A stretch of DNA of 64,000 nucleotides from an uncultured delta proteobacterium (GTDB lineage: Bacteria > Myxococcota_A > UBA9160 > SZUA-336): positions 480,001-544,000 of the forward strand of contig CAVPHD010000004.1 in NCBI GenBank assembly GCA_963704165.1. The letters are read 5' to 3'. Position 1 is the first letter of the stretch, and each line of letters begins with the position of its first letter. The translations under genes were made by a program, and so were the position numbers. Below, one piece after another: positions 1-64,000 of the stretch. The notes beneath the pieces are model-generated. The model was not told where the DNA came from and ran no database searches. It worked only from the letters and a program-made list of their open reading frames with translations.

Positions 1-2
1 GC

Positions 3-605
3 GCCGCGGAGTACCTTCGCGACCCGCGCGCCTACGACGCGGAGCGCGCGTGGGAGCGGTCCGTCGATGCGCTCGGGTCGAACGTCGCGTCGGCTCTGCG
101 GATCTTCGCGCTCGCGCACCGTTTCTCCGCGCTCACGCCCCAAGAGCGCGATCGCGATCTCGAGCGCGCGATCGAGCGGCCCCGGGAGAACCTCGTCGAG
201 ATCGATACGCTCCTGGGGTTGCGGCTTGAGGCGAACCAGGCGTTGCGTGCCGGGCTCGAGGACGCGCAGCTGCTCGCGGAGCTCGAGCCCTGGCTCGATT
301 CGCACGCGGCCGAGACGCGCCGCATGCAGGCCGCCATCGGCGCGCTGCGTGCTCTCGAGTCGGAGGCGCCGCGCAGCGCGCGCGTGCTCGGCTTCTTCGG
401 CTTCGAGGGCAAGCTCACGCGCGAGCCGATCGGGAGCAAGTCGAGCTACGGCCCACGCCGGGTGCTCTATCCGCAGCTCGCCTCCATGCGAGACGAATCG
501 ATGGGCTTCGGCGGAGATCCCGCGCTCTACACGGACCGGTGTCTATCCGACGAGCTGATCCGCTTCGTCGAGCGCCGAGCGCTCGAAGTGCTCTCGTCCC
601 GCTAG
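3..605 (+). CDS. 3' part of a gene running off the left edge; resembles the C-terminal region of GH84 beta-N-acetylglucosaminidase (O-GlcNAcase/hyaluronidase-like) proteins
   Basis: Open frame from base 3 reads AAEYLRDPRAYDAERAWERSV, similar to the GH84 post-catalytic motif ADYxWNPxxYDPExSW; stop TAG at 603-605. Confidence 0.5.
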   Translation, partial: AAEYLRDPRAYDAERAWERSVDALGSNVASALRIFALAHRFSALTPQERDRDLERAIERPRENLVEIDTLLGLRLEANQALRAGLEDAQLLAELEPWLDSHAAETRRMQAAIGALRALESEAPRSARVLGFFGFEGKLTREPIGSKSSYGPRRVLYPQLASMRDESMGFGGDPALYTDRCLSDELIRFVERRALEVLSSR

Positions 606-1288
606 GAGGGCTCGGTCCTGACAGGTGCGTGTCGCCGCACCGCCACCGGCGTGCTCGCGGGAATCTCGATCCGGTCCCCGCGATCTTGCTTCGCGGCCCG
701 AAGCATGGGTACGAGCAGGCGGCCGAGGATCTTCACGTCGTCGAGCGCATCGTGCCGGCGCAGTCCGACGGTATCGACCGAGTAGTGGTGGAGCAGCTTC
801 GACGTGCTCCAGCGGTCGTCCTGCGTGCCGAGGAGCCACGTCGCCAGGGCGACCGAGTCGAGGATCGCGGGTAGCTCGACGGGCATCCGGTTTCGCGCGA
901 GCTCGGCCTCGAGCAGCGGCACGTCGAACTCGAAGACGCTCTGTCCCATCCAGAAATCTGCACCCCGCGCGGCGTCGAGGTGCCGACCCCAGGCCTCGCG
1001 GAACTCGGGTGCACCGCGCAGCGTGTCGAGCGTGATCCCGGTCAGCTCGCGCACGACCTTCGGGATCTCGATCCCGTCGCCCGGCCAGACGAAGCTCGTG
1101 AACGCGGTTTCCTCGCGGAGCCGGCCGCCTTCGAGCAGGCAGCCGGCGATCTGCGTGACGCGCTCGCGCGTGGTGTCGAGGCCCGTGGCCTCGAGGTCGA
1201 AGAGCCAGATCTTCCGCTCCGAGAGCCGCTCGATCGCGAGCTCGGAGATCTCGTAGAGCTCGTCCGAGACCGGCGCGATGCGGAGCAT
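602..1288 (-). CDS. DEDDh 3'-5' exonuclease (DnaQ/PolC-exonuclease-like)
   Basis: ExoI FDLEATG, ExoII FEFD, ExoIII HDALDD; ATG at 1288 (MLRIAPVSD). Confidence 0.9.
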   Translation of the reverse strand: MLRIAPVSDELYEISELAIERLSERKIWLFDLEATGLDTTRERVTQIAGCLLEGGRLREETAFTSFVWPGDGIEIPKVVRELTGITLDTLRGAPEFREAWGRHLDAARGADFWMGQSVFEFDVPLLEAELARNRMPVELPAILDSVALATWLLGTQDDRWSTSKLLHHYSVDTVGLRRHDALDDVKILGRLLVPMLRAAKQDRGDRIEIPASTPVAVRRHAPVRTEPS

Positions 1289-1296
1289 CGGGTGTT

Positions 1297-2085
1297 TCAG
1301 TCGCTGCACGTGTGTCTCCGGAGCTCCTTGACGAGTCGAGCCGGTCCTGCCGCGAGCAGCGGCAGGAGCAACGGGTCGGCCTGGTTGTAGCTGCGCTCCC
1401 CGCGAGCGAATTCGATGAAGGTCCCGCCGGCTTCGTTCACGAGCAGGTCTCCGGCACACACGTCCCACTCGCTCTTCGGTGCCGCGGAAACCCAGAGATC
1501 TGCGCGTCCGGCGGCGACCAACGCGAGCTTCAGCGCGACCGAGCCGACCGGCTCGATGTGCGCGAAGAGACCGCGGAAGGTCTCGATCTGCCCGCGCTTC
1601 ATCTCGGTCCGCGAGGAGAGCATCGTGCTCTCCGCGAGACTCGTGCTGCGCGAGACTTCGACGCGATCGCCGCCGAGCCATGCGCCCCCACCGAGCCGCC
1701 CGTGAAAGCACTCCCGCGTGATCGGCTGGTAGATGCAGGCCGCGACGGGGCGGGTGCGCACGACGAGCGCGATCGAGACCGCGAACTGAGGCACGCCTTC
1801 GACGAACTCCTTCGTGCCGTCGAGCGGATCGACGATCCAGATCCGTTCGGCCTGGAGCCGAGCGGAGCTGTCCACGGTTTCCTCGGAAAGCAGCGCGTCG
1901 TCCGGGAACGCCTTGCGCAGCACCGCTGTGATCGCGGTGTTCGCCTCGAGGTCCGCCGCGGTGACGGGATTGTCGTCCGACTTCTCCCAGGATGCGCGCC
2001 GCTCGGCCGAGGCATGGCGCGCGATCACCAAGCCACCGGCGAGCGCCGCCTCGCGCGCGACGTCCGCCTCGCGTTCGAAGCTCAC
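1297..2085 (-). CDS. cysQ: 3'(2'),5'-bisphosphate nucleotidase CysQ / inositol monophosphatase family
   Basis: PVTAAD, LSEE, WIVDPLDGTKEF and EWDVCAG motifs. Confidence 0.85.
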   Translation of the reverse strand: MSFEREADVAREAALAGGLVIARHASAERRASWEKSDDNPVTAADLEANTAITAVLRKAFPDDALLSEETVDSSARLQAERIWIVDPLDGTKEFVEGVPQFAVSIALVVRTRPVAACIYQPITRECFHGRLGGGAWLGGDRVEVSRSTSLAESTMLSSRTEMKRGQIETFRGLFAHIEPVGSVALKLALVAAGRADLWVSAAPKSEWDVCAGDLLVNEAGGTFIEFARGERSYNQADPLLLPLLAAGPARLVKELRRHTCSD

Positions 2086-4070
2086 TCGTCGTCGTCTCCG
2101 TCCGAGGCGGGGCCGGCGCCGCGGAATCCGCCCTTCGATCGCCGCCGCCTGCGGCGCAGCTTCGGCTCGCAGACGTCGCAGTGGCCACAGGGCGTCGGTT
2201 CACCGTCCTCGAAGTAGCGCCGGATGTGCATCATTCGACACTCGGTCGTGTTGTTCGCGTAATTGATGATGCTCTCGAGGCGCCGCCGATCCGTGGTCTT
2301 CCGTTCCTCGTTTCGGCGCGAGAGCAGCTTCACCGCATCGTTCACGTCGATCGCGCCGACGAGGGTGAAGCCGGAATCCGCCTCCGTGACCAGGTTCGCG
2401 TCGCGGAGTCCCTCGAGGATCGCCTTGGTGCGCGTGACGCCGACTTCAGTCGCCATCGCGAGCGTCGGGGCCTCGACCGCGCGTCCGTCCTTGGACCAGG
2501 CCGAGAGCCCTTCGACCACCTTCTTGATCTGCGATCGCGTCGCTGGGCCCTCGGACAGAAAGTGCCGCTGCACGTCCACGTCGCTCGGATCCCAGAGCAG
2601 GATGCAGCGCGTGGGCAGCCCGTCGCGTCCACCGCGACCGGCCTCCTGAACGTACGACTCGAGCGAGCCCGGTACCTGGTAGTGAAGCACGTACCGGATG
2701 TCGGCTTTGTCCACGCCGAGGCCGAAGGCGCTCGTCGCGATCATCACGATGCGCTTGCCCGAGGACATGAAGCGCCGGTGCGCGTGATCGCGCTCGGCCT
2801 TGGTCAGTCGGCCGTGGTAGATCTCGGCGGGGATGCGCGCGATCTTGCAGAGTGCGCCGAGTTCCTCGACGTCCTTCACCGTCGAGCAGTAGACGATCCC
2901 GGGCCGACGCAGCCGGCGCATGTACTGCACCAGCTCACGGCGCTTGATGTCCTCCGACGGGCAGTCCTTCACCTCGAAGCGCAGATTCGGTCGCGCGACG
3001 GGCTTCACGACCAACGCCGGCTCGCGGAGCGCGAGGCGCCTCACGATCTCTTCGCGCACCAGCGGTGGCGCGGTCGCGGTCAGCGCGAGGATCGGGGGCC
3101 GGCCGAGCTCCTCGGCGAGCGCGCCGAGCGCCAGATACGCGGGCCGGAAATCGTGCCCCCACTCGGAGACGCAGTGCGCCTCGTCGATCACGAGCAGCGA
3201 GACCTGCTGTCCCGAGACGCGCTTCTTGAACGCGGGGCCGGTCGCGCCTTCGGGCGTGATCAGCACGATCTTCTGAGAGCCCGCCTCGAGCAGGGTGAGC
3301 GCTTCTTCTTTCTCGGTGCCGGTGAGCGAGCTGTCCAGCCGGACCGTCTCGATCCCCTGCGCCCGCAACTTCTCGAACTGATCTCGGATCAACGCGATCA
3401 GCGGCGAGACCACTACCGTGAGTCCCGGCAGGAGCAGGCTCGGAAGCTGATAGGTGAGCGACTTCCCGCCGCCCGTCGGGAGTACGCAGAGCGTGTCGCG
3501 GCCGTCGAGGACCGCGCGGATCACCTCTTCCTGTCCCGGTCGGAAGTGGCGCAGCCCGAACTCGCGCCGCAGCAGGTCGAGCATCTGCCGCAGCCGATCG
3601 TCGCTGACGAACTCCCCTCCACTCCGGCGACGGCGCCGCCGACGGCGCGGGCGAACGAAGCCCGGATCGCCGCCGAGCGAGGACGAATCGGGCGATTCGC
3701 CCTCGACCGCCTCTTCACCGGTTTCGTTTGGGGTTTCGGACCCGAGGTCGTTCATGGATTGGGGCTCCTCGGACGGGGGGCCGTTGGGCGAGAGGTCCGA
3801 CGGCGGGCCTCCAACCCAGCGCCGTCTCCGGCGGCGCCTTCGTCGAGAGCGGCCCGACCCGACCGGATCGGAGGCGGGGTCGGGAGACGGCTCGAAGCCG
3901 GATTCGGGCGAAGCACCGTCGTGCGGCGTCGCGTTCGCGTCGTCGAGCGGTGATTCGGTCGTCGCGCCCTCGGCCAGGACGGGCCGAGATCCCCGGCGCC
4001 GTCTGCGCCGACGCCTGGGGCGTCGGGGAGGGCCGGGTGCGTCGACGGGTTGGTCGTTATCCGATTCCAG
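2082..4070 (-). CDS. recQ: RecQ-family ATP-dependent DNA helicase with Arg-rich low-complexity N-terminal extension (start uncertain)
   Basis: FRPGQEE, LPTGGGKS, IDEAHCVSEWGHDFRP, TATA, QEAGRGGRDG and Zn-binding CR...CGHCDVC; start placed at CTG 4070 from the upstream GGGGGT and a TATACT -10. Confidence 0.9.
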   Translation of the reverse strand: MESDNDQPVDAPGPPRRPRRRRRRRRGSRPVLAEGATTESPLDDANATPHDGASPESGFEPSPDPASDPVGSGRSRRRRRRRRRWVGGPPSDLSPNGPPSEEPQSMNDLGSETPNETGEEAVEGESPDSSSLGGDPGFVRPRRRRRRRRSGGEFVSDDRLRQMLDLLRREFGLRHFRPGQEEVIRAVLDGRDTLCVLPTGGGKSLTYQLPSLLLPGLTVVVSPLIALIRDQFEKLRAQGIETVRLDSSLTGTEKEEALTLLEAGSQKIVLITPEGATGPAFKKRVSGQQVSLLVIDEAHCVSEWGHDFRPAYLALGALAEELGRPPILALTATAPPLVREEIVRRLALREPALVVKPVARPNLRFEVKDCPSEDIKRRELVQYMRRLRRPGIVYCSTVKDVEELGALCKIARIPAEIYHGRLTKAERDHAHRRFMSSGKRIVMIATSAFGLGVDKADIRYVLHYQVPGSLESYVQEAGRGGRDGLPTRCILLWDPSDVDVQRHFLSEGPATRSQIKKVVEGLSAWSKDGRAVEAPTLAMATEVGVTRTKAILEGLRDANLVTEADSGFTLVGAIDVNDAVKLLSRRNEERKTTDRRRLESIINYANNTTECRMMHIRRYFEDGEPTPCGHCDVCEPKLRRRRRRSKGGFRGAGPASDGDDDE

Positions 4071-4104
4071 GATAGACCCCCGGCAACAGGGAAATGCGAG
4101 CCAC

Positions 4105-4110
4105 AGTATA
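4105..4110 (-). promoter_or_regulatory. Putative -10 element (TATACT) for recQ operon
   Basis: AGTATA on + strand in an AT-richer intergenic patch, about 35 nt upstream of the proposed recQ start. Confidence 0.45.
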
Positions 4111-4170
4111 TGCACGATTCGCCCGGCCGCTCGTCCCCGGCGAAAAATCCCGTCCGGTGTCCTCGTCGCG

Positions 4171-4207
4171 TTGACGGCGCTCGGCTCGTACAGCATATTG
4201 CTGCACG
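4171..4207 (+). promoter_or_regulatory. sigma70-like promoter TTGACG-N17-CATATT with an overlapping inverted-repeat operator
   Basis: TTGACG 4171-4176; CATATT 4194-4199; imperfect palindrome CGTACAGCA-TAT-TGCTGCACG 4187-4207. Confidence 0.6.
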
Positions 4208-4209
4208 CA

Positions 4210-4611
4210 ATGAGTCGGGGTACGCGGGCGAAGCAGCGGGTCACGTTTCGGGTCGATCCCGAGCTTGCCGCTGCGCTCCGTCACTTGCCCAACCAGACGG
4301 CCTTCGTCGAAGGCGTGCTGCGCGAGGCTCTCGGTCGGCTCTGTCCCGTCTGCGCCGGCTCGGGAGAGGTGCCCGACGTCCACCTCGCCGTTTCGAATCT
4401 GAAGAAGCTCGCCGGAAGGCGGCTCGACCGCGTGACGGCCGCGCAGCTCAAGGCGCTGGTCAGGCTCGGCCGCCAGCTCCTCGCGACGAACCTCGAGCTC
4501 GAGACCTCTTCCGAGGACGGCGAACTCGAGTTCCGGCTCGCCCGCTCCAATGAACTCCTGCTCGCCGGGCGTATCCCGCGCGGGCATTCCGACCTGACCC
4601 TGACGCACTAG
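4210..4611 (+). CDS. Ribbon-helix-helix (CopG-like) regulator with CxxCxGxG motif
   Basis: RVTFRVDPELAAALRHLPNQTAFVEGVLREAL (RHH pattern) followed by CPVCAGSG. Confidence 0.7.
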   Translation: MSRGTRAKQRVTFRVDPELAAALRHLPNQTAFVEGVLREALGRLCPVCAGSGEVPDVHLAVSNLKKLAGRRLDRVTAAQLKALVRLGRQLLATNLELETSSEDGELEFRLARSNELLLAGRIPRGHSDLTLTH

Positions 4612-5506
<895 letters not shown>

Positions 5507-5535
5507 CCGGCTTGCCTTCCCCGAGCGCGGACGGA

Positions 5536-6264
5536 CTAGCCGACGAGCGGGAGCTGACCGCTCGCACCGCGTCGATCGCTCATCAGGCTGAGCAACATGT
5601 GGACGATCCTCTCGGGGTCGTAGCCGTACTTCGGTGCGAACAGGTTCACCATGTCGAGCTGCTGGTTCGCATTCAGCGCTTCGAGGCTGCCGAACGCCCG
5701 GTCCTCCAGGCGCGCCATCTCTTCGCGGCTCGCCGACTTCACCCTCCGTCGCATGGTGAGCACGCGGAAGACCGCGTTACGCGCTTCGACCCGTTCGACC
5801 CGGCGGATCCCGTCGCGTACCAGCTCGTTCATCGTGTCCTCGAAGAGCGTCTGCATTCCGAGACACTTCATCGTGTAGACATCGACCGAAAGCAGCTCTT
5901 CGAGCAGGATCTTCAGCTCCGCCATGATCGGATGGATCGTGCCCAGCTTCTCGCCGGGGAGCCGCGCGAAGACCTCGGCATGGCGCGCCTCGTCGTAGAC
6001 CGGGTTCGCCGCGTAGGACTTCTCGTCCGTGATCGGCCACAGGTTGGTGAGCTGGCCGCAGATCTGGAGCGCGGCCTGCTCGCCGTGGAGGAGCTGGGAG
6101 AGCAGGTCGTCGACCTCGTCGAAGGCGGCTTCCTTCTGGGTCGCCTCGTCCTTGCCCAAGAGCTTCGTCACCTGACCGAGCAGAGACGTCTCCGGGTTGG
6201 CGATCCACTCGTCGCGCGCGACCGGCAGCGGCCCGTCGACGTCGGCGCTGGCGTTCCACTCCAT
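5536..6264 (-). pseudogene. Degenerate ferritin-like (AurF-like diiron) protein
   Basis: LSQLLHGEQAAL and DEARH are present, but the second DExRH appears as VEARN, the helix after GMQTLFE is missing and the N-terminus looks truncated. Confidence 0.65.
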
Positions 6265-6278
6265 GGGGCCCCTCCGGA

Positions 6279-6736
6279 TCAGTCCGACCGAACGCAGAGC
6301 GCCGGTTCGACGAAATCGTTCACGTTCGCGCCGAGGAGCTCCGCGCCGAAATCGCCGGTCGCGAAGTGGAAGACGGTCATGCCGATCAGCGTCTGCGCCG
6401 TGTGCTGCACCGGCACGCGCCGGAGCCCTCCGCGGGCCATGCCGTCCTCGAGGCCGGAGGCGACGCGCGCGAGAGCTCGCTGCAGAACGGTGTGGGAGGC
6501 TTGATCGGCTGGCTCCGCGTAGTCGACCTCGAAGAGCGACCGCAGCAAGAGCGGCGCCCGCGCCGCGTTCTCGGCCAGGGAGTCGATCACGCCCTCGATG
6601 AAGAGCCGCAGGCGATCGCGCGCATTCCGACGCCCGCAGAACCGAAGCGGGCGAAGAGTGACTCGGCGGCGTCGAGGATCTTCCCCCGGGTCGAGGGCGA
6701 CATCTCGGTCGCCGCGGGTGCGCTCTCGTCCGTCAT
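6279..6736 (-). pseudogene. TetR-family regulator, internally deleted and frameshifted
   Basis: ATG 6736 gives MTDESAPAATEMSPSTRGKILDAAESLFARFGSAGVGMRAIA; the recognition helix is then absent and the TetR C-terminal domain continues in another frame (458 nt in total, not a multiple of 3). Confidence 0.75.
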
Positions 6737-6756
6737 TCGCGCCTCGAGTGCCAGTA

Positions 6757-6772
6757 CCGACCGATCGGTCGG
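6757..6772. promoter_or_regulatory. Perfect 16-bp palindrome, TetR-type operator candidate
   Basis: CCGACCGATCGGTCGG, 20 nt upstream of the TetR start and between divergent genes. Confidence 0.65.
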
Positions 6773-6828
6773 ACCGCAACCTACAGCTGGCCCTTCGAGC
6801 GGGCAAGCGCCAATCTCGGCTCGTGCCG

Positions 6829-8662
6829 ATGTCCCCCGCCGATCGAGAAACGCCGCTCGCGCGCGTCCGCTCCGCGCTCGCCGGCGTCGTGCTCGGCCAC
6901 GAGGATGCGAAGACCGGCCTGCTCCTGGCAGTTCTGGCCCGTGAGCACGCCTACCTCGAAGGGCCGCCGGGCTGCGGAAAATCGGCGCTCGCGTCGGCGC
7001 TTGCGCGGATCATCGGTGCGCGCGCGACCGAGATCAGCTTTCACCGAGACACCAGCGCCGGCGAGCTTCTCGGCGTACAGAGTCTCCGCCGCCGGCGTCG
7101 GGGATCGAGCGAGCGGTTGTCGTTCGAGAGATCGCCGGGGCGCGTCGCGGACGCCGAGATCCTGCTCCTCGACGATCTCTCGCGCGCGCCGGGCGAGGCG
7201 CTCGCGCCGCTCCTGCGCGTCCTTTCCGGACGCAGCCTCGGCGGCTCGAAGCTGCCGCTCGAGACGGCGATTGCGACGGCGGGCCCGGACGATCTCGAGA
7301 GCTACGCCGACCCGCTCGAGCCGAGTCAGCTCGATCGCTTCGCGATTCAGGTGCGGATGCGCGGGCTCGTGCTCGGGCGCCACTTCGCGCGCGCCCGCGA
7401 GCTCCTCGACCGCGTGCAGGAACCGGAGATCACGACGCGGCTCGAGACCGCCGAGCGCCATCGGCTGCAGCGCGAGGTGGCCGATGTCCCGATCGAACCG
7501 GCGGCGCGCGACGCGCTCCTGCGCGCAGTGGAAGGGCTGCGAGCGGCGGCCGGTGACGAGCCCGTGCTCCTCAGCGATCGCGCCTTTGCGACCTCCGCGC
7601 CGCAGATCCTGCGCGCCCACGCCTACCTGCGCGGGGCGACGCGCGTCGAGGCGATCGACGTGCGCGCGCTGCGGTTCATGCTCGCGCGGCGCGTGCCCGA
7701 GTCGCTCAAGCCGCACATCCCGGCGATCCTCGAAGACGCGCTGCTCGAACGCGCACCCGTTGCGGCGTTGCCCGCGGACGCACGGCGAACCGCCGCGGCG
7801 GGTGAGGGCGGTAGCGGCGCGGAGGCACCCGTTCCGGTCGCCGGGATCGAAACGGTTCCGACCCCGCTCGAGAGCGTGGTCGCGCAGCCGCGCGCGCGCG
7901 GCGATGACGACGCGGCGTCGGTCGATGATCTCGTACAGGCCTTGCTCGGCCGACTCGAACGCGGCGCGGTCTCACGCGGTGAGGACCCCGGCGGGCAGCC
8001 TCGCGGTTGGCGGCGCATGCGCCGGCTCGACGAACTGCTCGACGCCGATCCCGTCGATGGACTGCTCTTCGCACAGGGCGACGGCTCGAGCGTTCGCGTC
8101 GCGCGCCGCGAACGGCGCAATGCCGGCGGCGCGCTCGCCTTGCTGCGCGACGTCTCGGCCTCGATGGAGGGGCGCCTGTCGCGCTGGGCAGGGCAGGTCG
8201 TCGCGGGCCTCGTGCGCACCGGCGCGCGACAGCGCATGCGGATGGGCTACGTCGAGTTCAATCACGAGGCGGAGCGCTTCGAGGCGGGCGGCGTCTTCCT
8301 CCATCGCCGCTACCGGCGGCTGCTCGGGCTCTCGTCGCGCCGCCGCGCCGAGGGACGAACCAACTACGAGGCGCCGCTGCGCGCGGCTCTCGACCGAGTT
8401 GCGCGGCACCGCCGGCCGCGAGCGCCACGTCGTGCTGCTGACCGACGGCGTGCCGGTCCTCGGTGACCCGTACGTACGGCGCGAGCGCGCGCTGGCTCGC
8501 GAGCTCGGAGTTAAGGTACACACCGTCTTCCTCGGGCTCGGCGAGTGCCCCGAGGTTCTGGACGAGATCTCACGCGAGACACGGGGCCTGTGCTTCGTCG
8601 CCAGGCCGAGGCCGGATGGCCGCTTGACGGTTCTCGAGCGGACGAAGCGTGGGCGCGGATGA
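6829..8662 (+). CDS. MoxR/RavA-type AAA+ ATPase fused to a C-terminal VWA domain (one apparent +1 frameshift near 8394)
   Basis: GPPGCGKS and LDRFAIQVR; VWA MIDAS DVSAS, GRTNY, then LLTDG in the shifted frame; removing one C gives a 610-aa ORF. Confidence 0.8.
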
Positions 8663-9614
8663 AGTGCGGAGGCAAGCGTTGAAGCAGCATCTCGGCCGCC
8701 TGCGCGAGCTGCTCGACCGGCACGTCGTCGGACACGACGAGGCGAAGGATGCGCTTCTGCTCGCGCTCGTCTGCCGCGAGCACATCTACCTCGAGGGCCC
8801 GCCCGGCTCGGCGAAGACGCGCATGGCCGAGGTCGCCGCGCGCGGCTCGAGCCTGGGCTTCTTCTTCTACCAGATGCACCGCGACACTCGACTCTCCGAG
8901 CTCGTCGGCGACGTCGTGCTCGAGCGCCGCGCGCTTCCCGGCGGGGAGGGCGAGCGAATCCACCAGACGATCGAGCCGGGCGGAATCCTGAAGGCCGAGA
9001 TCTGCGTTCTCGACGACATCTCGCGCGCTCCGGGCGAGGCGCTGAACGTTCTGTTGCGCATCCTGAACGAGCGGAAGTTCGGCGAGGAACCGATTCCGCT
9101 TCTGACGGCGATCGCCACGAGCAATCCGCTCCGCGACGAGTACTACAACGAGCCGCTCGACCCGGCGAACCTCGATCGCTTCGCGATCCAGCTGCGTGTG
9201 TCGGGGCTGATCCAGTCGGGCGAGCGGACGCTCGCTCGCGCGCTTGTGGACCAGTTCGCGGACGGTCGCGTGGTGGAGCAGCCGGAGCCGGAGCCGATCC
9301 TCACGCGCGCGGATCTCGACGCGCTTCACGAAGCGCAGGCGCGAATCGTCGTCCCCGACGCCGAGAAGGACCGGCTGATCGAGTTCCTTCGCAGACTCGT
9401 GGTCGACTATGCTTGCGACGAGACCAACTCGCTCCTCACCGATCGAAGCTTTCTGGTGAAGGCGGTGAAGCTCCTGCGCGGGCACGCGCTTCTCGCCGGC
9501 CGCGGGCAGGTGGAGCGGAATGATCTCGAAGTGCTCGGCTGGATGACCACGTTCCGCGTGCCCGAGGAAGTCCACGAGAAGGTTCCCGAGCTGATCGAGG
9601 AGATGGCCAGGTGA
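8649..9614 (+). CDS. MoxR/RavA-type AAA+ ATPase
   Basis: [14 protein letters not shown] and [10 protein letters not shown]; paralog of the upstream AAA domain. Confidence 0.88.
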
Positions 9615-10084
9615 AGGTTTCGATCACCGTGAACGGGAGAGCGCAGGTGCGCGACGTCGAGCCACGTACGCTGCTCGTACATTTCCTGCGCGAGACGCTC
9701 GGGCTGACCGGCACCCACATCGGCTGCGAGACGACGATTTGCGGCGCGTGCACCGTGCACCTCGACGGTCGCGCCGTGAAGAGCTGCACGCTCTTCGCCG
9801 TGCAGGCCGACGGTCGCGCTGTGACGACGATCGAGGGTCTCGCGAGCGACGCGGATCAGCTGCACCCGGTGCAGACGGGATTCTGGGAAGAGCACGGGCT
9901 TCAGTGCGGCTACTGCACGCCCGGCATGATCATGACGACCTCGGCGCTGCTCGGCGAGAACCCGAACCCGAGCGAGACCGAGATCCGCCACGCGATCGAA
10001 GGGAACATCTGCCGCTGCACGGGCTATCAGCAGATCGTGAACGCGGTTCAGCACGCCGCCCGGCTCGGAAAGGGAGGGCGCTAG
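9611..10084 (+). CDS. coxS: Molybdenum hydroxylase/CODH-like small [2Fe-2S] subunit
   Basis: [20 protein letters not shown] and NICRCTGY. Confidence 0.92.
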
Positions 10085-12426
10085 TGCCGACCCGGCCCGT
10101 GAGCGTGGGCGAACGGATCAAGCGGCGCGAGGACCCGCGCCTGATTCGAGGCCTCGCGAGCTACACGGACGATCTGAAGCTCCACGGCGGGCTGCACGTC
10201 GCGTTCGTGCGCAGCGACTACGCCGCGGGAAGGATCGAGAAGATCGACGTCTCTCGAGCACTCGCGCGTCCCGGCGTGGTCGCGGTCTACACCTTCGACG
10301 ACCTGCGCGGCAAGGTCGGGCGCACGCCGTGCGTGGCGCGGCCCGATCCCGGACGCGACGCCGAGCATCCGCTGCTGGCCGACGGCGCGGTCCGCTGGGT
10401 CGGCCAGCCGATCGCGGTGGTGGTCGCGGAGGATCGCTACGTCGCGCGCGACGGCGCGCTCGACGTCTCGGTCGAGATCTCGCCGCGCCCCGCGATCGTC
10501 GATCCGAGAGCCGCGCTCGCGCCCGGCGCGGCGCGCGTCTACGAGGATCATGCCGACAACGTCGCGCTTCACGTGCCCGCCACCGGAAGCCCCGACGTGC
10601 AGAAGCTCTTTGCCGAGGCCGACGGGATCGTCCGGCTCGAGCTTCTCCACCAGCGGCTCGCGCCGGTCTCGATGGAAGGCCGCGCCGTGCTCGCGCACTG
10701 GGACGAGGGACCGCAGCGGCTCACGCTCTGGACCTCGACGCAGGTTCCGCACCTGGTGAAGCAGTCCGTCGCGCAGTGCCTGGGGCTGTCCGAGATCCGG
10801 ATCCGCGTGATCGCGCCGGAGGTCGGCGGGGGATTCGGCGCCAAGATCCCCGTCTACGCCGAAGAGTGTCTCTTGCCGTGGATCTCGCGGGAGCTCCGGC
10901 GCCCGGTGAAGTGGTCCGAGACGCGCACCGAGAACCTGCTCGGCACCACGCACGGCCGCGGCCACGTCCACGAGATCGAGGCGGCCTACCGCAAGAACGG
11001 GGAGCTGCTCGCGATTCGCGGACGCGTGATCTCCGACGTCGGCGCGTATCCGTCGTTCTTCGGCGCGAGCATCGCGACCTTCACGCCGCTGATGATGCCG
11101 GGCTGCTATCGCCCGAAGGCGCTCGATGTCGAAGTCGTCTGCGTCTACACGAACACGATGGCCACCGACGCCTATCGCGGCGCGGGAAGACCCGAAGCCG
11201 CCTACACCATCGAGCGTGTGCTCGACGAGATCGCGGTCGCGACGGGGATCGATCCGGTCGAGGTGCGGCGCCGGAACTTCATCCCCAAGGACGCGTTTCC
11301 GTTCACGACGGTGACCGGCGCGATCTACGACTCGGGCGACTACGAGCTCGCGCTCGCGAAGGCGCTCGAGCGCTTCGACTATGCGGGCGCGCGTGCGCGC
11401 CAGAAGCAGGCGCGCGAGGCGGGGAGGCTCGTCGGCATCGGCGTGTCGACGTTCACCGAGATCTGCGGTCTCGGTCCGAGCACGGGCGCGTCGCCGATCC
11501 AGCGCACCGGCAGCTGGGAGAGCGGTGTCGTGCGCGTCGAGCCGACCGGAAACGTCGTGATCACGACGGGGATCTCGCCGCATGGCCAGGGTCAGGAGAC
11601 GGCCTTCGCGCAGATGGCGGCCGACGCGTTCGGAATCGACCTGAACGACGTCGAGGTCCTGCACGGCGACACGGATGTGGTCACGCACGGCGTCGGCACG
11701 TTCGGAAGCCGCGGCCTCGTCGTCGGCGGCACGGCCGTGCACATGGCGCTCGAGAAGGTGAGGGCGAAGGCGTCGCGGATCGCCGCGCACCTGCTCGACG
11801 CGAAGCCCGAGCAGGTCAGCTTCGACGGCGAGTCGTTCCGCGTCGCGGGCAGCGAGCGGACGATGACGTTCCGCCAGGTCGCCGAGGCCGCACACCTCTG
11901 GAACGTGCCGATCCCCGGCGAGGAGCCCGGCCTCGAGGCGGTCGCGCGCTTCGAGCCCACCGGGACGACGTTTCCGTTCGGCGCGCACTTCTGCGAAGTC
12001 GAGATCGATCCCGACACCGGTGAGCTCGCGCTCACGCGTTACGTCGCGGTCGATGACGCGGGCAGGATCGTGAACCCGCTTCTCGCCGACGGGCAGCGGC
12101 TCGGCGGGATCGTCCAGGGACTCGGTCAGGCGATCTGCGAAGAGGTCGTCTACGACGAGAGCGGGCAGCTCTTGACCGCGACGCTGATGGACTACGCGAT
12201 GCCCAAGGCGCACATGTTCCCGCGCATCGAGCTCGATTCGACCTGCACGCCCACCCACCTGAATCCGCTCGGCGCGAAGGGCATCGGCGAGCTCGGAACG
12301 ATCGGCTCGACGCCATGCCTCGTCTCGGCCGTCCTCGACGCGCTTCGTCCGCGCGGCGTGACTCACCTCGACATGCCGCTGAAACCCGAGCGCATCTGGC
12401 GCGCGCTGCAAGAGGCCGCGCGATGA
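10084..12426 (+). CDS. coxL: Xanthine-oxidase-family molybdopterin large subunit, form II CoxL-like
   Basis: REDPRL, VGGGFGAK, active-site loop AYRGAGRPE, GTFGSR and GAKGIGE; GTG start overlaps the coxS stop. Confidence 0.92.
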   Translation: MPTRPVSVGERIKRREDPRLIRGLASYTDDLKLHGGLHVAFVRSDYAAGRIEKIDVSRALARPGVVAVYTFDDLRGKVGRTPCVARPDPGRDAEHPLLADGAVRWVGQPIAVVVAEDRYVARDGALDVSVEISPRPAIVDPRAALAPGAARVYEDHADNVALHVPATGSPDVQKLFAEADGIVRLELLHQRLAPVSMEGRAVLAHWDEGPQRLTLWTSTQVPHLVKQSVAQCLGLSEIRIRVIAPEVGGGFGAKIPVYAEECLLPWISRELRRPVKWSETRTENLLGTTHGRGHVHEIEAAYRKNGELLAIRGRVISDVGAYPSFFGASIATFTPLMMPGCYRPKALDVEVVCVYTNTMATDAYRGAGRPEAAYTIERVLDEIAVATGIDPVEVRRRNFIPKDAFPFTTVTGAIYDSGDYELALAKALERFDYAGARARQKQAREAGRLVGIGVSTFTEICGLGPSTGASPIQRTGSWESGVVRVEPTGNVVITTGISPHGQGQETAFAQMAADAFGIDLNDVEVLHGDTDVVTHGVGTFGSRGLVVGGTAVHMALEKVRAKASRIAAHLLDAKPEQVSFDGESFRVAGSERTMTFRQVAEAAHLWNVPIPGEEPGLEAVARFEPTGTTFPFGAHFCEVEIDPDTGELALTRYVAVDDAGRIVNPLLADGQRLGGIVQGLGQAICEEVVYDESGQLLTATLMDYAMPKAHMFPRIELDSTCTPTHLNPLGAKGIGELGTIGSTPCLVSAVLDALRPRGVTHLDMPLKPERIWRALQEAAR

Positions 12427-13283
12427 TCCCGGAGAGCTTCGAGTACTTCGCGCCGAAGAGCCTGAAGGAGGCGATCGAGCTGGTCGCCCGGAACCCGGGC
12501 GCGAAGCTGCTCGGCGGGGGCATGAGCCTGATCCCGGCGCTGAAGCACCGGTTGGCCTCGGCGTCCGCGCTCGTCGATCTCGGCCGCGTGCCGGATCTCG
12601 AGAGCGTGTCCGAGAAGCGCGGCCGGATCGCGATCGGCGGCCGCGCGACCCACCGCGCGCTCGCGTGCGCCGAGGGACTCGAAGACGTGCACGTGATCGC
12701 GGAAACCGCCGGCGCCGTCGGCGACGTTCAGGTGCGAAATCGCGGCACGATCGGCGGAAGCCTCGTCCACGCCGATCCGGCGGCGGACTGGCCCGCCGCG
12801 TTCCTCGCGCTCGACGGCGAAGCGGTCGTCGTCGGGCCGAAGGGCGAGCGCGAGATCCCGGCCGCGCAGTTCTTCACGGGAATGCTGGCCTCGGCGCCGC
12901 GTCGCGACGAGGTGTTGACCGAGGTCCGGTTCGTCGTCGAGCGCAAGCGCGCCGGAACCGCCTACGCAAAAATGCGGCAGCTGGCGTCGGGTTTCGCGAT
13001 CGTCGGCGTGGCCGCCCAGGTCACCCTGGACCGAAAGGGCAGGATCGATCGCGCGTCGGTCGGCGTGACGGGCGTGAATCCGGTGCCGTTCCGCGCGGGG
13101 GCGCTCGAACGGCGCCTCGAGGGCGCGATGCCGGAGGCCGCGACGCTGCGTCCGCTCTGCGCGCGCATCGACGAGGCGGATCCGATGACGGATCTGCACG
13201 CGTCCGCCGAGTACCGCGCGCATCTCGCCGGGGTGTTCGCGTTTCGCGCACTCGTCGCCGCGTGCGGGCGAGCGGCCTCGTGA
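12423..13283 (+). CDS. coxM: Molybdenum hydroxylase FAD-binding medium subunit
   Basis: FEYFAPKS, LGGGMSLIP, QVRNRGTIGGS and HADPAAD. Confidence 0.92.
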   Translation: MIPESFEYFAPKSLKEAIELVARNPGAKLLGGGMSLIPALKHRLASASALVDLGRVPDLESVSEKRGRIAIGGRATHRALACAEGLEDVHVIAETAGAVGDVQVRNRGTIGGSLVHADPAADWPAAFLALDGEAVVVGPKGEREIPAAQFFTGMLASAPRRDEVLTEVRFVVERKRAGTAYAKMRQLASGFAIVGVAAQVTLDRKGRIDRASVGVTGVNPVPFRAGALERRLEGAMPEAATLRPLCARIDEADPMTDLHASAEYRAHLAGVFAFRALVAACGRAAS

Positions 13284-13825
13284 AGCTCGAAGGGCGGCAG
13301 GTGATCGAAGTCCCGCTGGCCACGGCCTGGGACCGCATCGTAGACCCGCGCGTTCTGCGCGCCTGCACGCCGGGGCTCGAGAAGCTCGAGGCGCGCGACG
13401 CCGACCACTACGACGCGCTGCTCGAGGTACGCCTGCCCGCGCTGACCGGACGCTTCGAGGGCACGATCGAGTATCTCGAGCGCGTCCCGCGCGAGCGACT
13501 GCGCCTGCGGCTCTCGGGCAAGGGACCGGTCGGCTTCGTCGACGGCGAGGTCACGCTCTCCCTCTCCGAGCTCGACGAGGGCACGAGCCTCCACTACGCC
13601 GCGGACGTGCAGATCGGCGGGCAGATCGCGCGGCTGGGCCAGCGCATGATCTCGGGGGTCACGCGCGAGATGGCCGACCAGTTCTTCTCGGCCCTCGAAC
13701 GCTGGCGTCCCGAAGCGCCCGAGGAGAAGGTCGTCGCTCCGCCCGCGCGCTCGTTCATCCAACTGCTCTGGCGCACGATCCTGCGCCTGCTCGGCCTGCG
13801 CCGGGACGACACCGCGCCTTCGTGA
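13280..13825 (+). CDS. coxG: CoxG (SRPBCC) protein
   Basis: DPRVLRACTPG and ADVQIGGQIARLGQRMI; amphipathic C-terminal tail. Confidence 0.88.
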   Translation: MKLEGRQVIEVPLATAWDRIVDPRVLRACTPGLEKLEARDADHYDALLEVRLPALTGRFEGTIEYLERVPRERLRLRLSGKGPVGFVDGEVTLSLSELDEGTSLHYAADVQIGGQIARLGQRMISGVTREMADQFFSALERWRPEAPEEKVVAPPARSFIQLLWRTILRLLGLRRDDTAPS

Positions 13826-14413
13826 TCGAGGCCTGCGTGCTCGCGGCCGGGCGCGGGTCGCGCATGGGCGGCGCGAAGCACCTGCTCGAGGTCGACGGAG
13901 CTCCGCTGCTCGAGCGCGTGCTGAGAGCTCTCGCGGGGACGAGCGCCGCGCGCGTGTACGTGGTGCTCGCGTCCGGCGACACGTCCGGCCGCGCGCTGGT
14001 CGAACGGCTCGGCGCGACGCCGCTCGAGGCCGAGAACCCGGACGAGGGCCGGGCGGCCTCGGTGCGTGCGGCCGTGCGCGCGGTCTCGTCCGACGCGGCG
14101 AGCCTCTTGATCGCGCTGGCCGATCAGCCGTTTCTCGAATCCGCAGACTTCGAAGCGCTGATCGCCGAGCACGCGCGTGCGCCGCGGGCGATCGTCCGCT
14201 CGCGCTACGCGGGCGAGCCCGGGTCCCCTGTCTCTGTTTCCCCGGCAGCAATTCGCGGCGCTCCTCGCCCTTCGCGGTCGCGAGGGCGGGCGGAGCGTGA
14301 TCGCGAGCCGCCCGGACTCCGTCCGCTTCGTCGACCTCGACCCCGCGCACGGCCGCGACCTCGACCGGCCGGAGGATTTGCCGAGTCGAGACGTCCGGCT
14401 ACCCTGCCGCGCC
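13822..14413 (+). CDS. mocA: Molybdenum cofactor cytidylyltransferase MocA-like (apparent +1 frameshift near 14233; corrected frame has no stop before ndk)
   Basis: [21 protein letters not shown][LF], GREGGR and DLDRPEDL. Confidence 0.8.
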
Positions 14414-14833
14414 ATGGAAAGAACCTTTTCGATCGTGAAGCCCGATGCCGTCCGCGTGAACAAGACCGGTGCGATCCTCGCCATGATCGAGGGCGCCGGT
14501 CTCAAGATCGTGGGCACGAAGATGATCCAGCTCGACCCGGCCAAGGCCGAGGGCTTCTACGCGGTGCACAAGGAGCGCCCGTTCTTCGCGAGCCTGGTCA
14601 AGTTCATGACCTCGGGACCGGTCGTCGTGTCCGTGCTCGAGGGCGACGACGCGATCGCGCGCTACCGGAAGCTGATGGGCGCGACCGATCCCGCGAAGGC
14701 CGACGCCGGCACGATCCGCAAGCTCCACGCGACCAACATCGAGCAGAACGCCGTGCACGGCTCCGACGCGCCCGAAACCGCCAAGGTCGAGATCGCGTAC
14801 TTCTTTTCGGAGACGGAGCTGGTCAGGCGCTAG
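14414..14833 (+). CDS. ndk: Nucleoside diphosphate kinase
   Basis: [21 protein letters not shown] and NAVHGSD. Confidence 0.97.
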
Positions 14834-14848
14834 CGCGCGATTGGCCCG

Positions 14849-14965
14849 TCACGTGTACCCGATCGCGATCAGCGCCATGACCACCAGGTAGGACGTGACC
14901 AGGATCAGGTTCCGGCGCAGCGCGCCGTTCGACTCCGACTTCGATTCCGCGGCTTCCATGTCCAT
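14849..14965 (-). CDS. Small single-pass membrane protein (36-38 aa), not in the ORF track
   Basis: MDMEAAESKSESNGALRRNLILVTSYLVVMALIAIGYT*; GAAGGGG SD upstream of the second ATG (14959); GC3-rich codons. Confidence 0.55.
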   Translation of the reverse strand: MDMEAAESKSESNGALRRNLILVTSYLVVMALIAIGYT

Positions 14966-14991
14966 CCCCTTCGGTAAGCTCGCGGCGTCGG

Positions 14992-16056
14992 CTATAGACC
15001 GACGGCCTCATCGGACGCGATCGGCGCGAGCAACCGGTCGAAGTGATCGGCCGCGCGCGACATCGTCCACCAGAAGAACGGGAAGACCGAGTAGTGACCG
15101 CAGGGGAGCTTGTACCAGCGCGGTCTCCCGAGGGCTTCCCAGAGCAGTTGCGCGTTCGCAGCCGGAATCACCGCGTCGAAGCGGCCGGTCGCCATCTCGA
15201 GAGCGCTCGGATCCAGGGACGCGGCGTAGGTCAGCGGGTCGACCGACTCCGTGTACGAGCGGATTCCCACCTTGAACTGCTCGCGCGTAGTCCAGCCGCG
15301 CTCGGCCATCAGGCGGTCGCGGAAGCGGCGCACGGCGCCCTCCGTGGATTCCCAGAAGATGTCCGGGAGATCTGCGCCCGCGAGGGCGTAGAAGCCGCCG
15401 CGGATCCGTGAGTCGCAGCTCGTGAGCAAGAGCGCCTGGATCGCGCCGAGACTCAAGCCCGCGGTGCCGATCCGGCTCGAATCCACCTTGGGGTGAGTCA
15501 CGAGCCAATCGAGCAGACGGCGGGCATCGATCACGCCCTCGCGGAGGGTCGCGCGCACGACGTCCGGGTCCGACTGCTTGTCGAGGTCGAGCGCGCGCCG
15601 GTCGAGGCGGGCCACCGCGTAGCCGCGATTGACCAGCGCCTTGGCCATGCCCTCCGAGACGTCCTGTGGACCCGCGAGGATCTCGAACGCGACGACCGTG
15701 GGGTGCGGACCGGGGCCCGGCGGGACGAGCAGATGGCCGATGCGGTCCTCGCCGGCCTCGTCCTTCAACACGATCCGGAACGCCCGGTAGTCGCGCGCGT
15801 GGAAGAGGGTGTAGAGGTCGAGCACCCAGCTCTGCTCCACGGTGAGCCCCTCGGGCTGGATCTTGACCGTCTCGGGGTCGAGCGGCCGGTAGTCGAACGT
15901 GCCCATGGGTGTGATCGAGCGACCCATCGGCGCGGGCCGTGGGGCGTCGCTCGGTCCGGTCGTCCAGGTGCAGGCACTCGGACCCGCCACGAGGAGGGCG
16001 AGCAGGGCAACCGGACCGAGCGCGCGCCGGCGCTCGGGGCTACGGGAAGCGGTCAA
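14992..16056 (-). CDS. Alpha/beta hydrolase, probable lipoprotein
   Basis: Signal peptide ending PSAC, nucleophile GLSLG, GRFDAVIP and CGHY. Confidence 0.8.
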   Translation of the reverse strand: MTASRSPERRRALGPVALLALLVAGPSACTWTTGPSDAPRPAPMGRSITPMGTFDYRPLDPETVKIQPEGLTVEQSWVLDLYTLFHARDYRAFRIVLKDEAGEDRIGHLLVPPGPGPHPTVVAFEILAGPQDVSEGMAKALVNRGYAVARLDRRALDLDKQSDPDVVRATLREGVIDARRLLDWLVTHPKVDSSRIGTAGLSLGAIQALLLTSCDSRIRGGFYALAGADLPDIFWESTEGAVRRFRDRLMAERGWTTREQFKVGIRSYTESVDPLTYAASLDPSALEMATGRFDAVIPAANAQLLWEALGRPRWYKLPCGHYSVFPFFWWTMSRAADHFDRLLAPIASDEAVGL

Positions 16057-16064
16057 TGGAACGA

Positions 16065-17240
16065 TCAGTCCGCGTCGCGCCTCCGGCGGATGAAGGTCGG
16101 CACGTCGTCCTCGTCGTCGAAGGGCGAGAGGAAGTCGTTGTTCGTGCCATTGGCCTCGAAGACCTGCTGACGCGGGGGCGCGTAGCTCGCGTCCGTCAGG
16201 CTCTCCGCCGTCTGTGCCTCGCGCAGCGGAAGTCGCAGCGGAGTCACGTTGTCGAAGCCCTCCATGACCGGGGCGGGACGGCGAGCACGGCTGGTGTCGG
16301 AGAGACCCGTCGCGATGACGGTGACTCGGATCTCGTCGCCGAGGTTCTCCTGCACGACCGAGCCGAAGATGATGTTCGCCTCTTCGTGCGCCTCCTCGTG
16401 GATCAGGCTGACCGCCTCGTGAGCCTCTTTCAGCTTCATGTCGGGGCCGCCGGTGATGTTCACCAGCACGCCACGCGCACCCTTGATCGAGACCTCGTCG
16501 AGGAGCGGGTTCGAGATCGCGTCCTGAGCGGCTCGGAGGGCGCGGTTCTCGCCGCGTGCGCGGCCCGTGCCCATCAGCGCCATTCCCATCTCGCTCATGA
16601 TCGTGCGCACGTCCGCGAAGTCGAGATTGATGATGCCGTGGACGGTGATCAGATCGGAGATGCCCTGGACCGCGTTCAGCAGCACGTCGTCGGCGATCCG
16701 GAACGCGTCCGTCATCGTCGTGTCTTCGCCGGCCATCAGCAGGAGCCGCTCGTTCGGAATCGTGATCAGCGTATCCACGACGTCGTGGAGCGAGTCGATG
16801 CCCTGTTCGGCCTGCCGCTTGCGAACCGCGCCCTCGAACACGAACGGCTTGGTGACGACCGCGACCGTGAGCGCACCGAGCTCCTTCGCGACCTCGGCCA
16901 CGATCGGCGCGCCGCCGGTCCCCGTACCGCCGCCGAGGCCGGCCGTCACGAACACCATGTCGGCACCGGCCAGCGCTTCCGCCAGACGCTCGCGCGATTC
17001 TTCCGCCGAAACGCGTCCCATGCGCGGGTCGGCACCCGCTCCGAGGCCACGTTCACCGAGGTGGATCTTCGTCGCGGCCAGGTTCATCGCCAGCGCCTGT
17101 GCGTCGGTGTTGGTCGCGACGAAGTCCACACCGGAGAGCCCGGCGCGAATCATCGTGTTGATCGCGTTTCCACCACCACCTCCGACGCCCACGACCTTGA
17201 TGCGCGCGCGGAGATCCGTCTCATGCTCGAATTCGATCAT
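16065..17240 (-). CDS. ftsZ: Cell division protein FtsZ
   Basis: [26 protein letters not shown] and C-terminal DVPTFIRR. Confidence 0.98.
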
Positions 17241-17342
17241 CTCAACCCCCCCTGATCGCGGTCTCACTGTAACTCGCTTTCACGAGATCCGGTGGTACCT
17301 GCCTTGTTTTTCTTCGCTCATCTTCGGCGTGCCGCACCGTCA

Positions 17343-18555
<1,213 letters not shown>

Positions 18556-18572
<17 letters not shown>

Positions 18573-19305
18573 TGCCACCCCCTGTCGATTTCGGAATGCC
18601 CCGCAGCACCGGACTTCCCCGGAACCGCAGATCCACTTCACCCGCGCCGGTGCTCTCCACCAGCCCCGAGTTCGCGAGCTGCTGCCAATCGGCCAGCGCC
18701 GCGTCTTGATTCCTTCCGAGCACGAGCACCGTCGGCCGGCCCACCGCCCGGACGCGCACCTCGCGGGATCTCGGCGCGTCCACGGTTGCGAGCTCCACCC
18801 CGCGATTGCGCGCGGCGGCGATGACCGGCAACGCGCGTCGGGCCTCACCCGAGACCTGCGGCAGGAGCTCGGCTTCGCCCTTCACGAGCGGGAAGCGGGC
18901 ACCGCTCTCCGAGAGTCCGAGGCCGGAGGACATCTCGAGCGCGACCGGCACGCGTTCGGAGATCCCGATCACGAGTCGCCCCGGAAGGACCCGCGCGACT
19001 CGCACGCGCGCGATTCTCGGATGGGCCGCGAGTGCGCTCGCGACGACGTCGGGATCGACGTCGATCAGCGCCGTGCCGGCCGCGATCCCGACGGAATTCC
19101 AGAGGGTCGCGGCATCGAGCGAGGAGGTGCCGACGAAGTCGACCTGCCGGAGCGCGAAGCGCTCGCTCCGAAGGCCCTGACGGAGGGCGCTCGGGTCGAG
19201 AAAGCCGTGGTGCTGCGCCCAGAGCGCCGCGAAGCCGATCGAGACGAGCGCGAGGATGAAGACGAGCGGGCGTGGCAGGGAGCTCGAGTCGCGTTTGCGC
19301 GTCAT
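18556..19305 (-). CDS. ftsQ: Cell division protein FtsQ/DivIB
   Basis: N-terminal TM, POTRA-like HPRIARVRVARVLPGRLVIGISER and C-terminal VDLRF; position in the dcw cluster. Confidence 0.88.
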
Positions 19306-20221
19306 GGTTCCTCTCCGCAGATCCGAACCTCGGTTTCGAGCGCGACGCCGAACTGCGTCGAGACGGCGACACGAGCGCGCTCGATCAGCCGCAGCACCTG
19401 CGCGGCCGTCGCGCCGCCGCGATTCACGATGAAGTTCGCGTGCAGGTCGGAAATCATCGCGTCTCCGTCGCGCGCGCCCTTCAGACCCGCGGCCTCGATC
19501 AATCGGCCCGCGTAGTCGCCGGGAGGGTTCTTGAAGACCGAGCCGCACGAGGGCTGATCGACCGGCTGCGTGGCGCGGCGCTGCGCGAGCTGCGACTTCT
19601 GCCGCTCGCGGATCTCGCCCGAATCCGCGGAGCCGGTCCGGAACGTCGCGGACAGCACCACCGCGCCCGCCGGGAGCTCCGTGGCGCGATAGCGGAACAC
19701 GAGCTCCTCGCGCGCGCGCGAGACGATCGCCGAGCGCTCCGGCTCGAAGAGCTCGACGGAGACCACCAGGTCCTTCATCTCGCGGCCGTGGACGCCGGCG
19801 TTCATCGCGATCCAGCCTCCGACGGTACCGGGAATGCCGACCGCGAACTCGAGACCCGTGCGGGCGCGTTCCGCGCAGAACCGCGTGATCTGGGTGTGCG
19901 TGACGCCGGCTTCCGCGCGCACGAGCCCGTCCGGGCCGAGCTCGATCCCGCGTAGCCCCGCGAGCCGCACGACCACGCCGCGTAGGCCGCCGTCTCGAAC
20001 CAGGCTGTTGAAGCCGCCGCCGAGGACCGTGAGCGCGAAGCGCGTGCGCGCGGCAGAAGTCGAGCACGCGCGCGAGCTCTTCGCGCGTGTCGACGCGAAC
20101 GAGCGCGTCGGCCGGGCCTCCGACGCGAAGCGAGGTCCAGTGCGCGAGGGGCTCGTCGAAAACCACCCGTCCGGGAAGGAGCGCTTCGGAGCTCGGTGCG
20201 AATCTGCGGGTCAAGTGACAG
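19302..20221 (-). CDS. murB: UDP-N-acetylenolpyruvoylglucosamine reductase (two apparent +1 frameshifts near 20188 and 20038)
   Basis: TSLRVGGPAD, LGGGFNSLV, GIPGTVGG.IAMNAG, SCGSVFKNP, HANFIVN and LETEV. Confidence 0.92.
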
Positions 20222-21594
20222 GGCCCCCTCCGTCCGGCGCCAGGAAATCGCCGGCGAGCCGGCCGATGTCACCGGCGCCCATGAAGAAGACGAGATCGCC
20301 CGGGCGCGTGATCTCGCGCAGGCGGGGCACGAGCTGCGCGCGCTCGGGCACGAACTCGACGCCGCGATGACCGCACGCGCGCACGGCCTCGGCGAGGCCC
20401 GCGGCCGAGATGCCGGGGATCTTGTCCTCGCCGGCGGCGTAGATCTCGGTGAGCAGCACGACGTCGGCGTCGTGAAATGCGCGCGCGAGCTCGTCGAAGA
20501 CGTCGCGCGTGCGGGTGTACCGATGCGGCTGGAACGCGACGACCACGCGTCGGGAGAGGCCGGCGCGCGCGGCCGCGAGCGCCGCGCGGATCTTCGCGGG
20601 GTGATGCGAGTAGTCGTCGATCACCATCACTGCCGTCGCGCTCGCCGAGAATCTCGAAGCGGCGCTCGACGCCGCGGAATTCCGCGAGCGCCTCGGCGAT
20701 GCGCGCGACCGGAACGTCGAACTCCAGCCCTACGGTGAGCGCGGCCAGTGCGTTCTGGACGTTGTGCCGGCCCGGTACGCGCAGCGAAAAGGCTCCGAGC
20801 GACGTGCCGCGGGCGCGCGCCTCGAAGCGCATGCCCAATCCCGCCGTCTCGATGCGCTCGGCCGTGACGTCGGCCTGGGGCGAGAGGCCGTACGTCCAGA
20901 CCCGTCGCGTGACCTGTGGCAGGAGCGTCTGCACGTGCGGATCGTCGATGCACAGCACGGTCGCGCCGTAGAACGGCACGCGATTGGCGAACTCGACGAA
21001 CGCCGCGTGCAGGTTCTCGAAGCTCCCGTAGTGGTCGACGTGGTCGCGGTCGATGTTCGTGATCACGACCACGGTCGGCACGAGCCGCAGGAACGAGCCG
21101 TCGCTCTCGTCCGCCTCCGCGACCAGCACCTCACCCGCGCCCAGACGCGAGTTCGCGTCGAGGCTGATCACGCGCCCGCCGACGATCGTGGTCGGATCGA
21201 GCCCGCCGGCGGCGAGCACCTCGGCGGTCATCGACGTGGTGGTCGTCTTGCCGGCCGAGCCGCCGATCGCCACGCCGTACTTCATCCGCATCAGCTCGGC
21301 GAGCATCTCGGCGCGCGGAATCACCGGAATTCCCGCGGCCTCGGCCGCGCGCAGCTCCGGGTTCGTGCGCGGAACGGCCGACGAGTAGACGACCACGTTC
21401 GCGCCCGTGACGAGCGCCGCGTCGTGGCCGATCGCAATCCGGATGCCGAGCCCGCGCATGCGCCCGGTCGCGGCGCTCTCGCGCAGGTCGGATCCCGAGA
21501 CCGAGTAGCCCTGCGTGTTCAGGATCTCGGCGATCCCCGACATGCCGACGCCGCCGATGCCGACGAAGTGGACGCGCTGGACCCGGCGCCTCAT
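20211..21594 (-). CDS. murC: UDP-N-acetylmuramate--L-alanine ligase (apparent +1 frameshift near 20631)
   Basis: HFVGIGGVGMSG, GKTTTTS, EADESDGSF, then DDYSHHP and FQPHRYTRT in the shifted frame. Confidence 0.95.
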
Positions 21595-22673
21595 CGCGCG
21601 CCTCCATCGAGTCCGAGCAGGACCCGGCATTCCGCCCAGATCTCCTCGGCCGCGCGCGGCTTGGCGCGGGCGAGCGCCGCCTCGCCCATGCGCGCGAGCC
21701 GTGGACGGTCGCGCAGGAGGTCGCCGAGCTCGCGTGCGAAGCGCGCTTCGAGCTCGGAGTTCTCGACCACGACGCTCGCGCCCGAGCGTTCGAGCTCCCT
21801 CGCGTTGGCGAGCTGATGGTTGTCGGCGGCGGTCGGCAACGGGACGAGCAGGGAGGCGACCCCGACGTGACACAGTTCGGCGACGGTTCCACCGGCCCGC
21901 GACACGACCAGGTGCGCACGCGCGAAGCGCGCCGGAAGATCGTCGAAGAACGCGGCCACGTCCGCCGCCACGTCCGCGGCGCGATAGGCCGCGCGCGTCT
22001 CCTCGAGATCCGCCGCGCCGGTCTGGTGGGTGATCTCGAGCCCGGGGATCTCGCGCAAGCTCGGCAGCGCGCCGCAGACGGCGCGGTTGATCGCGCGCGC
22101 GCCCTGGCTGCCGCCGGTGACGACCAGGCGCAGCTTCCCGCCGTTGCCGCGGCCGAGCGAGCGCGGCATCGCGCGCACGGGCCGGCCCGTGAGCAGCGCG
22201 CGCCCGGCGGGGAAGAACGGGATCGCGTCCTCGAACGCGACGAAGACACGCTTCGCGAAGCGCCCGAGCAACCGATTCGAGCGGCCGGGCAGGGCGTTCG
22301 GCTCGAGCAGCGCGGTCGGGATGCGGAGCGTCAGGGCCGCAGCCACCGCGGGGACCGAGGCATACCCTCCGACGCCGATCACGAGGTCCGCGTCGAGATC
22401 GCGCAGCAGACGCCGCGCGCGCAGAGTGCCGCGCGCGAGCACCAGCAGTCCGAGCAATCCGCGCAACGCGCCCCGGCCGGCGACCTGCGCGCTCGGCACG
22501 AGGTCGAGCGCGTAGCCGGCGGTCGGCACGTAGCGTGTCTCGAGACCGCGCGCGGTGCCGACGAAGCGCACGTGCGCCTCGGGCTCGTGCTTGCGGATCG
22601 CTTCGGCCAGCGCGAGCGCCGGAAAGATGTGGCCACCGGTTCCGCCACCGGCCAGCACGACGACTAGCGCCAT
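21591..22673 (-). CDS. murG: Lipid II N-acetylglucosaminyltransferase
   Basis: GGGTGGHIFPA, GGYAS, GGSQGA and HQLANA. Confidence 0.96.
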   Translation of the reverse strand: MALVVVLAGGGTGGHIFPALALAEAIRKHEPEAHVRFVGTARGLETRYVPTAGYALDLVPSAQVAGRGALRGLLGLLVLARGTLRARRLLRDLDADLVIGVGGYASVPAVAAALTLRIPTALLEPNALPGRSNRLLGRFAKRVFVAFEDAIPFFPAGRALLTGRPVRAMPRSLGRGNGGKLRLVVTGGSQGARAINRAVCGALPSLREIPGLEITHQTGAADLEETRAAYRAADVAADVAAFFDDLPARFARAHLVVSRAGGTVAELCHVGVASLLVPLPTAADNHQLANARELERSGASVVVENSELEARFARELGDLLRDRPRLARMGEAALARAKPRAAEEIWAECRVLLGLDGGAR

Positions 22674-23773
22674 CCCGGTCTCCCGCGCTTGCTCGCGCGC
22701 GCCGCGTTCAAGATCAAACCGATCGCAGCCAGGCTCGCGATCAGTGAAGTGCCGCCGTAGGAGACGAGCGGAAGCGTGCTGCCCTTCGTCGGCAGCAGTC
22801 CCATGGCGACCCCGGCGTTGAGCAGCGCCTGCAGCCAGAGCAGAAGGCTGGCACCGACGGAGACGAGCGTCGCGAACGGTGTCTTCGCGCGCTGCGCGAT
22901 GCCGAGCGCCGAGAGCGTCAGCACGGCGAAGCCCACGAGCACGGCCGCGACGCCGAGCAGGCCGACCTCTTCGCCGACGACGGAGAGGATGAAATCGTTG
23001 TGCGCCTCGGGAAGGAAGAAGAGCTTCTGTTGTCCCGCACCGAATCCCGCGCCGAAGAGTCCACCCGCGCCGAACGCGAGCTGGGACTGCACGAGCTGAT
23101 AGCCGCCGCCGAGCGGATCGGCCCACGGATCCAGGAAAGCGATCAGGCGCGCCACCCGATACTCGCGCAGGATCATCGCCAGACCGGCGAGAGGCGCGAC
23201 CACGGCCGCCGTGCAGGCCAGGTGATCGAGGCGCACACCGCCGGCGAAGATCAGCACGCCCGAGAACGTCGCGATCAGCATCGCGCCGCCGTAGTCGGGC
23301 TGCAAGAGCAGGAGACACGCGGGAACTCCCGCGAGGATCGCCGGCATGACGATGCTGACGCGGTAGTCCGCCATCCGGTCCTGATTCGAGGCGAGCCAGT
23401 GCGAGAGACCGAGAATCACGCCGAGCTTCGCCGGCTCGAGCGGCTGGAAGGGAAGACCGCCGAGCATGACCCAGCGCCTCGCGCCGTTCTCGCCGACGCC
23501 GAGCGGCGTGAACGTCGCGATCAGGGCGAGCACGGACGCGGCCCACGCGATGTAGGCGATCTTCTCGATCCAGGCGAGCGGCGTGGCGTAGCAGAGCGCG
23601 CCGATCCCGAATCCGATCAGGAGCGCGAGCGTCTGCCGGCCGAGATATGCGAACGAGGTGCCGAAGACCACCTCGGCACGCGCCGCGCTCGCGCTGTACA
23701 CCATGACCAGCCCGAAGCCGAGCAGCAGGATCGCGGCGACGAGCAGCTCCGAGACTCCGAAGCGACTCAGCAT
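22664..23773 (-). CDS. ftsW: SEDS peptidoglycan polymerase FtsW
   Basis: VMVYSAS, NGARRW, LPEAHNDFI and LPLVSYGGTS. Confidence 0.96.
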   Translation of the reverse strand: MLSRFGVSELLVAAILLLGFGLVMVYSASAARAEVVFGTSFAYLGRQTLALLIGFGIGALCYATPLAWIEKIAYIAWAASVLALIATFTPLGVGENGARRWVMLGGLPFQPLEPAKLGVILGLSHWLASNQDRMADYRVSIVMPAILAGVPACLLLLQPDYGGAMLIATFSGVLIFAGGVRLDHLACTAAVVAPLAGLAMILREYRVARLIAFLDPWADPLGGGYQLVQSQLAFGAGGLFGAGFGAGQQKLFFLPEAHNDFILSVVGEEVGLLGVAAVLVGFAVLTLSALGIAQRAKTPFATLVSVGASLLLWLQALLNAGVAMGLLPTKGSTLPLVSYGGTSLIASLAAIGLILNAARASKRGRPGWR

Positions 23774-25095
23774 CCCACGCCTCCGGCCGCGCTCTCGTCG
23801 GAAAGCGCGGCGGCCAGCTCTGCGAACCGTCGTCCGCGCTCCTCGAAGCCCGAGAACTGATCGAAGCTCGCGCACGCGGGCGCGAGCAAGACGACGTCGC
23901 CGGGCTGCGCGCACGCGGCGGCACGTTCGACGGCCTGTTCGAGCGTCCCGACGCGCTCGACCGGGCAGACCGAGGCGAGCGCTCGCTCGAGCTCGACCGC
24001 AGACTCTCCGTACACCACGGCGCGACGGACGCGAGCGCTGCGTGCGGCGTCGACCAGCTCGCTGAAATCGAGACCCTTGTTTCGCCCGCCCGCGAGCCAG
24101 ACGATCGCAGTCGTCTGCGCGAGGAGACTCGCGCACGCGGCGGCGGGATTGGTCGCCTTCGAGTCGTCCACGTAGCGCACCCCCGCGCGCACGCAGACGT
24201 CGCGAACGCGGTGGGGGAGCCCGGCGAAGCTCGCGAGGGTCGTTCGGATCGCGACGGTCGTGGCGCCCGCGAGCTGCGCCGCGAGCGAAGCGGCGAGCGC
24301 GTTCGCGACCGGTCGTCGCGAAGCGGCGGAGAGCTCGTCGACCGGCATGCGCAGGGTGACCTGGCCGTGGGGTGCCAGGACGAGATCGGTTCCGTCGAGG
24401 TAGGCACCGGCCGAGAGCCGCCGTTCGGTCGAGAAACCGAACCTGCGCGCGCGTGCGCGCTCCCCGACGCTGCGGGCCCAGGCGTCGTCCTCGTTCACCA
24501 CCAGGAAGTTCTCCGGGCCCTGGAGCTCGGCGAGTCGCGCCTTCGCGGCGCCGTACTTCGCCAGGCTTCCGTGCCGGTCGAGGTGATCGGGCGCGAGATT
24601 CAGGAGCACGGCGACGTTCGCCCGGAGCTTTCGCGCGTGCTCGAGCTGGAAGCTCGAGAGCTCCGCGACGATCCTCACGTGACCGCGACCGACCAGCGCG
24701 CAGAGGGGCGTACCGAGGTTTCCACCGACGCCCGTGTCGAACCCGCTGGCTTCGAGCATTTCGCCGATCAGCACGGTCGTGGTGCTCTTGCCGTTGGAAC
24801 CGGTGACACCGACCAGCTCGGCGTCGAGGAACTCGGCCGCGAGATCGACCTCGGGCACGATCTTCTCGCCTGCGGCGACGGGCACGCCGGGGCTCGCGAC
24901 CACGGCGTCGAAGTCCGCGAAGTCGGGCGGGGTCGGCGCGCAGAAACGCTTCACGTCCGGCGGCAATTCGGCGAGCGTGTCCGGTGTGCGGTCGTACGCG
25001 CAGACGCGAGCGCCGGCACGCAGAAGCAACTCGACGGCGCTCCGTCCGGAGCGCGCCATGCCGAGTACGAGCACGTTCTTCCCCGCCCAGCTCAT
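23767..25095 (-). CDS. murD: UDP-MurNAc-L-Ala--D-glutamate ligase
   Basis: GSNGKSTT, ELSSFQL, DDSKATN and PACASFDQF. Confidence 0.96.
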   Translation of the reverse strand: MSWAGKNVLVLGMARSGRSAVELLLRAGARVCAYDRTPDTLAELPPDVKRFCAPTPPDFADFDAVVASPGVPVAAGEKIVPEVDLAAEFLDAELVGVTGSNGKSTTTVLIGEMLEASGFDTGVGGNLGTPLCALVGRGHVRIVAELSSFQLEHARKLRANVAVLLNLAPDHLDRHGSLAKYGAAKARLAELQGPENFLVVNEDDAWARSVGERARARRFGFSTERRLSAGAYLDGTDLVLAPHGQVTLRMPVDELSAASRRPVANALAASLAAQLAGATTVAIRTTLASFAGLPHRVRDVCVRAGVRYVDDSKATNPAAACASLLAQTTAIVWLAGGRNKGLDFSELVDAARSARVRRAVVYGESAVELERALASVCPVERVGTLEQAVERAAACAQPGDVVLLAPACASFDQFSGFEERGRRFAELAAALSDESAAGGVGC

Positions 25096-26170
25096 CGCAG
25101 CTTCAACAGCGAGATCGCGACCAGCCCCAGGATCACCGAGATGATCCAGAAGCGGACGATGATCTGCGGCTCGGGCCAACCTCGAAGCTCGTAGTGGTGG
25201 TGAATCGGCGCCATGCGGAAGACGCGCTTGCCGCGCGTCTTGAACGACGCGACCTGGATCATCACCGAGAACATCTCGACCAGGAACAGGCCGCCCACGA
25301 TCACGAGCACCACTTCCTGCCGGATGATGATCGCCACCGTCGAGAGCGCGCCACCGAGGGCGAGCGCTCCGGTGTCACCCATGAAGACCGACGCCGGGTA
25401 CGTGTTGTACCAGAGGAAGCCGAGCCCGGCTCCCATCAGCGACGAGCAGAAGATCGCCAGCGTACCGGCCGCCGGGACGTGCTTCAGTTCCAGATAGCTC
25501 GCGATCACGCTATTGCCGACGACGTAGCTGAAGAGCCCGATCACGCCGGCGCTGATCATCGTCGGGCCGATCGCGAGGCCGTCGAGCCCGTCGGTCAGGT
25601 TCACCGCGTTGGAGAAGCCGACGATGAAGACGACCGCGAACGGAACGTACATCCAGCCGAGCATCGGATGGAAGTTCTTCAGCAGCGGAAGCGACATCGC
25701 TCCGTCGAAGCTCGGCAGCAGATACAACCAGACGGCCGCGACCGTCGCGACGCCGATCTGTCCGAAGAGCTTTGCGCGCGCGCTGATGCCCTTGGGGTTC
25801 TTCTCGACCGCCTTCTTGTAGTCGTCCACGAAGCCGATCGCGCCGCAGCCCAACGTCACGAAGAGCACCACCCAGACGAACGGGTTGGTCCACTCGGCCC
25901 AGAGCAGCGTGCTCGCGAGCACCGCGGACAGGATCAACACTCCCCCCATCGTCGGTGTGCCGCGCTTGGTCTGGTGGCGGTCGGGCGTGTCTTCGCGAAT
26001 CGTCTGGCCGATCTGGCGATGCTCGAGCAGGCGGATCAGCGTCGGTCCGGCGATGAACGCGATCAGAAGCGCCGTGAGCGCAGCCCCGACGCTGCGGAAC
26101 GTCAGATAGCGGAAGACGTTCAGGCCCGAGATCTCCGCCGACAAGAGCTCGTAGAAGAGGTGATACAGCA

Positions 26171-26171
<1 letters not shown>
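25092..26171 (-). CDS. mraY: Phospho-MurNAc-pentapeptide transferase
   Basis: GTPTMGG, NAVNLTDGLDGLA, FMGDTG and MAPIHHHYE. Confidence 0.97.
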
Positions 26172-27549
<1,378 letters not shown>

Positions 27550-27553
<4 letters not shown>

Positions 27554-29025
27554 GCGGCCACCCCCCGAGCGACGAGCGCCCGGCGCGCCTCTTCCCGGTC
27601 GTCGAACGGGAACCTCTCCCGACCGACGATCTGGTAGTCCTCGTGGCCCTTGCCCGCGATCACGATGCAGTCCTCGGCGCGGGCGATCGCGATCGCGCGA
27701 GAGATCGCCTCTCGCCGATCGCGAAGAACCTCGTGCGAGCCCGAGAGACCGACCGCGACGTCGCGCAGGATCGCGTCGGGATCCTCGCTGCGCGGGTTGT
27801 CGCTGGTCGCGATCACGTGATCCGCGCGCGCGCAGGCCGCACGTGCCATCGGCGCGCGCTTGCTTCGATCGCGGTCGCCACCACAGCCGAAGACCGCAAT
27901 CAGCCGGCCCTCGACGAGCGGTCGCACCCGCGCGAGCACGCGGTCGAGGGCGTCGGGCGTGTGCGCGTAGTCGACGAGCACGATCGGTCGGCATTCGCCG
28001 ACGCGCTCGAGGCGACCCGGCACCGCGGGGCAGCCCTCGAGCCCGCGCCGGATCGCGTCCCAGGCGAGGTCGAGCGTGCGCCCGGTCGCGAGCGCGGCGA
28101 GCGCGTTGTCGATCTGGAAGTCGCCGGCGAGCGGAAGGTCGATCTCGATCTCGGCGTCGGGACCCCGCACGCGCAACCGCGACCGCGCGAGCTCGATGCG
28201 CTCCTCGATCGTGCAGTAGTCCGCGCCCACCTCCCGGCCACGCGCGTAGGTGACGACCGGACGCCCCGAGGCCCGCGCGATCTCCGCGAGGCGCGGCGTC
28301 CAAGGATCGGCCGCGTTCAGAACGGCCGTACCCGAAAGGTAGTCCGCTCCGAAGAGCAACGACTTCGCGCGCCCGTAGCTCTCCATGTCCGGGTGGAAGT
28401 CGAGGTGGTCCTGCGTGATGTGCGTGAAGACGGCGACGGCGAATCGAAGCCCGCGTACGCGTCCGAGCGCGAGGCTGTGGGAAGAGACCTCGAGGGCGAC
28501 GGCCTCGACTCCCGCGTCGCGCATGCGGCGGAGCCAGCGCTGCAGGTCGAGCGACTCGGGCGTCGTGAGCGATGCCTTCTCTTCGAAGCCCGGATAGCGG
28601 ATCGAGATCGTTCCGAGGCTTCCGGCGGGTCTGCCGGACGCGAGCAGGATCGACTCGATCATCCGCACGGTGCTCGTCTTGCCGTTCGTCCCCGTGACTC
28701 CGATCAGCGTGAGATCGCGTGCCGGAAATGCGAAGAAGCGCGCTGCGACGCTCGCGAGTGCCGCGCGCGTGTCGGGGACGCGGGCGATGGCGACGTGCGG
28801 CGGGCGATCGCCCGGTGATTCCTCGACGAGGAGGGCGTTCGCCCCGGCCTCGATCGCTTGCGGGATGAAGCGGTGTCCATCGCTCTGTGCGCCGCGCAGC
28901 GCGACGAAGAGAGCGCCCGGGCGAACCGTGCGGGAGTCGTAGGTCACGTCGCTCACCGGTGCACGAGCCGGGCCGTCGATGATCGCGTCGAGTCCATCGA
29001 CGAGTCCCGCCAGTGTCTCGGTCAT
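27550..29025 (-). CDS. murE: UDP-MurNAc-dipeptide--meso-DAP ligase
   Basis: GTNGKTS, EVSSH, DYAHTPD, DAP-type DNPR and AGKGHEDYQ. Confidence 0.96.
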
Positions 29026-30788
29026 CCTGCTCGGCCTCGCGCGGCTTTCTCTCGCGTCCCGGATCGCGGCATGCTTGCGGTCGAGCTCGGCGCGACGGCA
29101 TTCCGAGGCGTCGGATACCCGATTCCCAGCCGATCGATCGCGTAGCCCGCGACCTCCTTGAAGACGGGTGCAGCGACCACGCCGCCGGTGCGGAACCCGC
29201 GCGGCTCGTCGATGAAGACGCCGATCACCAGTCGCGGATTCACGACCGGGACGATCCCGACGAACGATGCGACATAGTCGGTCTGCGAGTACGTGCCGTT
29301 CTTGACCTTCTGCGCCGTCCCGGTCTTGCCCGCGACCGAGACGTGCGGGAGCCCCGCCGCCTTGCCGCTGCCATCGACGACGACCATCCGCATCATCTCG
29401 AGCACGGTGCGCGCAGTGCGCTCGGAGATCGCACGCTCGCCTGCCACGGCGGGCGTGTCGGCGGACGCACGGGTAATGCGTGGGGTCACCCGCACGCCTC
29501 CGTTCGCAAATACCGCCATCGCCGCGACGAGCTGCACGGGAGTCACGGTGACGCCCTGGCCGAAGGACAGATTCGCGCGCTCGATGGCCTGCTTCTCGCG
29601 GATCTCTCGCACGCTGCCGGCGACCTCGCCGGGGAACCCGCTACCGGTCGTGCGGCCGAAGCCGAAGCGGCGCACGCCGTCGACGAGTCGCTGCGATCCG
29701 AGCCGCGCGATGATCTTGGCCGTGCCGATGTTGCTCGAGACGCGCATGATGTCGCTGACGGTGAGCAGGTCGTGGGGCCGGTAGTCGCGGATCGTGCGTC
29801 GCCCGATCCGGTAGCGTCCGCCCTCGCAGTCGAAGACCTCGCCGGGGCTCGTCACTCCGGCTTCGAGTGCGAGCGCGATCGAGAACGGCTTGAACGTGCT
29901 TCCAGGCTCGAAAGTGTCGACAAAAGCGCGTGCGCGGTACGCCGAGGTGTCTTCGAGCCAGAAACGGTTCGGATCGAAGCTCGGTGACTCGGCGAGCGCC
30001 AGGATCTCGCCTGTCCTCGGGTCGAGCGCGACCAGCGTCGCGTGTCTCGCGCCGGTCTTGCGCAGTGACTCGGCGAGCGCCTTCTCCGCGAAGTGCTGAA
30101 GCTCGAGGTCGAGCGCGAGGGTGACCGGCTGCCCCTCTCGCGTCTTGGGCGCCTTCACCTCCGACGGCAGGTACCGCCCGCCACCGTCGCGGTTCACCCG
30201 CAGCTCCGCGCCCGCACCGCGCAGGTCGCGATCGAAGAGCAGTTCCACACCCGAGAGCCCACGCCCGTCGCGATCGGCGAATCCGAGCATCGGGCCCGCG
30301 AGCGAGCCGTTGGGATAGAAGCGGCGCCGTTCGCTGTGCAGGTGGACTCCGGCGATCTCGAGCGCGCGCACGCGATCGGCCGCATCCGGCGTGACCCAGC
30401 GCTGCAGCCAGACGAAGCTCGTCGCCTGCTCGAGCCGACGCTCGATCTCCTTGGCCGGCAGATGGAGCGCCTTCGCGAGCGAGCGCGCCGCGCCGGCTCG
30501 ATCCCGGATCTGTCGCGGGGACGCGGCGACCGACTCGACGCTCGCCGATACCGCGAGCGGTCGTCCGCTTCGATCGCGCAGCTCCGCGCGCAGCGCGGTG
30601 AGTTCGACCTTTGCAGCACCCTGACGCGCCGCGCGCGTGGCGAGGAACTCGGCGTCGAGTGTCTGCAGCTGGATCGCGCGCCCGAGCAGCGCGGCGAAGC
30701 CGAGCAGGCCGACGAGCGCAACGGCCTGCAAGCGGCCGGGCTTCAGGCCCGAGCTTCGTCGCCGGCGCGTTCTCCGCGCGGCGCTCAA
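29022..30788 (-). CDS. ftsI: Division transpeptidase PBP3
   Basis: EPGSTFK (SxxK), SSN and KTGT; N-terminal TM. Confidence 0.95.
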   Translation of the reverse strand: MSAARRTRRRRSSGLKPGRLQAVALVGLLGFAALLGRAIQLQTLDAEFLATRAARQGAAKVELTALRAELRDRSGRPLAVSASVESVAASPRQIRDRAGAARSLAKALHLPAKEIERRLEQATSFVWLQRWVTPDAADRVRALEIAGVHLHSERRRFYPNGSLAGPMLGFADRDGRGLSGVELLFDRDLRGAGAELRVNRDGGGRYLPSEVKAPKTREGQPVTLALDLELQHFAEKALAESLRKTGARHATLVALDPRTGEILALAESPSFDPNRFWLEDTSAYRARAFVDTFEPGSTFKPFSIALALEAGVTSPGEVFDCEGGRYRIGRRTIRDYRPHDLLTVSDIMRVSSNIGTAKIIARLGSQRLVDGVRRFGFGRTTGSGFPGEVAGSVREIREKQAIERANLSFGQGVTVTPVQLVAAMAVFANGGVRVTPRITRASADTPAVAGERAISERTARTVLEMMRMVVVDGSGKAAGLPHVSVAGKTGTAQKVKNGTYSQTDYVASFVGIVPVVNPRLVIGVFIDEPRGFRTGGVVAAPVFKEVAGYAIDRLGIGYPTPRNAVAPSSTASMPRSGTREKAARGRAG

Positions 30789-31120
30789 CGTGGCTCGCCA
30801 TCCGCGACGCCATGAAGCGCTGCGAGATGCGGGTCGGAGAGCGACACGACCTGTTCAGGAGACGGGTAGATCAGGCCGAGCTCGAGGGCGCGTGGCTCGA
30901 TGCGCTCGGGCGCGGCGAGCGCCGCGACCTCGACACGCAGCCGCTCGACGACGAGCGACAGCTCGTGTTCGTGAGAGACGCGGCGACCCAGCTCGTAGCG
31001 CAGCGACGTCACGTAGGTGCGCACGTAGACGAGCACGCCCGAGGCCGCGATCGCGCCGAGCGCGAGGGCCACGAGGGCGCCGAACCAGGGTCTGTGGTCT
31101 TGGAGCCGCGAGTTCAGCAT
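30785..31120 (-). CDS. ftsL: Cell division protein FtsL
   Basis: TM plus coiled coil and APERIE..A..LGL; position between rsmH and ftsI. Confidence 0.88.
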   Translation of the reverse strand: MLNSRLQDHRPWFGALVALALGAIAASGVLVYVRTYVTSLRYELGRRVSHEHELSLVVERLRVEVAALAAPERIEPRALELGLIYPSPEQVVSLSDPHLAALHGVADGEPR

Positions 31121-32034
31121 CGCTCACCTCCGCGCAGGCGCGCGCTGCGCGCGCGTGGGTTGCGTCGGATCTCGGCCGCCGAGGGCTTCGTTCCGCGCGC
31201 GACGATGCGCAGGCGCGGCACGTGCCCGCAGCCGCACACGGGGAGATCCGGCGGACAGATGCAGCCCTTCGCTTCGCGGGCCATGAACTGCTTCACCCGG
31301 CGGTCCTCGCCTGAGTGATACGAGAGCACGGCGAGCCGCCCCCCCTCCGCGAGCACGTCGAGCGCGCTCTCCAGCCCCGCGTCGAGCTCCGCGAGCTCGT
31401 CGTTCACGGCCATGCGCAGCGCTTGGAACACGAGCGTCGCCGGGTGATGTCGCCGTTCCGGAAGTCTCACGCCGTCGAGCGCCGCCACGAGCTCCTGCAC
31501 GGTGCGGATCGGTCGCCGAGCGTCGAGCGCGTGCGCGACGCGGCCGGCGGCGGGAACGCCACCGTCCCGGAGCAGCTGCACGAGCTCAGCACCGCTGACC
31601 CGGTCGAGCAGCTCGGCCGCGGTCTCCCCCGTCGACCGGTCCATGCGCATGTCGAGCGGCACCGGTGTGTCGCCGACGCGGAAGCTCATGCCGCGCTCGA
31701 TCTGGTCGAGGTGGGCGGAGCACACACCGAGATCGAGCAGCACGCCATCGACGGGCAGGGCGTTCGCGGCCGCGGCGACCTCGCGCACGAACGAGAAGCG
31801 CGCGTGAAAGAGCTTCGCGCGCGCGCCGAAGCGGCGGAGACGCTGCTCGGCGACCTCGAGCATCTCGGGGTCCCGATCGAGCCCGACGAGCAGACCATCG
31901 GGGCCGAGCCGCTCGAGGATCTGCTCGGCGTGACCTCCGTGTCCGGTCGTCGCATCGACGATCCGCGAGTCCTCGCGGGGCGAGAGCAGCTCGAGGACTT
32001 CGGCGACCATCACCGGGGCGTGAGAGGGGTTCAC
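31114..32034 (-). CDS. rsmH: 16S rRNA m4C1402 methyltransferase
   Basis: HAPVM, DATTGHGGH, LDMRMD, FQALRMAVN, SYHSGEDR and NPRARSARLR. Confidence 0.96.
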   Translation of the reverse strand: MNPSHAPVMVAEVLELLSPREDSRIVDATTGHGGHAEQILERLGPDGLLVGLDRDPEMLEVAEQRLRRFGARAKLFHARFSFVREVAAAANALPVDGVLLDLGVCSAHLDQIERGMSFRVGDTPVPLDMRMDRSTGETAAELLDRVSGAELVQLLRDGGVPAAGRVAHALDARRPIRTVQELVAALDGVRLPERRHHPATLVFQALRMAVNDELAELDAGLESALDVLAEGGRLAVLSYHSGEDRRVKQFMAREAKGCICPPDLPVCGCGHVPRLRIVARGTKPSAAEIRRNPRARSARLRGGERC

Positions 32035-32465
32035 CGCGTCGCGCCGCGCAGGTAGCGCGAGTTCTCGGCCTCGTGCTCCTGGGTGCTTTCGATCTCCGCC
32101 TGGTAACGCACGCGATCCCAGATCTCGACGCGGTCGGTGAGTCCCAGGAACGTGATCTCGCGGTCGATCCGAACCAGGCGCCGCAGCGTCGGTGGAATCA
32201 GGATGCGTCCGGCTCGATCGACACTGCATGGCGTCGCGTGTCCGATGATCAAGCGTTCGAGCGCCTCGGCTGCGTCGTTCAGCACGTCGTCCGACAGCCG
32301 CTGTCGGATCTTGTCGAACTTCTCGGCCGGGTAGATCGCGAGACAGCGCGATCGTGCGGTGAGCCAGGGTGGCTGGCTTCCGCGCGTCAAAAGGTCGCGG
32401 AAGTCCTTGGGAAGGCTGGTGCGCCCCTTCTCATCGAGAACGTGCTCGTGGCACCCCCAGAACAT
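32031..32465 (-). CDS. mraZ: Division/cell wall cluster repressor MraZ
   Basis: LDEKGR, DRAGRILIP and VEIWD. Confidence 0.95.
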   Translation of the reverse strand: MFWGCHEHVLDEKGRTSLPKDFRDLLTRGSQPPWLTARSRCLAIYPAEKFDKIRQRLSDDVLNDAAEALERLIIGHATPCSVDRAGRILIPPTLRRLVRIDREITFLGLTDRVEIWDRVRYQAEIESTQEHEAENSRYLRGATR

Positions 32466-32491
32466 TCTTCCACCGGCCCCCGCACGCACCG

Positions 32492-32564
32492 GTGGGAAGG
32501 GGGTTCCAAGGACCCGGCACTCCCCCCCTGAACAGCACCTTGGGTCCTTGGAACCCTATCCCAC
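32492..32564 (-). other. Long hairpin in the predicted 5' leader of the dcw operon
   Basis: Perfect 15-bp inverted repeat 32501-32515/32542-32556, extended by GTGGGA (32492-32497) / TCCCAC (32559-32564). Confidence 0.7.
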
Positions 32565-32602
32565 TGCGTCCCACCATACAGCCACTTCATCCCAGCGGTC
32601 AA
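32559..32602 (-). promoter_or_regulatory. dcw promoter with tandem MraZ boxes
   Basis: TTGACC (32597-32602)-N18-TATGGT (32573-32578); TGGGA/TGGCT repeats at about 10-bp period (32590, 32580, 32569, 32559), matching known MraZ TGGGN repeats. Confidence 0.8.
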
Positions 32603-32724
32603 CACTTTTTCACGAAAAAACCGAAAGAAATCCGGTCTCTGCGGGCGATCTCGCCAAGTGCGGCTGGAGCCCCTGCCGGTTGAGGTGAGTCGAGTCACAG
32701 CCGCAATATCTGGGGCCTCGGGAG

Positions 32725-33777
32725 TCACGCTTGAACGCGCCGCGCGAGGGTCGGCCAGAAGCCGGCGTGCGCCTCGCGAAGAAATCCGACGAGCTCCTTC
32801 CCGTGCTCGCTCGCGGATTCGAAGTCGTGTGTCGCCGGCGCGGGGCTCGCCAGCACGCGGACGGTCTCGGCGACCGAATCGGCGAGCGCATCGAGGTCGT
32901 ACCCGCCCTCGAGTGCCAGGACGATGCGCCCACCGCAAGTCTCGTCCGCGATCGCACACAGGCGCTCCGTCAAGCGACCGAACCCGCGCGTCGTCACGCG
33001 CATCGCACCGAGCGGATCGCGTTCGTGCGCATCGAACCCGGCCGAGACCAGGATGATCTCGGGCTCGAACGCGAGCAGGGTCGGCGTCAACACCTGATCG
33101 AAGAGCGGTCCGTACTCCGCGTCCCCACAAGCCTCGGGCAGCGGGAGGTTGAGGGTCGCGCCGAGGCCGTCCCCTTGTCCGTGCTCGTCGAGCGCTCCGG
33201 TCCCCGGATAGAAGGGAAACTGGTGCAGCGACGCGAAGAGCACGTCGCGATCCGACTCGAAGGCGTGCTGCGTGCCGTTGCCGTGGTGTACGTCCCAATC
33301 GACGATCGCGATCCTTTCGATGCCGGTCTGCGCGAGCAGCGCGCGCGCGGCGATCGCGATGTTGTTCAGCAGGCAGAAGCCCATCGGCGCGTCGTGCTCC
33401 GCGTGGTGGCCGGGCGGGCGAAGCGCCGCAAAGGCCCGGGTGGCCTCGCCGCGAGCGACGCGGAGCGAAGCCTCGACGAGCGATCCGGCTGCGAGTCGCG
33501 CGATTTCGACCGAGCGCGGCGAGCAGTAGGTGTCGGGATCGAGTCGGCGCGTCTGGCCCACACACGAATCGAGCGCGTCGAGGTAGCCGCGCTCGTGAAC
33601 TTCGAGCACCTCCTCGTCGGTCGCCGCTCGCGGCTCGAGCGTGCGGATCGAGTCGCCAAGCGTTTCGAGCGCGCGATCGACGGCGACGAGCCGCTCCGGG
33701 CGTTCGGGATGCGCGCGAGCGGGCACGTGTTCGCGAAAACGGGGATCACGGACGACGAGCGGTCGGGGGTCACGCAT
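32725..33777 (-). CDS. Histone deacetylase family (Zn-dependent deacylase)
   Basis: HPERPERL, RPPGHHA, DWDVHHGNGTQ, SAGFDAH and LEGGY. Confidence 0.95.
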   Translation of the reverse strand: MRDPRPLVVRDPRFREHVPARAHPERPERLVAVDRALETLGDSIRTLEPRAATDEEVLEVHERGYLDALDSCVGQTRRLDPDTYCSPRSVEIARLAAGSLVEASLRVARGEATRAFAALRPPGHHAEHDAPMGFCLLNNIAIAARALLAQTGIERIAIVDWDVHHGNGTQHAFESDRDVLFASLHQFPFYPGTGALDEHGQGDGLGATLNLPLPEACGDAEYGPLFDQVLTPTLLAFEPEIILVSAGFDAHERDPLGAMRVTTRGFGRLTERLCAIADETCGGRIVLALEGGYDLDALADSVAETVRVLASPAPATHDFESASEHGKELVGFLREAHAGFWPTLARRVQA

Positions 33778-33834
33778 CGAAATCGATCATAGCGGTGATT
33801 GACACCCTCTCACCCATGACCGATACAGGCCATC

Positions 33835-34833
33835 GTGAGCGCGAGACGAGCGCCCCGCAGCGTCGAGCCGCGGCCGACGGTCGCGATCACGGGCCTCGGT
33901 ACCTTCACGGGTGCGCACATTGCAGAGCGGCTACTCGAGCAGGATCCGCCCGTGCGGGTCGTCGGCCTCGACCTGCGCCAGCCGAGGCGTCTCGAGGGAC
34001 GCGTGCGGTTCCACCGCGTCGATCTGACCGAGCCGACCGCCGACAGCATCGTCGCCGAGATCCTCGAGAAGGAGCGCTGCGAGACGATCCTGCACGCGGC
34101 CTTCTTCACCGATCCCCATCCGGACGTCGAGTACTCCCACGAACTCGAGGTGGTCGGGTCGCTGCACGTGATGAACGCCGCGGCCGCTTCGGGAGTGAGG
34201 AAGCTCGTCGTCACCAGCACCGCGCAGGTCTACGGACCGCACCCGGACAACCCGAACTTCCTGACGGAAGAACACCCGCTTCGACCGCCCCGCGGCGCAC
34301 ATTCGCTCCGCGACCGGGCGGAGGTCGAGGGACTGCTCCGCATCTTCGCGCAACGCCACCGTTCGCTCGTCGTGACGTCGCTTCGGCCCTGCTGGATCGT
34401 CGGTCCGAGCTATGCATCGGCGGTCACGCGAAGGCTCGAGGTCGGTCGCGTGCTCACGCTGCTCGGCTACGACCCGCTGCTGCAGTTCCTGCACGAATCC
34501 GACTGGCTCGATGCCGTCGAGCTCGCACTCGAACGTGATGCGCCCGGCGCCTTCAACCTCGCCGCGGACGGCGTGCTGCCGCTCTCGACGCTGCTGCGAC
34601 TGGCGGGAAAGCGCGCCTTGCCGCTCCCGCATCCGTTGCTCCATCGAATCACCTACCTCGAGTCGATCGCGCGAACCGGAGATCCGCCCGCGGCCTTCTT
34701 CGACTACCTGCGCTTCCTCTGGATCGTCGATACCGCCCGCGCTCGCTTTGAGCTCGGCTTCGATCCCGTCTACACGACGAAGGAGGCGTGGATGAGCTTC
34801 GTCGTCGAGCGCAAGCTCCGGGGCTACCGGTGA
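33835..34833 (+). CDS. Atypical NAD-dependent epimerase/dehydratase (extended SDR)
   Basis: N-terminal Rossmann-like strand, STAQVYGPHPDNP, GYDPLLQFLHE and LGFDPVYTT; canonical YxxxK not evident. Confidence 0.85.
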   Translation: MSARRAPRSVEPRPTVAITGLGTFTGAHIAERLLEQDPPVRVVGLDLRQPRRLEGRVRFHRVDLTEPTADSIVAEILEKERCETILHAAFFTDPHPDVEYSHELEVVGSLHVMNAAAASGVRKLVVTSTAQVYGPHPDNPNFLTEEHPLRPPRGAHSLRDRAEVEGLLRIFAQRHRSLVVTSLRPCWIVGPSYASAVTRRLEVGRVLTLLGYDPLLQFLHESDWLDAVELALERDAPGAFNLAADGVLPLSTLLRLAGKRALPLPHPLLHRITYLESIARTGDPPAAFFDYLRFLWIVDTARARFELGFDPVYTTKEAWMSFVVERKLRGYR

Positions 34834-35909
34834 GCCCGCCGGGCGCATCCGACGAGAGCGAGCGCGCTCGGCTCGAGCTTCTCGACGAGCTGCGCGCATC
34901 GGTGCGCTCGCTGCGCTTCGAGCTCGACCATCGGTTCGGCATCCGCGATGGCGGTCCGCCCGAGAGCGAAGCTGCGATCGACGACCCGGAGATCGAGGAC
35001 CCGCCGGCCGAGTCCGGTAGCGGCTTCTTCGAGGGGCTCGCCCGCCAGCTTCGCGGGCGCCTCGAGGACATCGACATCGTGAAGCTCTACGAGGCGCTGC
35101 GCGAACGCGTCTCGATCCCGGGCGCGGCGGACGTGTCCGCCGAAGTCGACGAGCTCGGGCTCGATGCGCAGTACCTGACGCGCGCGCGACGCTGGCTCGA
35201 CTGGCTCTTCGACTCGTGGTGGCGCGTGCAGGTCACGGGAATCGAGCTGATCCCGGACGCGAGCCGCGTGCTCTTCGTCGCCAACTCGTCGGGGATCCTG
35301 CCGTGGGATGGCCTGATGGTCGCGCACGCGGTCGAGCGTCTGCACCCCTCCGGCCGGCGTCCCCGTCCGCTCGTCGCGGACTGGCTCGCGACGCTGCCTT
35401 TCTCTCAATCGAGGCTGGCGCGTCTGGGCGCGGTTCGAGCCTGCACCGAGAACGCCGAGCGGCTTCTGCTCGCCGATCAATGGGTGATCGCGTTTCCGGA
35501 GGGACAGAAGGGCGCGCTCAAACCGTTTCGCGATCGCTACCGACTGCGGCGCTTCGCGCGCGGCGGCTTCGTGCCGCTCGCCGCGCGCCTGCGCGCCGCG
35601 ATCGTCCCCGTCGCCGTCGTCGGAGCCGAGGAGCTCTACCCGATCCTGTTCGAACCGCGACTGCTTCGACGGCTGTTGGGCGTTCCCGTTCCGATCACCC
35701 CCACGTTCCCACTCCTGGGTCCGCTCGGAGTCATTCCGCTTCCGAGTCACTGGCGGATCCGTTTTGGCGAGCCCATCTGGTTCGACGACGATTCGCGGGA
35801 GCGCGTCTCGGATCCCCTCTACGTGAATCGCACCCGCGAGCAGGTGCGCGGAGCCGTTCAAGCCCTGCTTGAAGAAGAGCTGCCACGTCGCCGATCCATA
35901 TTCTCCTGA
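34830..35909 (+). CDS. Lysophospholipid acyltransferase (PlsC/LPLAT) family protein, catalytic His substituted
   Basis: VANSSGILPWDG (family motif NHSG..P.D), FPEG, FARGGF and IVPVAVVGAEE. Confidence 0.85.
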   Translation: MSPPGASDESERARLELLDELRASVRSLRFELDHRFGIRDGGPPESEAAIDDPEIEDPPAESGSGFFEGLARQLRGRLEDIDIVKLYEALRERVSIPGAADVSAEVDELGLDAQYLTRARRWLDWLFDSWWRVQVTGIELIPDASRVLFVANSSGILPWDGLMVAHAVERLHPSGRRPRPLVADWLATLPFSQSRLARLGAVRACTENAERLLLADQWVIAFPEGQKGALKPFRDRYRLRRFARGGFVPLAARLRAAIVPVAVVGAEELYPILFEPRLLRRLLGVPVPITPTFPLLGPLGVIPLPSHWRIRFGEPIWFDDDSRERVSDPLYVNRTREQVRGAVQALLEEELPRRRSIFS

Positions 35910-35925
35910 TGCGAGATCGTTCCTG

Positions 35926-37488
35926 ATGGCATCGGCGGCCGCGGACTCCTTGCCGGACGAACGGTCGCTTCACGTCTCGCGCGGTACGGGAGCGGCGTGC
36001 GTTCTGGCGCTCATCCTCGCCGTGACGCTCGAGGCGTCCGCACAGGGCGGAGGAGAACGCATCGCGCTGAAGCTGCGCGATGGAAGCCAGGCATCGCTCG
36101 AACGCGGTCAGCTCGTCGCGCGGGGGGCCGATCTGACCGAGCTGCACCGAGTACTGGCGGAGTTCGACCTCCGTCCGGGCGCGTTGTCCCCCACCTTCGT
36201 GCGAAGTCCGGCGGCTCTGCGAGCCGAGCACGCGCTCGCCGAGCGCAGGGGCGGACGCCGGCTCGGTGAGCTCGCGCTCTTCTTCAACCTCGAAGTCGCG
36301 CCGGGAACCGACGTGGCCGCATTCGTCGCCGCGCTCCGCGCGCTCCCCGAGGTCGAGAGCGCCGACCCCTGGCCGAAGCCCGCACCACCGCCGTTCGACC
36401 TCGATCCACCCACGCCCGACTACTCCGCGCTGCAGACGTTCAAGGCGGCTGCGCCCGTCGGCATCGGCGCCGCCGGCTTCGTCGGAATCACGGGCGCGGA
36501 CGGCTACGGGACACGCTTCGTCGATGTCGAGTACGAGTGGCGCCTCGACCACGAGGATCTCGAGCTTGCCGCGAGTACGGTGGTCCCGGTTGGAACCGCG
36601 GTGAATCCGTTTCCCGACGACGGCAGTCACGGAAATGCGGTGCTCGGCCTGTTGTCCGCGCGCGCGAACGGGTACGGCGTCACCGGGCTCGTGCCGGCGT
36701 CGCAGGTCCGTGTCGCCGCCGCGCAGACGGCGGAGCACGGCTGGGACGTCGGGCGCGCGATCGAGCAGGCGATCGTGGCCTTCGGCCCGACCGTGGGCCC
36801 CGGTGACCTGATCCTGATCGAGCAGCAGATGTACGTCTGCGGTTTCGATGGCTCCGGCGGGGGCCAGACGGGCGCGGGTCCAGTCGAGGGATATCCGGCC
36901 TGGCGTGCCGCGATCGCGACCGCCACGGCGCTCGGTGTCATCGTCGTCGAGGCGGCGGGCAACGGCGGTGTCGATCTCGACGCGCCGAGCTGCAACGGCG
37001 TCTTCGATCGCGGGCTCGGAGATACCGGTGCGATCGTGGTCGGTGCGGGATCGGCTTCGTCGCGCGCGCCGCTCGCCTATGCGTCCTACGGCAGCCGCGT
37101 CGACGTTCAGGGAGTCGCGGAGGGCATCGTGACGCTCGGCGGGGGCTCGCTCTTCGGCGGCGGCGACCCGTTGCAGAAGTATCAGTCGAACTTCGGGGGC
37201 TCTTCGTCCGCCGCTGCGATCGTGGCCGGCGTCGCGCTCGCGGTGCAAGGCCTGCGACGGGCGGGCGGCCACGCGCCGCTCGACCCGTTCGCACTTCGCG
37301 ACCTGCTCGTGCAGACCGGCACGCCGCAGGCGCCCGATCCGCGTCAGATCGGGCCGCTGCCGGATCTCGGTCAGGCCTACGCCATCGGTGTACCGGCGCT
37401 GTTGATCCGGACGCTGCCCTACTGGGCGGCGCTCGCGCTGTGTGGGCTGCTGCTCGCCGCCGTCGCGATCCGGATGCGCGCGCGCTAG
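35926..37488 (+). CDS. Secreted S8 subtilase with C-terminal membrane anchor
   Basis: Signal peptide, FVDVE (Asp), SHGNAV (His), AAGNG, FGGSSSA (Ser); C-terminal IRTLPYW-TM-RMRAR. Confidence 0.85.
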   Translation: MASAAADSLPDERSLHVSRGTGAACVLALILAVTLEASAQGGGERIALKLRDGSQASLERGQLVARGADLTELHRVLAEFDLRPGALSPTFVRSPAALRAEHALAERRGGRRLGELALFFNLEVAPGTDVAAFVAALRALPEVESADPWPKPAPPPFDLDPPTPDYSALQTFKAAAPVGIGAAGFVGITGADGYGTRFVDVEYEWRLDHEDLELAASTVVPVGTAVNPFPDDGSHGNAVLGLLSARANGYGVTGLVPASQVRVAAAQTAEHGWDVGRAIEQAIVAFGPTVGPGDLILIEQQMYVCGFDGSGGGQTGAGPVEGYPAWRAAIATATALGVIVVEAAGNGGVDLDAPSCNGVFDRGLGDTGAIVVGAGSASSRAPLAYASYGSRVDVQGVAEGIVTLGGGSLFGGGDPLQKYQSNFGGSSSAAAIVAGVALAVQGLRRAGGHAPLDPFALRDLLVQTGTPQAPDPRQIGPLPDLGQAYAIGVPALLIRTLPYWAALALCGLLLAAVAIRMRAR

Positions 37489-38036
37489 AGGGAGCGCTCG
37501 CGCGGACGATCCACGGTCGCGAGTCGGGCCTCGAAGCTCTCGAGCGCGGTCGCGAGCCGTTCGAGGTTCTTGTTCAGCGCCTCGAGGTCGCCGCGCGTCG
37601 GCAGATCGGCCACGTGCAGCACGTGCTCGACCGCGGCGTGGACCGTTCGCGTGATCTCGGACGGGTCGAACGGTGCGCCGTCGCCAGGAGTACGAATCCA
37701 GCGTCGCATGTTGTCGCGCATCTCGTTCAGGTTGGTCTCGACGTCCCCTACACCGCGCCGCACCAGGCTGTAGAGGGCGTCTCCACCGCGTTGGATCAGC
37801 TCGGTGAGAAGCGTGCCGGAGACTGCAGAGTCGCGGTCTCCGCGATTCCCCCGCTGATCATCCACCAGGATCTGCGACAGCACGATCGGCGTGATCTCCT
37901 CGCCGGTCTCGTTGTCGATCACGCAGATGTCGTGACCCTCGCGCACGAGCTCGGAGATCCCTTTCAACGTGATGTACCGGCTCGACTCCGTGTTGTAGAG
38001 CTTCCGGTTCGCGTAGCGCTTGATCAGGATCGCCAT
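37485..38036 (-). CDS. PhaR-type PHA synthesis regulator DNA-binding domain with phasin-like C-terminus
   Basis: IKRYANRKLYNTESSRYITL and IDNETGEEIT; C-terminal DLPTRGDLEALNKNLERL. Confidence 0.88.
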   Translation of the reverse strand: MAILIKRYANRKLYNTESSRYITLKGISELVREGHDICVIDNETGEEITPIVLSQILVDDQRGNRGDRDSAVSGTLLTELIQRGGDALYSLVRRGVGDVETNLNEMRDNMRRWIRTPGDGAPFDPSEITRTVHAAVEHVLHVADLPTRGDLEALNKNLERLATALESFEARLATVDRPRERSL

Positions 38037-38341
38037 CGGTCGCGAGTATCCCACCGCACCTTGGGTCGGTCAAACCCTTCGCGCTCGCGCTTCCGTCGCG
38101 TGTGGACGCTCGGCGCGATCGCATCGGAGAGCGCGGCGAAGATCTCGCGCACGCGCTCGGCGGCCGGATCGTGGGCGGCGCGCTCCGCCCAGCGCTTCTC
38201 TTCCGCGCGAAGTGCGGCGCGCACGCGCTCGAGGGAAGGCGCGCTTCCGCCGAGCACGCTGGCCCCGGAAGCGAGCGCGAGAGCGAGCTCTTGCGCGGAG
38301 CGCACGAGATGCTCGAGCGCGCGTTGACCGGGGTCAGGCAT
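38024..38341 (-). CDS. Hypothetical helical protein
   Basis: 105-aa ORF overlapping the ArsA stop and the PhaR start on the same strand. Confidence 0.65.
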   Translation of the reverse strand: MPDPGQRALEHLVRSAQELALALASGASVLGGSAPSLERVRAALRAEEKRWAERAAHDPAAERVREIFAALSDAIAPSVHTRRKREREGFDRPKVRWDTRDRWRS

Positions 38342-39512
38342 CGGCCTTCGGCGCGAAGATCAGACTCCCGATGCGCGCGAGCGCCTCGAGCTCGTGAACG
38401 TCCTCGCTGAAGAGCGGCACCACGCGCACGGCATCGGCCTCGAGCGGCAGTGCCTTCTCGAGCCGTGCCCGCACCGCGAGGTCGCGACGCGCGAGCGCGG
38501 CCTGCGCCCGCGTCGACGCGACCAACGCGCGCGCGCTGCTCGCGGAGTCGAGTTCGGGCGCGGCCGCGTCGATCGCGCCCGTCAGCCACGAGATCGCGCG
38601 CTCCACTTCCTGAACGTCGTCGGCGGGAGGATCGCCGGCGCCGGGCCAGGTGTGCACGCGATTCAAGACCAGTCCGGCGAGCTGGATCCCTTCCTCTTGC
38701 AGACGCCGCCAGAAGGATTCCGCGCTCTTCGCCTGTTGGAGATCGGGCCCCGCCACCAGCACGAAGCCGCAGATCGGGTCGCGAAGCAGACCGGCGACCT
38801 CGCGCGCGCGCTCGGAGAAGCCGCCGAGCATCTCCTCGAAGGCGAGCAGGAACTCGGAGATCGACGTCAGGAACTCGAGTCCGGTGATCCGCTCGAGACC
38901 GCGCATCATCAGCTCCGACCCGGAGCGGAAGAGGCGAAAGCTGGCCCGTCCGACGACCGCGGCGGGGTGGAGGAGCACCGTCAGGAACTGGCTCTCGAGA
39001 AATCCGGCGAGCCGGCGCGGCGCGTCCAGGAAGTCGAGCGCGTGGGAGGCGGGGGGCGTGTCGAGCACGATCAGATCGTACTCCCCGTCGGCGTGGATCT
39101 GGCGCAGCTTTTCCATCGCCGAGTACTCGCGGCTCCCGCCGAGCGCGTCGGTCAGGTTTCGATAGATCGGATTCGAGTAGATCCGCGCGCGCGCGTCCGG
39201 ATCGGAGGCGAAGCGCTCGACGAGCTCGTCGAACGTGCGCTTGGTGTCGAGCATGAGTGCGGCGAGCTTGCCGTCGCCCGTCACACCCGCTTCGCGCAGT
39301 CGGTCGCGCGGAACCTCGCGGGGAACGTGGTCGAGCGCGCCGGTTCCCAGCGCGTCCGCGAGCCGTCGCGCGGGATCGATCGTCATCACGAGCACGGACT
39401 TCCCGGCGCGCGCGCCGGCGAGGCCCAGCGCTGCGGCGATGGTGGTCTTGCCGACGCCTCCGGTGCCGACGGTGACGAGAACGCGACAGTCGAGCCAGCG
39501 TTCGGGTTTCAC
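38334..39512 (-). CDS. ArsA/Get3-family ATPase (single domain)
   Basis: GTGGVGKTT, TIDPARRLADALG and LDTPP. Confidence 0.92.
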   Translation of the reverse strand: MKPERWLDCRVLVTVGTGGVGKTTIAAALGLAGARAGKSVLVMTIDPARRLADALGTGALDHVPREVPRDRLREAGVTGDGKLAALMLDTKRTFDELVERFASDPDARARIYSNPIYRNLTDALGGSREYSAMEKLRQIHADGEYDLIVLDTPPASHALDFLDAPRRLAGFLESQFLTVLLHPAAVVGRASFRLFRSGSELMMRGLERITGLEFLTSISEFLLAFEEMLGGFSERAREVAGLLRDPICGFVLVAGPDLQQAKSAESFWRRLQEEGIQLAGLVLNRVHTWPGAGDPPADDVQEVERAISWLTGAIDAAAPELDSASSARALVASTRAQAALARRDLAVRARLEKALPLEADAVRVVPLFSEDVHELEALARIGSLIFAPKADA

Positions 39513-40510
39513 TTCGAGACCTCGGCTCGCGACTGCGCGAGCGCCGCTCCGAGATGATCGGCGAGCGCGGCGACGCCGGATGGACCATCCACGCCCTGAT
39601 CGAGCCAGGGCAGAACGACCGGAGCGACGCCGAACTCGCCTTCGAGTCGGGCGAGGAACCCCGCCTGCATGCGCGTGCGAGAGAGCCGATGTCGCACGGA
39701 GGCACAGAGCGCGACGGGCTCCACGAGCGGAGACGGGGCGCTCGCGGCGTCGAGGGACGCGACGACCTCCAGCACGCGCTCGGCGTCGGGCAGCGCGAGC
39801 GGGGGCTCGACTCCGTTCGCGATCACCGGACCGAGCGCGAGCCCGAGCTCGCGAATCCGCGCGCGCAGCTCGAGCGTCTCGTTCACCGGTAGCTCCTCGA
39901 GCAGGCTGACGATCAGGACCGCCGTTCGAGCGGGGTCCGTGAGCAGCGCTTGAACCAGATCGGTGTTCCGGCGAAGCGGGCCGATCCGCACGGTGTCGAG
40001 GATCACCGTCGGGGTCGAGAGCAGGGAGAGCCCATGGCCGGTCGCGGGTGCGTCGATCACGATCAGCGGCCAGAGCGCTGATCCCTTCGAATCCTCGAGC
40101 GAGACCAGGTGCCAGAGCTTTCCCAGCGTGATCAGCTCGCGCCAGCCGGGCGCCGCCTCGAGAAAGCGTTGGAAGCCCGCGTTCCCGACGATCGCCCGCG
40201 CCAGGGCGCGCACGCGGATCTGCAGCTCCAGGTATTCGAGCAGGGCCTCCTCGGGAAGGATCCGAAGCGTGAACAGATTGGGCGCAGCCCGGACCGGATC
40301 GCGCCGCGGGTTCGCACTTGCGAGAGGCCGGTTCTCGCAGAGCAGATCCGGCAGCACCGACGTGTGGCCGAGCTCGACGACGAGCGTTTTGACGCCGGCG
40401 TCCGAGGCGAGTCGGCCGAGCGCCGCGGCGACGCTCGTCTTGCCGGTGCCACCCTTGCCGGTGACGAGCAAGAGGCGCCGCGCGAGCAGTTGCTTCGTCA
40501 GTTCCGACAT
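39509..40510 (-). CDS. ArsA/Get3-family ATPase (single domain)
   Basis: TGKGGTGKTS, AAPGWRE, IDAPATGH and EELPVNET. Confidence 0.92.
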   Translation of the reverse strand: MSELTKQLLARRLLLVTGKGGTGKTSVAAALGRLASDAGVKTLVVELGHTSVLPDLLCENRPLASANPRRDPVRAAPNLFTLRILPEEALLEYLELQIRVRALARAIVGNAGFQRFLEAAPGWRELITLGKLWHLVSLEDSKGSALWPLIVIDAPATGHGLSLLSTPTVILDTVRIGPLRRNTDLVQALLTDPARTAVLIVSLLEELPVNETLELRARIRELGLALGPVIANGVEPPLALPDAERVLEVVASLDAASAPSPLVEPVALCASVRHRLSRTRMQAGFLARLEGEFGVAPVVLPWLDQGVDGPSGVAALADHLGAALAQSRAEVSK

Positions 40511-40564
40511 CGGCGCACCTCAAGCGGAGCGACGCTCGCGCCGACCGGGGAGTGGGGCCCATGA

Positions 40565-42016
40565 ATGACCGTTGAGTGCGAGAAATGCCAGACGCGCTTC
40601 CACGTCGCCGATGCCCGCATTCCCGCCAAGGGTGCGCGCGTCCGCTGCTCGCGTTGCCACCATCGGTTCCACATCACCCTGTCTTCCGCCGCGCCCGGGC
40701 AGTCGACCGCCGCAGCCAAGGATAACGCGGCCGAGGAGATCCTCGGCGGCGAGGCCGCGCGCGAAGAAGACCAGCTCGACAATCCGGAGTTCATCTTCGA
40801 TCGGCCGGAGGGTGACCACGGAAGGACCGGTTCCGTTCGTACCGACCTCGCCGACTCGGGACGCCAACAGCCGCATCTCGCCGAGCCGCCGGAACCCGCG
40901 ACGCCGCCCGCACCTCGGGAGGAGCGCGTCGTTTCGAGCGGAGGGGTGACCGCGCAGCAGATGCTCGACGAGGGTGTTCCGGATCTACCGACGGGCCGCA
41001 TCGACGTTCTCGGCTCGCTCGGCGAGACCGACAGCCTGATCGGCAGCCCGGACGAACCGAATGTCTCGACCGCGAGCACGGAGCTCGATGACGCGTTCAC
41101 CGAGTCGAGCGAATCGCTCGCGGTCGTTCCGCCCGCTCGCCCGGCCTCCGCCGAGATCGCCGCGATCGCGGCGGAGCTCGGCGAGGACGAGGACAGCTCC
41201 TTCGCCGATTGGGATCCGCTCTCGACGCCCGCATCCACGCCGGCCGCGGGGATGGTCGAAGCGCCGGCGCCGGCGCCGACACCGGCGACGAAGACGGTTC
41301 TCGACTCGATCCAACCCAAGCCCGCAGCTCGACCCAAGCGGCGTGCGTTGGCCGAGGCCCCGACCTTCGATCCCGAAGCGGTGAGTCCCATCCGTCTGAT
41401 TCTGCGGGTCGCCGCCGTGATCGTCGGCTTGGCGCTCCTGGGTGCCGCCGGCCGCATACTCTGGCTCCAGCGCGGCGGCGATTCATCGGCGCCCGAGGTC
41501 GTGCAGGCGGCGGGCTGGATCGCGGCGGATCTCGAGACCTTCGTCGCGCGAAACGCGGACGGCGAGCGCGTGGTCGTCGTGCGGGGAAACCTGTTCCCGG
41601 AGGGCTCGGCCCCGCCTCCCCGGGTCGAGGTACGACTGCTCGGCGCAGATGGTGAGGCGCTCGTGGTCTCCCCGAGGACCTGGCTCGAGCGGATCGACGA
41701 CGCCGAGATCGCGCCTGAGCGACTCGAACTCCGACTGGCGCAGGCGGGTGGCGACATCGCCGGCATGGGCCAGATGGTCACAGGCTTCACGGCGGTGATT
41801 CCCGATCCGCCGCCGGGCATCCACCGCGTCGAGGTTTCGCTGAGAGCGCCCGAGCGAACCCCGGCCGGTACGGCCACGGCCGACGTTCCAGCGGCGCCGC
41901 CCGCCGACGAGCCCGCGGCCGCCCCAGCGACCGAGACCGCGTCGCCGAGTCCTGCGGCGTCCTCGGGCCTCCCGGAGTCGGACGCGGTCGTTCCCGCTGC
42001 ACCCGCGCCGGAGTAG
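40565..42016 (+). CDS. MJ0042 zinc-ribbon / acidic linker / TM / DUF3426-like protein (AgmX-like architecture)
   Basis: CEKCQTRF...VRCSRCHHRF, Pro/acidic linker, TM and VVVRGNL periplasmic domain. Confidence 0.8.
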   Translation: MTVECEKCQTRFHVADARIPAKGARVRCSRCHHRFHITLSSAAPGQSTAAAKDNAAEEILGGEAAREEDQLDNPEFIFDRPEGDHGRTGSVRTDLADSGRQQPHLAEPPEPATPPAPREERVVSSGGVTAQQMLDEGVPDLPTGRIDVLGSLGETDSLIGSPDEPNVSTASTELDDAFTESSESLAVVPPARPASAEIAAIAAELGEDEDSSFADWDPLSTPASTPAAGMVEAPAPAPTPATKTVLDSIQPKPAARPKRRALAEAPTFDPEAVSPIRLILRVAAVIVGLALLGAAGRILWLQRGGDSSAPEVVQAAGWIAADLETFVARNADGERVVVVRGNLFPEGSAPPPRVEVRLLGADGEALVVSPRTWLERIDDAEIAPERLELRLAQAGGDIAGMGQMVTGFTAVIPDPPPGIHRVEVSLRAPERTPAGTATADVPAAPPADEPAAAPATETASPSPAASSGLPESDAVVPAAPAPE

Positions 42017-42024
42017 CCTCGAGG

Positions 42025-42213
42025 CTACTCGTTCTTCTCGTCGTCACCGTTCTTGGGCGTGACGTCGATCGCGGTCGGCTCCTTCAGCGCGCCCCGGAAG
42101 TTCTTGATGCCCTCGCCGAGGCCCTTTCCGATCTGCGGCAGACGGCTCGCCCCGAAGATCACGATCACGATCGCGAGGAGGATCAGGAGCTCGGTTGCGC
42201 CAATGCCGAACAT
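42025..42213 (-). CDS. tatA: Twin-arginine translocase TatA/E
   Basis: [11 protein letters not shown]...[22 protein letters not shown]. Confidence 0.95.
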
Positions 42214-42275
42214 GACCGGAGGTTCGGCGACGGCCGAGTTGAAGTCAACCGGTCGACCCGGAACACTGCACGCAC

Positions 42276-43628
42276 ATGAAGTCTGCGATCTTCAAGGCCT
42301 ACGACATCCGCGGTCTCGTTCCCGAGGAGCTCGACGCGCCCGCCGCGCTCGCGATCGGCCGCGCGCTCGCGCGAAAGCTCGGCCCGGGCACCGTCGCGGT
42401 CGGCTTCGACATGCGCACCAGCGCCGCCACGCTTCACGAGGCGTTCGTCGCCGGACTTCGCGGTGAGGGGGCCGACGTCGTCGACATCGGACGCGTCGCG
42501 ACGCCGATCCTGAATTTCGCAACGGCGAAGCTGCGAACCGTCGGCGGCGCGATGATCACGGCTTCGCACAATCCCGGCGCTTACAACGGGTTCAAGCTCT
42601 GCGGTCCGAATGCCGCGCCGATCGGGATCGAGTCGGGACTTCGCGAGGTCCGGGACGTCGCACTCGGTCTCCACGGGCAACCGGCGCCGGCCCCGCGCGG
42701 AACGCTGCGCCGCGAGGACGTGAAGCCGCGCTACTACGAGATGCTGCTCGAGCTGTTTCCATCGCGGCCGCGACTGCGCGCCGTGATCGATGCCGGAAAC
42801 GGGATCGCGGGCGAAGCCTTCTCGGGCCTGCTCGACCGGCTGCCGCTCGACGCGAAGCGCTTGTACTTCGAACCCGACGGGACCTTTCCCAACCACGAAG
42901 CCGACCCGCTCAAGCTCGAGAACCTCGCGGACTTGCGAGAAGCGGTACTCGCCGAGCGCGCGGACCTCGGCATCGCGTTCGACGGCGACGGCGACCGGGC
43001 GGTCTTCGTCGATGAGACCGGAGAGCCGATCCCCGCGGACCTTCTGACCGCGCTCTTCTGTGAAGTCATCCTCGAGCGCGGGCTGCTCGGCGCGGGAGCG
43101 GGCGCCTCGATGCTCTACGACCTGCGCTCGAGCCGGATCGTGCCCGAGACGCTTCGCGCGCGCGGCGCGGTGCCGATCCGCAGCCGCGTCGGCCACGCCT
43201 TCATGAAGGCCGTGATGCGCGAGCGCGGCGCCTGTTTCGGCGGCGAGCTCTCGGGCCACTACTACTTCCGGTTTCCCGCGGGATACATCGGCGACGATGG
43301 CGCGGCCGCGGTGATGCTCCTGCTCGAGGCGCTCGCGACGCGCAAGCAAAAGCTCTCGACGCTGTGGCGGCCGTATCGACGATACCGGCAGAGCGGCGAG
43401 ATCAATCGGCGCGTCGCTGACGTTCCCGCGACGCTCGCGCGCGTTCGTGCTGCGCACGCGGCGGGTGAAGCCGACGAGCTCGACGGGCTCACCGTCAACT
43501 ATCCCGACTGGTGGTTCAATCTGCGCCCGTCGAACACCGAGCCTCTTCTGCGCCTGAACCTCGAGGCCGCGAGCGACGCCGAGGTCGCCGCGAAGCGCGA
43601 CGCCCTGCTCGCGCTGATCGAAGGCTGA
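42276..43628 (+). CDS. Phosphomannomutase/phosphoglucomutase
   Basis: [28 protein letters not shown] and RPSNTEP. Confidence 0.95.
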
Positions 43629-43629
43629 G

Positions 43630-44436
43630 ATCGCGCGCCGGGGTTTCCTCGCCGGGCCGGACGTCCTCCGGCGCGGCTTCGCATTGCTGCGCGGCGAACC
43701 TTCGCTCTGGCCCTGGGCCGCGCTTCCCCTCTTGTTGAACCTGACGGCGTTCGGGCTGGCGATCTGGGCGTTCGTCGCGAACCTCGACGGGATCGCGGCG
43801 CCGCTCGAGCGCGCGCTCGACCCCGGCGAGCCGGCGGAAGTCTGGGGTTGGATCTGGGCCGGGCCGCTGCTCGTGCTCGCGTTCCTGGCGCGATGGTTTC
43901 TGCTCGCGGTGCTCGGCGTCGCGATCTACTTCCTGTTCACGGTTCTCGGCGGCGTCGTCGCGGCCCCATTTCTCGACGTGCTCTCCGAACGGGTCGAGCA
44001 GATCGTGACGGGTGCGTCTCCGCGCGCGGACTCCACGCTCGCGGATTTCGTTCGCGGCGCGCTCCGCAGCATCGTCGAGGAGGGCAAGCGCGCGGCGTTC
44101 TTCCTGTCGGTGCAGCTCGGGATCCTGCTCTTCGGCCTGATTCCCGGTGTTCAGCCGATCGCCGCTCTCGCGAGTCTCGGCTTCACGTCGCTCTTCCTGC
44201 CACTGGATTACACCGCCTACGCGTTGGATCGGCGCCGAGTCCCGTTCCGGCTGCGGAGGCGATGGATCTTCGGTCACGCGCCCGAGATGCTCGGCTTCGG
44301 TGGTTTCGGAGTCGTGCTCTTCTTCGTGCCCGGCCTCTCGTTCCTCTGCCTGCCGTGGCTCGTGACCTCGGGCACGTTGCTCGCGCTCGACCTCGGCCCG
44401 CCGGACGGGCGAACGGCCGTCACGCCGGGCGAGTGA
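43630..44436 (+). CDS. EI24/CysZ-family membrane protein (start uncertain)
   Basis: AAPFLDVLSERVE, LIPG and LDY motifs, several TMs; the open frame extends upstream of the TTG at 43684 to an ATC at 43630. Confidence 0.85.
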   Translation: MARRGFLAGPDVLRRGFALLRGEPSLWPWAALPLLLNLTAFGLAIWAFVANLDGIAAPLERALDPGEPAEVWGWIWAGPLLVLAFLARWFLLAVLGVAIYFLFTVLGGVVAAPFLDVLSERVEQIVTGASPRADSTLADFVRGALRSIVEEGKRAAFFLSVQLGILLFGLIPGVQPIAALASLGFTSLFLPLDYTAYALDRRRVPFRLRRRWIFGHAPEMLGFGGFGVVLFFVPGLSFLCLPWLVTSGTLLALDLGPPDGRTAVTPGE

Positions 44437-44989
44437 CGCGGTCGGCGATCTTCCGGAACCAGATCGCCTTTGGATTCGCGCTGGCTTCGAACTCGAGCCG
44501 GGCGACCCCGTTCGGGGCCGCGGCGAAGGCGCGTGCGAGCTTGGCGCCCAGACCGACACCGACGAATGTCACCCGCGTCTCGTCGAGCGCCGGGTCGGTG
44601 GCGACGAGCCCGAGCAGTTGCGCGAGGTCGGCCGCGACCTGCGCTTCGATCTCCGGTCGGAGCCGCTTGGCGAGCGCGGTCGTCGTGCCGAGCGCGAGCG
44701 CCGAGAGCTTGTCGCTCTTGCGCGCACCACAGAGCGGCAGGTCGAACGTCACGAGCGCCGCGTGCGCGCACCAGGCCGAAGCGGCGCTTTCGACGAAGGC
44801 GGAGCTCGCGCAGCCATCGGGTCCGGCGAGCAGGATCACCGGGTGGGGACCGCGGCCCGTCGGTCGAACGGTGCACCCGTGCACGCGGTCGCCCCGCGAG
44901 AGCAGACTCCACGCCGTCCTCGCGCCGTCGCGGCGCAGCGCGAGCCCGGGAACGCCCGCGATCGACTTCGACTCGGTCGAGCGGCGCAT
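44420..44989 (-). CDS. Short alpha/beta-hydrolase-like protein lacking the nucleophile Ser
   Basis: GPHPVILLAG, FDLPLCGAR and LDETRVTFVGVGLG (GxSxG replaced by GVGLG). Confidence 0.6.
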   Translation of the reverse strand: MRRSTESKSIAGVPGLALRRDGARTAWSLLSRGDRVHGCTVRPTGRGPHPVILLAGPDGCASSAFVESAASAWCAHAALVTFDLPLCGARKSDKLSALALGTTTALAKRLRPEIEAQVAADLAQLLGLVATDPALDETRVTFVGVGLGAKLARAFAAAPNGVARLEFEASANPKAIWFRKIADRVTRPA

Positions 44990-45726
44990 CAGGCGGCGAG
45001 CCGCTGGCCGAGCCGCTGACAGAGCGCTCGCAGATCCCGGGCCGTCGCGCTCCCGGCTTCGAGCGCGTGCAGCGATTCGCCCCGGAGCAGCAGGCGATAG
45101 CTCGCGGCGTCGCGGGTGAGCCCGCCGAGGAGCTCGATCTCGACCCCGTACTGGCGGCGCGACGCCGCGGCGAGTCGCCCGATCAGCTCCGCAGCAGCCG
45201 CCGGTGAATCGGAGCCGACGACCAGAGCGAGTACGCGCCGGTTCGTGAGCGCCGGAGCGTACTCGCGCAGGAATCCGAGCGTCTTGCCGAGACCCCAGGG
45301 CGCGAGCTCGACCGGAAGCAGCACCGCGTCGAGGCCGTCGGTGGGGATCCGGCCGAGCATCGCCCCAAGCCGTGCCGGACTCTCGATCGCGATCGCCGGC
45401 ACGTCGTCTGGAACCGCGGCGAGCGCTTCGGCCGGATCCTCGCTGATCTGCCACACGACGCCGGGGACGCGCGGCAGCAGGGGAGACGCAGGGAACGAGC
45501 TGATGACGCACGCGCCGTGGGCCTCGGCGATCATGCCGCCGGCGAGCTCGAGCGCGAGCGAACAGGTCAGGGGCCGATCGGGATCCGCGGGCAGGCCGTA
45601 ACGGGCCGCGCGCGACGCCGAAGCCGAACGGGGGCGCTCGCGTGCATCTGCCGCCTCGCGAGCCTCTCTCTGCTCCTCCTCGGAGATGAAGTAATGAAGG
45701 ACGTCTCCGAGGTTCCTGCGCGCCAA
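44989..45726 (-). CDS. Degenerate MinD/FlhG-like protein without a P-loop
   Basis: C-terminal half RLAAASRRQYGVEIELLGGLTRD...SATARDLRALCQRL resembles FlhG/MinD C-termini; no KGGxGK; TTG start at 45726. Confidence 0.55.
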   Translation of the reverse strand: MARRNLGDVLHYFISEEEQREAREAADARERPRSASASRAARYGLPADPDRPLTCSLALELAGGMIAEAHGACVISSFPASPLLPRVPGVVWQISEDPAEALAAVPDDVPAIAIESPARLGAMLGRIPTDGLDAVLLPVELAPWGLGKTLGFLREYAPALTNRRVLALVVGSDSPAAAAELIGRLAAASRRQYGVEIELLGGLTRDAASYRLLLRGESLHALEAGSATARDLRALCQRLGQRLAA

Positions 45727-45740
45727 AGCCGGCTCTCGTG

Positions 45741-46838
45741 CTAGCTGATGATGAGCACCGAGTTTACCCCGCCCGCGGGGCCTTCGACGCGACGGGGATT
45801 GCTCGGGTCCGGCTGCCATTCACCATCGACGAAGTAGCGGTACTGATACACGCCCGGTCCCAGACGCACGACCTTCTCCCAGGTGCCCTTCGGGCCCAGC
45901 CTCGTCTCGACGCCCTGGTCGGGGATCCAGTTGTTGAAGTCGCCCGCGAGCTGGACCTCGCGCACGTTCGGGTTCTTGAACGTGAAGACCACGCCCTTGG
46001 CGGAGGCCGACGCGACCTCGATCGGATCGGGCTGCGGAGCCTTGGGTTTGGCGGGCAGCTGCTCCTCTTCGCGGTCGTACAGGACTTCGAGAGCGAGCGA
46101 CATGTAGTCGACGAATCCGTACGAGCGGCGGTCGAGCTTCGCGATCGGAATCCCGCGCTGCGCCGCTTCGCGCAGGCGCACGTTCGAGCGGATCACCGTG
46201 TCGAAGACGAGGTCCTTGTAGGTCTCGCGGATCTCCGCCAGCGCTCGCTTCGCGAATCGCGTGCGGCCGTCGAAGAGCGTCGGCAGGATGCGGATCTTCA
46301 GCGAGTGGCCGATCCGATCCTCGAGCAGGCCGATCGTCTCGAGCAGCTTGCTCACGCCGTGCATCGAGAAGTAGCTCGTCTCGAGCGGGATGATGACTTC
46401 CTGCGCGGCGCGCAGCGCGTTGAACGTCAGGATCCCGACGTTGGGCGGGCAGTCGATCAGGATGAAGTCGTACTGCTTCTCGAGCTTCGCGATCGCCGCG
46501 GCGAGTCGCTCCGTGCGACCCCTCGCTCCCTCGGCGCCGAGCTTCTGCTCGAGCGCGGAGAGGATCACGCCGGACGGAGCGACGTCGAGGTTCTGCGAGG
46601 CGTTGGTGATCACCTCGTCGAGCTTCGCACCGGCGCCATCCGGTTCCGCCAGCACTTCGTAGAGGTTCTCGTCGACTTCTTCGGGATCGATGCCGAGGCC
46701 GAGCGTGGCGTGCGCCTGCGGATCCATGTCGACCACGAGCACCGCATGACCCTCGGCGGCGAGACATCCCGCGAGACTCACGACGGAGGTGGTCTTGCCG
46801 CAACCACCTTTCTGATTCATGACCGCGATGCAGCGCAT
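45741..46838 (-). CDS. ParA/Soj-family ATPase fused to a C-terminal CBM48/AMPK-beta-type glycogen-binding domain
   Basis: NQKGGCGKTT, DMDPQAHAT, IDCPP, TLFDGRT and IRSNVRLREA; then VVFTF...VQLAGDFNNW...GTWEKVVRLGPGVYQYRYFVDGEWQPDP...NSV. Confidence 0.93.
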   Translation of the reverse strand: MRCIAVMNQKGGCGKTTSVVSLAGCLAAEGHAVLVVDMDPQAHATLGLGIDPEEVDENLYEVLAEPDGAGAKLDEVITNASQNLDVAPSGVILSALEQKLGAEGARGRTERLAAAIAKLEKQYDFILIDCPPNVGILTFNALRAAQEVIIPLETSYFSMHGVSKLLETIGLLEDRIGHSLKIRILPTLFDGRTRFAKRALAEIRETYKDLVFDTVIRSNVRLREAAQRGIPIAKLDRRSYGFVDYMSLALEVLYDREEEQLPAKPKAPQPDPIEVASASAKGVVFTFKNPNVREVQLAGDFNNWIPDQGVETRLGPKGTWEKVVRLGPGVYQYRYFVDGEWQPDPSNPRRVEGPAGGVNSVLIIS

Positions 46839-47040
46839 GCCTGTCCCTCCCCTTTACGAGACAGAGATCCGAACGGGGGCGTGCAACGGCAAGCGAATGA
46901 GCGACAACGGAAGGGGCGGCCTAGCATCCCGCGGATCACGCGTGGATGCTCCGCTCGATTCCGACGAGGCAGATCGCAAGATCTCCCTCAACTCTCCACC
47001 CCCATTCGAACCGAACGAAACGTAGCAGCAGGAGAATCCG

Positions 47041-48000
47041 ATGGCCAACTCCGGACAGCCACACCGGACGAGAATCGGGGTGCTCGACCTGGGCTCGAAC
47101 ACCGTCTTGCTGCTCGTAGCCGATGCCGAGGGCAACGTGATCCGCGACACCGCGCGAATCACGCGTCTCGGCCAGGGAGTCTTCACGAGTTCGGCGCTCG
47201 CGCCCGACGCGATCTCGCGCACACGTGCAGCGATCGCGGAGCTATCAGCGCTGGCTCGCGCGGACGGCGTCGAACGCCTGATCGCCGTCGGCACCGAGGC
47301 GCTTCGCTGCGCACGCGACGGCGCAGACTTCCTTGCGGGGCTGGTGAGCGATGGTGTCGTGGATGCTGCGAGCGTTCTCTCCGGTGAGCAGGAAGCCGAG
47401 GTCGCCGTCGAGGCGACGCGGCAGCGGATCGGCGCGCGGGCCGAATCGCTGGCCGTGATCGACGTGGGCGGTGGCAGTACGGAGATCGCCTGGCGCGCGC
47501 GCGCGGATTCGCCGATCGAGGGGGTCTCGCTACCGCTCGGGAGCGTGCGCCTGACCGAGGCGATGCTGCCGCGTCATCCGGTTCCGGAGTCCGATCTCGA
47601 TCTCGTCCGCGCCGAGGTACGGCGCGCGACGGAGCCGCTCGCACGCGCTCTGCCGAGCGGCCTGCCCGTGGGCGCGGCCGTGGTCGCGGTCGCGGGTACC
47701 GCAACCACGCTCGCCGCGCTCGATCTCGGGCTCGAGCCCTATGACGAAGCGCGGATCGAGGGACTCGAGCTCGACGCGGAGACGCTCGCCACGTGGATCG
47801 AGCGGTTGGCACGGCTCGGTGTCGCCGAGCGCAAGCGACTTCCGGGTCTCGAGGCCGGGCGTGCGGACGTCATCGTCGCCGGCCTGCTCGCGCTCGCCGG
47901 CGTTCTCGAGCGACTTCGCGCGCGGCGCTTTGCGGTGTCGGGCCGGGGTGTACGGCACGGCGTCGCGCTCCGCGTGCTCGCTGGCGAGATGGTCATTTGA
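47041..48000 (+). CDS. Ppx/GppA exopolyphosphatase family
   Basis: LDLGSNT, ITRLGQG, IDVGGGSTE, LGSVRLTE, AGTATT and RADVIVAG. Confidence 0.93.
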   Translation: MANSGQPHRTRIGVLDLGSNTVLLLVADAEGNVIRDTARITRLGQGVFTSSALAPDAISRTRAAIAELSALARADGVERLIAVGTEALRCARDGADFLAGLVSDGVVDAASVLSGEQEAEVAVEATRQRIGARAESLAVIDVGGGSTEIAWRARADSPIEGVSLPLGSVRLTEAMLPRHPVPESDLDLVRAEVRRATEPLARALPSGLPVGAAVVAVAGTATTLAALDLGLEPYDEARIEGLELDAETLATWIERLARLGVAERKRLPGLEAGRADVIVAGLLALAGVLERLRARRFAVSGRGVRHGVALRVLAGEMVI

Positions 48001-48016
48001 TAACGTCCATCGGTCT

Positions 48017-49162
48017 GTGGAACAGACCATCCTCGTCGTCGTCGGTCCGGACGGGCCGCGTCCGTTCATGCGCGGGATCCTGGTGCAATCGCTCGTCTCA
48101 CGCGGCGTGCCATTCGATGTCGCGCTGGAGACCGCGACCGCGATTCGCGACCGCATCGCGGCCAAGCAACAGGTACTCGTCGCCGAGCTCTCGAGCCTCG
48201 TCGACGAGTTGCTCGACGATCGATACGACCTCGACGCGCCCGTCATTGCCGCCATCGCCGAGCCTCCGCGCGTGCTCGAGGAGACGGGATCCGGCAGCCC
48301 GTTCTCGAAGGGGATCCTCGCGGTCTCCCTGATGGGCGCGGGGCTCGAGCCGGATGTCGCGCAGGACGCGGCGCGCGAGATCGAGGCGCGACTTCTTCGC
48401 CAGGGTGTGGCGAACATCGACCGCACGAAGCTCCGCGACCTGGTCGCCGAAACGCTCGAGCGCACGCACGGGGAAGGCCCCGCGAGCCGCTACCGGATCT
48501 GGCGCGCCGCGCGCGACGACGGAAAGCCGAGTCTGGTGCTCCTCGGAGGCGCCACGGGCACGGGCAAGACGTCGATCGCGATCGAGGTCGCGCGACGGCT
48601 CGAGATTCCGCGCGTGATCGGCACCGACTCGATACGTCAGATCATGCGCCTGATGTTCTCTCCGGACCTGATGCCGGAAATCCACTCCTCGACCTTCGAT
48701 GCGCACATCGGAATGCCGCACACGGTCGCGCCCACCGGCGAGCCCGTCGTCGTCGGATTCCGCGAACAGGCACAGAAGATCGCGGTTGGCGTGCACGCGC
48801 TCTTCGATCGAGCCGTCGAGGAGAACACGAGCATGCTGATCGAGGGTGCGAATCTGGTTCCCGGCATGCTCGATCTCGCCCGCTATCGCGAACGCGCCCA
48901 CGTTTCGTTCATCATGACCGGAACGCTCGATCGCGAGGCCTATCGCAGCCGGTTCACTTCTCGCGCTGCCAAGGCGCGCGGCCGTTCGGCCGATCGGTAC
49001 CTGGAGCACTTCGAAGACATCTTGATGATCCAGAACTACCTGCTCGCCGAGGCGGAGCGCCACGAGTTGCCGATCATCGACAATCGGCACTTCGACACCG
49101 CCGTCGTCGCGGTGATCCGATCCGTGATCGCGACCCTGCCGGCCTTGCGACCACAGGCGTAG
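48017..49162 (+). CDS. 2-phosphoglycerate kinase-like P-loop kinase with two ATP-cone-like repeats
   Basis: PFMRGILVQSL and PFSKGILAVSL repeats; GGATGTGKTS, IGTDSIRQIMR, HSSTF and IEG..LVP. Confidence 0.8.
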   Translation: MEQTILVVVGPDGPRPFMRGILVQSLVSRGVPFDVALETATAIRDRIAAKQQVLVAELSSLVDELLDDRYDLDAPVIAAIAEPPRVLEETGSGSPFSKGILAVSLMGAGLEPDVAQDAAREIEARLLRQGVANIDRTKLRDLVAETLERTHGEGPASRYRIWRAARDDGKPSLVLLGGATGTGKTSIAIEVARRLEIPRVIGTDSIRQIMRLMFSPDLMPEIHSSTFDAHIGMPHTVAPTGEPVVVGFREQAQKIAVGVHALFDRAVEENTSMLIEGANLVPGMLDLARYRERAHVSFIMTGTLDREAYRSRFTSRAAKARGRSADRYLEHFEDILMIQNYLLAEAERHELPIIDNRHFDTAVVAVIRSVIATLPALRPQA

Positions 49163-49173
49163 AAGGAGGAAGC

Positions 49174-50022
49174 GTGCCACGAGTGGGAATGCGGCTCTGG
49201 CTCTGCGCGTTCGCGCTCGCGCTCTCCGCCTGCGGGACGCTCAGCGTCCAGGAGGAGAAGCAGATGGGCGCGCAGGCTCAGGCGCAGCTGCGCAAGCAGC
49301 TCACCTTCGTGCGCGATCCCGTCACGGTGAACTACGTGCGGAAATTCGGCGAGAGCCTCGCGGCGGCGGCACGTCCCTCGCCGTTCGAGTTCCGCTTCTA
49401 CGTGGTCGAGGACGAGACGCTGAACGCCTTCGCGATCCCCGGCGGCGCGATGTACGTGAACACCGGGCTGATCCTGGCCGTGGAGAATTCGGCCGAGCTC
49501 GCGGGCGTGCTCTCGCACGAGATGGGGCACGTCACCGCACGCCACGTCGCGCAGATGGCGAACCGCAGCCGCAACACGGGCTTCGTCGCGAACATCTTCT
49601 ACATGCTGGTCGCGATCCTCACCGGAAATCCGTATCTCGCGAACGCGGGTGGACTCGCGGGCTCCGTCGCGGGTCAGGCGTACATCAACACCTACACACG
49701 CGATGCCGAACGCGAGTCGGACGCGCTCGCGGTCGAGACGATGGTGCACGCGGGGTGGAATCCCGAGGCCCTCGTCACGATGTTCGAGACGCTCAAGAAG
49801 GAGTCCGGCGGCTTCAGCGGTCCGCAGTTCCTCTCGAGTCACCCGGCCACGGACGAGCGCATTCAGAACGTCCAGCGTGACATCGCGAAGTATCCAGGCT
49901 CCGACAAGCTGAGGCTCGACGACGGGAAGCTTCCGATCATCCAGGAACGCCTGCGCCTGATCGTCGGCACCGACCGGGAAAAGCCCGCCGACGACGAAGA
50001 GGGTGAAACGGACGACGAGTAG
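49174..50022 (+). CDS. M48 family metalloprotease lipoprotein (BepA-like)
   Basis: Lipobox LSAC, NAFAIPGG, HEMGH, ERESD and FLSSHP. Confidence 0.92.
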   Translation: MPRVGMRLWLCAFALALSACGTLSVQEEKQMGAQAQAQLRKQLTFVRDPVTVNYVRKFGESLAAAARPSPFEFRFYVVEDETLNAFAIPGGAMYVNTGLILAVENSAELAGVLSHEMGHVTARHVAQMANRSRNTGFVANIFYMLVAILTGNPYLANAGGLAGSVAGQAYINTYTRDAERESDALAVETMVHAGWNPEALVTMFETLKKESGGFSGPQFLSSHPATDERIQNVQRDIAKYPGSDKLRLDDGKLPIIQERLRLIVGTDREKPADDEEGETDDE

Positions 50023-50077
50023 TGTTCCGGCGTACAATTGGATCGCTGCACGGGACTGCAGCCGGAGGCGCGAGAGA

Positions 50078-51472
50078 GTGGGACGACCTGGACGGCTCGG
50101 CGAGCTCAAGGCGTCGGGCTACCGATCGCGCAGCGTGCGCGAGGAACTGCGCGCGAACCTGATCGCGCGGATTCGCAAAGGACAGCCGCTCTTCCCGGAC
50201 ATGATCGGGTACGCGACCTCGGTCGTGCCCGCGATCGAGAGCGCGATCCTCGCCGGCCACGACATGATCTATCTCGGCGAGCGCGGGCAGGGCAAGAGCA
50301 AGATGATCCGCAAGCTCGTCGAGCTGCTCGACGACGTCGTACCGATCATCGCGGGCAGCGAGGTCAACGACGATCCGCTCGCGCCGATCAGCCGCTACGG
50401 ACGCGATCGGATCGAGAAGGAAGGCGACGCGACGCCGATCGAATGGATCGAGCGCGAAGCCCGCTACGGCGAGAAGCTCGCCACTCCCGACGTCTCGATC
50501 GCCGACCTGATCGGCGAGATCGACCCGATCCGCGTCGCCGAAGGCCGCTACCTCGCAGACGAATCCACGATCCACTACGGGCTGATTCCGCGCACCAATC
50601 GCGGGGTCTTCTGCATCAACGAGCTGCCCGATCTGGCGGAGAAGGTTCAGGTGGGGCTCTTCAACGTGATGGAGGAGCGCGACTTCCAGGTGAAGGGATT
50701 CAAGGTGCGGCTGCCGCTCGACGTGCTCGTGGTCGCGAGCGCGAATCCCGAGGACTACACGCGACGGGGTCGCATCATCACCCCGCTCAAGGACCGCTAT
50801 CAGGCGCAGATCCGCACGCACTACCCGCCCACGCGCGAGCTCGAGATCGAGGTGATGAAGCAGGAGCGGCGCAAGCCGCTCACCGAGGCCGTGCCGCTTT
50901 GGACACCCGGCTTCCTCGAGCAGATCGTCGCCGAGCTCACCATCCAGGCGCGCCAGAGCGTCGACATCAGCCAGGTTTCCGGCGTGTCGGTGCGCGCTTC
51001 GATCGCGAACTACGAGACGCTGCTCGCCGCCGCGGAACGCCGCGCGCTCAGGCTCGGCGAGGACGAGGCGGTTCCGCGCCTCACCGATCTGCCCGGGCTT
51101 CGCGCATCGATGGGCGGCAAGGTCGAGCTCGAGTACGCCGGCACCGACAAGACCGAGTCCGAGATCCTGGAAAACCTGGTGCGCCGCGCGGTGCTCGAGG
51201 TCTTCACCGAGATGTGTTCCTCGTTCGATCTCGATGCGGTCGTGCGCGCGTTCGACGACGGTTGGAAGGTCGAGGTCGGCGACGAGCTGCCGGCGAGCGA
51301 GTACGCCGAAGGTCTCGACAACATCGCGGGCCTGCGCAAGGCGGTCGAAGAGCTCGGCTGCGGACAGAGCCCGGCGCGGATCGCGGCCGCGGTCGAGTTC
51401 GTCCTCGAGGGCCTGCACCTCGCGAATCGGCTCAATCGCGAGATCTCGGGCGACCGCGTCGTCTACGGATAG
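50078..51472 (+). CDS. Mg-chelatase ChlI/MoxR-like AAA+ ATPase
   Basis: LGERGQGKS, EKLATPD, INELPDL and SANPEDYT.RGRIITPLKDR. Confidence 0.88.
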   Translation: MGRPGRLGELKASGYRSRSVREELRANLIARIRKGQPLFPDMIGYATSVVPAIESAILAGHDMIYLGERGQGKSKMIRKLVELLDDVVPIIAGSEVNDDPLAPISRYGRDRIEKEGDATPIEWIEREARYGEKLATPDVSIADLIGEIDPIRVAEGRYLADESTIHYGLIPRTNRGVFCINELPDLAEKVQVGLFNVMEERDFQVKGFKVRLPLDVLVVASANPEDYTRRGRIITPLKDRYQAQIRTHYPPTRELEIEVMKQERRKPLTEAVPLWTPGFLEQIVAELTIQARQSVDISQVSGVSVRASIANYETLLAAAERRALRLGEDEAVPRLTDLPGLRASMGGKVELEYAGTDKTESEILENLVRRAVLEVFTEMCSSFDLDAVVRAFDDGWKVEVGDELPASEYAEGLDNIAGLRKAVEELGCGQSPARIAAAVEFVLEGLHLANRLNREISGDRVVYG

Positions 51473-51474
51473 CG

Positions 51475-53091
51475 ATGCCGGTGCTGCGCTACAGCCGCTG
51501 GGACGGCACGCAGCGGCCGTTCTCGCTCGCCGCGGAGGCCGCGCTCGACGAGCTGGCGCGCCACCTGATGGAGGGCATGAGCGTCGACGAGGCGCTCTCC
51601 TGGATGCGCTATCAGGGCTTCGAGCTCGCCGGTCAGGACTTCCGCGTGATGGGCGTCGAAGAGCTGCTTCAGCAGCTCCGGCAGAGGGCGCGCGAGCTGA
51701 TGTCCGGCCGGAACATGGATCACGTCTTCGACGAGCGCTGGGCGCGACTGCAGGACGCGCTCGACCGCGAGCAGTCGGCGCTGCGCGGGCGACACGGAGA
51801 TGAGTCGCAGCGCCTGAACGAGTTCCGCGACCGGCGCGAGCCGCTGCCCAGGCGCCTGTCCGAGGCCCTGCGCCGCTTCGAGAGCCACGAGTGGGAGGAC
51901 GGAGACGCCGAGGCCGACTACCGCGAGCTGCTCGAGGAGCAGAACGAGATCCGCGCGCTCGAGGATTTCCAGGCGCGGAACCGTCAGCAGCTCCGCGGCG
52001 GGCAGAGCTTGAGCTTCGAGGAGGCGCTCGAGCTGATGCGGCAGGTCGAGCAGCTCGGTCAGATGGCCCGCAATCTCCTCGAGGGGAATTTCGAGTCGAT
52101 CTCGCTCGACGACCTGCGCGAGCTCGCGGGCGAAGAGGGCGTCGAGTCGCTCCTGATCCTGCGCGACCTGCGCGGACGTCTCGATCAGGCGGGCTACGTT
52201 CGCGACGGTTCGGGCGGGCTCGAGCTCACGCCGCGTGCGATCCGGCGCATCGGCGAGCTCGCGCTCGAGGACATCTACGGTGCGCTCAAGCGCGGCGCGC
52301 CCGGAGCACATGCGACCCTGCACCGCGGCGGTGGCGCGATCACGATCGAACGCAGCCGGCCGTACGTCTTCGGCGAGCCCGCGCACATCAACGCCGTGGC
52401 CACGGTGCGCAACGCGCTGCTTCGCGACCCCGCGCACGCGAGCGTGCCCGTCGCGATCGAACCTCAGGATCTCGAAGTCTGGGACACGGATCAACAGACC
52501 GACACGACGACGGTGCTCCTGCTCGACATGAGCTGGTCGATGTCGTGGTCGGGCCGCTGGCCGGCGGCCAAGCGCGTCGCGATCGCGATGGACCAACTGA
52601 TCCGGACACGGTACCCACGCGACCGATTCTTCACCGTCGGCTTCTACACGCGCGCCCGCGAGCTGCGGATTCCCGAGCTGCCCGAGCTGGTCTGGAACAT
52701 GGAGGACCCGTTCACGAACCTGCAGGACGGGCTTCGCGTCGCGCAGCGCCTGATCGATCGACATCCGTCGGCGAACAAGCAGATCATCGTGATCACCGAC
52801 GGCCAGCCGACCGCCTACTTCGTCGGCGAGGAGCTGCGCGTCGAATGGCCGAGTGGCGTGGGCGGTACGAGTCCGCGCGCGAACAAGGAGACGCTCGGCG
52901 AAGTCTCGCGCGTCACGCGCAAGGGCATCACGATCAACACGTTCATGCTCGACGACGCGCCGGAGCTGATGCACTTCGTCGAGGCGATGACCCGGATCAA
53001 CAAGGGTCGTGCCTTCTACACCACGCCGGGTCAGATCGGCGAGTACGTGATGGTCGACTACCTGTCGCGGAAACGCCGGAAGATCCGCTGA
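51475..53091 (+). CDS. VWA-domain protein, partner of the upstream ATPase
   Basis: YSRWDGTQ, LTPRAIRRIGE, MIDAS DMSWS, TNLQDG, ITDGQPTA and INTFML. Confidence 0.88.
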   Translation: MPVLRYSRWDGTQRPFSLAAEAALDELARHLMEGMSVDEALSWMRYQGFELAGQDFRVMGVEELLQQLRQRARELMSGRNMDHVFDERWARLQDALDREQSALRGRHGDESQRLNEFRDRREPLPRRLSEALRRFESHEWEDGDAEADYRELLEEQNEIRALEDFQARNRQQLRGGQSLSFEEALELMRQVEQLGQMARNLLEGNFESISLDDLRELAGEEGVESLLILRDLRGRLDQAGYVRDGSGGLELTPRAIRRIGELALEDIYGALKRGAPGAHATLHRGGGAITIERSRPYVFGEPAHINAVATVRNALLRDPAHASVPVAIEPQDLEVWDTDQQTDTTTVLLLDMSWSMSWSGRWPAAKRVAIAMDQLIRTRYPRDRFFTVGFYTRARELRIPELPELVWNMEDPFTNLQDGLRVAQRLIDRHPSANKQIIVITDGQPTAYFVGEELRVEWPSGVGGTSPRANKETLGEVSRVTRKGITINTFMLDDAPELMHFVEAMTRINKGRAFYTTPGQIGEYVMVDYLSRKRRKIR

Positions 53092-54791
53092 TGCCCGCGA
53101 GAACGAGGGGCGGCGCGAACGCGGCGGCCCAGGCACTGCGTGCGGCGCGCAACGTCGGGAGCTGGGCGCGCGACGCGGCGACGCTGCCGACCGCCCTTCG
53201 CGTCCCGCGCGACTGGCTCGCGATCGGTCTCGAGCGCGGCATCGCCGAAGCTCCCTCGACCTTGCCGCGCTTCCTGCAGCAAGGGCGTGCGCGGGTGCCG
53301 TTGCTCGTGCTCGACGAAGCGCTCACCCGCGCCGCCCGCGACGAGCGGGTCCGCGGGGTGATCGTCAAGCTCGGGCAGGCGCCGCTCGGGTTCGCGCGCG
53401 CGGCCGAGCTCGCGCGCGCGTTCGCGCGGCTGCGCGGCGCGGGGAAACGCGTCGTCGTCTGGGCGGCATCGACCGGAAACGCCGGCGCCTGGCTCGGTGG
53501 ACTCGCCGATCGCTTCTGGCTCGCACCCGAAGGCCGTCTCGACCTCGTCGGGCTTCGCGTCGAGAGCGTCTTCCTGCGCCGGGCGTTGGACCGTCTGCGC
53601 GTCCGGCCCGACGTGTTCGCAACCGGAGAGTACAAGTCCGCCGGCGAGATGTTGGAGCGCGACTCACTCTCCGATCCCGCGCGCGAAGCGCTCGAGGCCA
53701 CGGTCGACGATCTGTACGAGGCGCTCATTGCGGGACTCGCCTCCGGCCGCGCCGGCAGCGACGAGCGTGCGCGTGCGTGGGTCGACGCGGGTCCCTATAC
53801 GGCGAACGAGGCGAGGGCGTCCGGCATCGTCGATGACCTGCTCTACGCGGACGAGCTGCCGGCCAGGCTCGCAGCTCTCGAGGACGGGAGTGAAGCCAAG
53901 AGCGAGCCGGTGGGGGATGCGTCGGAGCCGCGTGAGGCGCGGCTGATCTCACTGGGTGCGTACCTGCGCGTCGCGCGAAAGCGCTTCGTCTGGCAGCCGG
54001 TCCGGTCCGGTGGCACGGAGATCGCCGTGGTTCCGCTGCTCGGCGCGATCCGACCGGGCGCAGGCGAGCCCTCCGGATGGGTCGGCGTGTTGCGCTCGCT
54101 GCGTGAGCGCGAGCAGGTTCGAGCGGTGGTGCTGCGCATCGACAGCCCCGGTGGCGATCCGCTCGCCTCCGATCTGCTCTGGCGCGCCGTTCGCTTGCTC
54201 GCGGAGCGGAAGCCCGTGATCGCGAGCCTCGCCGACACGGCGGCGTCGGGCGGGTACTACGTCGCGATGGCGGCGCACGAGATCGTCGCCGATCCGTGCA
54301 GCCTCACCGGCTCGATCGGGGTCGTGCTCGCAGGCCTCGAGATCGACGGCCTGCTGGACTGGATGGGCATCTCGCTCGACGGTGTGCAGCGGGGCAAGCA
54401 CGCGGGCATCCACGACCTCTCGCGCCCGCGCACGCCCGAAGAACGCGCGCTCCTCCACCGCCAGGTCGAAGGCATCTACGCGCGCTTCGTCGGCAAGGTC
54501 GCCGAGTGCCGCGGGAAATCCGAGGTCGAGATCGAAGCCGTCGCCCGGGGCCGAGTCTGGACCGGGCGCCGAGCGCACGATCGCGGGCTGGTCGATTCGC
54601 TCGGCGGGCTCGACGCCGCACTCGTCCGCGCGCGCTCCCGCGCCGGGCTCGAAGGCGACGCGGGGGACGTCTACTACTACACGCCGAACGTCCGACCCTG
54701 GGAACGGTTTCTCACGCGTCGTCCATTCGAGGCGCGCGCACGCGCATTCGCCCCGGAGCTCTGGTGTCCGATCCGCATCCCGTTGCGCTAG
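53091..54791 (+). CDS. sppA: Signal peptide peptidase SppA (S49, long form)
   Basis: GEYKSA, LRIDSPGG, AASGGYY, TGSIGV and GRVWTG. Confidence 0.9.
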   Translation: MPARTRGGANAAAQALRAARNVGSWARDAATLPTALRVPRDWLAIGLERGIAEAPSTLPRFLQQGRARVPLLVLDEALTRAARDERVRGVIVKLGQAPLGFARAAELARAFARLRGAGKRVVVWAASTGNAGAWLGGLADRFWLAPEGRLDLVGLRVESVFLRRALDRLRVRPDVFATGEYKSAGEMLERDSLSDPAREALEATVDDLYEALIAGLASGRAGSDERARAWVDAGPYTANEARASGIVDDLLYADELPARLAALEDGSEAKSEPVGDASEPREARLISLGAYLRVARKRFVWQPVRSGGTEIAVVPLLGAIRPGAGEPSGWVGVLRSLREREQVRAVVLRIDSPGGDPLASDLLWRAVRLLAERKPVIASLADTAASGGYYVAMAAHEIVADPCSLTGSIGVVLAGLEIDGLLDWMGISLDGVQRGKHAGIHDLSRPRTPEERALLHRQVEGIYARFVGKVAECRGKSEVEIEAVARGRVWTGRRAHDRGLVDSLGGLDAALVRARSRAGLEGDAGDVYYYTPNVRPWERFLTRRPFEARARAFAPELWCPIRIPLR

Positions 54792-55381
54792 CGCCGGTCG
54801 TCTCCGCCGAGACGCTGCGCGAGCGGGGCCTGCGCGCGTGTCTCGGCGCGGAGCGGGTCGTGCTCGAGCTCGGATTCGGCCGCGCGGAGCTCTTGCTCGA
54901 CCTCGCCGAGTCGAATCCGAAGCGCGTGTATCTCGGCGTCGAGGTGTCGCGCAAGCGTGTCGAGAAGGCGGGAAAGCGCGCGCAGCGGCGCGAGATCGCG
55001 AACGTCTTCATGATCCACGCGCCGGCCGAGTACGTGCTCGAGCGCGTGCTGCCCGCGGACTCGGTCGAGGAGTGCTGGGTGAACTGCCCGGATCCCTGGC
55101 CGAAGAAGCGCCACTGGCGGCGGCGGCTCGTGCAGGCGCCGCTCATCGAATCGCTCGCACGCATCCTCCGTGCCGACGCGCTCCTGCACGTCGCGACCGA
55201 CCACGAGGGCTATCGCGACTGGATCGCAGAGGTCTTCGCCAACCAGACCGCGTTCGTGAACCTGCACGCACCCGTGCCTTTCGTTTCGATGCAACCGGAT
55301 CGCCGCGAGACCGCCTACGAAGCCGAGTGGCGCGCGGAAGGTCGCACGATCGCGTACTTCGACTATCGTAGATCCAAGTGA
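54764..55381 (+). CDS. trmB: tRNA (guanine-N7)-methyltransferase
   Basis: LELGFG, PDPWPKKRH.RRRL, ATD and TAYE. Confidence 0.9.
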   Translation: MSDPHPVALAPVVSAETLRERGLRACLGAERVVLELGFGRAELLLDLAESNPKRVYLGVEVSRKRVEKAGKRAQRREIANVFMIHAPAEYVLERVLPADSVEECWVNCPDPWPKKRHWRRRLVQAPLIESLARILRADALLHVATDHEGYRDWIAEVFANQTAFVNLHAPVPFVSMQPDRRETAYEAEWRAEGRTIAYFDYRRSK

Positions 55382-56442
55382 ACTCCCTGCTCGCCCGCAC
55401 CCCCGACGAGCTGCGCGCAGCGTTCGCCGCCGAAGGCGTGCCCGGCTTCCGGGCCGCTCAGGTTTCGAACTGGCTGTACGCGCGACACGTCCGCGACTTC
55501 GAGGCGATGGCCAACCTGCCGCGCGCGCTTCGCGCGTCGCTCGCCGCGACGTGGGATCCGCGGGCGCTCGAGCGACTGGCTTTGCACACGGCGTCGGACG
55601 GCACGCGCAAGCTCGTGCTCGGCACGCGCGACGGCGCGCGTATCGAAGCCGTGCTGATCCCCGAGGGCCGCCGACAGACGCTCTGCGTCTCGTCACAGAT
55701 CGGCTGCAGCCTCGACTGCTCCTTCTGTGCGACCGGCCGCATGGGATTCGGACGGAATCTGCGCGCCGAGGAGATCGTCGATCAGGCGCTCCACGCCAGC
55801 GAAATCCTCGCGGCGGACGGGCACGCGCTGACCCACGTCGTCTTCATGGGCATGGGCGAGCCGCTTCTGAATCTCGCCGCCGTCGTGCAGGCGATCCGCG
55901 TGCTCACGCACGGCGAAGCGTTCGCGCTCTCACCCAAACGCATTACGGTGTCGACCGCGGGTGTCGTGTCGAAGCTGGCCGAGCTCGGCCGGGCTTCGCC
56001 CGTGCGCCTGGCCGTCTCGCTCCACGCCACCACGGACGCGCTTCGCGACGAGCTCGTGCCGCTGAACCGCCGCTTTCCGCTCGCGGCCCTGCTCGAGGCC
56101 TGCGCGGCGTACCCCGTGGCGAAGCGCGACCGCCTCTCGTTCGAGTACGCGCTGCTCGCGGGCGTGAACGACAGCGATGCGGACGCGCGGAGGCTCGCGC
56201 GGATCGCGCTCGACATCCGCGCCAAGCTGAATCTGATCCCGATGAACGAGCACCCCTCGAGTCCGTACCGCCGGCCGACGGAGGCGCGCATCGACGCCTT
56301 TCTCGCCGTCTTGACCGAAGCCGGCGTCCAGGTAACGGTTCGGCGCTCGCGCGGGGACGACATCCTCGCCGCGTGCGGCCAGCTCGGCGCGCTCTCCGAG
56401 TCGCAGGACCGCGCGACAAGCCGAGATGCGGTCGGCCGATAA
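55378..56442 (+). CDS. rlmN: 23S rRNA m2A2503 radical SAM methyltransferase
   Basis: CVSSQIGCSLDCSFCATG, FMGMGEP, SLHA and AACGQL. Confidence 0.95.
   Translation: MNSLLARTPDELRAAFAAEGVPGFRAAQVSNWLYARHVRDFEAMANLPRALRASLAATWDPRALERLALHTASDGTRKLVLGTRDGARIEAVLIPEGRRQTLCVSSQIGCSLDCSFCATGRMGFGRNLRAEEIVDQALHASEILAADGHALTHVVFMGMGEPLLNLAAVVQAIRVLTHGEAFALSPKRITVSTAGVVSKLAELGRASPVRLAVSLHATTDALRDELVPLNRRFPLAALLEACAAYPVAKRDRLSFEYALLAGVNDSDADARRLARIALDIRAKLNLIPMNEHPSSPYRRPTEARIDAFLAVLTEAGVQVTVRRSRGDDILAACGQLGALSESQDRATSRDAVGR
56416..56442 (+). promoter_or_regulatory. sigma28/FliA-like promoter candidate
   Basis: ACAAG-N14-GCCGATAA ending 9 nt before the ATG at 56452. Confidence 0.35.
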
Positions 56443-56451
56443 GACCGTCGA

Positions 56452-57120
56452 ATGCTCTACGCCATCGGCGATATTCACGGCATGCGCGACGAGCTCGCCA
56501 AGCTGATCGAGCTCCTGCCGCTCGAGCCGGGCGACCGGCTGATCTTCATCGGCGATTACGTCGATCGCGGGCCGGACCCGAAGGGCGTCGTCGACTATCT
56601 GATCGAACTCGCACGGCAACGCGAGTGCATCTTCCTGATGGGCAACCACGAGTCGATGTTCCTGTCGTTCATCGGCTGGCAGGGGCCGAACTACTTCGGG
56701 AAAGAGGCCTTCCTGCACAACGGGGGAGAGACGACGCTGGCGAGCTACGGCTACTTCGAGTTCGACGGCAGCTTCGAGCTTCCTCCCGACCATGAACGCT
56801 TCTACCGCGACCTGCGGATCTGGCACCTCGAGGGCGAGTACGCGTTCGTCCACGCGGGACTCTCGAAGTCGGCGCTCGGGCTCTCCGACCCGAAGTACGC
56901 GCTCTCGCGAGAGCGGGTCAAGGATCTGCTCTGGCAGCGCGAGACGGCGGACCTTCCGCACAGCCTCGGCGTGACGACCGTCTACGGCCACACGCCGCTT
57001 CCCGACTTTGGGGTAAGATGGAACGTGCCGTACTCGATCGGGATCGACACGGGCGCGGTCTACGGCGGACCGCTCTCCGCGATCCGGCTGCCCGACGAGA
57101 CGATCTTCCAGACCTCCTGA
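56452..57120 (+). CDS. Metallophosphoesterase (PPP/PphA-like Ser/Thr phosphatase family)
   Basis: GDIHG, GDYVDRG, GNHE, HAG, GHTP and IDTG. Confidence 0.93.
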
Positions 57121-58262
57121 TGCACTTCACCCCCGAACACGAACAGATCCGCGACACCGTCCGGCGCCTCGCCGAGGAAGAGCTCGCTCCGATCGCGGCT
57201 CGCGTCGATGCGGACGACTGGTTCCCGCGCGACTTCTTCGCGCGCCTCGGGGAGATCGGCGCGCTCGGCGTGCTCGTGCCCGAGGAGTTCGGCGGCAGCA
57301 ACGGCGACTACATCGGCGCGACGCTGATCATGGAGGAGCTCGCGCGTCACAGCGGTTCGGTCGCGCTCTCCTACGGCGCCCACGCGGTCCTGTGCGTCGG
57401 CGCGATCGCCCGCGACGCGACCGACGATCAGAAGCAGCGTGTCCTGCCGAGGCTCTGCACGGGCGAGGCGATCGGCGCCTGGGCGCTCACCGAGCCGGGC
57501 TCCGGCTCCGACGCGCTCGGGATGCGAACGCGCGCCATCCGCGAGGGCGACGTCTACGTCCTGGACGGGAGCAAGACCTTCATCACCAACGGCTCCGAGG
57601 CCGAGACGCTCGTCGTCTACGCGCTCACCGATCCGACCCTCGGGGCGCACGGAGTCTCGACGTTTCTGGTCGATGGAAAGACGCCCGGATTCTCGTGCAG
57701 CCGGAAGCTCGACAAGATGGGCATGCGCGGCAGCCCGACCGCGGAGCTCCGGCTCGACGGCGTGCGCGTTCCCGTCGCCGATCGGCTCGGAGACGAGAAC
57801 CGCGGCGTCGCGATGATGATGCGCGGCCTCGACGTCGAGCGCGCGACGCTCTCGGGGATCTCGGTCGGGCTCGCGCAGGCCGCCCTCGACCACGCGCTTC
57901 GCTACGCGCGCGAGCGCGAGCAGTTCGGGCGGCCGATCGCCGACTTCCAGATGATCCAGAAGATCCTCGCCGACATGTACGTCGAGCTCACCGCCGCGCG
58001 GCTGCTCGTCTACGAAGCTGCGGAGCTGTGCATCCGCCAGAGCGGTGGAGTCTCGAAGCTGGCCTCGGCCGCGAAGCTGTTTTCATCGGAGATCGCCACG
58101 CGCGCGGGTCTCGCCGCGGTTCAGGTCTTCGGCGGCTACGGCTACACGCGCGACTATCCCGTGGAGAGAATCGCGCGCGATGCGAAGCTGATGGAGATCG
58201 GTGCGGGCACGTCCGAGATCCAGCGCACGATCATCGCGCGCGAGCTGATCAAGGGGCGCTAG
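57120..58262 (+). CDS. Acyl-CoA dehydrogenase (isovaleryl-CoA dehydrogenase-like)
   Basis: [33 protein letters not shown] and [11 protein letters not shown]. Confidence 0.92.
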
Positions 58263-58274
58263 GGCGCGCTTCGA

Positions 58275-60266
58275 TCAGCTCGCCTTCTCGACGATCGGGA
58301 TCACGAGCACCACCCCCGGCACGAGCTTCGCGAGATCGACGTCGGGGTTGTAGCGTCGGATCAGCCACGTCGGCACGGCGTACTTCTTGTGCGACAGCAG
58401 CCAGAGCGTTTCCCCCGGTCGCAGCTTGTGCTCGACCGTGGTCGCGACGCGGAAGCTGCCGAAGAAGTCCTCCTCGATTCCCTTGTGGAACTCGAGGCGG
58501 CGCTGAAGGAAGACCTCGGCGGTGACTTTCGCGAAGTCGAGCTTCAGGCTCTGGCCGACCCGGATGGCGCGCCCCCTCTTCAGCTTGTTCAACGCGATCA
58601 GACGCTGTGGGGTGACCTGCAGCCAGTCCGCGAAGTGGCCGAGCGTCTCGCCGGCATCGACGATCACCCGGTCGCCATCGACGCGGAGGAAGTCCGAGCT
58701 GTCGGGCGCCAGCGGTGGAACGGGTGCAGGAGGACTCACGGCGGCGACGAGGGGGGCAGGCGGCGCCTCGGCCGAAGCGCGCGCCGTCGGCTCTGCGGAC
58801 GTCTTGGGCGCAGGCTTCGGCAGCGTCGAGGCCTGCGCCGTCCGCACGACCTCGAAGGCGGGCTTGGATGCGGGAGCCGCGCCCGCGCGATCGGGAAGCT
58901 GGAGCACCTGGCCGGGGTAGATCGTCTTTCGCGCGCCGATGTCGTTCTCGGCCACGAGTGCGGCGACGCTGGTGCGGTGGCGCTGGGCGATCCGGCCGAG
59001 TGAATCGCCACGCCGAACGGTGTAGTAGCGGTTCTCGTGCTGGGTCGCGTGCCGGCTCGCCTTCGGCACGGCGGCGAGCCAGGTCGAAGCGTCCCCGACG
59101 ACGGTGCCCGCGGGGAGCCGAAGCGTGTAGCCTTTCGGGATCCGTTTGTCGGAGCGGAGCACCGGCGGACGCAGGGCCGGGTTCAGCGCCGCGATCGTCT
59201 CGCGCGACACCCCGAGGCCCGCCTCGAGATCGGCGACGTCCGCGTAGAAGGGCAGCACGACGGAATCGACCACGCGCGGTTCGTCGCGAACGAGCGGGCC
59301 GAAGTACGACTCGTAGCTGGGCAGGATCTTTCGCGCGGCGAGGAACTGCGCGTAGAAGTTCCTCGACGCGAATCCGAAGGTGGGGCCGTCGTAGCGCGCG
59401 ACGATCACGTCGATCTTGCTCGTGCCGAGCTTCTTGACCGCGCGGTTCATGCCGGCCGCACCGTGGTTGTAGGCGGTGAGCGCGAGCGGCCAGTTTCCGA
59501 GCACGGAGTAGTTCTCGCGCAGGAGTCGCGCCGCGGCATCGGTCGCGGTCACCGGGTCGAGGCGCTCGTCGACCACGTAATCGACCTTCATGAAGCGTTT
59601 GCCGGTGCTGCGCATGAACTGCCAGACACCCGCGGCGCCGTACTTCGAATACGCGTGCACGTTGAACGACGACTCGACGTGGGGCAGGTACGCCAGATCC
59701 TCGGGCATGCCGCGGTCCCGGAAGTGGGCGCGCATCTCGGCCTCGTATCCGCCGGAGACGATCACGCCCTCGCGGAACTTGTCGCGCTGCCCGAGCTGGA
59801 AGCGCAGGCGCTCTCGCGCCTCGCGGAAGTCGCCGCGTCTGGGCGCGCGGCCGAGCGCTGCCTCGAAGGCGAGCAAGACCTCGCGCTCGCGGTCGTCGCG
59901 CGCCTCGGAGCCGGCGGAAAAGCGATCGAGCGCGGCGCGCCAGCGATCCTTCGAGTTCTCGACGATCGCCTCGCGTCTTCGCGCGTTCCGTTCGCCCTCG
60001 AAGCGCAGCACGTCGTAGACCACGCCGAGATTTCGCGCATCGTGCAGGAAGCCGCCGTCGGTGCTCGATTCCAGATACACCCGCATCCAGAAGGCGACGG
60101 CCGGCCGCAGGCTCTCCGGCTCCGGGAACGGATCGCTCGGAGCCGCCGCTTGCGCGCGCAGACCCGCGCATACGCAAATCAGCGCAACGATGCCGAACAC
60201 GCGCGGGAATCCACTCACGAATCCTACCCCCGACCGACAAGCCCTCTTCGTCGCCACGACGAGCAC
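58275..60266 (-). CDS. MltD-like lytic transglycosylase with LysM domains (start uncertain)
   Basis: HVESSF, AAGVWQFM and TAYNHG; LysM repeats YTVRRGDSL, GETLGH and PGETLW. Confidence 0.9.
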   Translation of the reverse strand: MLVVATKRACRSGVGFVSGFPRVFGIVALICVCAGLRAQAAAPSDPFPEPESLRPAVAFWMRVYLESSTDGGFLHDARNLGVVYDVLRFEGERNARRREAIVENSKDRWRAALDRFSAGSEARDDREREVLLAFEAALGRAPRRGDFREARERLRFQLGQRDKFREGVIVSGGYEAEMRAHFRDRGMPEDLAYLPHVESSFNVHAYSKYGAAGVWQFMRSTGKRFMKVDYVVDERLDPVTATDAAARLLRENYSVLGNWPLALTAYNHGAAGMNRAVKKLGTSKIDVIVARYDGPTFGFASRNFYAQFLAARKILPSYESYFGPLVRDEPRVVDSVVLPFYADVADLEAGLGVSRETIAALNPALRPPVLRSDKRIPKGYTLRLPAGTVVGDASTWLAAVPKASRHATQHENRYYTVRRGDSLGRIAQRHRTSVAALVAENDIGARKTIYPGQVLQLPDRAGAAPASKPAFEVVRTAQASTLPKPAPKTSAEPTARASAEAPPAPLVAAVSPPAPVPPLAPDSSDFLRVDGDRVIVDAGETLGHFADWLQVTPQRLIALNKLKRGRAIRVGQSLKLDFAKVTAEVFLQRRLEFHKGIEEDFFGSFRVATTVEHKLRPGETLWLLSHKKYAVPTWLIRRYNPDVDLAKLVPGVVLVIPIVEKAS

Positions 60267-60368
60267 GCTTGAGATCTCGCAAGGTAACAGACGCGCCAGA
60301 CGCGGCCGCCCCGGTGGTATGCTCGCCGGTCTCCAGGTGAGTGGTGTGGAGTCGGAGGAGCGTGGCGC

Positions 60369-61511
60369 ATGGGTCCTTTGTCAGGAATCCGGATTCTCGA
60401 GTTCGCAGGCATCGGTCCAGGACCGTTCTGCGCGATGCTGCTCGCGGACATGGGTGCCGAAGTGGTGCGCATCGATCGCGCACAGAACGCCCGCGGCGGC
60501 GATCCGGCGAAGCCGCCCTCCGACCCGCTCCTGCGCGGCCGACGCAACATCGCCCTGGACTTGAAGCAACCTCAGGCGATCGAGGCCGTGCTCCGGCTCG
60601 TCGCAGGTGCGGACGCGCTGATCGAGGGATTTCGTCCCGGCGTGATGGAGCGCCTCGGTCTGGGTCCCGACGTCTGTCTCGCGCGGAATCCGCGCCTCGT
60701 CTACGGCCGCATGACCGGCTGGGGGCAGGACGGCCCGATGGCCCAGGCCGCCGGCCACGACATCAACTACATCGCGCTCGCCGGTGCGCTCGAGCCGATC
60801 GGACGCAGGGGCGAGCCGCCACTTCCGCCGCTGAACCTCGTCGGCGATTTCGGCGGCGGTGGGATGTTGCTCGCGTTCGGTGTGCTCGCGGCTCTTCTCG
60901 AAGCCAGGAGCTCCGGGAAGGGACAGGTGGTCGATGCGGCGATGGTCGATGGCGCTGCGCTGCTGATGTCGATGTTCTGGGGCATGCGGCACTCGGGATT
61001 CTGGAGCGAGGAACGCGGCACGAACCTGCTCGACACCGGCGCGCACTTCTACGAGGTCTACGAGTGTGCCGACGGCAAGTACATCTCGCTCGGCTCGATC
61101 GAGCCGCAGTTCTACGCGGAGCTCCTGAAGCTCTCGGGCCTTGGCGACGAGAAGCTGCCCTCGCAGATGGATCGATCGCAGTGGCCGGCGATGAAGGAAC
61201 GGGTCGCGGCCCTGGTGAAGACCCGCTCGCGCGACGAGTGGTGCCGGATCATGGAGGGCAGCGACGTCTGCTTCGCGCCCGTGCTCGCGATGAGCGAGGC
61301 ACCCGCGCACCCGCACAACGCCGCGCGCGAGACCTTCGTCGAGATCGCCGGCATGACGCAGCCCGCGCCCGCGCCACGCTTCAGCCGCACGAAGCCCGAG
61401 ATCGCTCGGCCGCCCGCTCACGCGGGGCAGCACAGCCTCGAGGTGCTCGCGGGTTGGGGATTCTCGGAGGCCGAGATCCGCGCGCTGCGGGAGTCCAAGG
61501 CGATCGTCTGA
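60369..61511 (+). CDS. CaiB/BaiF family CoA-transferase (alpha-methylacyl-CoA racemase-like)
   Basis: [28 protein letters not shown] and GDFGGGG. Confidence 0.93.
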
Positions 61512-61530
61512 TTCGAAAATCGGTCGCGCG

Positions 61531-63063
61531 ATGAGTGAAGCGATCGCAATCGACTCGCGCCAGTACCTCGAGGGGCTGCAGTGCGAGCGGCGACTCTGGC
61601 TCGGATCGCATGCTGCGGAGCGTGGCTCGGACCCGGCTCGCGCGGCGGAACGCGCGGCGCGCAGCCGGACCCGGCGCGAGCTCCGCGAGATCGCGGCCGA
61701 GCTGTTTCCCGGTGCGCGCGAGGTCTCGGAGCCCGACGAGCACCGGGCGATCGCACGCACGCGCGAGCTCCTCGAGAACGTCTCGGTCGGGGTGGTCCGG
61801 TCCGCCGTCTTCGCGGCCGGCTACGCGCGCGCGCGGATCGATTTCGTCGAGCGGCTCGGCGATCGCGGATTCGGACTGCGCTCGGTGCGTGCCGCGCTTC
61901 GCCCGAGCGAGACGGCGCTCGACGAGCTCGCGTTCGGCTACCACGTCGCGCGCGGCTCGGGAATCGAGATCACGTCCGTCGAGCTGATCCTGCTCGACGC
62001 CGAGTACACGCGCGGTCCGCTCGCGCCCGATCCGCGGGCGCTCCTGCACCGCGTCGACGTGACGGGACAGGTCCGGTTCCTGGCCGGTGATCTCGAGGTG
62101 CGTCTCGCGGCGCATCGCGCGGTTCTCGCGCGCGCCGCCGCGCCCGACGTCGAGCCCTCGCCGCACTGCCGAAGGCCGGACACGTGCGAGTTCCTCTCGC
62201 ACTGCACGGCGGACAAGAGACAGGACTGGATCGGCTACCTGCCCGGGCTGCGCCCGAATCCGCTCGCCGAGCTTCGCGCTCGCGGGATCGAGCGGATCTC
62301 GGACCTCTCCGACGACTTCTCCCGCGCACCCGCGCAGCGCAACGCCCGCCACAGCTTGCAGCGCGGAGCCGCGTTCGTCTCGGCCGATCTCGCGCGCAGA
62401 CTCACGGGCTTCGGCCCGCCCGCCGACGGCCTCGACTTCGAGGCGATCCTGCCCGAGATCCCGATCTTCCCGGGCACCCGGCCGTTCGAGGTCGTGCCGT
62501 TCCAGTGGTCGGCGTGTCTCGCATCCGACGGCGCGGAGCTCACGCGCGCGGAGTTCCTCGCCGATGGCAGCGGGGATCCGCGACGGGAGTTCGCCGAGAG
62601 CCTGATCGCCGAAATCGCAGACCGGGAGCTCCCGATCCTGGTCTACTCCGGATTCGAGTCCGAGGTGCTCGCCGCGCTCGCGCGGGTGTTTCCCGATCTC
62701 GCGGACGGGATCGAGCGCATTCGCGCACGGCTCCGCGACCTGCTGCCGGTGGTACGCCGTTCGGTGTACCACCCGGCATTTCTGGGCTCGTTCTCGCTCA
62801 AGCGGGTCGCGCCCGCGCTGTGTTCGGGGTTCACGTTTCAGGATCTGCCGGGGATCGCGGATGGTGGGGCCGCGTCGCGCGGCTGGCTCGCGCTCGCACG
62901 CGGCGAGCTCTCGCCGGAGCGCGGGGTCGAGCTTCTCGCGGAGCTCCGCGAGTACTGCGCCCGCGACGCGCTCGCGGTCGCGAGACTCCTGGCGACGCTG
63001 CGCGAGCTCGACCGGGCGCAGCGTGGGACGACGAGTCCGTCCCCGACTCACTCCGAAAGGTAG
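61531..63063 (+). CDS. DUF2779-domain protein (Cas4/RecB-like N-terminus plus RNase H-like C-terminus)
   Basis: YLEGLQCERRLWL, CRRPDTCEFLSHC, LDFE, PFQWS, DPR, GSFSLK and YCARD. Confidence 0.75.
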   Translation: MSEAIAIDSRQYLEGLQCERRLWLGSHAAERGSDPARAAERAARSRTRRELREIAAELFPGAREVSEPDEHRAIARTRELLENVSVGVVRSAVFAAGYARARIDFVERLGDRGFGLRSVRAALRPSETALDELAFGYHVARGSGIEITSVELILLDAEYTRGPLAPDPRALLHRVDVTGQVRFLAGDLEVRLAAHRAVLARAAAPDVEPSPHCRRPDTCEFLSHCTADKRQDWIGYLPGLRPNPLAELRARGIERISDLSDDFSRAPAQRNARHSLQRGAAFVSADLARRLTGFGPPADGLDFEAILPEIPIFPGTRPFEVVPFQWSACLASDGAELTRAEFLADGSGDPRREFAESLIAEIADRELPILVYSGFESEVLAALARVFPDLADGIERIRARLRDLLPVVRRSVYHPAFLGSFSLKRVAPALCSGFTFQDLPGIADGGAASRGWLALARGELSPERGVELLAELREYCARDALAVARLLATLRELDRAQRGTTSPSPTHSER

Positions 63064-63983
63064 GAGAGCGTCGAGCGAACCCAACGGATTCGCGCCTCGC
63101 GCAGCGACGCCGGGCTGGCCGTCGGGATCTCGACGGTGAATCGCGTGCTGCTCCCGGCGGAGATCCGGCCGACGCTGAACGGGAGCTCACGGCCGGCGAC
63201 CGTCAGCCGGAACTCGGCGCGGGTCTGATCGACGCTCGTTCCGTTGACGAGCCGGCCCTGCACCCGCAGGGCGCCGCTCTGGTCGGAGATCGAGAGACGG
63301 CCGACGTACAGACCGCCGCCGATCGGCTGAAGCGCGGGGTCGTTCAGATCGACCACCGCTCCCTGCTCGGTTCCTCGCGAGGGGGCCCGCGCGATTGCCG
63401 GGGCCTCGACGCGCAGGCCCGCGCTCGACGCCGCAGTCCGCTTGCCGGGCGCTTTGCCTTCGTCGCGTTCCGACACGAGTCGCGAGTTCTCGCCGCGGCG
63501 CAGCTCGAGCAACGCGCCGCTCTCACCGGCGAAGATCGAGCTCGAGCTCGTGCCGTCCGAAGTGCTGAGCGAGAGCGCCGAACCGAGCCCCGAGGTCGCA
63601 AGTCGGATCGTCTGCGTCGGCGCCGTCTTGCCCGAGCCCGCGAAGAGCCCGATCACGGCCTGCCCGGATCCCGCGCTCGCCCCCGCGGGAGCGGCTTCGC
63701 GACCGATGAACACGAGACTTCGCCCCGCGTCGTCCACCACGCGGAGCGAACCGCGAACCGTGAGGTCGTCCACTTCGGTGCTCACGCCGCGCTGCGCCTT
63801 GGTTCCCGGGCTCAGCATGCCCGGTACCGTGACGGTCGCGGCCAGGAACACTGCCGCGATGCAGAGTCCGATCAGCGTCATTCCCAGCGCCGCGACTCCG
63901 GCCCAGAGCCTCCGGTTCCCGCGCTCGAGTGCGGCGAGCCGTGCGGCCACCCACGCGTCCTGGTCGCCCGCGGTCTCCGGCAT
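63048..63983 (-). CDS. Hypothetical membrane-anchored protein
   Basis: RLAALERGNRRL plus TM helix, beta-rich middle and Ig-like C-terminus; GGGG SD upstream. Confidence 0.7.
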   Translation of the reverse strand: MPETAGDQDAWVAARLAALERGNRRLWAGVAALGMTLIGLCIAAVFLAATVTVPGMLSPGTKAQRGVSTEVDDLTVRGSLRVVDDAGRSLVFIGREAAPAGASAGSGQAVIGLFAGSGKTAPTQTIRLATSGLGSALSLSTSDGTSSSSIFAGESGALLELRRGENSRLVSERDEGKAPGKRTAASSAGLRVEAPAIARAPSRGTEQGAVVDLNDPALQPIGGGLYVGRLSISDQSGALRVQGRLVNGTSVDQTRAEFRLTVAGRELPFSVGRISAGSSTRFTVEIPTASPASLREARIRWVRSTLSYLSE

Positions 63984-64000
63984 GCAATTCCCCCGCTACA

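Follow-up and report, generated by a model that had tools for sequence, protein, structure and literature searches.

A ParA-type ATPase fused to an AMPK-type carbohydrate-binding module: a conserved core gene with a possible role in nucleoid-based positioning

What use does a bacterium have for a ParA-type ATPase that carries, on the same polypeptide, a domain of the kind with which AMPK binds glycogen? The question is raised by a 365-residue open reading frame (P0001; 45741..46838, minus strand) in the stretch of 64,000 nucleotides from an uncultured delta proteobacterium that was analyzed here (the window). The initial annotation had read this gene as a ParA ATPase fused to an AMPK-type CBM48 and had proposed that its product positions glycogen granules. 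The domain assignment was right: Pfam, AlphaFold and an alignment to the AMPK beta-1 structure 1z0n (E 2e-9) agree on it, all of the motifs named at the time are present in the reading frame, and the HMM search that had been suggested as a check matched both AAA_31 (residues 1-182, 177.6 bits) and AMPK1_CBM (residues 283-362, 41.6 bits against a cut-off of 26.8) within the one ORF, with the CBM_48 model also exceeding its cut-off. The gene, which has a GGAGG ribosome-binding site (46850-46846) 7 nt 5' of its start, divides into a Soj/ParA ATPase domain (residues 1-258; 46065..46838), a flexible Pro/charged linker (residues 259-280; 45999..46064) recognized from the AlphaFold model and the family alignment, and the AMPK-beta-type CBM48 (residues 281-365; 45744..45998), all on the minus strand. 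AlphaFold modeled two separate domains (mean pLDDT 92), with low confidence in the linker near residues 269-279.

The fusion is not the product of chance: the ParA and CBM families are both present in all of the best 120 homologues listed (120/120), and full ParA-CBM fusions make up 124 of the 150 best-scoring representatives of clusters at 50% identity, their linkers ranging from 0 to 353 residues across the family. The commonest phyla among the fusion clusters in the Atlas listing are Myxococcota, Omnitrophota, Thermodesulfobacteriota and Planctomycetota; close relatives of the fusion are titled Myxococcota or Deltaproteobacteria. Within the host's class, UBA9160, we used a set of 81 genomes (the host genome is 84% complete and its relatives at least 88%), and the CBM occurs in 73 of them, nearly always as one copy and always fused to ParA (73/73).

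The ATPase domain has the residues by which Soj/ParA (PriB1) proteins have been delimited, namely a signature Lys with an N-terminal Asn, a DxDxQ motif and a Walker B Asp (bioRxiv 10.64898/2026.10.19.760177). Its deviant Walker A motif is intact (residues 10-17; nt 46788-46811), the DxDxQ residues are D37/D39/Q41 and the Walker B Asp is D129, and N8, K10, K15, D37, D39, Q41 and D129 are invariant in an 80-row alignment, while C13 (95%) and H43 (98%) are marks of the fusion family among the 124 representatives. By sequence the best solved relative is 8ray (161 bits), and Foldseek aligns the domain with Soj/ParA structures at TM scores of 0.93-0.95 (target-normalized). H. pylori Soj contacts DNA via K199, K227, K230 and K247 (PMC11229316), to which K197, S218, R221 and R238 of the fusion correspond; R217 and R223 are extra basic residues, and R192 is basic as well. 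In the IRSNVRL motif, which the initial annotation had matched to a Soj DNA-binding segment, the K227 position is Ser and not a basic residue, and it is not conserved across the fusion family; the other three lysines are matched by K197, R221 and R238. With three of the four Soj DNA-binding positions basic, and R217 and R223 besides, the fusion ATPase likely binds the nucleoid. MinD and FlhG carry a C-terminal amphipathic membrane-targeting helix; no such helix was found in the fusion, whose C-terminus is the all-beta CBM in the AlphaFold model, and MinD models score far under their cut-offs on this protein. In a quick tree, one branch (SH-aLRT 95) gathers 20 of 21 unfused ParAs and contains none of the 32 fusion ATPases; the fusions may share one origin. 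Nor does the gene look like part of a chromosomal ParABS system: as the initial annotation noted, no parB is adjacent, and the single ParB_N match of the genome sits beside another parA, the sole parA-parB pair, on another contig.

The fusion is no orphan, however, as had at first been supposed, for a conserved gene encoding a pseudo-ATPase of 245 residues (44989..45726, minus strand) begins 15 nt past its stop. We placed the start of this partner at TTG 45726 from its homologues; a longer reading from ATG 45819 (276 residues) was rejected because the homologues begin at the peptide motif described below. The partner has no Pfam match. Its AlphaFold model (pLDDT 90) has an FlhG/FleN/MinD-type fold, for which the best Foldseek matches are FlhG (4rz2, E 9e-9) and FleN at TM scores of about 0.6; identity to these is 11-12% and the Walker A lysines are absent, and a profile comparison relates the partner to the fusion's own ATPase with a probability of 96%. 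It adjoins the fusion in 69/73 carriers of the host's class and follows it in 21 of 22 close loci, the contig of the 22nd ending within ParA.

What the partner does is suggested by its first residues. Its N-terminal peptide, R-x-L-x-D-V-x-H-Y-F (45679..45726, minus strand), is the most conserved part of the partner alignment (34% identity), and the body diverges fast. Among 58 complete class peptides, 57 have Arg or Lys two positions ahead of the Leu; the peptides were picked (at 60 of 72 class loci) by a pattern that fixes the Leu and the positions after it and leaves the Arg/Lys position free. This Arg/Lys aligns with HpParB R9, at the place where ParB has an arginine required for ParA binding (PMC11229316). 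The same loci also supplied 16 ParB N-termini, which read LG[RK]GL, and in the phylum of genome G081 the partner begins LGRG[LM] in 7 of 8 cases; the class peptide is only a degenerate match to LGRGL. From this conserved Arg-Leu peptide, like that of ParB, we infer that the partner triggers the fusion ATPase. The initial proposal had the ATPase carry its own cargo adaptor; since a dedicated partner with a ParB-like peptide exists, matters are probably less simple than that.

The wider neighborhood is more variable. The third gene (44420..44989, minus strand; 189 residues), which overlaps the partner's stop by 1 nt, encodes a shortened alpha/beta-hydrolase-like protein with Gly where its relatives have the nucleophile Ser; its homologue lies near 63/73 class fusions, and its membership of the system is uncertain. 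Across the class the order is merR (39/73), fusion, partner (69/73), a NucS/REase-like protein (41/73) whose NucS-like identity is a lead, an ECF sigma gene (51/73) and the alpha/beta-hydrolase-like gene; these counts come from stretches of roughly 9 kb in 63 genomes and 12-18 kb in the remaining ten, and are limited by these lengths and by contig ends. The host's family (f1) has only the fusion, the partner and the hydrolase-like gene: the inactive REase gene is absent at the locus in 21/21 f1 genomes, and it was not found in the host genome (84% complete). A promoter and terminator scan of 44200-47200 gave no sigma-70 site and one terminator-like site, which is at chance level. The phylum of genome G084, whose genomes are small and which is probably Omnitrophota, commonly shows a second layout: many fusions there lack such a partner and are instead preceded by a gene for a protein with a single membrane segment and weak similarity to CBMs.

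With merR upstream and the ECF sigma gene downstream, the class loci fit a regulatory role equally well. Here the ligand of the CBM would alter the state of the ATPase, and the ParA and its FleN-like partner would relay this change to the cell cycle or to a transcription regulator such as MerR, an ECF sigma factor or a sigma-54 activator, with no cargo moved. Such a carbohydrate-sensing switch has a precedent in AMPK, whose CBM is an allosteric sensor (PMC2642990), and of the partner's two nearest folds, FleN is named a transcriptional antiactivator in the solved-structure library. The order merR-fusion-partner-third gene recurs in gammaproteobacterial loci, and a sigma-54-type regulator precedes the fusion at three loci (L023, L069, L071). 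However, both merR and the ECF gene are missing from the locus in all 21 genomes of family f1, which nevertheless keep fusion and partner, no merR homologue of this type was found anywhere in the 84%-complete host genome, and a ParB-like peptide together with a DNA-binding patch is a hallmark of gradient-forming systems. We consider it unlikely that the module is such a switch.

The proposal of the initial annotation was of another sort: the CBM would tether the ATPase to glycogen and the ParA cycle would space or share the granules over the nucleoid. Its ParA-type positioning logic and its AMPK-type sugar-binding domain are supported. The host, however, has no glg cluster at the syntenic site, and on this view the system there would be an unemployed relic after recent glg loss. 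No GT5, phosphorylase, GH57 or GlgE match was found in the host genome (84% complete), and its single GH13 gene, judged by its motif, is presumably an alpha-glucosidase. The flanks of the relatives' glg cluster of about 12 kb lie 2.2 kb apart within host contig C2, with two unrelated genes and no N between them; an assembly gap as the cause of the missing cluster was thus rejected for the syntenic site, although in a genome that is 84% complete copies may exist elsewhere. As glgA is present in 7/8 genomes of the same genus, glycogen could still be a ligand in close relatives of the host. The fusion tree pairs the two members of the genus that lack glg genes (G000 and G016) as sisters, as expected if the loss was recent.

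In the class as a whole the fusion occurs independently of glycogen genes. Full-length GlgA was found in 15/81 class genomes (8 more have weak matches), phosphorylase in 25/81, GlgB/GlgX-type CBM48 in 26/81, strong GH57 in 7/81, GlgE in 8/81 (all of them already marker-positive) and GH13 in 45/81, many with a single alpha-glucosidase-like gene. The fusion is present in 29/32 marker-positive and 44/49 marker-negative genomes (p=1; five carriers whose only markers are strong GH57 and weak GT5 matches count as marker-positive in this table). No match to GlgA, GlgB/GlgX, GlgE or phosphorylase and no strong GH57 match was found in 44 of 73 carriers, 40 of which are at least 90% complete and five of which (G010, G011, G039, G059, G070) are assembled in 1-10 contigs. 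They extend across whole families, as in f5, with the fusion in 25/25 genomes and a GT5 match in 1/25. Conversely, three marker-positive genomes (G001, G015, G019) have no fusion. The initial annotation had said that homologues found mainly in genomes without glycogen synthesis would refute it, and inside the host's class this is the distribution that we see (44/73).

The phylogenetic profile that it had proposed against the glg genes gives another answer outside the class. Carriers in three other lineages have glgA in 112 of 114 cases (89/90, 15/16 and 8/8). The phylum of G084, with the fusion in 90/121 genomes, has it in 1/11 glgA-negative and 89/110 glgA-positive genomes (p=3e-6, a test in which kin are not independent and divergent fusions may fall under the threshold), and among its genomes of 1.6 Mb or less the counts are 0/9 and 17/27. 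At 4 of 12 loci listed for this phylum a GH57 gene lies upstream of the fusion, two genes away in three of them and six in the fourth. Against this, nearly every genome of two of the outside lineages has glgA, which makes its co-occurrence with the fusion in them uninformative for the most part, and in the third lineage the genomes without glgA may all belong to a single clade.

The residues of the CBM divide along the same line. Glycogen binding by AMPK is reported to need W100, K126, W133, L146 and T148; mutation at L146/T148 markedly lowers it, although L146A blocks it only partly (PMC2642990). W304, R334 and W341 of the fusion occupy the positions of W100, K126 and W133, the cradle of two Trp and a Lys/Arg, and are conserved at 100%, 98% (as R or K) and 97% in the 124 representatives; in the host's class they are invariant in 24/24 marker-positive and 43/43 marker-negative carriers (a comparison that left out the five GH57/GT5-only carriers mentioned above). 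The hairpin differs: the positions of L146 and T148 are held by A355 and G357, even though those of G147 and N150 are kept. Throughout the class position 353 is never Asn and position 355 is mostly A/T/V/M, whereas sequences from the three other lineages have Asn at 353 in 8/8, 28/29 and 12/12 cases and F/Y/L/I at 355 in 49/49, so that nearly all 49 carry the hairpin N-x-F/Y/L/I-G (these being the best-scoring loci, 30 of 90 and 12 of 16 carriers in two of the lineages). Judged by these residues, half of the sugar-binding site has decayed in the host's class. An ancestral alpha-glucan role of the family is plausible, given glgA in nearly all outside carriers and the full site in those sampled. 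Granule positioning as the work of the host's own protein is improbable, since it would have to explain both the Ala and Gly in the hairpin and the many marker-free carriers that keep the CBM under purifying selection.

That selection bears also on the one function for which this gene set is in print. Li, Burroughs and Aravind list a ParA-CBM system (clade ConB5) and predict, with no experiment in the available text of their preprint, a role in immunity (bioRxiv 10.64898/2026.10.19.760177). The initial annotation knew of no characterized system of this kind; this holds for experimental work, but the gene set itself had already been described computationally. Their anti-phage model has the CBM detect infection-linked carbohydrates or polysaccharide depletion, upon which ParA multimers restrict the invader, and it is argued from sporadic distribution and rapid CBM divergence (section 29 of the preprint). 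Some of our data go the same way. The CBM has diverged a little further than the ATPase has, with mean identities of 0.61 and 0.68 in the class (496 pairs from the 32 class genomes having all five domains; CBM the less conserved in 87% of pairs) and 0.36 and 0.41 across representatives, although the gap stays at 5-8 points in all sets. Evolution is fast in the partner and in the NucS/REase-like third protein (identity about 0.36 for both), and the fusion is patchy in one gammaproteobacterial order (16/32 genomes).

In the host's class, however, the fusion is a core, vertically inherited, single-copy gene at a fixed locus. A 2-phosphoglycerate-kinase-like gene adjoins it in 68/73 genomes and the phosphomannomutase gene pmm lies near it in 63/73; its tree (72 genomes) follows taxonomy, recovering 5/5 families and 12/12 genera with more than one member, and 24 of its 27 well-supported splits recur in the pmm tree (60 genomes), where random labels share at most 2 of 57. 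The CBM is under strong purifying selection there. Its dN/dS over 12 close pairs (which are related and so not independent) is 0.08, the lowest of five domains, against 0.10 for the ATPase, 0.145 for pmm and 0.31 for the partner; its identity is about that of pmm (0.63), and it exceeds that of the kinase neighbor (mean 0.51) in 91% of the 496 pairs. The wide presence in the phylum of G084 also speaks against a sporadic defense gene. PADLOC gave only a Walker-A-level match for the fusion, an HTH-level match for merR and none for the other 14 of 16 proteins. No full-length fusion match was found among 50,697 phage records; six plasmid records cover at least 80% of the full fusion protein, and its CBM-containing C-terminal half has no match among 72,556 plasmids. 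The immune reading stays alive, on account of the fast partner and the patchy gammaproteobacterial order, as a distinctly improbable one.

Taken together, these observations lead us to favor, tentatively and at somewhat less than an even chance, a housekeeping, nucleoid-based ParA positioning module that is triggered by its partner, with an alpha-glucan as the ancestral ligand and something other than glycogen as the ligand in the host. By analogy with ParABS and McdAB, ATP-bound fusion dimers would coat the nucleoid; the Arg-Leu peptide of the partner would dock on these dimers and provoke hydrolysis and release, giving a ParA gradient, and the dead ATPase body of the partner would probably serve as the adaptor to a cargo or scaffold. 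Through its CBM arm the ATPase would be tethered or tuned by a second ligand. Ancestrally this ligand would be alpha-glucan or glycogen, still likely in lineages with glgA and the full binding hairpin; in the host's class, where the hairpin has apparently decayed and the module has outlived glycogen metabolism, the ligand has likely changed, perhaps to another glucan, a short oligosaccharide or a protein. Core-like inheritance and retention in genomes without glycogen genes, the host included, make it likely that the host fusion positions a non-glycogen cargo.

All that is in print on the ParA-CBM set, as far as the available literature shows, is the computational prediction that it serves immunity, and the core-gene data offer a testable alternative, a cell-organizing ParA with its own activator. 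Glycogen condensates in E. coli collect at the old pole and skew the positions of nucleoid and division (PMC11042326), and, the preprint apart, our literature searches turned up no paper on the fusion, nor any on a system that actively positions glycogen; if the versions from glgA-positive genomes bind glycogen, they would address this open problem. The host genome, which keeps the system without the glycogen genes, is a natural control: it shows the limit of the glycogen proposal and suggests that the ligand has changed. A bolder claim, which we regard as possible but rather doubtful, is that ParA-CBM is non-immune and is the first dedicated bacterial machine for placing or sharing alpha-glucan stores, with the activating peptide on a dead FlhG-fold protein or a membrane anchor, and that the host's class has re-aimed it to a non-glycogen ligand.

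Among known systems the closest in composition is ConB5 itself, which like the host locus has ParA fused to a C-terminal AMPK1_CBM. The variant with a second, inactive and fast-evolving ParA-like gene is the host's partner arrangement, although the inactive REase gene optional in that variant (variant 2) is missing from the host locus, while it is present in the 41 class loci counted above; the other variant, in which a single-TM CBM protein is encoded upstream, matches the layout in the phylum of G084. Both extensions were found here independently of the preprint. No mention of a ParB-like peptide was found for ConB5 in the available text of the preprint, and MerR has 0 occurrences in its main text. 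The sporadic distribution and fast CBM described there differ from what we see in the host's class, the one class to which our in-depth test applies. The AMPK beta-subunit CBM48 (1z0n) shares with the fusion the cradle and the G147 and N150 positions, with Arg for K126, and differs at L146/T148 and in its setting, a kinase complex as opposed to a P-loop ATPase. The FlhG/FleN/MinD proteins are the best folds for the partner, which differs in lacking their Walker A lysines and in its ParB-like N-terminal peptide.

The chromosomal Soj/ParA proteins (8ray; H. pylori 6iub/8jmj; T. thermophilus 1wcv/2bek) have the fold and motifs of the fusion ATPase at 35-39% identity, and their Spo0J/ParB has an N-terminal Arg-Leu peptide as does the partner; most of their DNA-binding lysine positions are basic in the fusion. 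Unlike ParABS, the fusion has an extra CBM and a partner without a ParB domain, and it is separate from the genome's parAB pair. A further parallel is with the ParAs that work outside parAB, such as McdA with McdB in carboxysome positioning (PMC8684754) and PpfA and ParC (PMC9178275), which like the fusion have a dedicated partner, predicted in our case to stimulate hydrolysis and link cargo. The likeness to McdA in sequence is distant (56 bits against 161 for ParA), and McdAB differs in the fold of its partner, in having no built-in CBM and in that the fusion's operon holds no cargo gene; glycogen, tried as the cargo in the manner of McdAB, has its genes missing at the host's syntenic site and uncorrelated with the fusion in the class. 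It seems a reasonable prospect, if one that falls a little short of an even chance, that the module works like McdAB without being a member of that system.

Immediately downstream of the partner gene, and coupled to it by a 1-nt overlap, lies a shortened alpha/beta-hydrolase-like gene on the minus strand (44420-44989); because Gly replaces the nucleophile Ser found at this position in longer relatives (e.g., the protein encoded at L057:6041-6796, a locus of a relative), its product may be another dead enzyme. On the other side of the fusion, a plus-strand gene (47741-49162) encodes a 2-phosphoglycerate-kinase-like protein with an ATP-cone domain, and it is divergent from the fusion in 68 of the 73 genomes of the class that carry the latter. 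A ppx/gppA gene (47041-48000) in the host's family occupies the place that merR holds in other families.

Further away, a minus-strand block (37485-40510) consists of a tandem pair of ArsA/GET3-type ATPase genes with a PhaR-like gene after them, and is close to the fusion in many relatives as well; the PhaR-like gene has a PHB_acc_N match together with weak phasin matches, and the block could be concerned with a different kind of storage granule. Among the homologs there were also large proteins (P0129, P0222, P0223 and P0238) that lack ParA and carry AMPK-type CBM repeats, 6-17 of them in tandem.

In other families, the gene of an ECF sigma factor comes after the operon. With this sigma factor as the query, the best match in the host genome (143 bits) lies outside the window, ~14 kb before it, at G000:C4:466044; this gene may have been moved rather than lost. 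A third, divergent ParA-like gene, also outside the window (G000:C1:486970-487848), has no accompanying parB and lies upstream of genes that we read from their sequences as acyltransferase-like and epimerase-like.

The last residues of the NucS/REase-like third protein of relatives (L058:9400-10038, L023:8132-8698 and L042:1182-1760) form a short acidic motif of the FR..x..L..EE..F type, which is kept over three phyla in spite of the protein's low overall identity and is a candidate docking peptide. In the phylum of G084, a membrane-anchored gene lies upstream of the fusion (L123:9227-9781, L124:9559-10116, L126:9624-10199 and L127:9277-9849); the conserved cytoplasmic N-terminal helix of its product (D-I-Y-E-H-L-A-x-I-Y-L type) resembles the ParB-like partner peptide in spacing and may be an alternative ParA trigger.
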